Positions 1-43,708 of a stretch of 43,708 nt of DNA are shown piece after piece (the stretch's first letter is position 1; each line of letters begins with the position of its first letter). Source of the stretch: an uncultured Alphaproteobacteria bacterium (GTDB lineage Bacteria; Pseudomonadota; Alphaproteobacteria; RF32; CAG-239). Below the pieces are notes generated by a model. That model had not been told where the DNA came from. It did no database searches and saw only the letters and a list, made by a program, of their open reading frames with translations. Both the position numbers and the translations under genes were made by a program. The DNA is taken from assembly GCA_910585375.1 (NCBI GenBank), contig CAJUCZ010000009.1:22474-66181 (forward strand), written 5' to 3'.

Positions 1-55
1 AAAAAACTCCTGAGCTTCAGGAGTTTTTTCTTTAATGGTAGCGAGAGAGGGGTTC
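1..55. repeat. Copy 1 of a 55-bp perfect direct repeat: the last 20 nt of the tRNA-Met 3' end plus its downstream terminator hairpin
   Basis: Positions 1-55 are identical to 238-292 (aaaaaactcctgagcttcaggagttttttctttaatggtagcgagagaggggttc). The sequences diverge immediately afterwards. Confidence 0.8.
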
Positions 56-237
56 TTCTGGCTCGTAAATTTTATAAAAATTAACTCGCTGCGGTCACTC
101 GGTATGTAACGCTTGCTTCGCCTCCTCGCTCTCAAGCTAACATACCTTCGCCCGTCGTCAGAAAACAGTTCACCGAAATGTTTTCTTTCCTCCGGCCCCC
201 GACAGTGTCGGGGCTTCGAACCTCAACTTTTGTGCAC

Positions 238-267
238 AAAAAAACTCCTGAGCTTCAGGAGTTTTTT
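238..267 (-). terminator. Rho-independent terminator downstream of tRNA-Met, part of direct-repeat copy 2
   Basis: Hairpin ctcctgagcttcaggag (245-261) is flanked by an A-run (238-244) and a T-run (262-267). On the minus strand this gives stem-loop then TTTTTT directly after the tRNA CCA end. Confidence 0.6.
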
Positions 268-273
268 CTTTAA

Positions 274-349
274 TGGTAGCGAGAGAGGGGTTCGAACCCC
301 CGACACAAGGATTATGATTCCTCTGCTCTACCGACTGAGCTATCCCGCC
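274..349 (-). tRNA. tRNA with anticodon CAT (tRNA-Met, or tRNA-Ile2 if lysidine-modified)
   Basis: The minus strand reads GGCGGGATAGCTCAGTCGGTAGAGCAGAGGAATCATAATCCTTGTGTCGGGGGTTCGAACCCCTCTCTCGCTACCA. It is a 76-nt cloverleaf with a 7-bp acceptor stem, a D arm, anticodon loop AUCAUAA, T-loop TTCGAAC and an encoded CCA. Confidence 0.85.
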
Positions 350-513
350 ATCAAATTCATGTCTTTAATAATATTTCTTTTTTCTGTTGTCAATACTTAT
401 TTTTTATAAAAAACACATTTCCGCACAAAAAAAATTTCCTCCCCCTAGACAAATGTTTTATAGACATTATATTAATAAAAAATTCAAAATTGTAATTTAA
501 TTCGGAAGAAGAT

Positions 514-1386
514 ATGAAAAAAATTCAACTTGCAGCAGCTCTTCTGACAGTTTTATTCAGCTTTCCGGCATTATCCGCAGACCCCAAATTCTCGGAAGAC
601 GGACAAAATCATCTCCGTGCCAATCTGCGCCGCCTGTCACTTGATGTTTCGTCAACCAGCGTATCCAATGCCAAAGCCTATCAAAACTCGCCCAACTCCT
701 CACTCAGTTCCGACAGTGAAGCCGTAACCAAAGGCGTATTGGACTTTATTCTGGAATATGAAATGCCAAATGCCCAATGGAACAACAGCGTTTTTGCCGA
801 ATACGGAAAAACACGGCTCAAAAACGCCGACGGGCAAACCTCTTCCAGCGAAACAGCAGACAAAATTCTTTTAACTACGGATTATGCCCGCAAAATCTGG
901 ACATACAAAGACGCCAACGTCGGCCCCTTTGCCAGCCTCGGCTATCAAACCGAATTCACGGCCAATGACGACGCTCCCAGAACCAAAGTCATTCGGGGCA
1001 AAGGCGGACTCAAACTCTTTAACGGCACCTATATCAAAGAACTCTATGCTGCCGGCGTCATTGAAGAAGACCTGACCTATTCCGACGCCAATACCAAATA
1101 CGCCTATGAAATCGGCATTCGTGCCGAATATCCGCTGCGCGACGGTGTAAAATTCCAACTGGATTCGTATTACCGCGATTATATTTATTTCAGCCGCTAT
1201 CAGGGAACTGATTTCAAATATGAACTGAATTTCACGTCACGCATGGAAGTCGAAGTCAAAGACAGTTTCAAAATCGCACCTTACATCGCCTACTTTCAAG
1301 CGCAGTCACGTGAAGCCGCCGTTAAGGGAAGCAACTTGATGATCGGTGTTTCTTTTGGTTTCTCAAACTTATATGATATTTTCTGA
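514..1386 (+). CDS. Outer-membrane beta-barrel protein (porin-like), secreted
   Basis: N-terminal signal peptide MKKIQLAAALLTVLFSFPALSA. Alternating amphipathic segments, and a C-terminal ...GVSFGFSNLYDIF ending in Phe, which is the Omp85 (BamA) recognition signature. Confidence 0.5.
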   Translation: MKKIQLAAALLTVLFSFPALSADPKFSEDGQNHLRANLRRLSLDVSSTSVSNAKAYQNSPNSSLSSDSEAVTKGVLDFILEYEMPNAQWNNSVFAEYGKTRLKNADGQTSSSETADKILLTTDYARKIWTYKDANVGPFASLGYQTEFTANDDAPRTKVIRGKGGLKLFNGTYIKELYAAGVIEEDLTYSDANTKYAYEIGIRAEYPLRDGVKFQLDSYYRDYIYFSRYQGTDFKYELNFTSRMEVEVKDSFKIAPYIAYFQAQSREAAVKGSNLMIGVSFGFSNLYDIF

Positions 1387-1397
1387 GGAGATAAAAC

Positions 1398-1757
1398 ATG
1401 TCTGAATTTTTGCTCGTGGAATACCCCAAGTGCTCAACCTGCCAAAAAGCCCGCAAATGGCTGGAAGAAAACCACATAAAATTCACCGGCCGCCATATTG
1501 TCGAAAACACTCCCGACCAAAGTGAACTTCGCCAATGGATTTCCCGTTCGGGAAAACCAACTGCCAAATTCTTTAATACCTCAGGATTAAAATATAAGGC
1601 ACTCAACTTAAAAGACCGGCTGCCGGCTCTATCGGAAGATGAACAAATCGCATTGCTGGCTTCTGACGGCATGCTCATCAAGCGTCCGCTGCTTATCGGC
1701 AAACAGATTGTCCTCTCCGGCTTTCGTCCTGACGAATGGGAAAAGCTAAAAGAATAA
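1398..1757 (+). CDS. ArsC/Spx/YffB-family thioredoxin-fold protein
   Basis: 119 aa. An N-terminal redox motif (KCSTC in YPKCSTCQKARKWLEE) is followed by HIKF..R....P, which is typical of the ArsC/Spx family. Confidence 0.5.
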   Translation: MSEFLLVEYPKCSTCQKARKWLEENHIKFTGRHIVENTPDQSELRQWISRSGKPTAKFFNTSGLKYKALNLKDRLPALSEDEQIALLASDGMLIKRPLLIGKQIVLSGFRPDEWEKLKE

Positions 1758-1848
1758 CGGCCTTGTTTCTAACTCTTCAAAAAATGTTGACTTACTGACG
1801 GACTGTGCTAATTATCCGGCATAATCAGTTAATTTTAAGGAAAAAAAT

Positions 1849-2448
1849 ATGTTTGGCGCCTTCAGTATTCAGGAATTCATCAGTTCATTCTTCGTCCTTT
1901 TTGCCGTTATTGACGTTGTAGGCTCAATTCCCGTCCTCTTAAACCTCAAAAGGCGCGGCAAACGAATTAACGCCGCCAAAGCCAGCATTCTGGCTCTGAT
2001 TGTCTTTTTGATATTTTTCTACGGCGGAGAAGCTTTTCTTCACTTGTTCAACGTAGACATCTCTTCTTTTGCCGTTGCCGGCTCGCTGATTATTTTCGTC
2101 ATTGCCATGGAAATGATTCTGGATATTGAAATATTCAAAGACCAGCCCGATGCCCCTAAAGACGCCACTTTTGTACCGGTTGTTTTTCCGCTGCTGGCCG
2201 GAGCCGGCGCTCTGACAACCCTGCTCTCCATCCGCGCCCAGTTTAATGACATCAATATTTTGCTGGCCGTGTTCTGTAATATGATTGTGGTTTATCTGGT
2301 TCTTAAAATGACCAAAAAGCTTGAAAAGATTCTGGCCCCCGGAATTATTTACATCTTCCAAAAATTCTTTGGCATTATCCTGTTGGCCATTTCAGTCAAA
2401 CTGTTCACCGCCAATCTGGCTTTTCTGATCAAAACCGCCGCCGGATAA
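1849..2448 (+). CDS. MarC-family (UPF0056) integral membrane protein
   Basis: 199 aa, multi-pass hydrophobic. The overall pattern resembles MarC-family proteins. Confidence 0.45.
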   Translation: MFGAFSIQEFISSFFVLFAVIDVVGSIPVLLNLKRRGKRINAAKASILALIVFLIFFYGGEAFLHLFNVDISSFAVAGSLIIFVIAMEMILDIEIFKDQPDAPKDATFVPVVFPLLAGAGALTTLLSIRAQFNDINILLAVFCNMIVVYLVLKMTKKLEKILAPGIIYIFQKFFGIILLAISVKLFTANLAFLIKTAAG

Positions 2449-2550
2449 GCTTCCGACAATTTCCTTTGAATAACATGCCGGAAGAAGTTGACGTTCCGGC
2501 ATTAATATTTTACACATAGTTTCAAGGACTAAATTGATAAAGGAAAAAAA

Positions 2551-3327
2551 ATGGAAAAGTCTACATCAGTCGGTGTCATTATGGGCGTTGCCGCCGTTGG
2601 TGTCGGCATGGCCTTAAAAGGTGCAGATCCTCATTCTTTAATCAACCCAGCTGCATTTTTGATTATTATTGTCGGAACGGCAGCCGCCCTCTTTAACGCT
2701 TTCACGATGAAAGAACTCAAAAAATTTCCCAAGCTTTTGAAAATTATTTTTACCGGACACAAGCAGAAAAGCAAACAGGAAATTTTTGACCTTTTTGTTT
2801 CCCTCGCCAAGACCGCTAAAACCGAAGGCGTTGTCGGAATCGAACGTATTGCCAATGACATGGATGATCCGTTCATCAAAACCGGTTTATCATTGGTTGC
2901 CGATGGTTTTCCGGAAGATTTTATCTATGAAACGCTGGAAAGTGAAATCAAACAAATGGAAGAACGCCATCGTTCCGGTGCCGCCATATTTTCGCAGGCC
3001 GGAATGTACGCCCCAACCCTCGGCGTTTTGGGAGCGGTTATTGGCTTGATTGCCGCCTTGGGCAACCTTTCTGACATTGATAAACTCGGACATTCGATTG
3101 CCGCGGCTTTTGTCGCCACCCTGCTCGGTATTTTTACCGGTTACGTTATCTGGCATCCTTTTGCCAACAAACTGAAACAAATCTCCAAAGAAGAAGTCGA
3201 AAACAAAAAAATGATTCTGGAAGGAGCTCTTGCCCTGCAAAGCGGCGCCTCTTCTTTGGCAATGGAAGCCAAATTGCAGTCCTTTATTCCGGTGTCGGAA
3301 CGCCGTCAGTCTCAGAACAAGGAATAA
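2551..3327 (+). CDS. motA: MotA/PomA-type stator proton-channel protein (MotA/TolQ/ExbB family)
   Basis: 258 aa with four predicted transmembrane segments and a cytoplasmic loop. It is followed 3 nt downstream by an OmpA-domain MotB-like gene. Confidence 0.6.
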   Translation: MEKSTSVGVIMGVAAVGVGMALKGADPHSLINPAAFLIIIVGTAAALFNAFTMKELKKFPKLLKIIFTGHKQKSKQEIFDLFVSLAKTAKTEGVVGIERIANDMDDPFIKTGLSLVADGFPEDFIYETLESEIKQMEERHRSGAAIFSQAGMYAPTLGVLGAVIGLIAALGNLSDIDKLGHSIAAAFVATLLGIFTGYVIWHPFANKLKQISKEEVENKKMILEGALALQSGASSLAMEAKLQSFIPVSERRQSQNKE

Positions 3328-3330
3328 AAA

Positions 3331-3996
3331 ATGGCAAAACGCAAACCGGAACAAGAAGCGCATGAAGAACATGCCGATGAGACTTGGCTGATTCCCTATT
3401 CAGATTTATTGACCTTGCTTCTGGCGCTTTTTATCGTGCTTTTTGCATCTTCCAAACTTGACAAAGCCAAGATGAGCCAAATGGAAGCGGCTTTTGCAGC
3501 AGCGTTTAATGCAGCGACCGGCCTTGACAAGCTCAGCGGCAATCTGGGAGAATTTATGAGCAGCATACAGGAACTCGGATTGGATTCTTCCGTCAGCCTC
3601 GGCTCCGATGACCGCGGCGTCGCCATTGACATAGGCAGCCTGTCAATGTTCGCCCCAAGAAAATCTGACCTTTTGGACAGCATTCATCCGGTGCTCAACC
3701 AAATCATTTCTTTGCTTCAACAACCACGTTACAAGCGCTTTCGGATAACGGTGGAAGGCCATACCGACGATATTGAGGCCTCCGATTCCGACTTTCCGTC
3801 AAAATGGGAATTGTCTTCCAACCGGGCAGCAGCCGTTGTACGCTACTTTATAAAAAAGGGCATTGCGTCAGAACGCCTGCAGGTTATCGGCCGGGCCGAC
3901 ATCGCCCCCAAATTTCCCAACTATAACGCATATAATGAGCCTGTTCCGGAAAATCGTACCCGCAACCGGCGCATTGAAATTCACATTGAACCTTAA
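3331..3996 (+). CDS. motB: MotB-type stator protein with a C-terminal OmpA-like peptidoglycan-binding domain
   Basis: N-terminal single transmembrane segment (LIPYSDLLTLLLALFIVLF) and a C-terminal OmpA-like motif (...NRRIEIHI). It is translationally coupled to motA. Confidence 0.6.
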   Translation: MAKRKPEQEAHEEHADETWLIPYSDLLTLLLALFIVLFASSKLDKAKMSQMEAAFAAAFNAATGLDKLSGNLGEFMSSIQELGLDSSVSLGSDDRGVAIDIGSLSMFAPRKSDLLDSIHPVLNQIISLLQQPRYKRFRITVEGHTDDIEASDSDFPSKWELSSNRAAAVVRYFIKKGIASERLQVIGRADIAPKFPNYNAYNEPVPENRTRNRRIEIHIEP

Positions 3997-4012
3997 AATC
4001 AGGAAAATATAA

Positions 4013-4984
4013 ATGGAAAAATTGTCTTATTTGCTGGAACATCATCTGGTTTTGCCTGCTTACGGCCAATGGATTATTTTCGGCATCATCGTTTTTGCTC
4101 TTTTATTTTTGGACCTTTTTGTCTTTCACCGCCACGCGGAAGAACCCAAGCTTAAAGAAACTTTTTGGGCTTGCGTATTTTACATCGCCATAGCCATTGT
4201 CTTTGGCTTCTTTGTCATTTATGAACGCGGTACCGAAACCGGCATGCTTTATTTCACCGGCTTTCTGGTCGAGAAAAGCTTGTCCTTGGACAATATTTTT
4301 ATCATGTCTGTCATATTCAGCAGCCTGAAAATTGAACGCAAATATCAACACCGCGTTTTATTCTGGGGAATTCTCGGCGCTATTGTCATGCGCGGTGTCC
4401 TTATCGGTGTCGGTGAAGTCCTGATTTCCAATTTTCACTGGGTCTTATACATCTTCTCCGCATTTTTAATCTACACCGGTATCAAAATGGCACTGCACAA
4501 AGAAGATGAACAGGGAAAACTGGAAGACAGCCGGCTGTTCCGTGTTGTCAGCAAATTCTTCCATGTCACACCGGAAATAAGAGGTGAACACTTCTTCGTT
4601 AAAGAAAACGGCAGACATTATATCACGCCGCTGTTCTTTGCCCTGATTATTATTGAAACCATGGATGTTATTTTCGCTCTGGACAGCATTCCGGCAATCT
4701 TCCTGATCACGCAGGATTTGTTTGTGGTTTACACCAGCAATATTTTTGCCATTCTCGGCCTCCGGGCACTGTACTTTCTGCTCGCCGCAGCCGTTTACAA
4801 ATTTGTTTACCTCAAACCGGCATTGTCTGTTATCTTAATTTTTATCGGCGCCAAAATATTTTTGCCGTACATCGGAATTAAGATTGAAGCCTGGCAATCG
4901 CTCAGCATCACCTTCGGATTACTCTTTATTGGTATTGCAGCCTCACTGATCCGGCCTAATCCGATAGAAGCAGAAAATAAATAA
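4013..4984 (+). CDS. TerC-family integral membrane protein
   Basis: 323 aa, polytopic. The LSLDNIFIMS motif resembles the TerC-family signature E.LS.DN.F. Confidence 0.5.
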   Translation: MEKLSYLLEHHLVLPAYGQWIIFGIIVFALLFLDLFVFHRHAEEPKLKETFWACVFYIAIAIVFGFFVIYERGTETGMLYFTGFLVEKSLSLDNIFIMSVIFSSLKIERKYQHRVLFWGILGAIVMRGVLIGVGEVLISNFHWVLYIFSAFLIYTGIKMALHKEDEQGKLEDSRLFRVVSKFFHVTPEIRGEHFFVKENGRHYITPLFFALIIIETMDVIFALDSIPAIFLITQDLFVVYTSNIFAILGLRALYFLLAAAVYKFVYLKPALSVILIFIGAKIFLPYIGIKIEAWQSLSITFGLLFIGIAASLIRPNPIEAENK

Positions 4985-5024
4985 CAAAAAAAATTCCCGT
5001 TCTTGCAAGAACGGGAATTTTTTT
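4985..5024. terminator. Bidirectional intrinsic terminator between convergent genes
   Basis: Hairpin ttcccgttcttgcaagaacgggaa (4994-5017) is flanked by an A-run and a T-run. Confidence 0.6.
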
Positions 5025-5034
5025 AATAAACAGC

Positions 5035-6384
5035 TTACATAAAGAACTCAATATAAACAAAAGCCGTTCCGATAAGCACGCTCAGCAACATTATCGGCAC
5101 CGACCACAACAAGAACTTCACAAAGCTGATCGGATGCCCTTCACGCATGGCCATACCGGCCACCACTACATTGGCCGAAGCACCGATAAGCGTTCCGTTT
5201 CCGCCAAAACAGGCCCCCAGCGACAAAGACCACCACACCGGCATCATAATGTCACGACCGCCAACAGATTCTTCCATAGACTTCAACATCGGAATCATCG
5301 TTGCCACAAACGGAATATTATCAATCACACTGGAGATAATTGCCGAACACCACAAAATCAGAAAGCTCAGTTTTGCAATGCTTCCGTCCGTCAACTCTAC
5401 AAACTTCTGTCCCAAATAAGCCAGCACGCCTGTCACTTCCAGACCATAAACAATAACAAACAAACCGGTAAAGAAAAAAATTGTAATCCAGTCAACCATA
5501 TTAAAAATTTCCTGAACCTTTCCGTCTTTTTCCTCACCTTGAGAACCGAAAGTATATAACAGCAGCAAAACGGCAGCACCAAGCAAAGCAATGGTACCGT
5601 TGTCCAGACCGATATGATGAGCCGAAATAAAGCCGGCAATCACACAGGCCAAAACCACCAAAGCTTTAACCAGCAAGCCCTTATCCGTAATCGCGTCATT
5701 AGGATTCATGGCCATTACTTTTTTCTTGCAATCATCTGTTGTCTTAAGCTGCACGCCCCAAAAGCGGTCAAAGATAAAAATAACCACAACCATGGTCACC
5801 GCAACAACGGGCGTCAGAACTTTTACAAAATCCATAAAACTCAGATTCAGGGCAGATCCGATCAAAATATTGGGAGGATCGCCGATAAGCGTTGCCGTTC
5901 CACCGATATTGGAAGAAAAAATCTCCAACAGAAGATACGGATAAGGATTGATTCTGAGTTTGCGCGTAATCTGAAAAGTTACCGGCGCAATCAGCAAAAC
6001 CGTGGTAACATTGTCCAGAAAACCGGAAAAAACAGCCGTAACAATCGCCAAAGCAGCCATCAGGCCGCGCGGGCTGGCTTTTACTTTTTTTGCCGACCAA
6101 ATTGCCACATACTGGAACATACCGGACTTTTCAGATACAGCCACAATAATCATCATGCCGATAAGCAGCGCCAATGTATTAAAATCAATTCCGGCCAATG
6201 CTTGCTTTTGCGACAAAATACCTGTCGCAATCATCACGCCGGCGCCAATCAGCGCAATAACGGCCCGGTTAACTTTCTCGGAAAAAATTATCAGATAACA
6301 AACCGCAACAATAATAATTGCGGCCAAAGAAGGCGGCATCCCTAAAATCAGGTTCGCGGCCTCGCCTGTATTCGTATTGAGCAT
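5035..6384 (-). CDS. ArsB/NhaD-superfamily anion permease (YbiR-like transporter)
   Basis: 449 aa and highly hydrophobic. The architecture is typical of this permease superfamily, with two repeated halves separated by a charged central loop. Confidence 0.5.
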   Translation of the reverse strand: MLNTNTGEAANLILGMPPSLAAIIIVAVCYLIIFSEKVNRAVIALIGAGVMIATGILSQKQALAGIDFNTLALLIGMMIIVAVSEKSGMFQYVAIWSAKKVKASPRGLMAALAIVTAVFSGFLDNVTTVLLIAPVTFQITRKLRINPYPYLLLEIFSSNIGGTATLIGDPPNILIGSALNLSFMDFVKVLTPVVAVTMVVVIFIFDRFWGVQLKTTDDCKKKVMAMNPNDAITDKGLLVKALVVLACVIAGFISAHHIGLDNGTIALLGAAVLLLLYTFGSQGEEKDGKVQEIFNMVDWITIFFFTGLFVIVYGLEVTGVLAYLGQKFVELTDGSIAKLSFLILWCSAIISSVIDNIPFVATMIPMLKSMEESVGGRDIMMPVWWSLSLGACFGGNGTLIGASANVVVAGMAMREGHPISFVKFLLWSVPIMLLSVLIGTAFVYIEFFM

Positions 6385-6434
6385 AAATATTCCCTCAAAA
6401 TAAATTCACACAGTTAGTCCGCACTCTGCTCTGT

Positions 6435-6470
6435 AAAAAAGATAAAGTGTGATTTTAACTAACCACACTT
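6435..6470 (-). terminator. Intrinsic terminator downstream of gltX
   Basis: Stem aagtgtg / cacactt with a 12-nt loop, followed on the minus strand by TTTTTT. Confidence 0.45.
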
Positions 6471-6484
6471 TTCTTACTATTTTG

Positions 6485-8149
6485 TTAATTAATAATATTC
6501 AGCCTTTTCAGCGCCCGCTCCTTTCCAAGCACTTTCATGATGGAACAGAGATCGGGACTGTTCGTCCGTCCGGTAATCAACACCCGCAATACGGTTGCCA
6601 CATCAGAAACGCTGCCCTTATAAGCTTCCGGATTTTTAGAATATTCCTTCGGATTTTTGGCATAACCGTTGGCAAGAGCAAAGTCTTTTACTTTGGCAAA
6701 CCACTCGTTTTTATCATCATTCTCGTCATAAGTGGCAACAAAAGCTTTAACAATCTCCTGCATATTTTCTAAAGGCTGATTCGGCACCAGCTTGAGAACG
6801 TCATCTTTGGTCAGGATAAATTCCTCATCAAAGAAATATCTTATCTCATCCCAAATACCGGAAAAAGTTACATAATCTTTTCTGACACGGTCGCAGTTGC
6901 TGCGCTCGATATCCAGAATCTGCTTGAAATAGCCGCCGTTGGCATCCAGACGGTTCTGCATTTCCCGATCATATTTGGCCGCCCATTGGTATAAGCGGTC
7001 ATAAAGCTCGTCACAGCTCAAAGTCGCAATAAACTCTTTGCTGATGTCTTCCAGCTTGACAAAATCCAGAAGCGGACCGCTGTTGTTAAGTTTGCTGATC
7101 TTAAATTCAAAATCCTTATAAGTCTTGTTGGGATTAGCCTTTTTATAGTCTTCAAAATCAGAATTGGCCAGATTCATCAAATAATCAATAACGGCTTCTT
7201 TCGGATAACCTTTCTCGCCGTAAAAAGCCACATTAGCCTCAGGATCTTTACGCTTGCTGAGTTTGCGGCGTGCACCTTCGTCAAGTTTCTGAATCGGTGC
7301 GATATGCCCATATTTCGGCGCTTTCCAGCCCATTGCCTCAAACAGCTGAATATGCAACGGCAAAGAAGACAACCACTCGTCGCCGCGCACCACATGGGTT
7401 GTTCCCATCAAATGGTCATCAACAATATGGGCAAAATGATAAGTCGGCAGCCCATCGGATTTCAAAATGACAATATCCAAATCATTTTCCGGAAAAAAGC
7501 GCTTGCCGCGCAAAATGTCTTCAACGGCAATTTTGTTGATATACTTCCCCGGAGATTTAAAACGGATGACAAACGGCTTTCCGGCATCCAGATTGGCAAT
7601 CACCTGCTCTTCGGTCAGATTGCGATCTCTGGCCCACAAACCGTAATACCCCGGACGTCCGCCGGCTTTGGTCTGCCGTTCGCGCATGGCCTCAATTTCC
7701 TCTTCGGTACAAAAGCACGGATAAGCCATGCCTTTTTCCAAAAGCTGTTTGACATAAGCCTGATAAATTTCTCTGCGTTTGCTTTGCGTATACGGACCGT
7801 AAGCGCCGGTCTCCTCATTCCCGTTCACAGGCCCTTCATCAACAATCAGGCCATATTCTTTGAGCGAACGGATAATCAAATCCGTCGCACCTTCAATCTC
7901 ACGCTTGGTATCGGTATCCTCAATCCGCAAAATAAACACACCGTTGCTCTGATGAGCAAAACGCTCTGAAATCAACGCCGCATAAATCCCGCCGATATGC
8001 ATAAATCCGGTCGGGCTCGGGGCAATACGGGTCACATACCGGCTGTCGGACAACTGCCGCGGCGGATATCTTTTTTCAATTTCTTCCGCGGCCAAAATGT
8101 TATCACCCATCAAGCGGCCGATAGTCTCTTTTGATAATGCCATTTTCAA
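6485..8149 (-). CDS. gltX: Glutamate--tRNA ligase (class I aminoacyl-tRNA synthetase)
   Basis: HIGH motif (PTGFMHIGG), ...LRIEDTD..., and a KMSKS-type motif (KLSKRK). Confidence 0.8.
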   Translation of the reverse strand: MKMALSKETIGRLMGDNILAAEEIEKRYPPRQLSDSRYVTRIAPSPTGFMHIGGIYAALISERFAHQSNGVFILRIEDTDTKREIEGATDLIIRSLKEYGLIVDEGPVNGNEETGAYGPYTQSKRREIYQAYVKQLLEKGMAYPCFCTEEEIEAMRERQTKAGGRPGYYGLWARDRNLTEEQVIANLDAGKPFVIRFKSPGKYINKIAVEDILRGKRFFPENDLDIVILKSDGLPTYHFAHIVDDHLMGTTHVVRGDEWLSSLPLHIQLFEAMGWKAPKYGHIAPIQKLDEGARRKLSKRKDPEANVAFYGEKGYPKEAVIDYLMNLANSDFEDYKKANPNKTYKDFEFKISKLNNSGPLLDFVKLEDISKEFIATLSCDELYDRLYQWAAKYDREMQNRLDANGGYFKQILDIERSNCDRVRKDYVTFSGIWDEIRYFFDEEFILTKDDVLKLVPNQPLENMQEIVKAFVATYDENDDKNEWFAKVKDFALANGYAKNPKEYSKNPEAYKGSVSDVATVLRVLITGRTNSPDLCSIMKVLGKERALKRLNIIN

Positions 8150-8302
8150 TTCTCACAAAAAAAACGTTAAACTTACTCGGAATTTATCACAAAAATATAA
8201 TTAAGCAAGCATTTTTACACCGTCGGAAAACAAGATTCATTTGCAGAAAATTTACTTTTCGCTGCTATATTAACCTCATTATATTTAAGAAAGAAGGACA
8301 TC

Positions 8303-9469
8303 ATGGATAACGCAATCTGCTTGCACAATGCAACGGTCTTAACCGGATTTTCGGTCATGGAGCATTGCGCGGTTTATATAAAAGACAACAAAATCGCCGA
8401 TGTTTTTAACGAAAGCCGCTTTCTCCACAAACAATTCAGCCCCAAGGTCAATATTATAAACGTCAATGGTGCCTACGTCGCCCCCGGCTTCATCGACACG
8501 CATATTCACGGCATTGGCGGATACGGGACTGACGACAATACCGCCTCTTCCGTTTTAAAAATGTCGGAAATTCTGGCTTCATACGGCGTCACGTCCTTTT
8601 TTCCGACAATTTATTCCGGCACCGAAGACCAGATGATAAAAAGTATCAAAGCCATCGTCAAAGCCATGGGCAAAGAAAAAGGCGCCCGCATCCTCGGCAT
8701 CCATTTGGAAGGGCCGTTCATTTCATCCGAAAGGCTCGGCGTTCAGTCTGCCGATTCGATAAGTCCGGTAAACCTCAAACTGATGGAAAAACTGTATAAA
8801 GCCGCCAAAGGACACATCATCAGCATGACCGTTGCGCCGGAACTAAAAAACATGCGCGATCTTGCCTTGTATTGCATTGAAAAAAACATCAATCTGCAGG
8901 CCGGCCATACCAATGCCGCCTATAAAAACATGGTCGAAGGCATGCAGGTCCGTATTCTGCATACCACACACCTGTTTAATGCCATGAGCCGCATCCACCA
9001 CCGCGATCCCGGAGCCGTCGGCGCCGTCTTCATCCATCCGGAAATTGCCTGCGAACTGATTTGCGACGGTGTTCATGTTGATCCGAACCTGATAAAACTG
9101 CTGGTCAGCATCAAACCGCATGACAAGCTGGTTTTGGTCACGGATTCGCTTAAACCGACCAAACAAAAAGCAGACAAACTTTTTGCCAACGGCGAAGAAG
9201 TTTATCTTGATAAATGCTTTTACCGCAAATCCGACAATGTCATCGCCGGCTCCGCTCTGACAATGATCGACGGTGTCCGCAATCTTGTTTCCTGGGGACT
9301 TTCGCACGAACAGGCCGTTAAAATGGCCTCCACCAATCCGGCAGCTGTCCATAAAATTGCCGGCAAAGGACAGATCGCCCCCGGCTACGATGCTGATTTA
9401 GTTGTTTTTAACGAAGATTTTCATATAATCAAAACCATTATCAACGGCAAAATTTTTCAGGAGAAATAA
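8303..9469 (+). CDS. nagA: N-acetylglucosamine-6-phosphate deacetylase
   Basis: Amidohydrolase metal-binding motif [14 protein letters not shown]. 388 aa. Immediately upstream of nagB. Confidence 0.75.
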
Positions 9470-9470
9470 A

Positions 9471-10274
9471 ATGCGCTTAATCATCCGCCCTGACTACGAC
9501 ACCCTTTCCAATTGGGCAGCAAATTATATTGCATATAAAATCAACGGTACCCGCCCCACACCGCAAAAACCTTTTGTTCTCGGGCTTCCGACCGGTTCGA
9601 CCCCGCTTGGAACTTATAAAGAACTGATCAACTTGCACAAACGCGGCAAACTTTCCTTTGAAAACGTCATTACCTTCAATATGGACGAATACATCGGTCT
9701 GGATAAAGACCATCCGCAGAGTTACCACTTCTTTATGTGGGAGAATTTTTTCAAACACATTGATATCAAACGTGAAAATGTCCATATCCTGAACGGCATG
9801 ACCAAAGACTATGCCGGAGAATGCGCCGATTATGAAGAAAGCATCAAAGCCTGCGGCGGCATAGACTTGTTCCTTGGCGGCGTCGGCTCCGACGGTCATA
9901 TTGCTTTCAACGAACCGGGATCTTCTTTGTCTTCCCGCACAAGGGTCAAAACCCTGACCACGGAAACAGTCAAAGCCAACTCGCGCTTTTTTGACAATGA
10001 CATCAGCAAAGTTCCGACAACGGCTCTTACCGTAGGGGTTGGCACCATTACCGATGCGCGCGAAGTCATAATTCTCGCTTCCGGCCAAAACAAAGCCCGC
10101 GCCCTGCACCATGCTGTCGAAGGAAGCATCAACCATATGTGGCCGGTCAGCATTTTGCAAATGCATCAACACGCGGTTATTGTTTGCGATGAAGACGCTA
10201 CCAACGAACTGAAGGCTGACACCGTAAAATATTTCAAAGATATTGAAAAAGCCAACTTCAGAAATACAATTTAA
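9471..10274 (+). CDS. nagB: Glucosamine-6-phosphate deaminase
   Basis: 267 aa. Contains [17 protein letters not shown] and DEY..L, typical of NagB. Confidence 0.8.
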
Positions 10275-10302
10275 GATTTTTAAACACAAAATTTTTCGCT
10301 CA

Positions 10303-10328
10303 GCCTCCATCTCGGGAGGCTTTTTTTT
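10303..10328 (+). terminator. Intrinsic terminator after nagB
   Basis: Hairpin gcctcc-atctcg-ggaggc followed by T9. Confidence 0.65.
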
Positions 10329-10421
10329 ACTTTTCCACTTGCAAACGGTTTAGCATTGACAAACAGGCCGTTACCCGTCATCTTAAAACAATAAATTGCG
10401 GACAACAGTTTTGAAAGAACA

Positions 10422-11606
10422 ATGAGAATACTGATATATCGAAAAAGTGCCCTCATCGGCACACACGGCGGCATCGAAAAAATCGTCAGCAACTTTGCCA
10501 ATGCCTTTGCCGCCCGCGGGCATGAGGTCGTTATTATGACGCGGGACAAAAGGAAAGGCGCTCTTTTCTTCCCTATCAGTCCCCAAATCCGCCTGCTCAA
10601 TCTGCACGATGAGGTCCAAAAGAACTGGGGAATATTCCGCCAAATCGGTTACAAAATTCTTCGCCGCCGCAAAAACGCCGTTTCCCTGCTGCAAAAGTTC
10701 CCGTCTTTTGATCGGGAAAAAGCTGCTGCCGATATTGTTTCCGCCGAAGTCAGCAAAATCAATCCGGACATCATTCTTTCCTGCGGCATTGCCGACAGCG
10801 TGGACCTGCTGCACGGACAACAAAACAAAATTCCGCTCATTCAAATGTTTCACAGCCTGCCGTCAGTATATTTTCATGCCAAAAACAAAGTAACCTGCAG
10901 CAATATGTCTCAGGCATTGGAAAAAATCTCTTTGGCTCAGGTTTTGCTCCCGTCTTTTGTAAAAAATCTGCAAAAATACTATAATGGAAAAATCACCGTC
11001 ATCGGCAATCCGGTAGACCAAACCGGCAAAAATATTTCTTATGCCGCCAAAGACAAATATAAAATCATTTACATGGCCCGCCTTGATCAACACAAACAGC
11101 AAGACTTGCTGATAAGAGCCTTTGCCCTGCTCGCGCCGCAATACCCGCAATGGGAAGTCAATCTGTGGGGAAGTGCGGAAAAATCCAAACTGCAGGAACT
11201 TCAAAAACTGATTTCAGTGCTTAAATTAGAAAAACAAGTCTTCCTGCGCGGCATAACGGCTGAAGCACAAAAAGAACTCCTCAAATCGGACATTTGCGCT
11301 TTTCCGTCCGCTTTTGAAGGCTTTAGCTTGGCTTTATCCGAAGCCATGGCTGTCGGCCTCCCCTGTGTAGGACTAAAAACAGCCAGTTGCGTCAATGAAC
11401 TGATTGTCGACAATATCAACGGCTGTCTTGCCGACGGCACACCGGAAGACTTTGCCGCCAAACTGAGAATATTGATGGATTCTTCCGAAACCCGTCAGCG
11501 TTTCGGCCTTGCCGGCAAAGAAATGATGAAGCTGTATAATCCGGAAATCATCTGGAATAAATGGGAAGAATTAATAAAAGAAACAATAGAGAAACATCAT
11601 GCCTGA
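10422..11606 (+). CDS. Glycosyltransferase, family 4 (GT-B fold)
   Basis: A C-terminal EGF.L...EAMA.G.P... motif. 394 aa. Confidence 0.6.
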   Translation: MRILIYRKSALIGTHGGIEKIVSNFANAFAARGHEVVIMTRDKRKGALFFPISPQIRLLNLHDEVQKNWGIFRQIGYKILRRRKNAVSLLQKFPSFDREKAAADIVSAEVSKINPDIILSCGIADSVDLLHGQQNKIPLIQMFHSLPSVYFHAKNKVTCSNMSQALEKISLAQVLLPSFVKNLQKYYNGKITVIGNPVDQTGKNISYAAKDKYKIIYMARLDQHKQQDLLIRAFALLAPQYPQWEVNLWGSAEKSKLQELQKLISVLKLEKQVFLRGITAEAQKELLKSDICAFPSAFEGFSLALSEAMAVGLPCVGLKTASCVNELIVDNINGCLADGTPEDFAAKLRILMDSSETRQRFGLAGKEMMKLYNPEIIWNKWEELIKETIEKHHA

Positions 11607-12567
11607 AATTTCCGTCATCATGCCGGTCTACAATACCCAAACCCGACACCTGCAACCGGCTGTTGCAAGCATCTTAAAACAGACCTTTGCCGATTTCGAG
11701 CTTTTAATTATCGATGACTGCTCAACCACGGATATATCAGGCATCATAAAAGATTTTGCGGATCCGCGCATCCGTTTTGTAAAAACAGAAAAAAACGGAG
11801 GTGCCGGACAGGCACGCAACCTCGGATTATCTTTGGCCCAAGGCAAATACATTGCTTTGATGGATTCTGACGACATTGCCCGTCCGCATCGCCTGCAAAC
11901 CGAATACGATTATCTTGAACGACACCCGCAAATTGACGTCCTCGGCGCTTATATGCAACGCTTTCCGCAAAAGAAAACACTGAAAGTCCCATTGAAACAT
12001 GCAGATATTATTCACGAGAACATCTTTCTCAATTGTGCCTTGAACAACCCGTCTGTCATGTTCCGCCGCAATGGCGCAATCCGCTATGAACCGGATCGGC
12101 GTGTTGCCGAAGACTACGGCGTCTGGCTGGCTCAGGCTGATAAGCTGCACTTTGCCAACCTGCCGAAAATCCTGATTGACTACCGCTGGGAAGGTCAAAA
12201 CATTACCGTTACGCACAACGGCAGACAAAGTCAGTCCACGGCCGAATTACAAACCGCCAAATGGATTGAAATTGCCCAATCCGGTACCATGCTTCAACCG
12301 TTGCTGATAAAATTTGTCTGCAAACAAACACTCTCGGAAGAAGAAATTGCGGAACTCGCGGACTTTATGGCCACCTTATTGCGCCAAACGCAAAAATCTT
12401 CTTTTCTCTGCCGCCCCCAAGCCGTAAAATATCTGCAAAAATTGCTCAAACGCATCATCCGCAAAACACCGGACAAAGACTACGCCCGCCGCTTATGTGT
12501 TTCTCCCCTTGCCCGAATGCTGAAGCTGCCGCTCTTGTTCAAACTCAAAATAAAGTTGACCAAATAA
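11599..12567 (+). CDS. Glycosyltransferase, family 2
   Basis: N-terminal ISVIMPVYN...LLIIDDCSTTD (GT2 DXD region). Overlaps the upstream GT4 gene by 8 nt. Confidence 0.65.
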   Translation: MPEISVIMPVYNTQTRHLQPAVASILKQTFADFELLIIDDCSTTDISGIIKDFADPRIRFVKTEKNGGAGQARNLGLSLAQGKYIALMDSDDIARPHRLQTEYDYLERHPQIDVLGAYMQRFPQKKTLKVPLKHADIIHENIFLNCALNNPSVMFRRNGAIRYEPDRRVAEDYGVWLAQADKLHFANLPKILIDYRWEGQNITVTHNGRQSQSTAELQTAKWIEIAQSGTMLQPLLIKFVCKQTLSEEEIAELADFMATLLRQTQKSSFLCRPQAVKYLQKLLKRIIRKTPDKDYARRLCVSPLARMLKLPLLFKLKIKLTK

Positions 12568-12590
12568 TATTTTTTATGAAAGCATTAAAA

Positions 12591-12616
12591 CGGCGGCAAT
12601 TTTTTCTTTGCCGCCG
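12591..12616. terminator. Bidirectional terminator between convergent glycosyltransferase genes
   Basis: Stem cggcggcaa / ttgccgccg with T- and A-runs on each side. Confidence 0.55.
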
Positions 12617-12634
12617 TAATTTTTATCCCTTTTA

Positions 12635-13552
12635 TTAACCCTTCATCCGCATTTTAAGTCTGGTCAGATACTTGAAAATGCTGAAATCAGATTTATTGCA
12701 AATGTCCTCACACCAGAAAAACATCTCCCACGGACGCTTGTTTTCCGAAGTCTGATAATAAGCATCGCCGACCACCATCTTCTTTTTGGCCCAATATTCG
12801 GCACTCTTGCTGTAATAATGATTAATCTGCACATTTGCCTTTTTCCGGCTGCTCCCCGGCATAAAAAACAAAAAGGCATTATCCGGCGCCAGTTTGCCCC
12901 AAATATTAAACCGGCAATAGTGAGACAGATGAAAATCCTTAATCCGCTTCGACCAATGCGTATTCAAAAACATTTTGGAACTGGAGATAATGTCGGAACA
13001 AACAGTAAACTGCTCAATCAACGTCTTTGAGCGGTCTTCTTCCATTATGCCGGCAGAACCGAACATCCGCCAAAAAGCCGAAACCAGCGGGTACCGCTCA
13101 TAATTTTTGAGCCAGTCCTTAATGCTGTTCCACTGTACCGGACAAACATATTCGTCCAAATCAATAAAGCCGATCCAGTTGCTCTCATCGCTGTATTTTG
13201 CCACACAATCGTTATAAGCCGAACGCTGCCCGTGCTCTACCGGCCAATCCGTCAGCGTCACAATGCCTTCCTTGACATACGGCGCCAAAACCTTTTTATA
13301 ATTGTCATCGGAAAAATTATTATACAGATAAAAATGCTCTATACCTGCCGTCAGATGATACTCAATCCATTCCCGCAAATATTTTCCTTCATTTTTAAAA
13401 ATGGCACAGACGGAAACATAATATTTCTTGTCAAATTTCTGTTTCCGGTAAAACAACCGGATAAGAAAAAGGTAAAATGCATTCCGCACAACTTTCAAAT
13501 ACCCGCTCAATTTTTTCATGATTTTTTCCTTATATATGACAATGCCTGACAA
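12635..13552 (-). CDS. Putative glycosyltransferase family 92 (DUF23-like) protein
   Basis: The pattern CAIFKNEGKYLREWIEYH...GIEHFYLYNN.SDD resembles the GT92/DUF23 family. Confidence 0.4.
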   Translation of the reverse strand: MSGIVIYKEKIMKKLSGYLKVVRNAFYLFLIRLFYRKQKFDKKYYVSVCAIFKNEGKYLREWIEYHLTAGIEHFYLYNNFSDDNYKKVLAPYVKEGIVTLTDWPVEHGQRSAYNDCVAKYSDESNWIGFIDLDEYVCPVQWNSIKDWLKNYERYPLVSAFWRMFGSAGIMEEDRSKTLIEQFTVCSDIISSSKMFLNTHWSKRIKDFHLSHYCRFNIWGKLAPDNAFLFFMPGSSRKKANVQINHYYSKSAEYWAKKKMVVGDAYYQTSENKRPWEMFFWCEDICNKSDFSIFKYLTRLKMRMKG

Positions 13553-13598
13553 GGTGTAATCTGATTACGGCCATTGTCAGGCTAAAAGTTACAATATG

Positions 13599-14717
13599 TT
13601 ATTTTTGTTTGACTGTCTTTTTAATCAGCTCATCCCACTGCCCGGCCACAATCTCCGGCGCATAAGCCTTCATGTCTTCAACGGCATTTTTGCCAAACCT
13701 GACACGCAGGTCCTTGTCCGTCATCAGCAGCCTGAGTTTTTCGGCAAAGTCATCAACGTCCTTTGCCAGATACCCGTTATGCCCGTCCACAATCAACTCA
13801 TTAACCGACGGCGTTTCCTTAAATCCGATGCTGGGCAAACCGATAGCCATACCATCTGCCAACGCCAGCGAAAACCCTTCGTGCAGACTGGCAAAAGCAT
13901 GAATATCGGCAGTACGGTAAACATCCTGAATATTATCACTGAAACCCATAATACGAATATTTTTCTCAATCCCGTATTTCCGAGCCATAGCCATAAGTTC
14001 TTCATTATAATTCTGATACTTCTGCAACCCCCAGAACTCTACGACCCAGTCCGGAAAATCTTTTGCAATCTTGGCAAAAGCCTCCACAATCAGGTGCTGG
14101 CGCTTGCCCTCTTTTTCCACCCGCGCCACATAGATAATGCGCTTTTTTTCATTTTCCAAATCAACCCGCGCGCTCTCGGGAATTTGTACAACTTCATTCG
14201 GTACTGTCGCTACGTTAACTTCGCCGAAATAAGGCGCAATCGTTTTCTCATAAGACTTCATCAGCACATGAAAAACACTGACTTGCGCGGCACACTTTTT
14301 ATAAATCTTCCATTTTGAACGTTTTTGAAAACGTCCGAGCATCGCCGGCGGATAACAATGCATCATCATCACAATCGGAATATTATGCTTTTGCAAAAAA
14401 GCCACATTATACAAATCAACCAGAAAATAACAAAAAATAATATCGGGCTTTTCTTGTTCAATAAATTTGTTAAAGCGAAAAACCGGAGTCCCCAGAATTT
14501 CTCGGGTTCGGTGCCATAAATTCACCAACGGATTTTTCGTTTTGCCGTTCAGATTGGTAAACTTAACCCCGTCCGGCAGAGTAACGCCGCTGCCCTGCTT
14601 GCGATAAGTGTCACAGACGACATGAACATCATGACCTTTCAAAACAAGCGAACTGACAAATTGCCCCAAAAATTTTGTATTCAAAACATTTCGGTCTTTT
14701 ACCACCATAATCTTCAT
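13599..14717 (-). CDS. Glycosyltransferase, family 4
   Basis: C-terminal HEGFSLALADGMAIGLPSIGF (GT4 EX7E-like region). Confidence 0.6.
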   Translation of the reverse strand: MKIMVVKDRNVLNTKFLGQFVSSLVLKGHDVHVVCDTYRKQGSGVTLPDGVKFTNLNGKTKNPLVNLWHRTREILGTPVFRFNKFIEQEKPDIIFCYFLVDLYNVAFLQKHNIPIVMMMHCYPPAMLGRFQKRSKWKIYKKCAAQVSVFHVLMKSYEKTIAPYFGEVNVATVPNEVVQIPESARVDLENEKKRIIYVARVEKEGKRQHLIVEAFAKIAKDFPDWVVEFWGLQKYQNYNEELMAMARKYGIEKNIRIMGFSDNIQDVYRTADIHAFASLHEGFSLALADGMAIGLPSIGFKETPSVNELIVDGHNGYLAKDVDDFAEKLRLLMTDKDLRVRFGKNAVEDMKAYAPEIVAGQWDELIKKTVKQK

Positions 14718-15382
14718 TTTCTCATTCCTCTTATTTTGGAAACAATCTTTTCAAAAAAAGCCATAAATCTGGGCGACGGCACCGACGTCCAAAAACAAAC
14801 ACTCAGTTTCTCAATACCCAGTTCCTCGCAAATATTCAGACGGTGATGCCCCTGAAAAAGCTGGTCCCGTGCTCCAAGATTGCGGTTAATCATCACAAAA
14901 ATCGGCGACTTGTCATCATAACCGTTCTGCTTCAAAGACTGATAAAGCGTGTCATAACGCTTATGCCGCTCCTCCAAGCTCATAGCCCAGCGCTTGTTGG
15001 TCCAGTTATAGGCATTTCCTTCATCCCGCACACCGCGCTTGAGCTTCATTGCCAAAATATCTTTCAGCCGCATATGAAAACGCACAATCCCCTCCCGATA
15101 AAAACGGCGTTTCAGCGGCTTGAGCAAATTTATAAAAAATCCCAACAGCGGACGATAAGTATAATAAACAAAACGCACCGGATAATATTCCTCGCCGGCT
15201 GCCTGTGCCTTCTCCAAGGCTTCGGCACCGGAAAACAGCGTTTCTTTTTGTTTTTCCTTAAGGCTTCCCGCCATAACCAGCGGTTCGCCGCCGGCCGCAT
15301 ATCCCGCATTTTTTTCAAGCAAAAGCAATTCTGCAATCGGCAGCAAATAAGTCTCGGAAGAACAAGCCAGATATTTTTTCAT
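14714..15382 (-). CDS. Hypothetical protein within the glycosyltransferase cluster
   Basis: 222 aa. Overlaps the downstream GT4 gene by 4 nt. Contains a ...LFQGHHRLNICEELGI... segment. I recognise no family with confidence. Confidence 0.35.
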   Translation of the reverse strand: MKKYLACSSETYLLPIAELLLLEKNAGYAAGGEPLVMAGSLKEKQKETLFSGAEALEKAQAAGEEYYPVRFVYYTYRPLLGFFINLLKPLKRRFYREGIVRFHMRLKDILAMKLKRGVRDEGNAYNWTNKRWAMSLEERHKRYDTLYQSLKQNGYDDKSPIFVMINRNLGARDQLFQGHHRLNICEELGIEKLSVCFWTSVPSPRFMAFFEKIVSKIRGMRK

Positions 15383-15388
15383 GTAGTC

Positions 15389-16324
15389 TCAGGCCTTTTT
15401 CGGACGCAGCACGCCGGTCTTAATACTCTTGAAAACCTGCGCCATTTTACCCAGCTTTTTCATATCCGGCTGCGGTTTGAAAAGCTTGGTGTAAAGATAA
15501 AGCGGAAAGGTCATCGTCAACATCGGACACTTGCTGATTTTGCGAATATATTTCCAATAAGCAGAAACCGCACGCACATTAAGCTTTGCCAGAATATCCT
15601 TATCAAGATGCGGACGAGCATTGATAAAATCGTAATAAGCCAGAAAGCGGTCATGGTCGAGCTGGATTTTATTGCCGGAAAGATTACCGTCTTCTTTCGG
15701 CACCAACACCACATCGGCAAACATCTTGACAATTCCGTTGGCATAAAAAGCCGCACGCAAAGGAATGGTCTCGTCCTGAATAAACACGTCTTCATCGGCA
15801 CCGCCGGCCTTTTGCAGCACATCACGCTTAATCAACTGCCCCATCCGCGTAAAACGCCCGTCCAAAACCGCACGCAACGCGTCTTTGCGATAATAATATT
15901 TGAAACCGCTTTTCATAAATTCGTTCGTCAGTTCTTCGGCAGGCTTTCCGGTTTTGGTAAAAGTTCCGTAAACCATATCGGCGTCATATTCTTCTGCCAG
16001 CGCAATCATTCTCTCGGTTGAATCAATCGGAAAAATATCGTCGGAATCCAGCATTCTCACATATTTTCCGTGCGCCAGAGCAATCCCCTGATTAATCCGG
16101 ATAGAAATCCCCTGATTTTTAGGATTCCGCACAATCTGCACATTCGGCATCCCCTTCGTCATTTCTTCAATAATTTCAACCGAACGGTCTTTAGACACAT
16201 CATCCACAAAAATAAATTCGGGATTTTTCAAACCGCTTTGGTTTAACAACGCTTTCAAAACTGACGGCAAAAATTTTTCTTTATTATAAACCGTCATCAC
16301 AAAAGAGACGTCAATATCCGGCAT
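15389..16324 (-). CDS. Glycosyltransferase, family 2
   Basis: N-terminal VSFVMTVYNKEKFL...FIFVDDVSKD (GT2 DXD). Confidence 0.65.
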   Translation of the reverse strand: MPDIDVSFVMTVYNKEKFLPSVLKALLNQSGLKNPEFIFVDDVSKDRSVEIIEEMTKGMPNVQIVRNPKNQGISIRINQGIALAHGKYVRMLDSDDIFPIDSTERMIALAEEYDADMVYGTFTKTGKPAEELTNEFMKSGFKYYYRKDALRAVLDGRFTRMGQLIKRDVLQKAGGADEDVFIQDETIPLRAAFYANGIVKMFADVVLVPKEDGNLSGNKIQLDHDRFLAYYDFINARPHLDKDILAKLNVRAVSAYWKYIRKISKCPMLTMTFPLYLYTKLFKPQPDMKKLGKMAQVFKSIKTGVLRPKKA

Positions 16325-16436
16325 TACAGTCCTCGTAAAAGTTAAAGTTTTGCCTTATCTTATGCCAAAAACCCCGCCTTGGCAAGCCAGAAAACAAAGT
16401 TATCAAAAAGGGCTGACACCTCAGCCCTTTCTTTTT

Positions 16437-17561
16437 TTATTTAACCTCAATCAGTTCATAAGCCCTGCTGCCGAGACCGATTTTTTCGGCATGGCTCAGA
16501 CAGGCCTCCCAGTTAGTATCCGGATGCAACAGATGAAATTTGTCTTTGCCGCAGCAATGGTCATGACATTTCTCACTCAGTTCATTATCCGTCATCAATG
16601 CCGGCGCGTTAATGACCATATCGGCACAAGCCTGATCCAGCGCCACCGGATCAAACGAAGCGGCAATTCCCAAATCCGGCACAAAAGCGGCATCGTTTCT
16701 GTCCCAGCAATCACATTCCGGCGATACATTCATAATAAAGCTGATATGAAAATTCGGCTTGTCTTTCAAAACCGCCTTTGTATATTCGGCAATTTTATAA
16801 TTCAGCTCCTCGGAAGAATTGTAACCGGAAACAACAGCACCGTCAAACTGGCATAATGCCACACATTGCCCGCAGCCCACGCAATTGTCATAATTGATTT
16901 CGGCCTTGTGCGTCTGCTTGTTGACATGAACGGCGTCATGCGCGCAATGTCTCTCGCAAACCCCGCAACCGACACAATTATCAACGTCAATTTTCGGCTG
17001 AGCCGAACAGTGCATTTCCAGCTTGCCGGGGACGGCGCCGCCTCCCATACCGAGATTTTTCAAAGTTCCGCCGAAACCGGCCATTTCATGCCCCTTAAAA
17101 TGCGTCAGTGAGATGATAATATCGGCATCAGCCAGTGCCGTACCGATTTTCGGCGCTTTGCAATATTCGCCGTCAATCTCCACCTCGCGATAGTCCGTTC
17201 CTTTCAAACCGTCTGCAATAATCACTTGTGCCTGAGCAGAAAGCGGATTAAAACCGTTCTCCATTGCGCTCTGCAAATGGTCAACGGCATTAGCCCTGCG
17301 GCCGGAATACAAAGTATTGCAATCGGTCAAAAACGGCTTGGCGCCCAAACCGCGCAGAATATTCACAATTTTTGCGGCATAATTCGGCCGCAAATAGGCC
17401 AGATTCCCCGGTTCACCAAAATGAATTTTTAACGCTGCGAACTGGTCTTTGAAATCAATTTTCTCAATGCCGGCACGCTTAACCAGACGTTCCAACTTCC
17501 CGAGCAGACCGCCTTCGCCGCGCGCTCTCAGATTCGTAAAATAAACTTGTGATTTTTCCAT
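16437..17561 (-). CDS. DUF362-domain protein with a C-terminal 2x[4Fe-4S] ferredoxin domain
   Basis: Two CxxCxxCxxxC motifs (CVGCGVCERHC and CVGCGQCVALC) follow an N-terminal DUF362-like region. Confidence 0.5.
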   Translation of the reverse strand: MEKSQVYFTNLRARGEGGLLGKLERLVKRAGIEKIDFKDQFAALKIHFGEPGNLAYLRPNYAAKIVNILRGLGAKPFLTDCNTLYSGRRANAVDHLQSAMENGFNPLSAQAQVIIADGLKGTDYREVEIDGEYCKAPKIGTALADADIIISLTHFKGHEMAGFGGTLKNLGMGGGAVPGKLEMHCSAQPKIDVDNCVGCGVCERHCAHDAVHVNKQTHKAEINYDNCVGCGQCVALCQFDGAVVSGYNSSEELNYKIAEYTKAVLKDKPNFHISFIMNVSPECDCWDRNDAAFVPDLGIAASFDPVALDQACADMVINAPALMTDNELSEKCHDHCCGKDKFHLLHPDTNWEACLSHAEKIGLGSRAYELIEVK

Positions 17562-17691
17562 AATGCTAACCTCCGTTCTGCTCCGAAGTCTAACCGAATA
17601 ATTTATTTTTGCAAAGCTTATTTACAAAAAAACTTTCTGTTATAAAATAACAAAAATTTATTCCGTTTGATAATAAATACCGGAGAAAAAA

Positions 17692-18162
17692 ATGGATTTC
17701 AAAACCAATGCCATGCGCATCCTTGACAAACAAAAAATTCCTTACAAACACTACTGCTATGCCGACAAACCGACAACCTGCGGAACCGAAGTCGCCGCCG
17801 TTCTGGGACAAAATCCGGCACAGGTTTTCAAAACGCTGGTAACGGTAAGCAAATCCAGACAGCATTATGTATTTATGCTTCCGGTAGACAAAGAACTTGA
17901 CCTGAAAAAAGCAGCCGCCAGTGTTGGCGAAAAAGCCGTAGACATGCTCAAGTCCAAAGAACTGCTGCCGCTGACCGGCTATATCCACGGCGGCTGCTCG
18001 CCGATTGGCATGAAAAAATTTTTCACCACCACGATTGACAGCTCCGCCCGAAATTTTGAGACCATAATCTACAGCGCCGGCAAAATCGGTTATCAGATAG
18101 AAACATCCCTTGCCAACCTGCAAAAGGTGATTCGTTTTCAGTTGGCGGAAATCACGGAATAA
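17692..18162 (+). CDS. ybaK: Cys-tRNA(Pro)/Cys-tRNA(Cys) deacylase, YbaK/EbsC family
   Basis: 156 aa. Overall similarity to YbaK (…TCGTEVAAVLG…VFKTLV…GGCSPIG…). Confidence 0.55.
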   Translation: MDFKTNAMRILDKQKIPYKHYCYADKPTTCGTEVAAVLGQNPAQVFKTLVTVSKSRQHYVFMLPVDKELDLKKAAASVGEKAVDMLKSKELLPLTGYIHGGCSPIGMKKFFTTTIDSSARNFETIIYSAGKIGYQIETSLANLQKVIRFQLAEITE

Positions 18163-18338
18163 AAAAAGCAGCCCTTTGAAAATCTCGTTGCCGTACTAGT
18201 CCGTCTTCAACTACGAAAGGATAAAAAAATTCTGGAACTACAATTTAAACAAGGTACAACAACAGCGGATATTCTAAATAAACAGGCTGCTCTGAACTGA
18301 CTATATGAAACCAATCTGAAAATAATCTGAAATTTTAT

Positions 18339-18368
18339 AAAAAATAAGGCAGCGTTGCCGACGCTGCC
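18339..18368 (-). terminator. Intrinsic terminator downstream of the eptA-like gene
   Basis: 8-bp stem ggcagcgt / acgctgcc with a 5-nt loop, followed on the minus strand by a U-run. Confidence 0.55.
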
Positions 18369-18381
18369 CCTCATAACGCTT

Positions 18382-20001
18382 TTATCTCCTGCAAGCCGCA
18401 AAAACATCATATGATTCAGAATACGCCTTTGTTTTTACATCCAAAAACCCAAGCAACGAATGAAACAGATTATCATGGGAGAAACTTCCGTCCTTTGCCT
18501 GACTGAGCAAACAAGCTTTGTCAATCTTTTTATTTCGCACCATTCCGTCGGACAACCACAAAAGCATTGGCACTTTTTTTTGCTCATCCGGTGCAATCTT
18601 ATAAGGGATACCATGTAGATAAATATTATTTTCACCCAGCGATTCCCCATGGTCGGAAACATACAGCATCGCCGTATCATAGGATGGAAATTCTTTCAGA
18701 ATATCAATTACCGAAGCCAAAACATAATCCGTATACAAAAGCGTATTGTCATACGTATTGACAATCTGCTCTCTGCTGCAATTCTGCAAATCGGCAGTAT
18801 CGCAGGCCGGCACAAACTTCTTGAAGGCATCGGGATAACGCTTAAAATAAGTCGGCCCGTGGCTGCCCATGGTATGCAAAACAATCATCGTCCGGTCCGC
18901 CGCATTCCGGATATGCTCCCTCAGCCCTTCCAGCAGAACTTCGTCCTGACAATAATCACCTTTACAAAACCCCGATTCCTTGTGTTGCAGCATATTTTCC
19001 GTTGCCACCCTCTCACACACGCCTTTGCAGCCGTCATCATTCTCCCGCCATAAGACCTGATATCCGGCTGCCTGCAACAAATCCGGCAGATTTTGCGTAT
19101 ATTTGGCATTGACCGCATCAAAATTCCTCCTGTTCATATGAGAAAACATACAAGGCAAAGATATTGCCGTTGCCGTTCCGCAGGACGAAACATCGCCCCA
19201 AACCACAATACCGCGTTTTTCAAGCTCGGAATTCGTTTTTCTCTCATATCCGTACAAAGAAAAATTTGCCGCCCGCGCCGTTTCTCCTACCACCAGAACC
19301 GTAACCTGCTTTTTTCCGCCTTTTGACGTCAGAACCGGTGCGGAATCAAGCGTCACAAACTTCCGGTTGGCATTGGCCTGCCGCTGATAATGCCGGCCGA
19401 CCGCATAAATATAGTTAAAAGTATTGACCAGCTTGCGCACCTGATTGTTGTTGCGCCCGAAAGAAACATATTCCTTATAAGAAGAAGCGGCAAATCCCAA
19501 CAACACCGACAATAAAACAAAACTGCGGAACAAACGCCTTTTCAGTTCCTGTCCAAAGGGACGGTACTCGATTTTACCCAAGGCCACAACCGCGGCCGGC
19601 AAAACGCCTGTCGCCAAAACCCAAAGCATGGCCGGCCGCGTCACCATATCCAGCGCTTCTCTGCTATTGGTCTCAATAATATTCCGGTACATATCGGAAT
19701 CAATAAAAATGCCGAGTTTGAACATAGCATAATTTGCCGCCGCCGAAACAATCAACAACAATACAGTCAGCGGTTTGGCCAGATACGGTACGATAATCAG
19801 ATTAAAAAAACAATACAGCGGAATAAACATAAAAAACGGCAAAGAGATCGCAAAAACAAACGTTGCAACATTGCCAACCTCAAGATGCTGCCATAAAAAA
19901 CGCCAGAAACTCAGGTTCAAAACCGTTGCAAAATAAACACTCAGCACAAAAACTAAGCGGCCGGAAGAAAAGACGATTTTTTTCATGGAAATAACTTTCA
20001 T
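18382..20001 (-). CDS. Phosphoethanolamine transferase (EptA-like; sulfatase/alkaline-phosphatase superfamily)
   Basis: An N-terminal five-transmembrane domain is followed by a periplasmic sulfatase-like domain (...HTMGSHGPTY...DHGESLGE...). The start was trimmed to MKVIS (20001) because the longest ORF overlaps the upstream gene. MKKIVF (19986) is an alternative start. Confidence 0.65.
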   Translation of the reverse strand: MKVISMKKIVFSSGRLVFVLSVYFATVLNLSFWRFLWQHLEVGNVATFVFAISLPFFMFIPLYCFFNLIIVPYLAKPLTVLLLIVSAAANYAMFKLGIFIDSDMYRNIIETNSREALDMVTRPAMLWVLATGVLPAAVVALGKIEYRPFGQELKRRLFRSFVLLSVLLGFAASSYKEYVSFGRNNNQVRKLVNTFNYIYAVGRHYQRQANANRKFVTLDSAPVLTSKGGKKQVTVLVVGETARAANFSLYGYERKTNSELEKRGIVVWGDVSSCGTATAISLPCMFSHMNRRNFDAVNAKYTQNLPDLLQAAGYQVLWRENDDGCKGVCERVATENMLQHKESGFCKGDYCQDEVLLEGLREHIRNAADRTMIVLHTMGSHGPTYFKRYPDAFKKFVPACDTADLQNCSREQIVNTYDNTLLYTDYVLASVIDILKEFPSYDTAMLYVSDHGESLGENNIYLHGIPYKIAPDEQKKVPMLLWLSDGMVRNKKIDKACLLSQAKDGSFSHDNLFHSLLGFLDVKTKAYSESYDVFAACRR

Positions 20002-20005
20002 AAAA

Positions 20006-20629
20006 TTATAAGAAAACCAGAATAATGCCAACGGAAAGCGGAATAAGCAGATTGTCGTCCAGCTTGAGCCGGTCTTCAAACAACTCACAGATTGTCGCCC
20101 CCGTACTGGCCAGCACACTGGCATAAGAAACCGGAAAAAGCGGATTCAAAACCAGCATTACATAAATGCTGCTCAGAAAAAAAGCTGCCGTTCCTTCCAG
20201 CGATTTCCGGTTGCGCAGACGGCGCGTTCCCCATATCTTTCCAAATACGGCAGCACAACTGTCAGACACAAGCATCACGGTCATTGCCACAACTGCCGCC
20301 TCTTTCGGAAAACATAACACACACAAAACGGCCGCTGCCAAAACATACAATGCACCGCTGGGACGAAAACGGTCTTTTTTAATCTCTTTTCCCCGCAACG
20401 TTCTGAGAAACAGCCGCTCAAAACTGTTTCTGGCCCATCTGATTTTTTTGTAACTGAAATATTCCACAGCCAGATCAATTGCCAAAAGCGCGGCAAAAAC
20501 AATCAGGGCCGTATTTTTATCAGCCAGAAAAATAAACATCGGCATCCATAAAGAGCTCAAATGAATGGCCTTTCGCGACAACTCGGTCTTAATGCTTTTG
20601 TTAATATCCGTAAAAATGTTTAAAGTCAT
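20006..20629 (-). CDS. Small polytopic membrane protein, diacylglycerol-kinase/dolichol-kinase-like (CTP-transferase-1-like)
   Basis: The start was set at MTLNIF... because a strong RBS (GAGGAGG) lies 7 nt upstream. The protein is hydrophobic. It sits directly upstream of eptA, as dgkA does in other bacteria. Confidence 0.4.
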   Translation of the reverse strand: MTLNIFTDINKSIKTELSRKAIHLSSLWMPMFIFLADKNTALIVFAALLAIDLAVEYFSYKKIRWARNSFERLFLRTLRGKEIKKDRFRPSGALYVLAAAVLCVLCFPKEAAVVAMTVMLVSDSCAAVFGKIWGTRRLRNRKSLEGTAAFFLSSIYVMLVLNPLFPVSYASVLASTGATICELFEDRLKLDDNLLIPLSVGIILVFL

Positions 20630-20775
20630 AAAATTCCTCCTCAGACAAACTTCGTTTCTCATAGCGGTATGCCCGTAATCTGAAATTCATCTAAAGCAAA
20701 TTGCAAAAAAAATAAAAAAATTTATTTGAAATTTCCGGCATTTATCGATACACTTTCATACAAGGAGACAACAAA

Positions 20776-21477
20776 ATGAAATTGCTTTTAGTTGAAGATG
20801 ATGCCAAACTCGGCGCCGTTATTCAGAAACTTCTGAATATAGAGGGCTTTCAAACCGACTGGGCGCAAGACGGCAAAGAAGCCCTTGAATTTGTTCGGGA
20901 CAACCGTCTCAACGCTTATGACGTGATTATACTGGACTGGATGCTGCCCGAAATCAGCGGCATCGAAATCTGCAAAATCCTGCGCGATGATTCAAAATAC
21001 AATTATCAGGGCGGCATAATCTTCGTCACCGCCAAAGACAGTACGGAAGACTGTATAGCCGGCCTCAACGCAGGCGCCGATGATTATATTGTCAAACCTT
21101 TCCAGACCGGAGAACTGATAGCCCGTGTCAATGCCGTCAGCCGCCGCAAAACCAAACCTTTTATCGATGATGTTTATACCAAAGAGGCAGTCACGCTTGA
21201 CAATACCCAAAACAGTATATTCCATCAGGGAAAAAAGCTCAGCCTCAGCCGCAAGGAATTTGACCTTTTCCGCCTGCTCTTTATCAACCACGGACAAATT
21301 CTGCCGCGAGCCACGATATTTGACAAAGTCTGGCCCGACAAACTTGATACGGGACCTGCAAGTTTGGATTCGCATATCTACATGCTGCGCAAAAAACTCA
21401 AAAACTTTGTTCCGTTCATCAATATCAAATTAATCAAGAACATCGGCTATACCATGGAAATCGGCAACAATGATTGA
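20776..21477 (+). CDS. OmpR/PhoB-family response regulator
   Basis: Receiver domain (DD...D at VIILDWMLP, and K at VKPF), plus a winged-helix C-terminal domain. Confidence 0.75.
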   Translation: MKLLLVEDDAKLGAVIQKLLNIEGFQTDWAQDGKEALEFVRDNRLNAYDVIILDWMLPEISGIEICKILRDDSKYNYQGGIIFVTAKDSTEDCIAGLNAGADDYIVKPFQTGELIARVNAVSRRKTKPFIDDVYTKEAVTLDNTQNSIFHQGKKLSLSRKEFDLFRLLFINHGQILPRATIFDKVWPDKLDTGPASLDSHIYMLRKKLKNFVPFINIKLIKNIGYTMEIGNND

Positions 21478-22732
21478 AAATATAAAAAAGAAACTTGTCC
21501 ATAAATACACCGCCGTTATCACGGCAATGCTGCTGATAGTGTTCAGCGGCTGCTATTACATGTACCGTCAGATTATCACAAAATCAATCAATGACACCCT
21601 CAATGACTATCTGTTGGAAGAAGTCTGGGAAGCACAGGCTTCGCTCAAAATACATCAAAACGAGTTCCAGATACGCCAAAACGACGCAGACATCAATGCC
21701 ATGAATCACTTTACTTTTTGGTTTCTGGGAGACAAACTGATCTCATCGGAAGAATCCATAAACCAAGATCTTTCGCAAAAACTTCAGCAGCGCATGCTTT
21801 CAAAACACTATCAGGAAAATACCATATACTACGAAAACGTCAAATCCAATAAAGTCAAATGGTACTTTAAAATGATGATGAAAAACCTGTATAATACCGA
21901 TGGTCGAATTGTCGGAAAAGTTTTTGTTTTGGCCAACAACACGCCCATGAAACGCAGCTCTAAACAATATATCATATTCACCCTCATTATCATCTCTGCC
22001 CTGACCGGACTGGCCTGGCTTGTCGGCAGCTACCTTGCCGGCCGCGCCGTCAAGCAGATCAACATCATGTTTGACAAACAAAAACGTTTTGTATCCGATG
22101 CCTCACACGAACTGCGCACCCCTCTCAGCGTTCTGCTGGCATATGTTGAACTGCTGGAAAAACAAAAAACCGCACCCGATATCACAACGGAAATGAAAAA
22201 TGAAATTCTGGGCATGTCCAAACTCACGTCCAATCTTCTGGAGCTTGCCCGCTCTGATAACAACCGCCTGCACCCGGAATATCAGGAATTCAATTTAACG
22301 GCACAAACCCGCAAAATTATTGATAATTTCCAACCGGTGTTTGAACAAAAAAAATTATCGGTCACCCTTGATGCTCCCGATGAGTTGCCCATAAGTGCCG
22401 ACGGCAACCTAATCAAACAACTGCTCTATATCCTGATTGACAATGCCGTCAAATACACGCCGGAAAACAAAAAAATTCATATCGGTTTGCAACAGCAGAA
22501 AAATAAAAATATTATCTTAATCAGTGATGAAGGCATTGGAATTTCCGAAACCGATCAAAAACATATTTTTGAACGCTTCTACCGGGCAGAAAAATCCCGC
22601 AGCCGCAACGCCGGAGGTCTGGGACTTGGCCTCTCGCTGGCAGATATCATTGTCAAAGAACACAAAGGGCTGATAGAAGTCAAAAGCGCTCCGGAACAAG
22701 GCTCTTGTTTTATCGTCACTCTCCCGCGCTGA
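21470..22732 (+). CDS. Sensor histidine kinase (HisKA + HATPase_c), membrane-anchored
   Basis: H-box SHELRTPL, N-box (DN.VKY) and G-boxes (DEGIGI, GGLGLGLS). Two transmembrane segments. Overlaps the response-regulator gene by 8 nt. Confidence 0.75.
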   Translation: MIENIKKKLVHKYTAVITAMLLIVFSGCYYMYRQIITKSINDTLNDYLLEEVWEAQASLKIHQNEFQIRQNDADINAMNHFTFWFLGDKLISSEESINQDLSQKLQQRMLSKHYQENTIYYENVKSNKVKWYFKMMMKNLYNTDGRIVGKVFVLANNTPMKRSSKQYIIFTLIIISALTGLAWLVGSYLAGRAVKQINIMFDKQKRFVSDASHELRTPLSVLLAYVELLEKQKTAPDITTEMKNEILGMSKLTSNLLELARSDNNRLHPEYQEFNLTAQTRKIIDNFQPVFEQKKLSVTLDAPDELPISADGNLIKQLLYILIDNAVKYTPENKKIHIGLQQQKNKNIILISDEGIGISETDQKHIFERFYRAEKSRSRNAGGLGLGLSLADIIVKEHKGLIEVKSAPEQGSCFIVTLPR

Positions 22733-22822
22733 ACATAATTGATTTTTATCTCAGATAAAGCAGGAATCGGGGGAATGTATATTTTTTTGAAAAATTTTCG
22801 AAAATTTCAAAAAAAATATACA

Positions 22823-22851
22823 TTGACACAATATGTCATTTATGATACTAT
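22823..22851 (+). promoter_or_regulatory. Sigma70-like promoter with an upstream 24-bp near-palindrome
   Basis: TTGACA (22823-22828), a 17-nt spacer, then TACTAT preceded by TG, which is an extended -10. The near-palindrome ttgaaaaattttcgaaaatttcaa lies at 22787-22810. Confidence 0.4.
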
Positions 22852-22898
22852 TTTTCTTGTAATAAAATTATTTATTAACCTCAAAAAAAAATAAAAAT

Positions 22899-24041
22899 AT
22901 GGAAAATTATTTTGAAAGATTACATCAGCTATTGAACGAGAACGGTTACAAATGTAATGCAGACGGTCGAAAATTCATGTATGAAAACATGCCTGCCATA
23001 ACACCGCGCAACATCGGAAACGACTGGAAAAAAATATTGAAATACGCTGAAAAAGTCGGAGGCTTTAGCCACGGCGCCTATTTCAGCTATCGCAATGCTC
23101 AAAACGAAGTCGGCGCGGCAACGGCTCATAATTTGTACAATCTGCCCTCCGGCATGACAAACCCGATTCTGGTTTGCTTTGGCGGAATGATGACTGCACC
23201 GCTGTTTGCAATGGAAATATTACGTTTCTATGCCAAACAGCATAATCAGTTGTTACCATTTTTGGCAATTGGAAAAGAAGGCAACAAAGGTCTTTTTGAA
23301 AAAGTCTTTAACCGGAAAAACGGCATCATTATCCAAACAGAATATCAGGCCTACCTGAATATCATGGAAAAAATGGCACCGTCAGACTATGTCCGCACAA
23401 ATGAACAGGCTTTTCAAGATACCGATACCGCCGGTAATCTGATAGAATTATACAACTTTGCCAAAAATCAGGGCATGAAAGAAGTGACGTATATTCTTTG
23501 CACCGGAAATCCGTTCTATGACAAACGGCTGTTTGCCGAATGGCTGCTGATGCTGAAAGATAAGAAATTCAGCGAAGTCAAAATCAATTTGGTTATCGCT
23601 CACTGCCCACTCTTCTTAAACGCACATGTACCGGAAGGACACATATCCGAACTTCTGCTCGGTTATGCCGCAGCAAGTATCGGCCCGTTAATGAAAGATA
23701 CAATCTCCTTTGACGGTCAAACATCTTCTTCCAAACCGGAACGTTATCTGATGCCGGAAGTGCAAGAAACAGATTGGGAACAGTTCCGAGACCTGATTTG
23801 CCATTTTTCCAACATGGGATGGCCGAATTATCAGGAAATTCTGTACGGTATTGAGCACAAAGAAGCCGTGGCCAATATAATCATTTCTGATTTGCAGGCT
23901 CGCCAAAGCTTCACCGCTCAAGACTATGACAACGGAATTCTCGCTGACATTGCCGATTACCAAAAGGTTATCGGTAAATATGAAAACGGAGACTTCAAGG
24001 AATATCTTAAAAACACACCGGATACACCATACTTTAATTAA
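22899..24041 (+). CDS. Hypothetical protein (380 aa), no confident family
   Basis: Long ORF with strong promoter elements upstream and a terminator downstream. It has no signal peptide and no obvious catalytic motif. Confidence 0.4.
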   Translation: MENYFERLHQLLNENGYKCNADGRKFMYENMPAITPRNIGNDWKKILKYAEKVGGFSHGAYFSYRNAQNEVGAATAHNLYNLPSGMTNPILVCFGGMMTAPLFAMEILRFYAKQHNQLLPFLAIGKEGNKGLFEKVFNRKNGIIIQTEYQAYLNIMEKMAPSDYVRTNEQAFQDTDTAGNLIELYNFAKNQGMKEVTYILCTGNPFYDKRLFAEWLLMLKDKKFSEVKINLVIAHCPLFLNAHVPEGHISELLLGYAAASIGPLMKDTISFDGQTSSSKPERYLMPEVQETDWEQFRDLICHFSNMGWPNYQEILYGIEHKEAVANIIISDLQARQSFTAQDYDNGILADIADYQKVIGKYENGDFKEYLKNTPDTPYFN

Positions 24042-24061
24042 TAAAAAAATGTTGTATTCTT

Positions 24062-24091
24062 CCCCCCTCTTCATAGGGGGGTTTTTCTTTT
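24062..24091 (+). terminator. Intrinsic terminator
   Basis: cccccc-tcttcata-gggggg followed by TTTTT. Confidence 0.6.
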
Positions 24092-24161
24092 TTAAATACT
24101 ACCGCTCATCCGCCTTATACAAATTTTCGAAAAAAAACATCACATTTCCCCCAATATCAGC

Positions 24162-24190
24162 TTGACATGACAAAAATTTTGTACTATAAA
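24162..24190 (+). promoter_or_regulatory. Sigma70-like promoter for the flotillin-like gene
   Basis: TTGACA, a 17-nt spacer, then TATAAA. Confidence 0.45.
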
Positions 24191-24231
24191 TTTAGACGAT
24201 AAATTTATTATTAATTCAAATTTTTATTTTT

Positions 24232-25656
24232 ATGAACACATTATTAGGTATTTCCGAGACAAGTTTTTCAAGTCCTTTAATGATCGGTCTTGCAGTCATC
24301 ATCATTGTAGTTTTGGCGGTTTTCTTCTGGATAACCAGACTAAGACGCGTTGTTGCTCCCAATGAAGTGCACATCGTGCGTCGCGGCAGCAAAACCGAAG
24401 TTTATGGCAACGTTGATGAACAAGAAGCCTCAAACGGCAATGTTTACTACGAATTTCCTGCTACCATTCCGGTATTGGGTGTTGACGTATCTGTTTTGCC
24501 CTTGTCCGTTTTTGATGTCGATTTGAACAATTATGAGGCTTACGATGTTGACCGTCTGCCTTTTGTCGTTGATATCAAAGCGTTCTTCCGCATTGCTGAC
24601 TACAAAGTTGCTGCTTCCAGAATTCTGACTTTCGATGAACTTCAGGCGCAACTAACCAGCATTGTTCAGGGTGCAGTTCGTTCTATCTTGGCCAAAGAAG
24701 ATTTGGAATCAATCATGAGTGAACGCTCCAAATATGGCGAAGACTTCACCACGGAAGTCGGCGGACAGCTTAAACACTGGGGCGTTGAACCGGTCAAAAA
24801 TATTGAGTTGATGGACATCCGCGATGCCCGCGGCGAGGAAGTGATTGCCAACATCATGATGAAGAAAAAATCATTGATTGAAAAAGAATCCCGCACTACC
24901 GTCGCCCAAAACAATCAGGCAGCGCAGGAAGCGGAAATTCTGGCTCAACAGGAAGTCGACTTAAAACAGCAGGATGCCGAAAAAGCAGTCGGTCTGCGCA
25001 AAGCCGACGTTGCCAAAGAAGTCGGCATTGCACAGGAAGAATCAGCTCAGGCTGTTCAGGAAAAAGCCAAGGTCACTGCAGAAAAAGAAATGGAAGTAAA
25101 ACGCGTTAAAGAAACGCAGGAAGCGGAAATTAAAAAATCTGTTGCAACCACCAACGCCGAAGCGGAAAAACAGGTAACCATTACCAAAGCCGAAGCCGCG
25201 AAACAGGCAAAAGACCTGAACTCACAGGCTGACTTGATTGTAATGCAGAATGAAGCCGAAGGACAATTGGTTAAAGCCCAAAAATCCGCCGAAGGTATTC
25301 AGGCTGAAGGTGAAGCTAAAGCTCTGGTAGAAACCAAAATGCAGATGGCTCCGGTTGACGCACAGTTAAAACTGGCTTCTGAAATCGGCAGTAACAAAGA
25401 ATATCAGGCTTACCTGATCAGCATCCGCCAGATTGAAGCCATCCAGATTATCGGTATCGAACAGGCCAAGAACCTTGGACACGCCGATATCAAGGTTATC
25501 GCAGGCGCAGGTTCCGTCAGCGATGGCGCTAACAAAGCTGCGGGAATATTCTCGCCCAACAGCGGTTTTAACCTTGCCGGTATGCTGGAAACTTTCGGCT
25601 CAACTGAAGTTGGTCAACAAATCTTAGATAAACTGGGAGCCAAAACAGTTGATTAA
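24232..25656 (+). CDS. Flotillin-like SPFH/band-7 domain protein (YqiK-like)
   Basis: N-terminal transmembrane anchor, an SPFH domain, then a long coiled-coil region rich in Ala, Glu and Gln (EAEILAQQEVDLKQQDAEKA...). Confidence 0.6.
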   Translation: MNTLLGISETSFSSPLMIGLAVIIIVVLAVFFWITRLRRVVAPNEVHIVRRGSKTEVYGNVDEQEASNGNVYYEFPATIPVLGVDVSVLPLSVFDVDLNNYEAYDVDRLPFVVDIKAFFRIADYKVAASRILTFDELQAQLTSIVQGAVRSILAKEDLESIMSERSKYGEDFTTEVGGQLKHWGVEPVKNIELMDIRDARGEEVIANIMMKKKSLIEKESRTTVAQNNQAAQEAEILAQQEVDLKQQDAEKAVGLRKADVAKEVGIAQEESAQAVQEKAKVTAEKEMEVKRVKETQEAEIKKSVATTNAEAEKQVTITKAEAAKQAKDLNSQADLIVMQNEAEGQLVKAQKSAEGIQAEGEAKALVETKMQMAPVDAQLKLASEIGSNKEYQAYLISIRQIEAIQIIGIEQAKNLGHADIKVIAGAGSVSDGANKAAGIFSPNSGFNLAGMLETFGSTEVGQQILDKLGAKTVD

Positions 25657-25750
25657 CAAGTCTTGGAAAAAGCAGGCATCAAACCCGAAGATGCCCCCAA
25701 GGATAAGACCGGATTTGATAAAATCTGATAACGTCTTATCCTGACAAAAA

Positions 25751-25780
25751 GGCAATTCCCTTCAGGGAATTGCCTTTTCT
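25751..25780 (+). terminator. Intrinsic terminator
   Basis: ggcaattccc-ttca-gggaattgcc followed by a T-run. Confidence 0.6.
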
Positions 25781-25932
25781 TTGTTTACCTTATCAGCAAA
25801 TACCTCCATATAAAATAATCACTTGAACAAATCAGCAAAAGTGTTAAAATGCTTATCTAAAATAAATTTTATGGAATTATTATTACTAAACTTTCATAAG
25901 AATTCGGTTATTAACTTATATAAAAAATTCAT

Positions 25933-26475
25933 ATGAAAACAATTATTAAAAAAATTAACAGTCTTAGCAAAAAAATTTTATTGCTGACTGCTTGCGGAAT
26001 GCTCAGTTGCTGCGGCACTCACAAAAACCTCAACACCGGAGCTGCTTTAATCGGTATGGACAATCCCTGGATTGATTGTGGAACAGACTTAAATTTGGCA
26101 GCTCAAAAAGCTGGTTTTACGTTTCCTCTTTCGCTGTCAAATTACACCGTCAGAGCAATGAATGACATGATTGAAGTCACCTACCCGCTCGACAAGCACA
26201 GAAAGGTATCTGTCAGAAAAAGCGAAACAGAAAGCAATGGCGGCAACATTAGCGGAGATTATACCAATTATCCGATTACAGATGAAGTCTTAATCAAAAG
26301 CTGCGTGCCAATTAAGCTCAAACGCGACCAAGACAAAATTTATATCATGTATTTTGGCGCAGAGTCCGGATATTTTTCAGCCCGCTGTCCCCAAGGGATA
26401 AACCTGCAGGAAGTGGAAAAAATATACGAAACCATCGCTGCAGCAGAAACATCAAGCTTATGGCAAGAAAACTAA
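25933..26475 (+). CDS. Putative lipoprotein, hypothetical
   Basis: Signal peptide with a lipobox-like LLTAC|G. Confidence 0.4.
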   Translation: MKTIIKKINSLSKKILLLTACGMLSCCGTHKNLNTGAALIGMDNPWIDCGTDLNLAAQKAGFTFPLSLSNYTVRAMNDMIEVTYPLDKHRKVSVRKSETESNGGNISGDYTNYPITDEVLIKSCVPIKLKRDQDKIYIMYFGAESGYFSARCPQGINLQEVEKIYETIAAAETSSLWQEN

Positions 26476-26556
26476 ACACCTTAAAAAATGCCCTTCAGGG
26501 CATTTTTTTTCAAAAAGTTCAATACGTTTCACCATTTATCAAGAACATTTTTATAA

Positions 26557-27228
26557 TCATTTTTTAGCCAGTTCATAGCTTTCATCAACACGGCGGCAGA
26601 GTTCTTCAACAGGCACAAAACCGTCAAAGACAATGGTCAGCCAGTGCTTCTTGTTCATATGATATCCGCGAAAAAAATGCTCGCCGTCCGCCAGTCTTTC
26701 TATTTCGCCGCTTTCTGCGCGCAAGTCCAATATTTCAACCTCATCATCTCCCGATAAACCGAGTTTGTTTTTCCGAACCTGCAAAAAAGCCGCATACCAT
26801 TTGCTATTATCCTGCCGGCGCACGATAGCGTTTCCTGAAAATTTCTGCCATAAAAATTCCGGCTCATCATCATATTTTTGCTTGATATATGCAATAACTT
26901 CCTTCGCTTGCAACGACTTAAAAATCTCAAACCGGCAACATTCCCGCGCAATCTTTTCCAAAACCTCCGCCCAAGCCGTCCTGACTTTGCCTACAAAAGC
27001 CCCTTCTGCCTGCGGAACTTTAACCAACACATAGGGTTCGCCGGTTTCACAATCAAAAACATCGGCAGACAACTTTCCGTCTTTTGTCACAACAACCCAA
27101 ACCTCAAATCCGGTATTGCCCAAAACAGAAACATAACGATATCCGGTCTCGTCTTTAACAAAACCAAAAGCTTCAAGCTTGGAAAAATCAAAAGACCGGT
27201 TTTTAAAAAAAGTCTCAATCTCCGGCAT
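26557..27228 (-). CDS. MmcQ/YjbR-family protein with an N-terminal extension
   Basis: The C-terminal segment ...GYHMNKKHWLTIVFDGFVPVEELCRRVDESYELAKK matches the YjbR/MmcQ C-terminal signature. The start was trimmed to MPEIETFF to limit overlap with ogt. The longest ORF extends to 27276. Confidence 0.4.
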   Translation of the reverse strand: MPEIETFFKNRSFDFSKLEAFGFVKDETGYRYVSVLGNTGFEVWVVVTKDGKLSADVFDCETGEPYVLVKVPQAEGAFVGKVRTAWAEVLEKIARECCRFEIFKSLQAKEVIAYIKQKYDDEPEFLWQKFSGNAIVRRQDNSKWYAAFLQVRKNKLGLSGDDEVEILDLRAESGEIERLADGEHFFRGYHMNKKHWLTIVFDGFVPVEELCRRVDESYELAKK

Positions 27229-27769
27229 GCACCCCCCGCCCGGTTTTGGTAGACTTTCGCAAACCTGCCGTTTCAACAGATTCCAGTTTCAACAACTTGT
27301 TTTTAACATCCAGACCGCCGGCATATCCGGTCAGACTGCCGTTGCTCCCGACCACACGGTGACAGGGAATAATAATGGAAATCGGATTATGCCCCACCGC
27401 ACCGCCCACAGCCTGAGCCGACATCGTTTTTCTCCCGCTCTGCGCCGCAATTTTCCGTGCAATCTCCCCATAAGTCATTGTTTTCCCATACGGAATGTCA
27501 CATAAAATCTTCCAAACCGCCTGCCGGAATTCTCCACCTTGCGGTGCCAGCGGCAAATCCGAGATTGCTGGCTCTTCTTTCCGAAAATACTTATCCAACC
27601 ACTTTCTGGTTTTTACAAAGACCGGCAGATTTGCATTTTCTTCACCCTCTTCCGACAACGTTGCTGCATAATATTTTTGCTTTTCAAGCCACAAACCGGT
27701 CAGGCTTTCCCCATCGCTGGCCATCAGCAGCCGCCCAACCGGAGAATTATAATAACATAAATAAACCAT
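27215..27769 (-). CDS. ogt: Methylated-DNA--protein-cysteine methyltransferase (O6-alkylguanine-DNA alkyltransferase)
   Basis: Active-site motif PCHRVV, and a helix-turn-helix region upstream of it. Confidence 0.75.
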   Translation of the reverse strand: MVYLCYYNSPVGRLLMASDGESLTGLWLEKQKYYAATLSEEGEENANLPVFVKTRKWLDKYFRKEEPAISDLPLAPQGGEFRQAVWKILCDIPYGKTMTYGEIARKIAAQSGRKTMSAQAVGGAVGHNPISIIIPCHRVVGSNGSLTGYAGGLDVKNKLLKLESVETAGLRKSTKTGRGVHAGD

Positions 27770-28182
27770 CCCTTTTCCTCTGCTGTCCTGTTTTATGATG
27801 TCAACAAACTGATAACCGGCATTTTAACAAATCAGGAAAAAATTTCAACCTCTCTTCACCATATCCCTGACAAACCGTACGAGACAAACTTTATATGGAT
27901 TGATAAAAAACTATCTTTCAAACCTGCATCTTTTCCTCTGCCTCACGGGCAGCAGAATTATCTATTTCTAAAGTAATATATCGGGGCGGAACATACCCGT
28001 CTTTCAAAACCAGCATATAATGTTTGATTGTCGCCCACGGCGAATATTTCTGATATTCCTTTTCCCCGCATATTCCCCGAGTAAACGGGGATTTTTCTGT
28101 AAGGGACGTAATAAAACAAAACAGCGCCCTGAAAAGGGCGCATGACAATAGAGTACAAATGCCGGTACAATTCCTGAACCGA

Positions 28183-28698
28183 TTACTGTTTACATTTTAC
28201 AAATCTGGATATAATTTCAAGACAGCAACACCACAAAAAAGCAACAACAAAAGCTATACCCACCCCTTGTCGCAGCTGCCGGATATTAACAGAACCGCTC
28301 TCAAGATACGACCCGTAAAAATATGCCAATATACAGCCCAGCGTCAAACCAGCTAATACTCCGGCTATCATTTCATGCTCGGTATCCGAAGAAGCTCCTG
28401 TTTCTCCAGTTTTCCGCAATAATGTGTCAACAAACATTGTCCCGCTATGAAAAACAAGCCTAATGAATACAAAAGATAAAATAATTGCAGGTATCATATA
28501 GAGATTTTCTATATGGCGCTCAATATTATTTAAAAATTCTCCAATATCCAGTACAGCTATAACAACAAACAAAATAAATGCCAAGGCAAATATCAGCCTC
28601 AAAATCTCTAAAGCACCAGTTTTGTGAACGGTCAAACATATTCCTGAATAAATAACCAGACCTATGCACATAAAAACAAAGCAAACATAAATTCCCAT
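28183..28698 (-). CDS. Hypothetical integral membrane protein
   Basis: 171 aa with about five hydrophobic segments. A terminator hairpin (cagcgccctgaaaagggcgctg, about 28119-28141) lies downstream. Confidence 0.4.
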   Translation of the reverse strand: MGIYVCFVFMCIGLVIYSGICLTVHKTGALEILRLIFALAFILFVVIAVLDIGEFLNNIERHIENLYMIPAIILSFVFIRLVFHSGTMFVDTLLRKTGETGASSDTEHEMIAGVLAGLTLGCILAYFYGSYLESGSVNIRQLRQGVGIAFVVAFLWCCCLEIISRFVKCKQ

Positions 28699-28923
28699 AA
28701 TTATAATATTTATAAGTTAATAATAAAATCAGTTAATAAAACATATTATAATACAAATTCAAAAGCAAGAAAAAAACACCTGAATTTGCTAAACGCCTAA
28801 GATATTTCTGAGTTATTCATAAAACCTTGGAACCCATTGTTAATAATTAAACCTATGCGATTGCAATTTTAATTATAAAAACTAAACTAACTGTAAAATA
28901 CAATTATTAATAAGGAAGATCAA

Positions 28924-30825
28924 ATGGCAAAAAAATATTCGAATGGTAAATTAAACAAAGAAGTATATTATATGACATTATCCGATATTTTTAACAAATT
29001 TACCCCATTGGTCATTCCTGCGTATCAGAGAAGTTACTCTTGGGAAGATAAGCATATAAAAGATTTAAAACAGGATATAGAAGACATAAAGGAGTTTTCC
29101 AAAAAAGAACATTTTACAGGAACAATAGTTTTATCAGAAGACAAACATAAGTATTTAATTGTTGATGGACAACAAAGATTGACAAGTTTGTTTATCTTGC
29201 TGAAATCTATATATGATAGGACTAATGATCAAAATTTATTTGAGAACTATATCATTCAAAAAACAAATAATGATTCCCAAAGCAGACTGTCTACACAAAA
29301 TGATACAAATAATTTTTTTGAAGAATTTATCGTGGAGAACAATGTCAATATAGATGTCGAAATATATTCGCACAAAAGAATAAAAGCAGCAAAAATACAA
29401 TTCGACGAATGGATAAATAATAAACAATTACAAGAAATAAATGATATATTAGACATTATAACCAAGAGGCTAAAGTTTATTGTTTACAAACCCAATAATT
29501 ATTTAAACGCCCCGGCAATGTTCGAAATAATAAATAACAGAGGAAAAGATTTAAGCGAAATAGAAAAAATAAAAAATTATTTTGTATATATAGCAACTTC
29601 ACTGGGCGAAAATCATTCTTTGCACAAAAAAATAGCCGAATCTTGGGAAGGAATGCTTAAAAACTTAAACAGGGCAGATATTCATACTATTGAAGAGGAA
29701 AATAGCTTTTTGCGTGTTTGTTTTATCACTTTTTTCAGTTCAACTAAATTAAAATACCAGAACATATACAAAACATTAAAAGAGGAAATTTTCCCAATTA
29801 AAGCCTTTAGTCAAGAAAACACCAATACAAGCGATAAATTAATGAAGTTTCTTCGCTTTATACAAACGGCATCGAAATATTACTCATGTATCGTTAGATC
29901 AAGTAACTGTAACCCTATAATAAATCAACTTCCCAACACGACTAATTTACAGATTAAATATTTAGCTTGTCAAAAAAATACATCATCAATTACCCCTTTA
30001 TTTTTAGCCATAATGGCCAGAGATGATTTAACACAAATTGAACAAGATGAATTACTCAAATATTTGGAAATTTTAAATTTCAGAATGTATGTTTTACCAA
30101 GAGTATTAACTAGATCAGATAATGGCCAATCTGAGTTGTATACCATAGCTAATCAATTTTATGAAAAACTACTTTCAGTTGAAGAATTGAAAAATAAAAT
30201 GGTAAATATATCTCTTTCTTGGGTACCTATAACAAAATTTGTGGAAGCTATGAGTCTATCAGATGACGACACATATGATTTTGCAAGTTGGAGTGGATTG
30301 AAATATTTTTTTGCCAAATACGAAGAATACCTTGAAGATAACATAAATAAAACATTTGATGTCGCCTCAATTGAAAAAACAAGAAAAGACTGCAAAAGTG
30401 GAGATTATTTGTCTATTGAACATATATGGGCCCGAAAAAATAGATTACAATACGCTGCAGAAAATTATATCGCCAAAAGAAGACTTGGAAATTTAGTTCT
30501 TTTAGAATTAACCCCTAATATTTCTGCGGGAAATGAAGATATAGAAAAGAAATTAAACGAAGATAATGATATTGAAAGCCGAATTAGTATCATTGATAAA
30601 ACAAACTTACTTCAAGGAAAAGAACTAAAAAAAATTTTTTGTTCAGTATCTCAAAGACTAAAAAAGCTCCAAAGAAAAGGAAAATGGTATTATTGCAGCC
30701 AAGGTGAATACCTGGATGATGAACGTGAAAAAAAATTAATCAAGTTCGCAATTGACACATGGCATTTTCCCAATGAAAATACCAAAAAAGCAGAGAAATT
30801 ATTAGATGACAAGTTTAATAATTAA
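28924..30825 (+). CDS. GmrSD-like type IV restriction endonuclease (N-terminal DUF262 / C-terminal DUF1524)
   Basis: N-terminal DUF262 signatures (IPAYQRSYSWE, then LIVDGQQRLTSL). C-terminal DUF1524-like His-Me finger region (LSIEHIWARKN ... LGNLVLLE...N...GNE). The gene is much lower in GC than its flanks. Confidence 0.6.
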   Translation: MAKKYSNGKLNKEVYYMTLSDIFNKFTPLVIPAYQRSYSWEDKHIKDLKQDIEDIKEFSKKEHFTGTIVLSEDKHKYLIVDGQQRLTSLFILLKSIYDRTNDQNLFENYIIQKTNNDSQSRLSTQNDTNNFFEEFIVENNVNIDVEIYSHKRIKAAKIQFDEWINNKQLQEINDILDIITKRLKFIVYKPNNYLNAPAMFEIINNRGKDLSEIEKIKNYFVYIATSLGENHSLHKKIAESWEGMLKNLNRADIHTIEEENSFLRVCFITFFSSTKLKYQNIYKTLKEEIFPIKAFSQENTNTSDKLMKFLRFIQTASKYYSCIVRSSNCNPIINQLPNTTNLQIKYLACQKNTSSITPLFLAIMARDDLTQIEQDELLKYLEILNFRMYVLPRVLTRSDNGQSELYTIANQFYEKLLSVEELKNKMVNISLSWVPITKFVEAMSLSDDDTYDFASWSGLKYFFAKYEEYLEDNINKTFDVASIEKTRKDCKSGDYLSIEHIWARKNRLQYAAENYIAKRRLGNLVLLELTPNISAGNEDIEKKLNEDNDIESRISIIDKTNLLQGKELKKIFCSVSQRLKKLQRKGKWYYCSQGEYLDDEREKKLIKFAIDTWHFPNENTKKAEKLLDDKFNN

Positions 30826-30830
30826 TATAC

Positions 30831-30851
30831 CTTCAAAAACTGAAGGTATCG
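30831..30851 (+). terminator. Intrinsic terminator after the GmrSD-like gene
   Basis: taccttc-aaaaact-gaaggta. Confidence 0.4.
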
Positions 30852-30854
30852 CAA

Positions 30855-30884
30855 TTGGTGATACTTAACTCACAATTCACGAGC
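30855..30884. repeat. Degenerate copy B of the tRNA-Glu 3' end (att-like scar)
   Basis: tggtgatacttaactcacaattcacgagc, compared with the real tRNA 3' end tggtgatcctaacgagactcgaactcgtg at 32837. Confidence 0.5.
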
Positions 30885-30978
30885 TATTTGTGATTTTATA
30901 ATTTCTTTTGACTTTATTAAGAATGTCATACTATATATCACATCAGTAGCGTTTTATTACAACGAGATTGAGGAAAGT

Positions 30979-31452
30979 ATGAAAAATATTCCTACCGTAT
31001 ATTTAATCTGTGGTTTTCTCGGAGCCGGAAAAACAACCTATTCTAAAAAGTTGACTCAAGAAACTGGTGCAATTCATCTAAACCCCGATGAAGTTTGTAT
31101 GTTAAGATACACTTCTGAAGAATATGAAACCAATTGGGATTTTTGTTTTGCACAAACGGTTGACTATCTTTGGCAAGAAATTGCTACTTATATCAAAAGA
31201 AATAAAGATGTTATCTTTGATATGGGTTTCTGGACTAAATTATCACGCGAACAAGCCATCAACAAAATCAAACAAATGGGCGGATATCCTATAATTTATT
31301 ATATCTACGCCCCTGATTCAGTCTTAAAACAAAGGCTGACAAAGAGAACCGGAAAAATTGCCGAACAAAATCTCTTACATTTCGATAGTATAAAAAAATC
31401 TTTTGAAGAACCTTCTCAAGAGGAAGTATTTATAACTGTTAAAAATTATTAA
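30979..31452 (+). CDS. Small P-loop NTPase/kinase (AAA_33 / zeta-toxin-like fold)
   Basis: Walker A motif GFLGAGKTT near the N-terminus. 157 aa. Confidence 0.5.
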   Translation: MKNIPTVYLICGFLGAGKTTYSKKLTQETGAIHLNPDEVCMLRYTSEEYETNWDFCFAQTVDYLWQEIATYIKRNKDVIFDMGFWTKLSREQAINKIKQMGGYPIIYYIYAPDSVLKQRLTKRTGKIAEQNLLHFDSIKKSFEEPSQEEVFITVKNY

Positions 31453-31726
31453 GTTAATAATCCTGAGACCAAACAGAATTCAAACTCTCTCAACCTATTG
31501 AAAAATAAAGAAACATCATCAAACGAGTTCGGAAGCTTCTCTTAGCTTTGCAAGGGAGAAACGACCGCGGCAAAGGTTAGTTGTTCGCACAAGTAGGAAA
31601 ACTTTTGTTTTCCGTAGCTGTGCAAAATTCTCCCAAAATGACATTTTAAAATTTACAACATTCGAACTCGCTGAAAGCCTTGCCCCACATAGCAAAACAG
31701 CACCCTAAAAAGAGCGCCGCTTGCAT

Positions 31727-31755
31727 TGGTGATGCTTAACTTAAGGTTCACGAAC
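31727..31755. repeat. Degenerate copy A of the tRNA-Glu 3' end (att-like scar)
   Basis: tggtgatgcttaacttaaggttcacgaac. It is preceded at 31624-31676 by a roughly 50-nt repeat that recurs at 32744-32786, upstream of the real tRNA end. Confidence 0.5.
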
Positions 31756-31767
31756 AATAAGCAGGCT

Positions 31768-32652
31768 TTAATGCTTGCGAATAATCTTTGCAAATTTATT
31801 TATAGCATTATTTAATTTTGAGACTATCCAAGGCCGCTTATCAATTCGCAGCTTCATCAATCGCATTACAGACAGTAAATCGTAAAAATCACTGGTCTTA
31901 TAACCTAATGTGTTTTTACCCGATTGAAAAACATTAGGTAAACTCTTGATATGCAACATAACCTGATCGGTATCTTTATATTCTAATGTAAATTCAAAAG
32001 AATCTGGCAATTTTATATCAAACAAGTGAGGATTTTTTTTATATTCTTGCAAAGCATAATTGAAATCGGTTTTTATAGCATTGATAGCGTCTTTAGGCGA
32101 TAAAAAAGAATCAACACTAAAATCTTTAACAATAGTTCCAATAATATTCGGACAAAGTTTTTTCGCTTCTGCCACTGCACCATTATCACCTGATATATAA
32201 ACGACAGGAATATGAAAATATACGGCAGTCAAAATACTAAATGTAGTTTCACCGACAACTTCTCCGTTTAAGGTTAATTTCTCAAAATTGCGAGAACTAA
32301 AGGTATGAGCTAAAGGCGATAACCCTGAGCCTCCTGCAGCGTGATAACCGTGCAACACCGCAAAGTCAAAAGGAAATAGATTAATTCCTTTCATCATATT
32401 AGTCGGATCTTTATCCCAATAATCAATAACCTCCACATTAGATGAAAACTGATTTTTTAAAATATTTTTAGCACTTCCGTGTCCATCCCTAATCATAATT
32501 TTATCTTGCTGAAATAAACACTCCGCCATAGCTTTAAGCTCATTTGTTTGAATTTTTTGAAACTTTTTGTAATCAGGACCGACTTTACGCACATCAGACC
32601 ATTCTCTTGTCTGTGCAATACCCTCCATATCGCTTGAAATATATATATTCAT
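31768..32652 (-). CDS. Peptidase M55 (D-aminopeptidase DppA)-like protein
   Basis: The N-terminus MNIYISSDMEGIA resembles the conserved start of the DppA/M55 family (..YIS.D.EG..). 294 aa. Confidence 0.4.
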   Translation of the reverse strand: MNIYISSDMEGIAQTREWSDVRKVGPDYKKFQKIQTNELKAMAECLFQQDKIMIRDGHGSAKNILKNQFSSNVEVIDYWDKDPTNMMKGINLFPFDFAVLHGYHAAGGSGLSPLAHTFSSRNFEKLTLNGEVVGETTFSILTAVYFHIPVVYISGDNGAVAEAKKLCPNIIGTIVKDFSVDSFLSPKDAINAIKTDFNYALQEYKKNPHLFDIKLPDSFEFTLEYKDTDQVMLHIKSLPNVFQSGKNTLGYKTSDFYDLLSVMRLMKLRIDKRPWIVSKLNNAINKFAKIIRKH

Positions 32653-32836
32653 ACTAACTCCTTTTTGCAGATAATAGCAAAAATTATAAAAGATTTGATA
32701 AACTGCTCCTAGTTTTATTACAAACGAGTTCGTAAAATTCTCCCAAAATGCGCTTTTGAAATTTACAACATTCGAACTCGGTTAAGTACTTGATTTATAA
32801 AAGAAAAACGGCAGTTTTTATACCTGCCGTTTGTAT

Positions 32837-32912
32837 TGGTGATCCTAACGAGACTCGAACTCGTGTTTTCGCCGTGAGAGGGCGACGTCCTAGGCCGCTA
32901 GACGATAGGACC
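32837..32912 (-). tRNA. tRNA-Glu (anticodon CTC)
   Basis: The minus strand reads GGTCCTATCGTCTAGCGGCCTAGGACGTCGCCCTCTCACGGCGAAAACACGAGTTCGAGTCTCGTTAGGATCACCA. It has a Glu-type D arm (TCGTCTAG.GGCCTAGGAC), anticodon loop CUCUCAC and an encoded CCA. A terminator hairpin (acggcag...ctgccgt then TTTT) follows on the minus strand. Confidence 0.85.
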
Positions 32913-32982
32913 ACTGGTTAACAAACCGATTTATAAAGTAAAACCGGCAATTTTGCAAGCACTTTTTCAAATATTTTCAAAA

Positions 32983-33336
32983 TTATTTCAGGGCGGCTTC
33001 TTCCCAGTTTTTCAACCCGATTTTCTGCCAGTCAATCGGAATATTTTCGACCATCTGCATTTCGGCCATATAACTGTCTTTAATATTTTCCAACAAAGTT
33101 TCCACAATCACCACAGCCTTAGCTTTCCGCAATTTGTCCCGCACATCCGGATGAATATAATCTAAAATAATCTTTTGCTCGGAATTGCGCAAAAATATAG
33201 CATGATCCTTGCCATCATAAATAATTTTCGGCATTTTCGGATGATTTTTCTTGGCAGTCAGAAAAATATAAATTTCCCCTTCCTCTCCTTCGGCAATACA
33301 AAATGCATTTTCTGTAGCGTATCCTGCCATTTTCAA
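32983..33336 (-). CDS. Hypothetical protein (117 aa)
   Basis: The ORF starts 6 nt downstream of the preceding ORF in the same operon. Confidence 0.35.
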   Translation of the reverse strand: MKMAGYATENAFCIAEGEEGEIYIFLTAKKNHPKMPKIIYDGKDHAIFLRNSEQKIILDYIHPDVRDKLRKAKAVVIVETLLENIKDSYMAEMQMVENIPIDWQKIGLKNWEEAALK

Positions 33337-33342
33337 TCCCGA

Positions 33343-33711
33343 TTAACGGCCTCTCTGCATATTCTTCAAAGCAGCGGCATTAGCATAAACCTGCTTCATC
33401 TCGCCATCTTCATTTCCGACTTCAACCGTAAAAGGAACATCCTTTTCTGCAATCGGAGCATCATTTGCCGGCAAATCATAAGCCCCTGGAACTTTTTTGG
33501 CCAAAAGCTTGCCCAACCCGACGACCACACCGCCAACCATCACCATTCCGGCAACAGACGATTTTGTTTTAGCATCAGCGGCCCATTCGCGTTTTGCCAA
33601 ATCAGCTTCCGGATCTTTCAAAATATCATCAGCCTGTTTGGCATACTCGGTATTCAAAGCCAACGCACCGCACAAAGTGCTGCCGACCAAAATTTTATTT
33701 TTTAATTCCAT
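33343..33711 (-). CDS. Small secreted or membrane protein with a glycine-zipper segment
   Basis: Signal-peptide-like N-terminus, then SSVAGMVMVGGVVVGLGKLL, which is a GxxxG/glycine-zipper like those in Rickettsia 17-kDa-antigen-type lipoproteins. Confidence 0.35.
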   Translation of the reverse strand: MELKNKILVGSTLCGALALNTEYAKQADDILKDPEADLAKREWAADAKTKSSVAGMVMVGGVVVGLGKLLAKKVPGAYDLPANDAPIAEKDVPFTVEVGNEDGEMKQVYANAAALKNMQRGR

Positions 33712-33791
33712 AATTTATCTCCTTTACCGAATAATACGCTTTAAAATTTTTACAGCAAAAACAATTAATATCTTGTTAACAACAAATTATG

Positions 33792-35888
33792 CTACCGGCC
33801 GCCCCGCTTTCTTGCTTTATCCCAGTTATTTTGCTGTGTTTTCTGCTTTCCCGCACCGTCCGGACGGACATAAACCGGCGCACCGACATCAACGGCTGAA
33901 GCATCACGATATCCGTAATCTCTCAAAGTTCTGACAATATTCTTTAATTTACTGGAAGCGGTGCTGACATTATCTTTAACCGCTGTATCAAAACTCTGGC
34001 CGGATTTCCCTCTGGTATCTTCCTCAAGCCTTTCTGCCGCTTTTTTAACATTTTCAGCTTTCATGATTTCATACAACTGAACCAATTGGTCGCAGCTAAG
34101 ATCTTTAAACTTCGTCTTATCCCATTTAGCCAACGGAAAAGTCTGAGCAAAAGCCTTCTGTTCCTCGGCCAGATTAAGCCTGCCGTCCTCCACAAAATCC
34201 CGCAACGACTTGTCTTTATATTCATTAAAATACAAAGAAAGCTCGCCGGCCGTATCCATGGCACCGATAACGTCTTCGGCTCTTGCTCGCTTATCCTTGC
34301 TGCCCTCGGAAATTGTCTTAATATCATCCTGAATCTTATCAAAAGCATCGGCAAACGGTTTATAAGTCACTTCATTCGCCAGTTTCTCCGCCTGTTTTTT
34401 CAGAGGATTTTGATTATTGAAATTATTTTCTTCCATCATCTGGGTCATCAAAGTTTCAGACAAACCTTTTTTAAACTCCAACAAATCGGTATCAGACAGA
34501 TTGTCTCTGGCAATTTTAAGAGCTTTCATCACATCATCTTCGTTCCATTTGATATCTTTTGTGACAATGCCGTTCTCTGCCTCACATTCCAGAATAACGC
34601 CGCGAACACCTTTGTTATCCTTGTCTTCCATCGGCTTTTCGCTTTTTTGAACCTGTTTGCGTAATTTATTGGCCATTCGTCTTTTATAACCGGCTAAATC
34701 AACCAACTTGTTGTCAGCAGCTGCGGCCAACATACCGCGGGCATGTTTTTCACCCAGATTAAAAGTCGGCAAAACACCGGCCTGACCGCAGGCTTTTCTG
34801 AAAGTACCTTTGTCTTGATCTGTCAGATTACCGAATTCAATAGTCAAATATCCCTGCGCCTTCATCATGCTGACAATCTCATCTGCATATTTTCCTGGAA
34901 TTTCCTTGTCTGCAGGTAAAGCATATTTCATACGCAACGTACCATTATCATTCTTAAACTTCAAATCAATTTCATAATTAGACTTAAAAGACTTAGTCTT
35001 GTCATCCCATAAACCGTCTGACGCACGTTGATCGGGAGAAGCATAAATCCGGTAATGCAGCCAGCCCCCCCATGTATGCGTCTTAAAATAACAGGAATCT
35101 TTCTTCTTGGCTGAACGGACTTCCATAAATGTCTTCATATTTTTTTCAATCTTACTCAAATCAGGCCCGTCTTTCTTATCTTCTTTTCCTGCCTCAGCCG
35201 TTTTCACGGCCTGCTCTTTTTCAGCCTGAATTTTTTCCACTTCATTACGGACAAACTCACTCTGCTGCTCCGGCGGAAGTTTTACGGCCTCGGCGGCAAT
35301 CCGTTCTGCGGCAGCCTTGCTGCGACTGACTTCCTCGTCAACTTCAGCTTGCTCTTTTTTATCTTCCGCACTGTTGCCATACCCTAAAACAGCATGATTT
35401 TCTTCATTATGATAAGCCTGTTGAAACTTATTTTTAAATTCCTCTTCTATATTTGCCGGAAAGGAAATATCAGAAATATTGTTCATCCAGCAAAATTTGG
35501 CTAAATCCCTATACTTGTCTTCCGTCATATTCTCAGAATTTTTCAATACCAATTGACCGTTTGAAACCGCCATTGACAAGTCAGAAGGCTTCATATGATC
35601 AACTACCAGATAAAGCAAATCTTCACCGCTCGGCAGTTTTTTCTTTTCAAAATGAGAACTTTCCGCCTCAAAAGAAGAATCAAAACGGTCTTTAAAAGTA
35701 TAAAGGCGGGCAAAATCCTTCATAAAATCGGCTTTTTTATCTGCGGCAATATTTTCAACTCCTAATTCTGCCGGAATTTTGTCAGCTACACTTTCCGGAG
35801 AAAACTCGTACTCACCGTTGAAATCATTTTCTCTGCTGCTTTTGAAATTAATTGCCCGAACCATTTTTGCCTCTCTGTCAGTCATCAA
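33792..35888 (-). CDS. Large hypothetical protein (698 aa), rich in charged residues, with no recognisable domain
   Basis: Long uninterrupted ORF. An AT-rich promoter region lies upstream. No transmembrane segment or signal peptide. Confidence 0.45.
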   Translation of the reverse strand: MMTDREAKMVRAINFKSSRENDFNGEYEFSPESVADKIPAELGVENIAADKKADFMKDFARLYTFKDRFDSSFEAESSHFEKKKLPSGEDLLYLVVDHMKPSDLSMAVSNGQLVLKNSENMTEDKYRDLAKFCWMNNISDISFPANIEEEFKNKFQQAYHNEENHAVLGYGNSAEDKKEQAEVDEEVSRSKAAAERIAAEAVKLPPEQQSEFVRNEVEKIQAEKEQAVKTAEAGKEDKKDGPDLSKIEKNMKTFMEVRSAKKKDSCYFKTHTWGGWLHYRIYASPDQRASDGLWDDKTKSFKSNYEIDLKFKNDNGTLRMKYALPADKEIPGKYADEIVSMMKAQGYLTIEFGNLTDQDKGTFRKACGQAGVLPTFNLGEKHARGMLAAAADNKLVDLAGYKRRMANKLRKQVQKSEKPMEDKDNKGVRGVILECEAENGIVTKDIKWNEDDVMKALKIARDNLSDTDLLEFKKGLSETLMTQMMEENNFNNQNPLKKQAEKLANEVTYKPFADAFDKIQDDIKTISEGSKDKRARAEDVIGAMDTAGELSLYFNEYKDKSLRDFVEDGRLNLAEEQKAFAQTFPLAKWDKTKFKDLSCDQLVQLYEIMKAENVKKAAERLEEDTRGKSGQSFDTAVKDNVSTASSKLKNIVRTLRDYGYRDASAVDVGAPVYVRPDGAGKQKTQQNNWDKARKRGGR

Positions 35889-36121
35889 ATTATTGCTTTC
35901 ATCATAGCACAGTCAATATCGAAACGCAATAACTTTTGACAAAAATATTCATAAAAAAAAACATATTATTCTATTAAATATTTTTATTGATGTTTGAAAC
36001 CTCAAGTTTTTATCCTAAAATATCTACAATAACAATACTTTCCCAAAATAAATATTGACAAAACATAAAAAAGACATAAAATAAAAAAATATTATTTATT
36101 AAACTTTTATGTATATAAAAC

Positions 36122-36574
36122 ATGTTAAGAGAAAAAATGAAAGAAAGATTTAAGATTTTCGGTTGTGTTATAAGCCTTATTATCAAAGACAATAAAGTTC
36201 TGATGATTTTAAGAAAAAACAAACCGGACTCTGGATATTATAATCTGGTCGGCGGCCGCATGGAAGAAGGAGAAACCGTTCCTCAGGCTATAATACGTGA
36301 GATTCAAGAAGAAACCGGCTTAAATGTAAATAAAGAAGACATAAGTGTAGTTTCAACATTACATCGCCTTTGTGATAACGGAAACTATAATTCTATTGAA
36401 TTTGTTACGCTTATCAAAAATTTTACAGGTATGCCACAAAATCTTGAACCCCAATTCTGCGAAAAATTGGCATGGATTGATATCAACAATATGCCGGAAA
36501 ATATTTCACCATATGCCCGTACTGCAATTGAAAATTATAAAAATAAAATAGTATTTTCCGAAATTGATTACTAA
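36122..36574 (+). CDS. NUDIX hydrolase
   Basis: Nudix box GGRMEEGETVPQAIIREIQEETGL (GX5EX7REUXEEXGU). Confidence 0.75.
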   Translation: MLREKMKERFKIFGCVISLIIKDNKVLMILRKNKPDSGYYNLVGGRMEEGETVPQAIIREIQEETGLNVNKEDISVVSTLHRLCDNGNYNSIEFVTLIKNFTGMPQNLEPQFCEKLAWIDINNMPENISPYARTAIENYKNKIVFSEIDY

Positions 36575-36584
36575 AATCTAACAA

Positions 36585-36610
36585 AAGGCACCTTTGAAAA
36601 GGTGCCTTTT
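36585..36610 (+). terminator. Intrinsic terminator after the NUDIX gene
   Basis: ggcaccttt-gaaa-aggtgcc followed by TTTT. Confidence 0.6.
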
Positions 36611-36630
36611 GCCTGTAAAAACTCGTTTTT

Positions 36631-36790
36631 CAAAAAGTTTGATAAGAACCTGTGCTACGCTGTTTTTTTCGATGACATGCACAAAAAGGCACACGAGAAT
36701 TTTGAAACACAAACCTGACTGATAAAAACCCAGAAAGCGTCCTTTCAGGCCGCTGTAAAAACGCGGAGAAGCGCTAAGTAAAAACAACTG
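36631..36790. repeat. Noncoding paralogous repeat unit 1 (about 150 bp)
   Basis: About 80% identical to 36987-37150. It begins caaaaagtttgataa and contains cacgagaattttgaaac and ctgactgataaaaac.cagaaagcgtcc.ttcaggccgctgtaaaaa. Confidence 0.7.
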
Positions 36791-36986
36791 CGCTCCGGTT
36801 GTTTTTGTCTGCAAGCTCTTTGGAACATCTTGGCAAGCAAGGAAAGCATGAGCAACCGCAGCGAGCCTGGATGCCTAAGTCAGATAATAAGAAAAAATCT
36901 TTAAGATGACAAGCGCGTACATAGACGTACGTAACTTAGCCTTAAAGATTTTTTCTGTATTAATAGACCATTATACGCGTTTTTAC

Positions 36987-37150
36987 CAAAAAGTTTGATA
37001 AAGGTCGGTGCTGCGCCGTTTTTTTTTCGACGACGTGTACATATAGCTACACGAGAATTTTGAAACGCAAAACTGACTGATAAAAACGCAGAAAGCGTCC
37101 GTTCAGGCCGCTGTAAAAAATGTGGAGAACGAGAGAAATAATAAGATTTT
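36987..37150. repeat. Noncoding paralogous repeat unit 2
   Basis: See unit 1. Each unit is followed by a hairpin whose loop contains GTACATAGA (36886-36952 and 37157-37205). Confidence 0.7.
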
Positions 37151-37237
37151 AGGGTGGAGAAAGCGGAGTGTACATAGAAGTACATGAGCATTTCTCCAAC
37201 CCGCTAAATCTGTATTAGTTCTCCGTTATACACATTT

Positions 37238-38449
37238 TTACTTTTGGAGGACTACAACGCCCGGCAACTCCTTCCCCTCCATCCACTCCAGAAAAGCACC
37301 GCCGGCAGTGGATATGTAAGAGAACTTGCTGGCAACACCTGCATTTTCAAGAGCCGAAACCGTATCACCGCCGCCGGCAACCGTCAGCAAACGCCCTTCC
37401 TGCGTCAATACGGCAGCACGTTCAGCCACTTTATTGGTCGCAGTATCAAACGGTTTAAGCTCAAATACGCCGAGCGGACCGTTCCAAACCAGAGTTTTGC
37501 ATTCTTCCAGCTTTTTATTGATAGATTCGATTGTCTTGGCACCGACATCCATCAAAATCCAACCTTCAGCGGGAATATGTTCCAAATCCACGGTTTTATG
37601 TTCGGCATCAGCCTTAAATTCTTTAGAAACAACCACATCCAGCGGCAAAATAATTTCGCAGTTATTCTCCTTGGCCGTCTTCATGATCTCTTTGGCTGTG
37701 TCAATCATATCCATCTGAACCAAAGAATTGACCTCGTTCACAGTATCAATACCGCTGGCTTTCATAAAGGTATGAGCCATACCGCCGGAAATCACAAGCT
37801 TGTCAACTTTCTTAACCAGATTGTTCAGCAAATCAAGCTTGGTCGACACCTTGGAACCGCCGACAATAGCCATCAACGGACGCTGCGGATTGTTAAGTCC
37901 CTTCGACAAAGCATTAACCTCTTCTGCCATCAGCAAACCCATTGCAGCCGGACGCAGTTTTGCCGCGGCAACCATGGAAGCATGCGCACGGTGAGCGGTA
38001 GAGAAAGCATCGGAAACATAAACGTCAACCGGTTTAACCAGTTCTTCGGCAAATTTCTCGTCACCTTTCTTTTCTTCATTATAAAAGCGCAGATTTTCCA
38101 GCAACAGAATTTGATCATTGCGCAAAGACTTAACGGCTTCTTCAACTTTCGGCCCGATGCAATCGTCAACAAAAACCACATGCTTGCCCAGCGCTTTCTC
38201 CAAATCTTTGACAATATGGCTGAGAGAATTCTTCATGTCGCCCTTGCCTTCCGGACGGCCGAAGTGAGAAACCACCACAACTTTGGCACCTTTGTCCATC
38301 AAAAGTTTAATGGTCGGAACGGTACGGTCAATACGGGCTGTGTTGGTCACATGAAAATTCTCATCCATCGGCACATTCAAATCGGCGCGCAACATAACGA
38401 CTTTTCCGTTCAAATCACCCAAATCTTCAATCATTTTATATTCAGTCAT
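37238..38449 (-). CDS. pgk: Phosphoglycerate kinase
   Basis: The N-terminal LRADLNVP region and overall PGK architecture (403 aa). The equal-length plus-strand ORF is a mirror artefact. Confidence 0.8.
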   Translation of the reverse strand: MTEYKMIEDLGDLNGKVVMLRADLNVPMDENFHVTNTARIDRTVPTIKLLMDKGAKVVVVSHFGRPEGKGDMKNSLSHIVKDLEKALGKHVVFVDDCIGPKVEEAVKSLRNDQILLLENLRFYNEEKKGDEKFAEELVKPVDVYVSDAFSTAHRAHASMVAAAKLRPAAMGLLMAEEVNALSKGLNNPQRPLMAIVGGSKVSTKLDLLNNLVKKVDKLVISGGMAHTFMKASGIDTVNEVNSLVQMDMIDTAKEIMKTAKENNCEIILPLDVVVSKEFKADAEHKTVDLEHIPAEGWILMDVGAKTIESINKKLEECKTLVWNGPLGVFELKPFDTATNKVAERAAVLTQEGRLLTVAGGGDTVSALENAGVASKFSYISTAGGAFLEWMEGKELPGVVVLQK

Positions 38450-38477
38450 TTATAAATTCCTTATCTGAAAAAAAAAA

Positions 38478-38546
38478 TTCCCCGCCTGTCCACAGCATCG
38501 GCAGTCCATATGCGATGAACCGCCTGTGCGCCGGAAAAGCGGGGAA
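38478..38546 (-). terminator. Large stem-loop plus U9 between gap and pgk (intra-operon terminator or attenuator)
   Basis: ttccccgc (38478-38485) pairs with gcggggaa (38539-38546) around a loop of about 55 nt. On the minus strand it is followed by TTTTTTTTT. Confidence 0.4.
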
Positions 38547-38553
38547 ACTAAAA

Positions 38554-39615
<1,062 letters not shown>

Positions 39616-39705
39616 TTAATTCGGTGCTAATTTATCACCAAATACGATTTTTTCAAGTTTTTTTTGCCGTTGTTTACAAACTCCGGATTTTCTGATTACA
39701 ACAAC

Positions 39706-40275
39706 TTAATACTTTGCCAGATGGTCAAGAAAAGCCTCGGCAAAATCCGGACGTCTGTTCTGATAATCCAGATAATAAGCATGCTCCCACACGTCAAGCG
39801 TAATCAGCGGCTTCTGCCCGCGGGCAACCGGCGTATCGGCATTTGAAGTCTTAACCACTTTCAGCTTACCGTCCGTATCTTCGACCAGCCAGGCCCAGCC
39901 GCTGCCGAATTGTGAAGTTGCGGCATTTTTAAACTCTTCGCGGAATTTTTCATAAGAACCGAAATCGCGTTCGATTTTCGCCAGCAGTTCGCCTTCCGGC
40001 TTGCCTCCGCCGTTTTTCTTCATCGAATGCCAGAAGAAATTATGATTCCATGCCTGCGCCGCATTGTTAAAGACCGGCGTATACTCGGGCTTGTTATAAG
40101 TTTCTTTCACCACCCGTTCCAGCGGCATATTCTCAAACTCGGTCCCTTTGACCAGCTTGTTCAGGTTATCTACATAAGCCTTATGATGCTTGCCGTAATG
40201 ATATTCCATTGTTGTTTCGGAAATATACGGTTCCAGCGCATTCATCTCATAAGGCAGAGCCGGTAAATCAAACAT
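39706..40275 (-). CDS. sodB: Fe/Mn superoxide dismutase
   Basis: The N-terminal YHYGKHH motif and the C-terminal DVWEHAYY metal-ligand motif. Confidence 0.8.
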   Translation of the reverse strand: MFDLPALPYEMNALEPYISETTMEYHYGKHHKAYVDNLNKLVKGTEFENMPLERVVKETYNKPEYTPVFNNAAQAWNHNFFWHSMKKNGGGKPEGELLAKIERDFGSYEKFREEFKNAATSQFGSGWAWLVEDTDGKLKVVKTSNADTPVARGQKPLITLDVWEHAYYLDYQNRRPDFAEAFLDHLAKY

Positions 40276-40316
40276 TGTTTTCTCCTTTTTATATTATTGC
40301 CGTTATCCGGCCGAAA

Positions 40317-40748
40317 CTAATTTTGTGCCCCGGCCTCATGCTTCTTTATATAGGTATTGGTTCCGACTTCATCAAGCATTTTCTGTTCTTTATCGTTTTC
40401 TTCTTTAATTTCGCGTTTGCGGCGGTTGTCGTCCACAATCTCATAAGTCTTTTGTTCCTTAAACATATCGGCAATCCTGTCCCGCACTTCTTCAATAGCC
40501 TGCTGCATTTTGTCGATTGCAGTCTCCAGCGCCTCTTTTTTTTCAAGATAACGTTTGACGAAGGCGCCGAAATTTCCCAGTCCGGGATGCTGTACGGCAT
40601 AAGCTTTCTCTGCCTCATAATTCTGATTCAAACGCGCAAATTCCACCTTAAGCTGATCCTGCTTGGTCTGCAAATCAACCAAAATCTTGCGCTGCTCGTC
40701 AATATTAAATTTTTGAATCCGCTGCAATGTCTTTAGAGAGTTTTTCAT
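40317..40748 (-). CDS. fliJ: Flagellar export chaperone FliJ-like coiled-coil protein
   Basis: 143-aa charged coiled-coil protein immediately downstream of fliI. Confidence 0.5.
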   Translation of the reverse strand: MKNSLKTLQRIQKFNIDEQRKILVDLQTKQDQLKVEFARLNQNYEAEKAYAVQHPGLGNFGAFVKRYLEKKEALETAIDKMQQAIEEVRDRIADMFKEQKTYEIVDDNRRKREIKEENDKEQKMLDEVGTNTYIKKHEAGAQN

Positions 40749-40757
40749 ACTTCCCCG

Positions 40758-42095
40758 CTAGGCCTGCGGCACAAAAGGCGTTGCCAGAATATCGGCCAAT
40801 TCCTGGTACCCCTGCTCCAAAGAAACCTTGTCTTTTTTGGTCTGGGATAAAAAGGCCTCAATCTTGGGATAATAAAATATAGCTTCGTCCACATCGCGAT
40901 TCGACCCTTTTTTATAAGCCCCGAGACGGATAAGTTCTGCCATGTCCTCATAAGCCGAAATATATTTGCGGGCTTTTGCCACAAGCGCATATTCTTCCGG
41001 CGTATCACAATCCGGCATTGTACGCGAAATCGAGCGCAGAATATTAATCGCCGGATAACGGTTACGCTCGGCAATGGAACGGTCAAGCACAATATGCCCG
41101 TCTAAAATCGAACGCACGGCATCGGCAATCGGTTCGTTATGGTCATCTCCGTCTACCAAAACCGTAAACAAACCGGTAATCGTCCCGTTGCCCGCCCCTG
41201 GTCCGGCACGTTCCAGCAACCGCGGCAATTCGGCAAAAACGCTTGGCGTATAGCCTTTGGATGCCGGCGGCTCGCCGACCGAAAGCGCTATCTCGCGCTG
41301 TGCCATCGCAAAACGGGTAATGGAATCCATCATACAGAGAACGTCTTTATTTTGATCGCGAAAATATTCCGAAACAGCCATCGCCGTATAGGCCGCTTGC
41401 CGGCGCATGAGCGGGCTTTCATCGGAAGTCGCCAGCACCAGTACGGATTTTGCCAGCCCTTCGGGCCCCAGCACGTCTTCTACAAACTCTTTTGCCTCAC
41501 GCCCGCGCTCGCCGATAAGCCCGATAACAGAAATGTCAGAACTGGTATTTTTGGCCATCATCGACATCAGGGTCGACTTACCCACACCGGAACCGGCAAA
41601 GATTCCCATACGTTGGCCTTTGCAAACCGTCAGAAAAGTATTGACCGCCCGCACGCCGAGATCGACTTTGCCCTGAACCCGGTCACGAAAAGCAGCCGGC
41701 GGCGGAGAAGATTTAATATAATAAGGCTTATCCCCCTTCGGCAGCGGTCCCTTGCCGTCTATGGCCTCGCCAAAAGCATTAATGATTCGCCCCAGCCATT
41801 CCGGATGCGGATAAATCACCGGCGCCGCATTTTCAACTTCTACCCGACACCCCGCGCCGATACCGTCTAACGACCCGTAAGGCATAAGCAAAAGTTTGTC
41901 ATTTTTAAAACTTACCAGCTCGCAGGTTACTTTCTCGCCATGGGTAGAAAAAACATTGCATCTGTCGCCAATAGACAGATTCGAACGAATGCCGCTAACT
42001 TCGATAAACAACCCTTGCACGGCGGTGACCTGCCCAAAATAAGTGTCAGTTTCCAGCTTTTGAACCGCATCGCTGATATTTTCATACAAAGTCAT
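40758..42095 (-). CDS. fliI: Flagellum-specific (type III secretion) ATPase
   Basis: Walker A motif GSGVGKST. F1/T3SS-ATPase family. Followed by a FliJ-like gene, and motAB lie elsewhere in the window. Confidence 0.75.
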   Translation of the reverse strand: MTLYENISDAVQKLETDTYFGQVTAVQGLFIEVSGIRSNLSIGDRCNVFSTHGEKVTCELVSFKNDKLLLMPYGSLDGIGAGCRVEVENAAPVIYPHPEWLGRIINAFGEAIDGKGPLPKGDKPYYIKSSPPPAAFRDRVQGKVDLGVRAVNTFLTVCKGQRMGIFAGSGVGKSTLMSMMAKNTSSDISVIGLIGERGREAKEFVEDVLGPEGLAKSVLVLATSDESPLMRRQAAYTAMAVSEYFRDQNKDVLCMMDSITRFAMAQREIALSVGEPPASKGYTPSVFAELPRLLERAGPGAGNGTITGLFTVLVDGDDHNEPIADAVRSILDGHIVLDRSIAERNRYPAINILRSISRTMPDCDTPEEYALVAKARKYISAYEDMAELIRLGAYKKGSNRDVDEAIFYYPKIEAFLSQTKKDKVSLEQGYQELADILATPFVPQA

Positions 42096-42252
42096 CAGAT
42101 AAAAATCCCCTTTTAAAAAAGAATTTTACATATATTTGCACTTTTTTCAGCAATTCTTCCGTTTTATTCACATAAATCATTATTTATATAATTTTTGTTA
42201 ATAATTATTAACAGCCCCGATTAAAAAGTTAACAAATAAAAATTTAAGGATT

Positions 42253-42975
42253 ATGATAAGGCATAATTTTAATAAAAGGGGCAACACCATGCGAGTATTA
42301 CTTGTCGAAGACGATTACGCAATCTCCCAAAGCATTGAAACAATGCTCAAAAAAGAAGGCATGATTGTAGATACGACCGATCTGGGCGAAGACGGCCTTG
42401 AGATTGGCAAACTTTATGATTACGATATCATTATTCTGGACTTGATGCTTCCCGACATGAACGGCTATGAGGTCTTAAAAAGCCTGCGCGCCGCCAAAGT
42501 CAACACGCCGGTACTGATTCTGTCCGGCCTTTCCGAACCCGACAAAAAGGTCAAAGGTCTGGGCTATGGCGCCGACGACTATCTGACCAAACCGTTTGAC
42601 AAAGCCGAACTTCTGGCTCGAATCCAAGCGGTCGTCAGACGCTCGAAAGGGCATTCCAATTCCATTATCCGCACCGGCGAAGTCGAGGTCAATCTGGATA
42701 CACAGACTGTTACCGTCGGAACCAAAACGCTTCACCTGACCGGCAAAGAATACGGCATCATGGAATTGCTCTCCCTCAGAAAAGGCTCGACTCTAAACAA
42801 AGACCAGTTCTTAAACCACCTTTACGGCGGTATTGATGAACCGGAATTGAAAATTATCGATGTCTTTATCTGTAAACTCCGCAAGAAACTGGAAAAAGCT
42901 TCCGGCGGCAAGAACTACATCGAAACCGTCTGGGGCCGCGGCTATGTTCTCCGCGATCCGGATGAAAAAAAATAA
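42253..42975 (+). CDS. ctrA: Cell-cycle master response regulator CtrA (OmpR family)
   Basis: Near-collinear identity to Caulobacter CtrA as I remember it (MRVLL.EDD...DLGE.G...[57 protein letters not shown]...I.TG...VNLD..TV.V....HLTGKEY...[38 protein letters not shown].......[14 protein letters not shown]). The longest ORF carries a short N-terminal extension ([17 protein letters not shown]). Confidence 0.8.
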
Positions 42976-43002
42976 ATTTTTTACAATCAACGGACTTCAA
43001 AA

Positions 43003-43031
43003 AGCCTCTCCTTTACGGATGAGGCTTTTTT
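43003..43031 (+). terminator. Intrinsic terminator after ctrA
   Basis: Stem agcctc / gaggct with an internal tcc/gga extension, followed by TTTTT. Confidence 0.55.
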
Positions 43032-43708
43032 GCATTTCCGCCTTTTCCTCCTCTTATGCCTTCATCATCCCTGCCTTAATTTCTTTCCTCTAATCACTTC
43101 TCCACACTTCACTTTATTTTGCTATCTCTCCCTATATTTCTCTCCTGCATTCTCTCTCTTCAAACTCTAATCTTCTTCTCCTACATTTACATTATTCTGC
43201 CTGTTTTTTCTCATTTTACCCTTTGAGAATTTCTCCTTTTCCCATATACCCACTATTCCACTCTTTCTCTATTCTCCCTCTTCCGCCCCACACTTTACCC
43301 TTCCCTTCCTCTATTCATCAACCTTAATTTCTTCCCCACCCTCTTCCTCCTCACACTTTAGCCCTCCAAACTCATTCCCCTCCACTCTGCCATACTTCTC
43401 TCCTTAAACTCCTTTGGCCTTCCTTTCACCACTCACTTCATCTCTCTCCTGTCTTTTCTTTTATTCCCCTGCCACTCCTCACTTTGTCCCTCTCTTTTCA
43501 TCTCCTACCTTCTCCTTCTTTGCACAATCCGTTTCTTTCATCCCCTCCCCATTCTCCCTCACCCCAGCTTTTTCTCCCTTCACCTTTCTTCCCTTTTCCT
43601 CTTACTCTTTTTTCCTATCCTCTGCCCATAATACTTCCCTTTTTCTCTCCGCAGCCCCAATCTCCCTCTATCTTTTTTACACAATCATCTTTTCTCATCC
43701 CCGCCGTT
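43032..43708. other. Polypyrimidine (plus strand) / polypurine (minus strand) tract of at least 677 bp, G-depleted and non-repetitive, with no ORFs
   Basis: By eye, about 27 G in about 677 nt (about 4%). C+T is about 80%. There is no ATG on the plus strand. The minus strand has frequent stops. There is no tandem periodicity. The tract runs to the window edge. Confidence 0.85.

What the first reader, a model, noticed from the sequence alone, without database searches (positions are those of the whole stretch)
30855..32912. tRNA-Glu(CTC) flanked by two degenerate direct copies of its own 3' end: serial integration scars without an integrase
The intact tRNA-Glu ends at 32837 on the minus strand. 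About 1.1 kb and about 2.0 kb downstream of that 3' end are two diverged copies of the last roughly 30 nt, at 31727-31755 and 30855-30884. Each is preceded by the ccgNttgNattggtgat context. A roughly 50-nt flank repeat (aaattctcccaaaatg...tttacaacattcgaactcg) is present at 31624-31676 and 32744-32786. The copies delimit two single-gene cargo modules: a P-loop kinase and an M55-peptidase-like gene. This matches tRNA-targeted integrative elements stacked in tandem and then decayed. I see no integrase, excisionase or transposase. Copies A and B are closer to each other than to the real tRNA end. That suggests they descend from an element attP rather than from the chromosomal attB.
Basis: partly seen in the sequence, partly recalled or inferred. 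Interest (0 to 1): 0.55.

Follow-up and report, generated by a model that had tools for sequence, protein, structure and literature searches.

The report
Integrase-less gene modules stacked at tRNA-Glu
Downstream of a tRNA-Glu gene in an uncultured gut alphaproteobacterium sit two roughly 1-kb single-gene modules and an older remnant, each bounded by the same 9-bp repeat of the tRNA's 3' tip; the same module type occurs in many gut metagenome assemblies, moves between species, and probably depends on serine recombinases encoded elsewhere.

Summary
The repeats are real, but they copy only the last 7 nt of the tRNA plus 2 flanking nt (core ATTGGTGAT), not about 30 nt. Right of the core, copies A and B carry a separate conserved "X arm". 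Left of B and of the tRNA is a roughly 110-nt repeat with a terminator hairpin.

Comparative data support serial integration:
- One strain lacks exactly the 1110-bp M55 module.
- Another strain has an OXA-type beta-lactamase module inserted at the core between the tRNA and M55.
- Two sister species have neither module. There a large serine recombinase (LSR) gene reads through the same hairpin and core straight into the tRNA. Its last roughly 25 codons survive beside copy A.
- The M55 module (94% identical, core to core) and the OXA module (99.8%) occur in species whose core genes are only about 70% identical.
- An X-arm search found 40 gut-metagenome loci, most with 0.7-3 kb modules ending at tRNA-Glu(CTC) or tRNA-Glu(TTC). 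Sampled cargo includes esterases, GNATs, a kinase, CrcB and EcoRI.

The window contains no recombinase. The likely enzyme is an LSR acting in trans; this is inferred, not shown. The arrangement resembles CIME accretion and SCC arrays. I rate it a new variant of a known kind.

The parts
32837..32912 (-). tRNA-Glu(CTC), intact, CCA encoded. Target of the array.
   Evidence: ARAGORN; Rfam RF00005 58.7 bits.
32835..32843 (.). Core copy T (ATTGGTGAT): the last 7 nt of the tRNA (ATCACCA) plus 2 nt. Junction between the M55 module and the tRNA.
   Evidence: Homology of L036 and L099 to the window starts or ends here.
32721..32834 (.). tRNA-proximal 'backbone' of the M55 module: CAAACGAGTTCG (32721-32732), 47-nt repeat ending in CGAACTCG (32734-32780), spacer, and terminator hairpin ACGGCAG/CTGCCGT (32808-32830) that serves the tRNA.
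   Evidence: Repeats D1/D8/D9. Conserved next to tRNA-Glu in L021, L023, L013 and in 13 of 15 distinct metagenome tRNA flanks.
31768..32652 (-). Cargo of module E3: M55 (DppA-like D-aminopeptidase family) protein, 294 aa.
   Evidence: Pfam PF04951, E 5.5e-56. Few close homologues. Absent in L013. 95%-identical protein in another species, L099.
31725..31758 (.). Copy B: core ATTGGTGAT (31725-31733) plus X arm X_B (31734-31758). Distal end of module E3. E3 spans 31725 to 32834, 1110 bp core to core.
   Evidence: L099 6804-7937 matches window 32847..31716 at 93.7%.
31453..31724 (.). Backbone of module E2: Z region (31453-31519), CAAACGAGTTCG (31520-31531), 91-nt two-hairpin insert (about 31533-31623), 47-nt repeat (31624-31670), and a degenerate terminator hairpin (to 31724).
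   Evidence: D1, D8, D9. Z is homologous to L045 1549-1605 and to L023. 91-nt homologue in L045. The hairpin is degenerate compared with the intact version.
30979..31452 (+). Cargo of module E2: 157-aa P-loop kinase (AAA_33 / zeta-toxin-like).
   Evidence: Pfam PF13671, E 9e-18. Weak PADLOC VakA hit only. A distant PPase-AAA_33 fusion lies beside M55 in L099.
30854..30887 (.). Copy A: core ATTGGTGAT (30854-30862) plus X arm X_A (30863-30884). Distal end of module E2. E2 spans 30854 to 31724, 871 bp.
30785..30853 (+). Remnant of the last roughly 25 codons of a large serine recombinase gene, including the hairpin ATACCTTCA/TGAAGGTAT (30827-30849) and CGCA. It overlaps the 3' end of the GmrSD gene.
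   Evidence: blastn: 88-90% identity to the LSR-tRNA junction of L020 and L022. tblastn to LSR C-termini, E 2e-6 to 1e-4. Local alignment score 45 vs shuffle maximum 30.
28924..30825 (+). GmrSD-family type IV restriction (defence) gene, 633 aa. Part of the oldest, most tRNA-distal part of the island.
   Evidence: Pfam GmrSD_N/GmrSD_C. PADLOC HEC-06/Orf5, E 5e-45. GC 25-32%. Absent in L020-L023.
28183..28698 (-). 171-aa membrane ORF with no family match, at the distal edge of the low-GC island. Absent from sister species L022.

Best explanation
The 3' tip of tRNA-Glu acts as a recombination hotspot where small mobile modules accumulate head to tail.

Module design, in window orientation: core ATTGGTGAT, a conserved roughly 25-nt X arm, 1-3 cargo genes, then a roughly 110-150-nt backbone that ends in a terminator hairpin.

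Proposed cycle:
1. A circular module recombines with the tRNA at the core.
2. The module supplies the last 7 nt of the tRNA and a new terminator.
3. The previous terminator and backbone are pushed outward and now abut the newcomer's X arm. The youngest module therefore lies next to the tRNA.

In the window the order from oldest to youngest is: LSR-element remnant with GmrSD, then the kinase module E2 (871 bp), then the M55 module E3 (1110 bp), then the tRNA.

The modules encode no recombinase. The most likely catalysts are large serine recombinases carried by bigger elements that use the same core. LSR-1 has an ORF that reads through the core. LSR-2 sits just inside X arms.

Modules can also be lost, and perhaps gained, by RecA-type recombination between the directly repeated backbones.

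Shown: module boundaries at the core, presence/absence polymorphism, between-species transfer, and LSR adjacency in related genomes.
Inferred: circular intermediates, LSR catalysis in trans, and the order of arrival.
For: 1. Relative to sister species L020 and L022 (LSR 3' end, hairpin, CGCA, ATTGGTGAT, tRNA), the window has 1981 bp inserted between two ATTGGTGAT copies. The hairpin side is 88-90% identical.
2. L013 lacks exactly 1110 bp, which is the repeat period.
3. In L036 the M55 module is preceded by a third X arm and an OXA-like class D beta-lactamase gene, not by the tRNA. Homology to the window starts at the core.
4. The OXA module is 99.8% identical over 891 nt, starting 2 nt from the core, between L036 and L045. 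Their core genes are 67-73% identical.
5. The M55 module is 93.7% identical from core to core in L099, where flanking genes are 68-74% identical.
6. LSR-1 homologues share ...SLNKKIPSKTEGIAIG and diverge exactly at the core. Their tails match antisense tRNA-Glu variants, tRNA-Lys(TTT) (checked at DNA level in L101), or X-arm sequence.
7. The window keeps about 25 LSR-1 codons left of copy A.
8. The X-arm pattern found 40 metagenome loci. Arrays end at tRNA-Glu(CTC) or tRNA-Glu(TTC), with core-to-core units mostly 0.69-3.0 kb. An LSR-2 gene lies within 2 kb of the X arm in 6 loci.
9. The island is low in GC.
10. The internal terminator hairpin at copy B is degenerate while the tRNA-adjacent one is intact, as expected if displaced copies decay.
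Against: - No recombinase is in the window. No LSR has been linked to this species' genome.
- No circular junction or precise empty site for a single module was observed.
- The L013 junction lies inside the 47-nt backbone repeat, not at the core. Its repeat allele is not a simple chimera of the window's two alleles.
- The left arms at junctions are very diverse terminators. Neither LSR-hairpin/core/X nor backbone/core/X shows significant dyad symmetry. This does not fit the usual two-half-site LSR attP.
- Canonical LSRs do not recombine attP with attR, yet stacking at an occupied tRNA would require something similar.
- The 40 metagenome loci were selected with the X-arm pattern, so X-arm conservation within that set is partly circular.
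Confidence: 0.6

Rival explanations
1. Homologous-recombination cassette exchange. Modules are not moved by a site-specific enzyme. The conserved backbone (about 150 nt) and the tRNA/core act as homology arms, so incoming DNA from relatives is inserted, swapped or deleted by RecA.
For: The L013 deletion junction falls within the 47-nt backbone repeat and removes exactly one repeat period. Backbones are conserved across species. Left flanks at the OXA-module boundary share GCCGTTTG plus the core, so short homology exists there.
Against: Module boundaries in between-species comparisons fall at the 9-bp core even where the sequence to its left is unrelated. Examples are the LSR hairpin vs backbone at copy A, and L099 vs the window. 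On the X-arm side there is no long homology with the tRNA body. LSR ORFs cross exactly this core and switch partners there.
Confidence: 0.2
2. Pure decay. Each unit is the stump of a once complete LSR element (a CIME formed by deletion). The small modules have no mobility of their own. Identical small units in other species reflect transfer of whole arrays or of larger elements before parallel deletion.
For: An LSR 3' remnant lies at copy A. A truncated LSR is present in L022. LSR-2 elements have the layout X arm, cargo, LSR-2, so a deletion after the cargo could give a single-gene stump.
Against: The M55 module is found core to core, and the OXA module on its X-arm side, with different neighbours in different species. 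No LSR-2 or LSR-1 remnant is detectable inside E2 or E3. The backbone is not detectably homologous to the LSR 3' end.
Confidence: 0.13
3. Classical tyrosine-integrase tRNA island. A phage-type integrase encoded elsewhere targets the tRNA-Glu 3' end, and the repeats are attL/attR.
For: tRNA 3' ends are the classical targets. A 192-aa Phage_integrase fragment lies inside the L020 element. An HTH_17 (Xis-like) gene lies near the tRNA in L023. True partial tRNA 3' copies of 15-22 nt occur in some arrays.
Against: The identity block is only 8-9 bp, of which 7 are tRNA. No tyrosine integrase adjoins any of the junctions examined. Serine recombinase ORFs physically span the core.
Confidence: 0.05
4. 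Chance similarity. The repeats are coincidental matches in AT-rich intergenic DNA.
For: The shared stretch with the tRNA is short (9 nt).
Against: The repeats are collinear with identical 1110-bp spacing. The same arms recur in dozens of independent loci at equivalent positions.
Confidence: 0.01

Closest known systems
CIMEs and site-specific tandem accretion (ICESt1/ICESt3 family at fda in Streptococcus thermophilus; reviewed in PMC5704250)
   Same: Elements that lack integration and transfer genes but are still flanked by att repeats. They are stacked next to the target gene's 3' end by successive integrations, and a functional neighbour can move them.
   Different: CIMEs are defined as deletion derivatives of ICEs or IMEs that use tyrosine integrases. 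Here the units are about 1 kb and mostly single-gene, share a conserved backbone and X arm, target a tRNA tip, and the associated recombinases are large serine recombinases. Derivation by deletion is shown only for the oldest unit.
SCCmec / psiSCC composite islands at rlmH in staphylococci (Ccr large serine recombinases). This comparison rests on my own knowledge.
   Same: LSR-associated. Integration at the extreme 3' end of a conserved gene without inactivating it. Tandem arrays separated by short direct repeats. Recombinase-less cassettes sit beside recombinase-bearing ones. Cargo includes resistance genes.
   Different: The target is a tRNA-Glu (or tRNA-Lys) CCA end, not rlmH. The LSRs are single genes of different families. 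Modules are much smaller. The hosts are uncultured gut Alphaproteobacteria.
Tycheposons and tRNA-proximal islands of Prochlorococcus (bioRxiv 10.1101/2020.12.28.424599)
   Same: Islands next to tRNA genes, with elements in tandem separated by partial tRNA copies, newer elements pushing older ones outward, and degenerate remnants. A minority use large serine recombinases.
   Different: Tycheposons carry their own integrase (910 of 937 tyrosine) and often replication genes. Their repeats are longer partial tRNAs. The units here have no integrase and share only 7 nt with the tRNA.
Integron gene cassette arrays
   Same: Arrays of mostly single-gene, recombinase-less units with short conserved ends, inserted at one fixed site, newest nearest that site. 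The cargo mix looks alike (beta-lactamase, acetyltransferases, esterases, small kinases).
   Different: No IntI, attI or Pc. No attC-type R''/R' imperfect palindromes at unit ends. Cargo genes lie in either orientation and appear to carry their own upstream regions. The associated enzymes are serine, not tyrosine, recombinases.

Membership tests
CIME / tandem accretion array | Unit flanked by direct repeats of the att core at the 3' end of the target gene | tested here: met
   ATTGGTGAT at 30854, 31725 and 32835. Boundaries confirmed by comparison with L020, L022, L036 and L099.
CIME / tandem accretion array | No integration or transfer genes inside the unit | tested here: met
   E2 holds only the kinase and E3 only M55. 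No LSR hits other than the copy-A remnant. No recombinase Pfam hit anywhere in the window.
CIME / tandem accretion array | Derived by deletion from a complete ICE or IME | tested here: inconclusive
   An LSR 3' remnant is found only at copy A. There is no remnant in E2 or E3, and the backbone is not homologous to the LSR 3' end.
CIME / tandem accretion array | Mobilised by a functional element integrated alongside | not testable with these tools
   Needs excision and transfer assays.
Large serine recombinase integrative element | Encodes an LSR (Resolvase + Recombinase + Zn-ribbon domains) next to its att site | tested here: not met
   Absent from the window. Present in sister loci L020 (full length) and L022 (truncated), in L025-L029, L050, L066 and L101, and LSR-2 in L062, L064, L067, L084, L091 and L092.
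Large serine recombinase integrative element | Short identity (a few bp) between attP and attB at the crossover | tested here: met
   The shared core is 8-9 bp (6 bp, TGGTGA, with tRNA-Lys). LSR ORF tails switch exactly there.
Large serine recombinase integrative element | attP of about 50 bp with imperfect dyad symmetry around the crossover | tested here: inconclusive
   Best dyad 14/26 centred in the core for L064 and L066, but P is about 0.16-0.18 against shuffles. None for backbone-core-X.
Tyrosine-integrase tRNA genomic island | Tyrosine integrase gene adjacent to the tRNA or att site | tested here: not met
   None in the window or at any junction examined. Only a 192-aa fragment deep inside the L020 element.
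Tyrosine-integrase tRNA genomic island | Direct repeat is a substantial 3' segment of the tRNA (typically at least 15 nt) | tested here: not met
   Only 7 nt of the tRNA are repeated at A and B.
Integron cassette array | IntI integrase with attI and a Pc promoter at the array head | tested here: not met
   No tyrosine recombinase Pfam hit in the window. The array head is a tRNA.
Integron cassette array | attC site (RYYYAAC ... GTTRRRY imperfect palindrome, 57-141 nt) at each cassette end | tested here: not met
   Reading: GCTTAAC / GTTAAGT motifs exist but lie about 1 kb apart across the gene and are missing from many backbone variants.
Tycheposon | tRNA-proximal island with tandem elements separated by partial tRNA copies | tested here: met
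Tycheposon | Each element carries its own site-specific integrase (and often replication genes) | tested here: not met
   E2 and E3 carry neither.

The most novel reading that the evidence does not exclude
These units are true mobile gene cassettes of an integron-like capture platform built on different parts. The attI equivalent is the CCA tip of tRNA-Glu. The cassette recombination site is the backbone/core/X-arm junction. The enzyme is a large serine recombinase supplied in trans. The platform would be widespread in human-gut Alphaproteobacteria and would shuttle resistance, detoxification and defence genes, including a class D beta-lactamase, between species.
Probability: 0.33. Interest if true: 0.8.

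Novelty: new variant of a known kind. Interest (0 to 1): 0.6.

Why it matters
If the reading holds, a little-studied, uncultured group of gut Alphaproteobacteria has a compact way of collecting and exchanging single accessory genes at a tRNA tip. These include a beta-lactamase, acetyltransferases, restriction systems and a GmrSD nuclease. The modules need no recombinase gene of their own.

- Genome annotation: such islands have no integrase and only a 9-bp repeat, so island finders would miss them.
- Resistance-gene ecology: the OXA-like module is 99.8% identical in two species that are only about 70% identical.
- Recombinase biology: the LSR ORF crosses its own att site, so its C-terminus changes on integration. 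The site also seems to need only one conserved arm.
- Genome engineering: these LSRs and their short tRNA-tip target could be of practical interest.

Tried and rejected
1. Homology between the 47-nt/backbone flank and the 3' end of the LSR-1 gene. Both contain a GAGTTCGAA...TTCGAACT inverted repeat, but local alignment scores equal those of shuffles. An apparent tblastn hit was carried by the tRNA-antisense part only. Rejected.
2. Dyad symmetry of hairpin-core-X as an LSR attP. I counted 16/28 matches by eye, but the test was not significant. Not claimed.
3. Integron-type attC reading of GCTTAAC/GTTAAGT. The spacing and distribution are wrong. Rejected.
4. L013 as the precise empty site for core-level insertion of M55. 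Rejected, because L013 keeps the tRNA-proximal flank and its junction lies in the 47-nt repeat. I interpret it as recombination between backbones.
5. Viral-contig search with LSR-1 gave one distant hit (29% identity) and nothing useful.
6. Rfam found nothing except the two tRNAs.
7. Exact-protein look-ups of GmrSD and the kinase gave only the same locus.
8. More distant OXA homologues (P0122, P0127) sit in ordinary chromosomal contexts with no X arms detected, although L046 has one 1.8 kb from a tRNA-Glu(CTC).
9. A far-distal att copy for the GmrSD/LSR-remnant unit near 28100-28920 was not found.
Full report
**What is in the window**

ARAGORN and Rfam place tRNA-Glu(CTC) at 32837-32912 on the minus strand.

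GC content falls from about 44% to 21-40% between roughly 28150 and 32836. This island contains:
- a 171-aa membrane ORF (28183-28698, minus strand);
- a GmrSD type IV restriction gene (28924-30825);
- an AAA_33/zeta-like kinase (30979-31452);
- an M55 peptidase (31768-32652, minus strand).

The formal repeat search confirms copies A and B (34 nt, 79% identical). It also shows a collinear duplicated unit of about 113 nt at spacing 1110: 31624-31682 with 31716-31736, against 32734-32792 with 32826-32846. A further repeat, CAAACGAGTTCG, has spacing 1201. The copy at 31520 carries an extra 91 nt.

All three sites share only ATTGGTGAT with the tRNA. That is the tRNA's ATCACCA tip plus AT. The sequence to the right of the core in A and B, which I call the X arm, does not resemble the tRNA body. 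To the left, B and the tRNA share GCCG.TTG. preceded by a terminator hairpin. Copy A is preceded by a different hairpin.

**Host and strain variation**

Exact-protein look-ups place the locus in MAGs of an uncultured gut alphaproteobacterium.

Most strains match the window at 99-100% identity. Two do not:
- L013 (99% identical) lacks exactly 1110 bp, the M55 unit. Its junction lies inside the 47-nt repeat.
- In L036 (98% identical) the M55 unit is preceded by ...GCTCGGAAACTGTGAGTTAAGC-ATCACCAAT rather than by the tRNA. This is a third X arm. Behind it sits a class D (OXA-like) beta-lactamase gene with STFK, YGN and KTG motifs. Homology to the window starts at the core.

Contigs from several samples break at 31653/31682 and 32816/32828. 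This is what mixed strain populations would produce.

**Sister species**

All four related species have the tRNA after the same 117-aa gene, but each has different content beyond it.

In L020 a 533-aa large serine recombinase ORF (Resolvase, Recombinase and Zn-ribbon domains) runs through a hairpin and CGCAATTGGTGAT, then antisense through the tRNA. L022 has a truncated copy of the same gene. That hairpin plus core is 88-90% identical to window 30824-30865. Relative to these genomes, the window therefore holds a 1981-bp insertion between two core copies: E2 of 871 bp and E3 of 1110 bp.

Translated in the recombinase frame, window 30785-30892 reads KKQRNY*MTSLIINIPSKTEGIAIGDT*LTIHELFV. This matches the C-termini of LSR homologues and scores far above shuffles. 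It is a remnant of about 25 codons lying under the end of the GmrSD gene.

**The recombinase and the core**

Homologues more than 90% identical to the L020 recombinase are common in gut assemblies. All share ...SLNKKIPSKTEGIAIG and diverge exactly at the codons that spell the core. Their tails match one of the following:
- antisense tRNA-Glu variants;
- tRNA-Lys(TTT), confirmed at DNA level in L101, where the identical hairpin and ATTGGTGA are followed by the tRNA-Lys body;
- X-arm sequence.

In L050 a full-length recombinase abuts an X arm that differs by 1 nt from that of the OXA module. One identical recombinase protein (P0029) is followed, beyond the core and a conserved arm, by different defence gene sets in different assemblies.

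**Modules as discrete, transferable units**

The OXA module is 99.8% identical over 891 nt between L036 and L045, beginning 2 nt from the core. The core genes of those two genomes are 67-73% identical.

The M55 module is 93.7% identical from core to core in L099, whose neighbouring genes are 68-74% identical. In L099 it is not next to the tRNA.

Modules share a layout: core, X arm, cargo, Z region, CAAACGAGTTCG, an optional insert, a 47-nt segment ending in CGAACTCG, a spacer, a terminator hairpin, and then the next core.

**How widespread it is**

A degenerate X-arm pattern retrieved 40 metagenome loci.
- These give 29 distinct junctions that have at least 150 nt of left flank.
- Arrays end at tRNA-Glu(CTC) or tRNA-Glu(TTC).
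- Core-to-core units are mostly 0.69-3.0 kb.
- Left of the core there is almost always a terminator hairpin. A strict motif test classed 10 of the 29 left flanks as backbone type and 4 as LSR-1 3' ends. By eye, about 21 are backbone type.
- Sampled cargo includes a GDSL esterase, GNAT acetyltransferases, an alpha/beta hydrolase, an SDR, PEMT, CrcB, a shikimate-kinase-like kinase and an EcoRI endonuclease.
- A second LSR family, about 33% identical to the first, lies within 2 kb inside the X arm in six loci.

Caveat: X-arm conservation within this set is partly built in by the search pattern. Independent X arms do exist: window copies A and B, L036/L045, L050, and secondary cores found only through TTGGTGAT.

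**Interpretation**

The best-supported model is accretion at the tRNA tip. Each incoming module recombines at the core, restores the tRNA end and brings a terminator. The previous flank is displaced and now abuts the newcomer's X arm.

The degenerate hairpin at copy B, compared with the intact one at the tRNA, fits decay after displacement. The L013 junction fits loss by homologous recombination between backbones.

The enzyme is inferred, not shown. LSRs are the only recombinases physically tied to this core. Against that:
- none is in the window;
- the diverse left arms and the lack of significant dyad symmetry are atypical for an LSR attP;
- stacking at an occupied site would need a relaxed choice of partner site.

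**Comparison with known systems**

The arrangement works like CIME accretion (PMC5704250), like SCC/psiSCC arrays (my own knowledge), and like tandem tycheposons (10.1101/2020.12.28.424599). It fails the defining tests for integrons and for tyrosine-integrase islands.

The distinctive features are the module family itself, its tRNA-Glu tip target, the recombinase ORF that spans its own att site, and the integron-like cargo. I rate it a new variant of a known kind.

Noticed in passing
window 31533-31623; L045 424-515: A 91-nt insert sits between CGAGTTCG and the 47-nt repeat of the kinase module. It forms two hairpins (CTTTGC...GCAAAG and GGAAAAC...GTTTTCC). Its only other version, in another species, keeps both stems with different internal sequence, which suggests a small structured or mobile element. 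Rfam found nothing.
   Followed up: partly
L020 3802-5403; P0001-P0035; L101 4440-4626: The serine recombinase ORF has no stop before its att core. Its last 10-80 residues are therefore encoded by whatever lies across the junction (antisense tRNA-Glu, tRNA-Lys, or an X arm). Integration and excision change the protein's C-terminus, which could act as a regulatory switch.
   Followed up: partly
window 32721-32780 and 31520-31670; tRNA 32848-32863: The backbone's 8-bp inverted repeat CGAGTTCG...CGAACTCG and the following CTGAAAGCC resemble the T-arm region of tRNA-Glu (16 nt at 81%, D5). The backbone may be an old decayed tRNA fragment.
   Followed up: no
L099 6485-6500 and 6808; L067 3284; L068 8858; L094 3760: Some arrays also contain true partial tRNA-Glu 3' copies of 15-22 nt (for example CCGTTGGGATCACCA), besides the X-arm junctions. 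This hints at a second class of integration event, or a different recombinase, at the same tRNA.
   Followed up: no
L099 8043-8858; L022 11657-11995; window 30979-31452: In L099 the gene beside the M55 module is a 271-aa pyrophosphatase-AAA_33 kinase fusion. L022 keeps a pyrophosphatase fragment at the same locus. The window's 157-aa kinase has only the kinase domain.
   Followed up: no
window 35900-37170: A second low-GC patch (20-30%) surrounds the NUDIX gene (36122-36574). Internally repeated segments at about 36582-36740 and 36950-37165 show up in cross-species BLAST. Strains differ here: the NUDIX product is 145, 150 or a truncated 57 aa, and an extra 94-aa ORF appears in L004.
   Followed up: no
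window 27918-28148: A remnant of the C-terminal third of a 194-aa ORF that is intact in sister species L022 (58% identity over 58 aa). It marks the distal edge of the island next to the O6-methylguanine methyltransferase gene.
   Followed up: partly
L006/L015 (SRR29547557); L008/L017 (SRR29547553): Assemblies from single samples break at 31653/31682 and 32816/32828, which are module-boundary repeats. This suggests that variants with different module content coexist in the same gut community.
   Followed up: no
L025-L029 downstream of 11602: An identical recombinase protein (P0029) is followed by different defence sets in different assemblies: SNF2 helicase + N6/N4 methylase + Abi_C; HATPase + Dcm + Vsr; or a Gabija-like UvrD + OLD pair with a type II R-M system and a second serine recombinase with ParB/RepB.
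   Followed up: no

Follow-up and report, generated by a model that had tools for sequence, protein, structure and literature searches.

The attC sites of integrons (e.g., the ~125-nt Vibrio cholerae repeats) are imperfect hairpins that point the same way as the gene before them and start at, or close to, its stop codon; they have covarying stems and conserved unpaired bases and are homogeneous within a genome. ERIC/IRU elements, imperfect palindromes of ~127 bp that often lie at gene 3' ends, are found in either orientation. ERIC elements occupy transcribed intergenic regions with reported effects on mRNA stability, and ERIC-type sequences have terminal inverted repeats, target duplications and flanking TA (PMC3184786). 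BOX elements are also transcribed, and an RNA-level role has been proposed for SPRITE (Delihas 2011, PMC3184786). BIMEs alternate the orientation of their REPs (PMC2817692).

Here we analysed the gap between a nudix gene and pgk within a 43.7-kb stretch of DNA (the window). The gap holds two long hairpins, B1 and B2, of a repeat family that we call type 1, and the best-supported comparison places SPRITE, ERIC and BOX/BIME-type elements closest to it in kind. Both SPRITE and type 1 are dispersed non-coding repeats of ~100–130 nt with a Rho-independent-terminator-like motif in their fold and a bias towards gene 3' ends, but we saw no sequence relation between them and their hosts belong to different phyla. 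Type 1 differs from SPRITE in folding into a single long hairpin of several helices, with a GUAC apex and internal loops that are conserved, and in having the stop codon at the base of its stem. Its copies strictly follow the orientation of the gene upstream and often occur in tandem. Type 1 resembles ERIC in size, in its long imperfect hairpin and in its frequent 3'-end location, whereas its ends covary freely and no duplication was seen; the two are dissimilar in sequence, and searches of Rfam and with BLAST gave no match. With BOX (S. pneumoniae) and BIME/RIME the array in the gap shares a modular mosaic or tandem arrangement of structured modules whose number and order vary among strains. 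In contrast to BIMEs, its modules have a single orientation and are 105–140 nt long rather than ~35-nt REPs; the units of ~20–40 nt, alternating orientation and RAYT association that characterise REP/BIME are not features of the array, and no RAYT or IS partner was seen at the loci examined.

Type 1 resembles attC in length, in its start at the stop codon and in its co-orientation; in both, the stems covary, certain unpaired bases are conserved and copies are homogeneous within a genome. Identity with attC was rejected, as the type-1 consensus has no RYYYAAC/GTTRRRY core sites. Unlike attC, type-1 copies follow housekeeping genes in conserved synteny (gap-pgk) and abut each other without cassettes, and no integrase-linked (intI) array was seen at the loci examined. 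Type 1 is a new family of a known sort of element; what is unusual is its stop-codon register and its strict co-orientation with the upstream gene.

Modules of the nudix–pgk gap

The gap extends from the nudix stop codon (36572–36574, plus strand) to the pgk stop codon (37238–37240, minus strand), and both gene identities were confirmed by Pfam. The convergent nudix–pgk arrangement described in the original prediction applies to the window strain only; relatives with 96–99% identical pgk have no nudix gene at this position. The two paralogous ~150-nt units that it described are real: blastn aligned 36621–36770 with 36975–37129 (83% identity over 155 nt, E 8e-40), including a gap-free 99-nt block that is 89% identical, and no further copy was found elsewhere in the 43.7-kb window. 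The long hairpin placed after each unit was also recovered by an inverted-repeat search of the gap, at a greater length (~130 nt) than had been described. Hairpin 1 (B1) contains a perfect 16-bp stem (36890–36905 with 36941–36956), and in hairpin 2 (B2) 37152–37162 pairs with 37191–37201. The outer stem that closes each ~130-nt hairpin covaries (GTAAAAACGCGGAGAA/TTATACGCGTTTTTAC vs AAAAATGTGGAGAACG/CGTTATACACATTTTT), and the pgk stop codon is part of the outer stem of B2. The apical motif GTACATAGAnGTAC (GTAC-N6-GTAC) occurs three times in the gap, compared with 0.13 occurrences expected by chance. The informative strand of the gap is the minus (pgk) strand. The modules of the gap are as follows:

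36580..36611, no strand assigned: plain bidirectional terminator hairpin CAAAAGGCACCTTT/AAAGGTGCCTTTTG, a perfect 14-bp inverted repeat; terminator-like site
36613..36631, minus strand: solo basal-stem remnant CTGTAAAAACTCGTTTTTC, a hairpin base (A-tract, T-tract) lacking a core (direct reading)
36632..36752, minus strand: unit A1, mosaic debris, 83% identical to A2
36753..36986, minus strand: hairpin B1, type-1 repeat with core type alpha, 3' arm interrupted by module C
36768..36884, minus strand: module C, a ~115-nt dispersed structured element nested in B1
36987..37110, minus strand: unit A2, paralog of A1, with the degenerate apex CGTGTAGCTATATGTACACG; 98% identical to the L012 and L017 copies
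37111..37241, minus strand: hairpin B2, complete type-1 repeat with core type gamma, one 131-nt imperfect hairpin

B2 is the first module downstream of pgk and its initial bases include the pgk stop codon TAA (37240–37238). A cmsearch with a covariance model of the family (R1) matched 37109–37247 with 130.4 bits (E 2e-32) on the minus strand and 46.3 bits on the plus strand. The predicted fold has a minimum free energy (MFE) of -48.4 kcal/mol (z = -9.8), with values across strands of -48 to -54 (z about -9.5). B1 has an outer stem formed by GTAAAAACGCG (36986–36976) and CGCGTTTTTAC (36765–36755), and was matched by R1 at 36870–36976 on the minus strand (60.3 bits, E 1.8e-13, model positions 17–124). 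The core of B1 recurs in L018 without the module C insert.

Module C accounts for the extra ~105 nt that make B1 the longer of the two hairpins. It consists, in order, of a 5' hairpin, GAGCTTGCAGAC, a terminator-like hairpin of the form A5-stem-T5, and CTTAGCGCTT, and its stems covary, with 14 of the 31 predicted pairs staying paired through double changes. Outside the window, module C adjoins or is fused with type-1 hairpins in L035 and L126 and is also present in L045; L125 carries it twice, away from any type-1 hairpin. L125–L127 are human-faecal contigs that were deposited as unverified 'Bacteriophage sp.'.

Unit A1 combines three pieces: a degenerate type-2 hairpin (see below) with the apex CGTGTGC..GCACATG, the remnant of a 3' arm, CTTTCTGGGTTTTTATCAG, and a small hairpin, GCGGCC-TGAAA-GGACGC. 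It was not matched by R1 in cmsearch, and it aligns with the A forms of L013 and L018, which are shorter. Both A1 and A2 carry the remnant 3' arm CTTTCTGCGTTTTTATCAG, and both align with a second subfamily of ~120-nt hairpins (type 2: L121, L066, L123 and L067), which has its basal loop in common with type 1 and an apex of the form CGTGTAC-N6-GTACACG. On these alignments, A1 and A2 are decayed pieces of the type-2 subfamily, related to type 1. The third palindrome of the original prediction is present in A2 (CGTGTAGCTATATGTACACG), where we read it as a decayed type-2 apex. The 98% identity of A2 across genomes was considered as a sign of special constraint and rejected, because these genomes belong to the same species (pgk 99% identical). 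A figure of 91% in the same comparison came from a fast-evolving 698-aa gene.

At the nudix end, the hairpin at 36580–36611 lies just past the nudix stop codon and, in the direction of pgk, closes the array as its last hairpin; R1 matched it weakly, at the basal stem only. The adjacent remnant at 36613–36631 is linked by a repeat (D8) to the 5' boundary of B1; it either arose by deletion or is a terminator-like site that is not occupied. Taken module by module, the whole gap is seen to be composed of repeats of one superfamily and one nested repeat, all in pgk orientation.

As had been predicted, no annotated family matches the gap. Rfam 15 at the gathering threshold identified only two tRNAs in the whole window, both elsewhere, and a scan of 36400–37400 with E values up to 10 gave only sub-threshold chance matches, most of them on the nudix terminator. 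Two short minus-strand ORFs of 78 and 96 aa within the gap were rejected as genes: their translations are junk-like and the short ORFs are not conserved in L012.

A dispersed family of type-1 hairpins

Metagenomes were scanned for the pattern TAATACAGA-N(24-40)-ATGTAC-N(14-32)-TCTTATTA. This recovered 97 metagenome stretches (human gut, rumen and similar) with 61 distinct cores; since the pattern fixes three motifs, the apparent invariance of these motifs is partly an ascertainment effect. Several contigs have copies at separate sites, and many copies form directly abutting tandem arrays. The contigs that host them carry orthologs of window genes at 74–96% amino-acid identity. Viral contigs gave no matches, and plasmids one chance match. 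Covariance model R1 was built from 52 non-redundant copies and gave 156 matches in 544 kb of loci, roughly half of which are weaker antisense re-matches of the same copies, with up to 4–5 copies per locus of 11–14 kb. The 43.7-kb window has only two type-1 copies (B1 and B2), plus weak basal-stem matches to plain terminators. By these scans, the hairpins are a dispersed multi-copy element in a clade of uncultured gut Alphaproteobacteria. A literature search for the motifs returned only irrelevant results and no description, and the family is apparently undescribed in both Rfam and the literature.

The original prediction would have been overturned had the units proved to belong to a MITE family. 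This has essentially happened insofar as the hairpins are a dispersed repeat, with many copies of less than 200–400 bp that fold into a long hairpin; however, they belong to no known family and lack the classical features of MITEs. Conserved terminal inverted repeats are absent, as nine of ten basal pairs have double changes between copies, and the sub-terminal motifs that are conserved, GTATAATGG and CTCATTCTCC, do not form an inverted pair. No parent IS was seen for the family. The 5' flank of the copies is the coding end of the upstream gene, and no direct repeat indicative of a target-site duplication was found in the flanks of 62 copies.

Structure and covariation

Type-1 copies have predicted MFEs of -48 to -61 kcal/mol (z about -10) and a common anatomy. 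In gene orientation, the base is a stem headed by the stop codon of the upstream gene and usually made up of an A-tract, a short GC stem and a T-tract. Above the basal loop is a helix with a bulged C (TAATA-C-AGA / TCT-TATTA), followed by a freely covarying middle stem and an apical YGUAC-N4AU-GUACR hairpin, whose loop keeps a strand-specific 'AT' beside the second GTAC. Beyond the motifs fixed by the search pattern, conservation extends to the asymmetric basal loop GTATAATGG / CTCATTCTCC, the first GTAC and the CTCC that follows the apex. Two alternative, co-varying classes of the asymmetric basal loop also exist, and in the L126 variant a helix fixed by the pattern covaries as well (TAGTA/TACTA).

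Stem covariation was among the original arguments for structured elements and is borne out by a 49-pair structure evaluated on 52 copies. Across these sequences 91.9% of cells are paired, compared with 70.3% in shuffles (none of 500 reached the observed value) and 40–52% when the pairing partners were slid. Changes on both sides were found in 33 of the 49 pairs, amounting to 579 cells where 189 were expected. The compensatory C:G to U:A change beside GTAC, which had been noticed between the two hairpins of the gap, proved to be general: among 52 family members the pair is U-A in 33, C-G in 17, U-G in two and unpaired in none.

Orientation, stop-codon register and resemblance to terminators

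All copies are on the same strand as the gene upstream of them (in the window, the minus strand and pgk), and sense copies score 120–135 bits under the covariance model against 45–55 for their antisense. Of the 122 non-redundant copies, 52 have TAATACAGA 19–25 nt past the end of a co-oriented ORF (90 aa or longer), whose stop codon therefore coincides with the beginning of the basal stem or lies very close to it. TAA or TAG directly heads the A-tract in 35 of 52 aligned copies, and in a further 16 of the 122 the ORF ends at one of two TAAs within the element. Most of the remaining copies come second or third in a tandem array and lie 124–154 or ~250 nt past a stop codon. The 3'-end bias known from SPRITE is evident here too, with 70 of the 122 copies starting within, or no more than ~40 nt after, the stop codon of a co-oriented ORF.

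Stem mismatches on the gene strand are skewed towards pyrimidine-pyrimidine (127 vs 36 purine-purine) and G.U (71 vs 41 A.C), an asymmetry that is weak evidence for the strand because the structure itself was derived on the gene strand. Folding energy did not separate the strands; both fold about equally well, and selection may therefore apply to a DNA strand. None of the 51 multi-copy loci is mixed in strand. At all ten loci with sites more than 1 kb apart, copies are on a single strand, though 41% of the genes are on the other one. This could reflect a replication-strand bias of the kind typical of single-strand DNA transposition.

The terminator-like motif is widespread, with a run of at least four A in the 5' arm of 44 of 52 copies and of at least four T in the 3' arm of 43. 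The same A-tract/stem/T-tract layout is seen in ordinary terminators of the window, which begin 4–21 nt past stop codons. The T-tract is missing in nine of the 52 copies, and in L032 a classical terminator is located ~200 nt downstream of the element. This suggests that the element is a 3'-UTR structure which may, but need not, be a terminator.

The same locus in relatives

The window itself proved identical to contigs assembled from metagenomes and labelled as an uncultured alphaproteobacterium. We used pgk as the synteny anchor; a comparison based on nudix was dropped because relatives at 74% identity have a different context. Where pgk is 99% and 96% identical, the relatives have the array between this gene and an ORF of 680–692 aa that runs in the same direction. 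The modules of the array are reshuffled, truncated, and fused or chimeric, copy numbers differ, and other core types are found at the pgk stop codon. The three core types (alpha, beta and gamma) have equal length and the same loops and differ in position, with fully compensated stems. In relatives with 92% identical pgk the array is absent and a plain A-tract/GC-stem/T-tract terminator starts at the pgk stop codon. L032, with 81% identical pgk, again has an element after pgk. The sites after pgk in L013 and L018, compared as filled versus empty, do not represent a clean insertion. A comparison of the window with L028 as an empty site was dropped, as the two are not orthologous.

A scan of a genome collection with a unit-A pattern identified one true relative (L012, Alphaproteobacteria bacterium RGIG9125, water deer rectum) and two chance matches, indicating that unit A is local rather than dispersed. 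L012 has the same modules in another order, together with a chimera, and its contig terminates within the array, as do two contigs of the window's own strain.

Possible function and origin

We think it probable that the pgk–nudix spacer is a mosaic cluster of small structured repeats, with the two ~125–140-nt type-1 hairpins as its core members, and that any function the copies have is exercised as RNA hairpins at mRNA 3' ends. From its position and orientation, the array would be co-transcribed as the 3' UTR of pgk. The copies may serve in termination, as a barrier to 3' exonucleases or as a processing site, in the last case through a lineage-specific factor that would recognise the conserved loops and apex. 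The most likely role would be that of a co-transcribed 3'-UTR hairpin in termination or mRNA stability. Copies could have multiplied and been exchanged by recombination or conversion between copies and by unequal crossing-over within arrays, with insertion into terminator loops as a further, possible, means of spreading. We tentatively raise a more far-reaching proposal, that type 1 and type 2 constitute an unrecognised superfamily of stop-codon-anchored, strand-specific RNA modules. A lineage-specific protein or ribonuclease would read their conserved asymmetric loops and YGUAC-N6-GUACR apex, and the modules would give these bacteria a dedicated signal at mRNA 3' ends that is portable and controls termination, processing or decay. 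Alternatively, the hairpins may be a new mobile element that inserts one way into terminator loops.

A rather unlikely alternative to 3'-end RNA hairpins is that the copies are non-autonomous mobile DNA with a single-stranded or hairpin intermediate that targets terminator hairpins, comparable to IS200/IS605-type elements, REP/RAYT and group IIC introns. The basal stem would then be the host gene's own terminator, the ~105-nt core an insertion into its loop, and co-orientation with genes a by-product of replication-strand bias. Several observations fit this: a single contig, Ga0310690_10000107, has identical cores at separate loci (L050, L067 and L079), basal stems vary by locus as independent terminators would, and strains differ in the presence or absence of copies and in core type. 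Repeats are nested (module C within B1), a solo basal stem is present at 36613–36631, the orthologous pgk stop codon of relatives bears a plain terminator, and multi-site loci are one-stranded (0/10 mixed, with 41% of genes on the other strand). However, no clean filled/empty pair was found (L013 vs L018 is not one), the copies compared have neither a target duplication nor a conserved terminal inverted repeat, and among 108 loci there was no ORF flanked by inverted copies and no partner gene or transposase was seen. Selection on the transcript would account just as well for the exact stop-codon register and for the strong strand asymmetry of the conserved loops.

The two readings of the original prediction fare much worse. 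It is very improbable that the gap encodes two tandem trans-acting sRNAs of the AbcR1/AbcR2 type, each made up of a unit A terminated by the hairpin that follows it. The 83% identity of the units with their long identical blocks, a short hairpin with a T-run on the plus strand at 37006–37027, and the sRNA-like layout that module C has on the minus strand, where conserved single-stranded sequence separates a first hairpin from a terminator-like one, would all suit such genes. Against this, the units are not conserved as units: they are reshuffled, truncated or chimeric at 96–99% pgk identity and absent at 92%, and unit A is made from fragments of other repeats. A promoter scan found no promoter-like site common to both units, there was no Rfam match, and the supposed terminators belong to a family that accompanies over 100 unrelated genes and runs against the direction of the putative sRNAs. 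The paralogous-sRNA reading is thus replaced by a documented repeat family. We give equally little credence to repeated double-stranded DNA operators of the form GTAC-N6-GTAC for a dimeric regulator, or to another protein-binding DNA array. The excess of this motif in the gap (three vs 0.13 expected) speaks for operators, and the invariance of GTAC in the family makes a sequence-specific reader of the apex plausible. Yet the motif always tips a long covarying hairpin at gene 3' ends, at more than 100 of them, and is not found upstream of genes in promoter regions. Moreover, the pair flanking GTAC covaries (U-A 33, C-G 17) as a stem does and a fixed half-site does not, and the loop keeps its strand-specific 'AT' beside the second GTAC.

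The repeat family can now be masked and annotated in MAGs of a common uncultured gut lineage, where its copies break assemblies. Its clean covariation and fixed stop-codon register make it a good case for weighing selected RNA 3'-end modules against selfish DNA that exploits terminators. The content of the array varies among strains with 99% identical pgk, which makes it a marker for strain typing.

The genomic surroundings of the hairpin array

Features flanking the array (window coordinates)
36122-36574, nudix gene
33792-35888, minus strand, 698-aa ORF

Relatives whose pgk genes are 96-99% identical lack the nudix gene at this locus, and in them the array immediately precedes a 680-692-aa ORF. 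The closest homologs of the nudix gene (74%) are located in a different context, and GC content around it is 33.6% (window 36001-37000), compared to ~44% elsewhere. Together, these three observations suggest that the nudix gene is a recent insertion adjoining the repeat cluster. The 698-aa ORF has no match in Pfam and lies downstream of the array in all syntenic relatives, followed in each by two small ORFs that likewise have no family. It shares 91% DNA identity with its counterpart in Alphaproteobacteria bacterium RGIG9125 (L012), and has diverged faster than pgk.

Assembly breaks and element boundaries

Three independent assemblies end inside the array, L002 at ~36854 and L004 at ~36701 (window positions) and L012 at its own position 1, which shows that the array repeats cause MAG assemblies of this lineage to break up. 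The commonest human-gut copy of the type-1 hairpin, the dispersed repeat found at gene 3' ends, is followed by two alternative sequences (TTTATTTAG|GTTTATG... versus TTTATTTAG|CTTTCCC...; L028-type locus compared to L045, L083, and L112). As these begin directly past the 3' end of the copy, the junction sequences suggest that rearrangement breakpoints are located at the element boundary.

Ten loci have copies separated by more than 1 kb (L035, L037, L042, L053, L056, L059, L067, L075, L080, and L085), and in each of the ten every copy is on one strand. The opposite strand holds 41% of the long ORFs in element-bearing loci. This single-strand placement may reflect a replication-strand bias added to gene co-orientation.

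A separate element nested in hairpin B1

Module C is a distinct element of ~115 nt, nested within the type-1 hairpin B1 and found elsewhere without a type-1 hairpin.

Occurrences of module C
window 36768-36884, minus strand, inside B1
L125:1548-1664 and L125:3367-3483
L126:4001-4106
L035:2626-2744
L045:18-125

It consists, in order, of a covarying 5' hairpin, a conserved GAGCTTGCAGAC, a terminator-like hairpin (A5-stem-T5), and a conserved CTTAGCGCTT, and resembles an sRNA or a further repeat family. Of the contigs that carry module C, L125-L127 (MT838567, MT835812, and MT835910) are human-faecal contigs deposited as 'UNVERIFIED: Bacteriophage sp.', and one of these (L126) additionally carries a type-1 hairpin, downstream of an ordinary-looking gene end. 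These may be bacterial contigs with an incorrect phage label.

A low-GC island

Window positions 28000-33000 form an island of 29-35% GC adjoining a tRNA gene. The island is probably a defence island.

Features of the island
28924-30825, GmrSD-type restriction endonuclease
30979-31452, zeta-toxin/AAA_33-like kinase
32840-32912, adjoining tRNA gene

Follow-up and report, generated by a model that had tools for sequence, protein, structure and literature searches.

A non-coding, G-depleted pyrimidine-rich spacer between ctrA and a cysteine-rich secreted protein gene in an uncultured gut alphaproteobacterium, and its possible role as a transcriptional insulator

Directly downstream of a ctrA-type gene of an uncultured human-gut Alphaproteobacteria bacterium, the DNA turns into a long tract of C and T that contains hardly any G. 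The question raised by this locus is whether such a tract is genuine, to which of the neighboring genes it belongs, and whether it serves a function. The window, i.e., the whole stretch of DNA that was analyzed, is 43,708 nt long and ends within the tract. The following features were recognized at the start of the tract:

42289 to 42975, plus strand: ctrA-type response regulator gene (ORF of 228 aa; Pfam Response_reg and Trans_reg_C)
42999 to 43031, unstranded: intrinsic terminator of ctrA, AAAAA-GCCTCTCC-TTTAC-GGATGAGGC-TTTTTT
43032 to 43708, plus strand: the tract, pyrimidine-rich and G-depleted, as far as the window reaches (C 40%, T 42%, A 14%, G 3.8%), with about 250 nt more past the window edge

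The base composition of the tract in the window (A 0.140, C 0.400, G 0.038, T 0.421; C+T 82%) was unmatched in the remainder of the window (A.306, C.243, G.183, T.268), which confirms the G-depleted polypyrimidine tract that an earlier note had described behind the ctrA terminator. In 200-nt windows, the pyrimidine fraction averaged 0.516 (sd 0.065) over the full window and reached 0.77–0.86 in the tract, and none of the 200-nt windows outside the tract exceeded 0.68 when the whole window was scanned. The abrupt switch in composition claimed in that note was located immediately 3' of the T-run in the terminator hairpin, and purines interrupted the tract about once per 6 nt. The note had cautioned that the true length lay beyond the window edge, and the tract did run on, to a full length of 927 nt in the window's lineage (completed from contig L111) and to ~1.0 kb in allele L113. 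From the ctrA terminator it extends as far as the conserved box TAGCCAAAATC and, next to the box, a near-consensus sigma-70 promoter, an arrangement present in all alleles.

An assembly or chimeric artefact at the contig end might be suspected, given that the window stops inside the tract and that all ten contigs shown of its lineage (10/10) do so as well, 330–751 nt after ctrA. However, the tract was present at the same position in more than 20 independent gut-metagenome contigs from many samples, studies, and assemblers, all of which reproduced the junction, and it was identical or near-identical in L091–L097, with 0–6 differences between independent samples and assemblers. Contigs L111 (from a sample shared with L093) and L113 bridge the tract, reaching it from the opposite side and overlapping its known part. 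In the window, the overlap with L111 is as follows:

43626 to 43708, plus strand: 83-nt stretch that forms the start of contig L111; the exact overlap joins the window to the remaining tract, the promoter, and the cysteine-rich gene

Contig L111 contained ~250 nt of further tract before the promoter and the gene, and shorter alleles of the tract were bracketed by bacterial genes in L001–L005 and L010. The artefact that the earlier note wanted excluded is thus hardly conceivable, and the contig breaks are better explained by the low-complexity sequence, the internal duplicates, and the multi-copy cassette sequence. A eukaryotic or host chimera and a bisulfite-like conversion artefact were both ruled out by the composition (A only 14%) and by the flanking bacterial genes.

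The earlier claim that no frame of the tract is open did not hold, as one plus-strand frame was open for 127 codons up to the window edge, and one plus-strand frame of the completed tract for 207 codons. The plus strand is poor in stop codons from its composition, with an expected mean open stretch of 78 codons; the ORFs on the minus strand were 34–68 aa at most. The plus-strand open frames had no Shine-Dalgarno sequence and no conserved frame among the alleles compared, and were disrupted by between-allele indels of 160, 52, 43, and 7 nt. The tract is therefore non-coding; a protein-coding role was rejected, the open frames being a matter of stop-codon scarcity and unconserved among alleles. 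The locus thus carries a non-coding, pyrimidine-rich, G-depleted spacer of 0.93–1.0 kb.

The promoter past the tract (TTGACA-17-TGnTATAGT) drives a gene for a cysteine-rich secreted protein of ~495 aa, a member of a large, paralogous, multi-copy family. The box, promoter, leader, and signal peptide of this gene recurred at unrelated loci in L101, L104, L107, L108 (2 copies), L116, L117, L119, L121, L123, and L124. Every paralog carried a pyrimidine-rich run left of the TAGCCAAAATC box, with lengths of 8–13, ~45, or 147 nt at the other loci; the run of 147 nt, located after an ABC-F gene in L121, was a homologous tract that aligned to tract types A and B with scores of 47 and 51, above the shuffle maxima of 42. 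The tract is hence a hugely expanded form of the pyrimidine-rich run of the cassette, and because this run accompanies the cassette elsewhere, as after the ABC-F gene in L121, it is neither an appendage nor a 3'UTR of ctrA. Furthermore, a strong hairpin terminator was located directly before all other paralog cassettes, which indicates that the paralogs are generally insulated against transcription entering from upstream. The ctrA terminator was conserved in all tract alleles, and its fold energy (-16.7 kcal/mol) was comparable to that of the terminators before other paralog cassettes; flanked by an A-run and, at the opposite end, a T-run, it can work in both directions. The idea of a weak ctrA terminator in need of a Rho back-up was rejected, since the hairpin is as stable as those of the other cassettes.

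One paralog, linked to flgI, was captured in both orientations (L108 and L109), and its promoter-plus-leader segment is invertible between short flanking inverted repeats, the pyrimidine run being the left inverted repeat of the promoter. The crossover lies in TTTTCTTT/AAAGAAAA, immediately left of the box, and involves a 13-nt inverted repeat (TTTTCTTTAGCCA / TGACGAAAGAAAA). Pairs with pyrimidines on the left and purines on the right (the ATAAAGAAAAG module) recurred in L113, L117, L119, and L121. At the ctrA locus, by comparison, no inverted repeat exceeded chance (only weak ones of 13–14 nt with 79–85% identity were present), no inverted state was seen, every promoter-reaching contig having the promoter facing the gene, and neither a recombinase nor rho was present among ten of the larger ORFs of the window.

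The tract might be viewed as a protein-binding or recombination field, composed of degenerate copies of the left-end sites (the pyrimidine inverted repeat plus the TAGCCAAAATC box) that bind an invertase or a regulator. Such a field could tune the switching frequency, provide alternative crossovers, or stem from repeated abortive recombination of the left repeat. The position of the L108/L109 crossover beside the box, its 13-nt repeat, and the recurring ATAAAGAAAAG-module pairs are consistent with this, as are the box-like fragments CTTTAGCCC and CTTTAGCCG, the doubled boxes (the box of L116 is itself doubled), and the decayed cassette copy within tracts (see below). The G residues of the tract also favored a YGC context, 29 of 41 preceding C against 17 expected. 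On the other hand, no periodic unit was visible around these rare G residues, the exact TTTTCTTT was seen once where ~0.8 occurrences are expected (hand estimate), in no contig was any segment of the tract inverted so as to read as purines, and the ten larger window ORFs provided no recombinase beside the locus. We consider such a field unlikely.

The distribution of the tract was narrow. The CtrA protein was 100% identical across L001–L010. Sister lineages had tracts of 173–306 nt (173, 215, and 306 nt), including a type C allele that lost the downstream gene and retained 173 nt of tract. No tract was found after ctrA in other genera at the 80 loci from the contig scan, where CtrA was 72–99% identical (82–99% in the 53 gut and rumen relatives L011–L063), the DNA was ~72% identical, and the downstream genes differed. 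As to the conservation in relatives that the earlier note proposed to examine, the position of the tract is kept in the clade, and other genera have no tract. No comparable intergenic C-rich, G-poor stretch was present in 869 kb of related genomes, and a general termination style of the clade was rejected, since nothing comparable stood at other gene ends there. The primary sequence of the tract was not conserved between sister lineages.

Within the tract, Tandem Repeats Finder (minimum score 30) detected no tandem array, so that its description as non-repetitive stands, with one short internal duplication in the window part. Three features in the window bear on how the tract changes:

43276 to 43367, plus strand: internal local duplication of 29-nt copies (43276–43304 and 43339–43367), spacing 63 nt, 86% identical
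43424 to 43465, plus strand: indel-polymorphic segment; the version in L091, L093, and L094 is 18 nt longer and locally rewritten
43610 to 43633, plus strand: decayed cassette copy (TTTTCCTATC-CTCTGCCCATAATA), a copy of the conserved segment that joins the TAGCCAAAATC box to the -35 hexamer

The diagonal of the duplication scored 17, where shuffles averaged 13.7 (sd 1.5, maximum 19), and two stronger duplications were located past the window (scores of 24 and 21, spacing of 59 and 95 nt); the internal duplications of the tract thus surpass those of shuffled sequence. The decayed copy had a local alignment score of 37, above all 300 dinucleotide shuffles (mean 22.9, maximum 36), and the doubled box of L116 likewise speaks for growth by duplication. 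Alleles of types A and B differed by indels of 160 and 52 nt with TTTTTCCGCCC and ATTTTCTCCC at their flanks, and L091 and L094 had no substitution in 4422 nt of flanking genes (0/4422), yet showed a complex indel difference in the tract. The tract is therefore an indel hotspot in which indel turnover outpaces point substitution in the flanks. These results show in part that it arose, and still changes, as short direct repeats give rise to local duplications and deletions, events that would represent slippage or unequal exchange.

Such instability raises the possibility that the tract is a functionless by-product, "cryptically simple" DNA that formed when the pyrimidine-rich left end of the cassette underwent runaway slippage or unequal recombination. 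The left end would be the terminator U-tract, the left inverted repeat, or the box region; the composition would be inherited from this seed without selection, and the tract tolerated between two terminated transcription units. The wide variation among close lineages (173, 215, 306, and 927 nt, and ~1.0 kb in L113), the short direct repeats that flank indels, the internal duplications with the decayed cassette copy, and the rapid indel turnover all agree with this, and 8–45 nt are enough at other paralog loci. The seed segment from the box to the -35 is already C-rich and G-poor, the excess of A over G among the purines (12% vs. 4%) would fit the usual mutational decay of a pyrimidine run, and motifs, mirror repeats, and G-quadruplexes are all within the expectation from composition. 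However, C remained at 40–45% and G at 4–7.5% in five alleles that could barely be aligned, whereas the other non-ORF DNA of the window has 35% G+C, and an AT-biased mutation process should erode this composition unless turnover is very fast or the composition is selected. It could descend from the C-rich, G-poor segment between box and promoter and be kept by fast duplication turnover without selection. The tract was nevertheless kept in every strain of the clade seen, in type C even without the downstream gene, and the RNA of an unselected tract would still be a substrate for Rho whenever transcribed. A by-product is a serious possibility, and somewhat short of our preferred explanation (below).

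Several roles proposed in the earlier note depend on structure or on motifs. A DNA-structure element (H-DNA/triplex or i-motif/G-quadruplex) that modulates the adjacent promoter or stalls replication would draw on the strong purine/pyrimidine strand asymmetry and on one canonical G-quadruplex motif (minus strand, complement of 43541–43564). H-DNA needs mirror symmetry, and the longest perfect pyrimidine mirror arm was 7 nt, no better than the 7.8–8.4 nt of shuffled sequences, which does not support the triplex proposed earlier. The longest pure pyrimidine runs, of 21 nt within the window and 29 nt over the whole tract, did not exceed those of the shuffles (27.5 and 31 nt) either, purines occurring every ~6 nt, and the single G-quadruplex motif compares with 0.3–0.9 expected, with no obvious conservation in other alleles (by eye). 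A DNA-structure element is thus very unlikely; the composition by itself may make leftward transcription prone to R-loops.

A regulatory RNA is less probable still. It would be either a minus-strand RNA, rich in A and G, that sponges CsrA-like proteins or 30S subunits, or a CU-rich 3'UTR of ctrA that is stable and bound by S1, Hfq, or ProQ. In the window part, the minus strand contained 44 GGA and 11 AGGAG motifs, and the plus strand contained many CUCC motifs. The motif count suggested in the earlier note, on whose outcome it let the sponge proposal depend, was carried out, and the numbers of GGA, AGGAG, AAGGAG, GGAGG, and CCTCC all equaled those of mono- and dinucleotide-matched shuffles (|z| <=1.63; GGA 44 vs. 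44.0 +/- 4.2, AGGAG z = 1.3), so that the sponge fails by the measure that the note itself had set. The minus-strand RNA was predicted to be nearly unfolded (-0.043 kcal/mol per nt), without the GGA-displaying hairpins of CsrB and RsmY. A promoter scan revealed no promoter-like site on either strand of the window part, Rfam gave no match in L111, L001, or L108 apart from one tRNA, and sister lineages have no conserved primary sequence. As regards the 3'UTR, the read-through RNA would indeed be CU-rich and unstructured, but the tract is part of the downstream cassette rather than of ctrA. Among the proposals of the note, this CU-rich read-through comes closest to the evidence; its best-established consequence would be Rho loading and termination, not a stable 3'UTR bound by S1, Hfq, or ProQ.

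The explanation that we favor, tentatively and with less than even confidence, is that slippage gave rise to the tract as a spacer, which shields the variable gene against read-through from ctrA, and judging from its sequence it is probably a one-way stop for stray transcription. A rightward transcript that passes the ctrA terminator would be C-rich, G-poor, untranslated, and essentially unfolded over ~900 nt, which would make it an extreme putative Rho-loading (rut) substrate. Rho would end such read-through transcripts ahead of the variable gene, and expression of the gene would therefore be set by its own promoter alone. A rut site is expected to contain more C than G over at least 70–80 nt, with C or YC dinucleotides frequent and regularly available (PMC6407284). 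No 78-nt window of the tract had fewer than 20 C or more than 5 G (on average 31 C and 2.7 G), so that C/G never fell below 5.0, and YC dinucleotides occurred 32 times per 100 nt. The 927-nt sense RNA had a predicted minimum free energy of -13.2 kcal/mol (-0.014 per nt), as compared with -0.29 and -0.35 per nt for the ctrA and fliI mRNAs. The tract thus has the three rut properties tested, i.e., C > G with frequent YC, unstructured RNA, and absence of translation. The rho gene is near-universal in Alphaproteobacteria and is assumed to be present in this genome.

By a weaker inference, transcription in the leftward direction would yield a purine- and G-rich RNA from a pyrimidine template, favoring an R-loop-mediated block that would keep antisense transcription away from ctrA. 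What would drive transcription leftward is hypothetical, because the ctrA locus has neither an inverted orientation nor an above-chance inverted repeat. Two further points speak against the insulator. A back-up terminator is not obviously needed, because the ctrA terminator is not weak (-16.7 kcal/mol), and a Rho function leaves the length of 930 nt unaccounted for, since ~80–100 nt are enough for Rho. The length beyond ~100 nt is probably not selected, and the excess more likely reflects how unstable low-complexity DNA is. A bolder version, which we regard as doubtful, is a selected strand-asymmetric insulator of an undescribed phase-variable gene system of gut Alphaproteobacteria, which would combine a Rho platform in one direction with an R-loop block in the other and the left site of an invertase with spare pseudo-sites, its length, which varies more quickly than point mutations accrue, tuning leakiness or switching of the cysteine-rich gene beside the essential regulator ctrA.

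Rho-dependent termination is coupled to invertible switches in E. coli fimE/fimS and in C. difficile flgB (PMC12360218). As in these rut regions, the sense RNA of the tract would be C-rich, G-poor, unstructured, and untranslated, and placed to end transcripts beside a phase-variable promoter family (PMC6407284; PMC12360218). In contrast, it has ~10 times the length needed and a C/G of at least 5 everywhere and ~10 overall, whereas C/G averages 1.6 in predicted E. coli rut sites (PMC6407284); it also follows a competent intrinsic terminator, and inversion was seen only at a paralog, not at the ctrA locus. A G-rich homopurine sequence on the non-template strand blocks transcription through R-loops, with an effect that depends on orientation (PMC3561996), and a leftward transcript of the tract would have such a G-rich (42% G) non-template strand in the blocking orientation. 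The data of Belotserkovskii et al. (PMC3561996) were obtained in vitro with T7 RNA polymerase and short, pure G-rich inserts, whereas the purine strand of the tract is half A with ~16% pyrimidine interruptions and its leftward promoter is hypothetical.

Contingency tracts and invertons offer two other comparisons. The CTCTT coding repeats of the Neisseria opa genes are a polypyrimidine contingency tract. The tract at the ctrA locus similarly has its pyrimidine strand beside a variable surface or secreted protein gene and shows slippage-type length instability; it differs in having no perfect or near-perfect short tandem repeat (0 Tandem Repeats Finder arrays) and in ending >60 nt upstream of the -35. 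As it lies outside both the reading frame and the promoter spacer, a change in its length cannot act as a switch of the classical kind. The cassette family also resembles invertons such as the Bacteroides capsule promoters and fimS, in that a promoter-plus-leader segment is flanked by short inverted repeats, occurs in both orientations at one paralog, and precedes genes for secreted or surface-type proteins in a gut organism. Unlike in these systems, the tract lies outside the inverted segment, the repeats are a pyrimidine/purine pair of only 8–13 nt, and the host is an alphaproteobacterium.

These results indicate that the tract is real, lineage-specific, and fast-evolving, and kilobase-long, non-repetitive, near-G-free polypyrimidine DNA is very unusual in bacteria. 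A practical lesson is that short-read assemblies break at the tract in all samples of the window's lineage. Should the tract prove to be a Rho-loading insulator, we know of no natural rut region as extreme, and it would be a handy model for how much C-rich, G-poor RNA Rho needs. The gene beside it belongs to a large and unannotated family of cysteine-rich secreted proteins of human-gut and rumen Alphaproteobacteria that share a promoter cassette, with at least one invertible promoter, which suggests that this uncultured and poorly known gut lineage undergoes phase variation.

The tract downstream of ctrA is real and non-coding, and represents a rapidly changing expansion of the left, pyrimidine-rich end of a promoter cassette belonging to a family of cysteine-rich secreted proteins. 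The features of the locus, in the window and in retrieved metagenome contigs (L numbers), are as follows:

42289-42975, plus strand: CtrA-type response regulator gene (228 aa), with a terminator downstream at 42999-43031
43032-43708, plus strand: window part of the tract, from base composition
43610-43633: decayed copy of the cassette's box-to-promoter segment (score 37 versus a maximum of 36 in 300 shuffles)
L001:11285-12778, L111:470-1957, L003:6378-7871: cysteine-rich protein gene, just past the window edge
L001:11150-11180, L003:6210-6300: GC-rich palindromic modules in leaders

Upstream of the tract lie pgk, gap, sodB, fliJ, and fliI on the minus strand, followed by ctrA on the plus strand, and ten further ORFs among the larger ones in the window were ordinary chromosomal genes. 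The tract began abruptly at the T-run end of the hairpin terminator and contained 14.0% A, 40.0% C, 3.8% G, and 42.1% T, compared with 30.6, 24.3, 18.3, and 26.8% in the rest of the window. The pyrimidine fraction in 200-nt windows averaged 0.516 (sd 0.065) over the whole window, reached 0.77-0.86 in the tract, and exceeded 0.68 nowhere else in the window. Composition and boundary agree with the earlier note, which had described about 80% C+T and about 4% G directly after the ctrA terminator. Tandem Repeats Finder returned no array. The window's other compositional outlier, a 206-nt intergenic region at 35913-36118 (17% G+C, 5% G), was AT-rich, not pyrimidine-rich. The window also contained a GmrSD-type restriction endonuclease gene (entry coordinates 28924-30825 and 30979-31452), beside which a zeta-toxin-domain gene was found in a contig matching the window (L091:12275-12969); these genes form a small defence or addiction cluster ~12 kb from ctrA.

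An exact CtrA protein look-up retrieved ten human-gut metagenome contigs (L001-L010) with flanks 91-96% identical to the window, all of which harbored at this position a tract rich in C+T and poor in G. An exact FliI protein look-up retrieved ten contigs from the lineage of the window itself (L091-L100), which showed 0-6 differences and one complex 18-nt indel relative to the window in the overlapping parts; each ended within the tract, 330-751 nt past ctrA. Short-read assembly likely breaks here because of low complexity, internal duplicates, and multi-copy downstream sequence. L111, from the same sample as L093, started with the window's last 83 nt and added ~250 nt of tract before the promoter, the gene, and a convergent SIMPL gene, so that the far boundary sought by the earlier note was reached. 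The completed tract spans 927 nt (C 42.5%, T 41.0%, A 12.1%, G 4.4%), and further insertions bring the L113 allele to ~1.0 kb. The same-position tracts, the agreement within the window lineage, and the extension past the window edge make a chimera or contig-end assembly artefact an unlikely source of the tract.

The tract had been described as lacking any ORF, which is true in function but not in the letter: frames were open for 127 codons up to the window edge and 207 codons in the completed tract, but they had no ribosome-binding sites and were disrupted by the indels that set alleles apart. The long open plus-strand frames result from a composition in which stop codons are nearly absent (expected mean open stretch, 78 codons). 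A DNA-structural role such as H-DNA is unlikely, because the longest perfect pyrimidine mirror arm (7 nt) and the pure pyrimidine runs (21-29 nt) did not exceed those of shuffles, and G-quadruplexes were not enriched (one motif only). Similarly, a sponge RNA built on GGA, AGGAG, AAGGAG, and GGAGG (minus strand) or on anti-Shine-Dalgarno-like CCTCC, CTCC, and TCC (plus strand) is unlikely, since motif counts matched composition-matched shuffles (|z| up to 1.63), an outcome that the earlier note had itself named as refuting. No promoter-like sites were detected on either strand of the window part of the tract, and no Rfam matches were obtained.

On the 3' side of the tract, all alleles carried, in order, the conserved box TAGCCAAAATC, a promoter, a leader, and the gene for a 495-497 aa protein; in type C alleles of sister lineages (L002, L004, L005, L010), the gene was lost and a 173-nt tract and decayed promoter were kept. 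The promoter was near-consensus (TTGACA, 17 nt, TG-extended TATAGT; 11/12 matches). The protein has a signal peptide and many cysteines, and matched no Pfam family. A protein collection contained 241 relatives from uncultured Alphaproteobacteria of the gut and rumen, with several paralogs per MAG. Conservation covers the N-terminal two thirds, including many invariant cysteines, and the C-terminal third is variable. The same cassette was found at unrelated loci, with neighbours including flgI, lepA, tyrS, an ABC-F gene, and a serine dehydratase gene. It opens with a hairpin terminator, which is followed by a run rich in pyrimidines and the TAGCCAAAATC box; next come the promoter and a leader that contains many GC-rich palindromes, then a module rich in purines (ATAAAGAAAAG or AAAGAAAAAAAG), a Shine-Dalgarno sequence, and a conserved signal peptide. 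Two members (L118:2400-2520, L127:880-1012) lacked box and promoter, with the leader beginning at CCTGCACGGCAGG directly after the upstream gene, and may be silent or promoter-less copies. GC-rich palindromic modules of variable number (e.g., GTCATTCTCGGGCTTGACCCGAGAATCC, GGATTGCCGGATCAAGTCCGGCAATGAC) occurred in the leaders of L101, L104, L108, and L114-L117. The L003 leader contained a ~90-nt insertion bounded by AGCACTGTGC that was not in L001, which is REP/MITE-like behaviour. The interval that separates the cysteine-rich gene from the convergent SIMPL gene contained 2-3 direct repeats of ~120 nt (L001:12860-13120, L111:2020-2240), each terminating in a copy of the SIMPL 3' end (...GATGCCGCTTTAGCA); these repeats resemble scars left by recurrent insertion or recombination at the cassette's right end. 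L115:1-37 is a Nextera transposase adapter (…AGATGTGTATAAGAGACAG), a library artefact at the contig end.

Length of the pyrimidine-rich run across loci
L101, L107, L108 (two copies), L124: 8-13 nt
L104, L116 (doubled box), L117, L119: about 45 nt
L121 (after ABC-F gene): 147 nt
ctrA locus, sister lineages, types C, B, and A: 173, 215, and 306 nt
ctrA locus, window lineage: 927 nt to ~1.0 kb

The L121 tract, which follows an ABC-F gene, aligned to types A and B better than 100 of 100 shuffles, so the tract goes with the cassette and not with ctrA. In other genera, no tract followed ctrA, the genes there differed, and 869 kb of their DNA contained no comparable intergenic stretch. Another species carried a palindromic repeat cluster after ctrA (L038:10760-11230) with AAGGGGAGGAAT / CCTCCCCTT units, including three tandem 32-nt copies. 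In type A strains, a large serine recombinase (554 aa, Resolvase and Recombinase domains, tRNA adjacent; L001:1-1320, also L006 and L008) was encoded ~9 kb upstream of ctrA, and was not at that position in the window lineage; it is probably an integrated element.

Types A and B differed by 160-nt and 52-nt indels bordered by the direct repeats TTTTTCCGCCC and ATTTTCTCCC. The completed tract contained three internal duplications (scores 24, 21, and 17; spacings 59, 95, and 63 nt), of which the first two exceeded all 60 dinucleotide shuffles (mean 13.7, maximum 19) and the third lay more than two sd above the mean but below the maximum. Across 4422 nt of flanking genes, L091 and L094 showed 0 substitutions, yet inside the tract they differed by a segment that was rewritten and 18 nt longer. 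The tract is thus a hotspot for duplications and deletions of the slippage type, and its turnover outpaces point mutation in the flanks; it was nonetheless identical between unrelated human samples.

One family gene (P0004), with an identical flgI operon downstream, was present in both L108 and L109, but the segment of 316 nt that holds promoter and leader was inverted between the two assemblies (L108:5643-5958 versus L109:1-316). The crossover lay within TTTTCTTT/AAAGAAAA, and the inverted repeat was an imperfect 13 nt (TTTTCTTTAGCCA / TGACGAAAGAAAA). Therefore, the family has at least one invertible promoter, with the pyrimidine run left of the box as its left repeat. This assembly comparison provides evidence that phase variation occurs in this family of alphaproteobacterial genes; the literature searched contained no account of invertible promoters from these gut Alphaproteobacteria. 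L107 and L108 were identical in the cysteine-rich gene and downstream flagellar genes and differed completely upstream (tyrS side versus lepA side), with the breakpoint at the promoter cassette (upstream of position 5640 in each), reflecting either cassette rearrangement across loci or repeat-induced misassembly.

A Rho-loading site is defined as at least 70-80 nt of C-rich, G-poor, unstructured, ribosome-free RNA (PMC6407284; PMC12360218). The plus-strand RNA of the tract is 42% C and 4% G, with a predicted folding energy of -13.2 kcal/mol over 927 nt, per nucleotide ~twenty-fold weaker than that predicted for ctrA or fliI mRNA. All of its 78-nt windows had a C/G ratio of at least 5, whereas the mean for predicted E. 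coli rut sites is 1.6, with few above 3 (PMC6407284). Each of five alleles that can barely be aligned maintained 40-45% C and 4-7.5% G, while other non-ORF DNA of the window had only 35% G+C. The tentatively favoured reading is that the tract is a slippage-born spacer that may behave as a Rho-dependent insulator: transcripts escaping the ctrA terminator would load Rho on the tract RNA and be stopped ahead of the variable gene. Such a stop would fit the strong terminators immediately upstream of every other family cassette. It would also be consistent with fimS and C. difficile flgB, two invertible switches that are known to be coupled to Rho termination (PMC12360218). On the other hand, the terminator of ctrA is strong in itself (-16.7 kcal/mol), Rho would need no more than ~100 nt, and the composition could have been inherited from a seed rich in C and maintained by rapid turnover through duplication. 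These points argue against a selected function, and a tract that is a pure by-product is nearly as likely. Ranked next, a binding field for a recombinase or regulator is improbable. Leftward transcription would produce a purine- and G-rich nascent RNA on a pyrimidine template, the orientation of R-loop transcription blocks in vitro (PMC3561996); however, the ctrA locus showed neither a leftward promoter nor an inverted state.

Bacterial polypyrimidine tracts that are kilobase-sized, non-repetitive, and depleted in G were not described in the literature searched. The properties of this one map onto known kinds, namely a rut region, low-complexity slippage DNA, and an inverton flank. The tract is of note for its extremity and for the gene system it points to, a multi-copy and at least partly phase-variable family of cysteine-rich secreted proteins.
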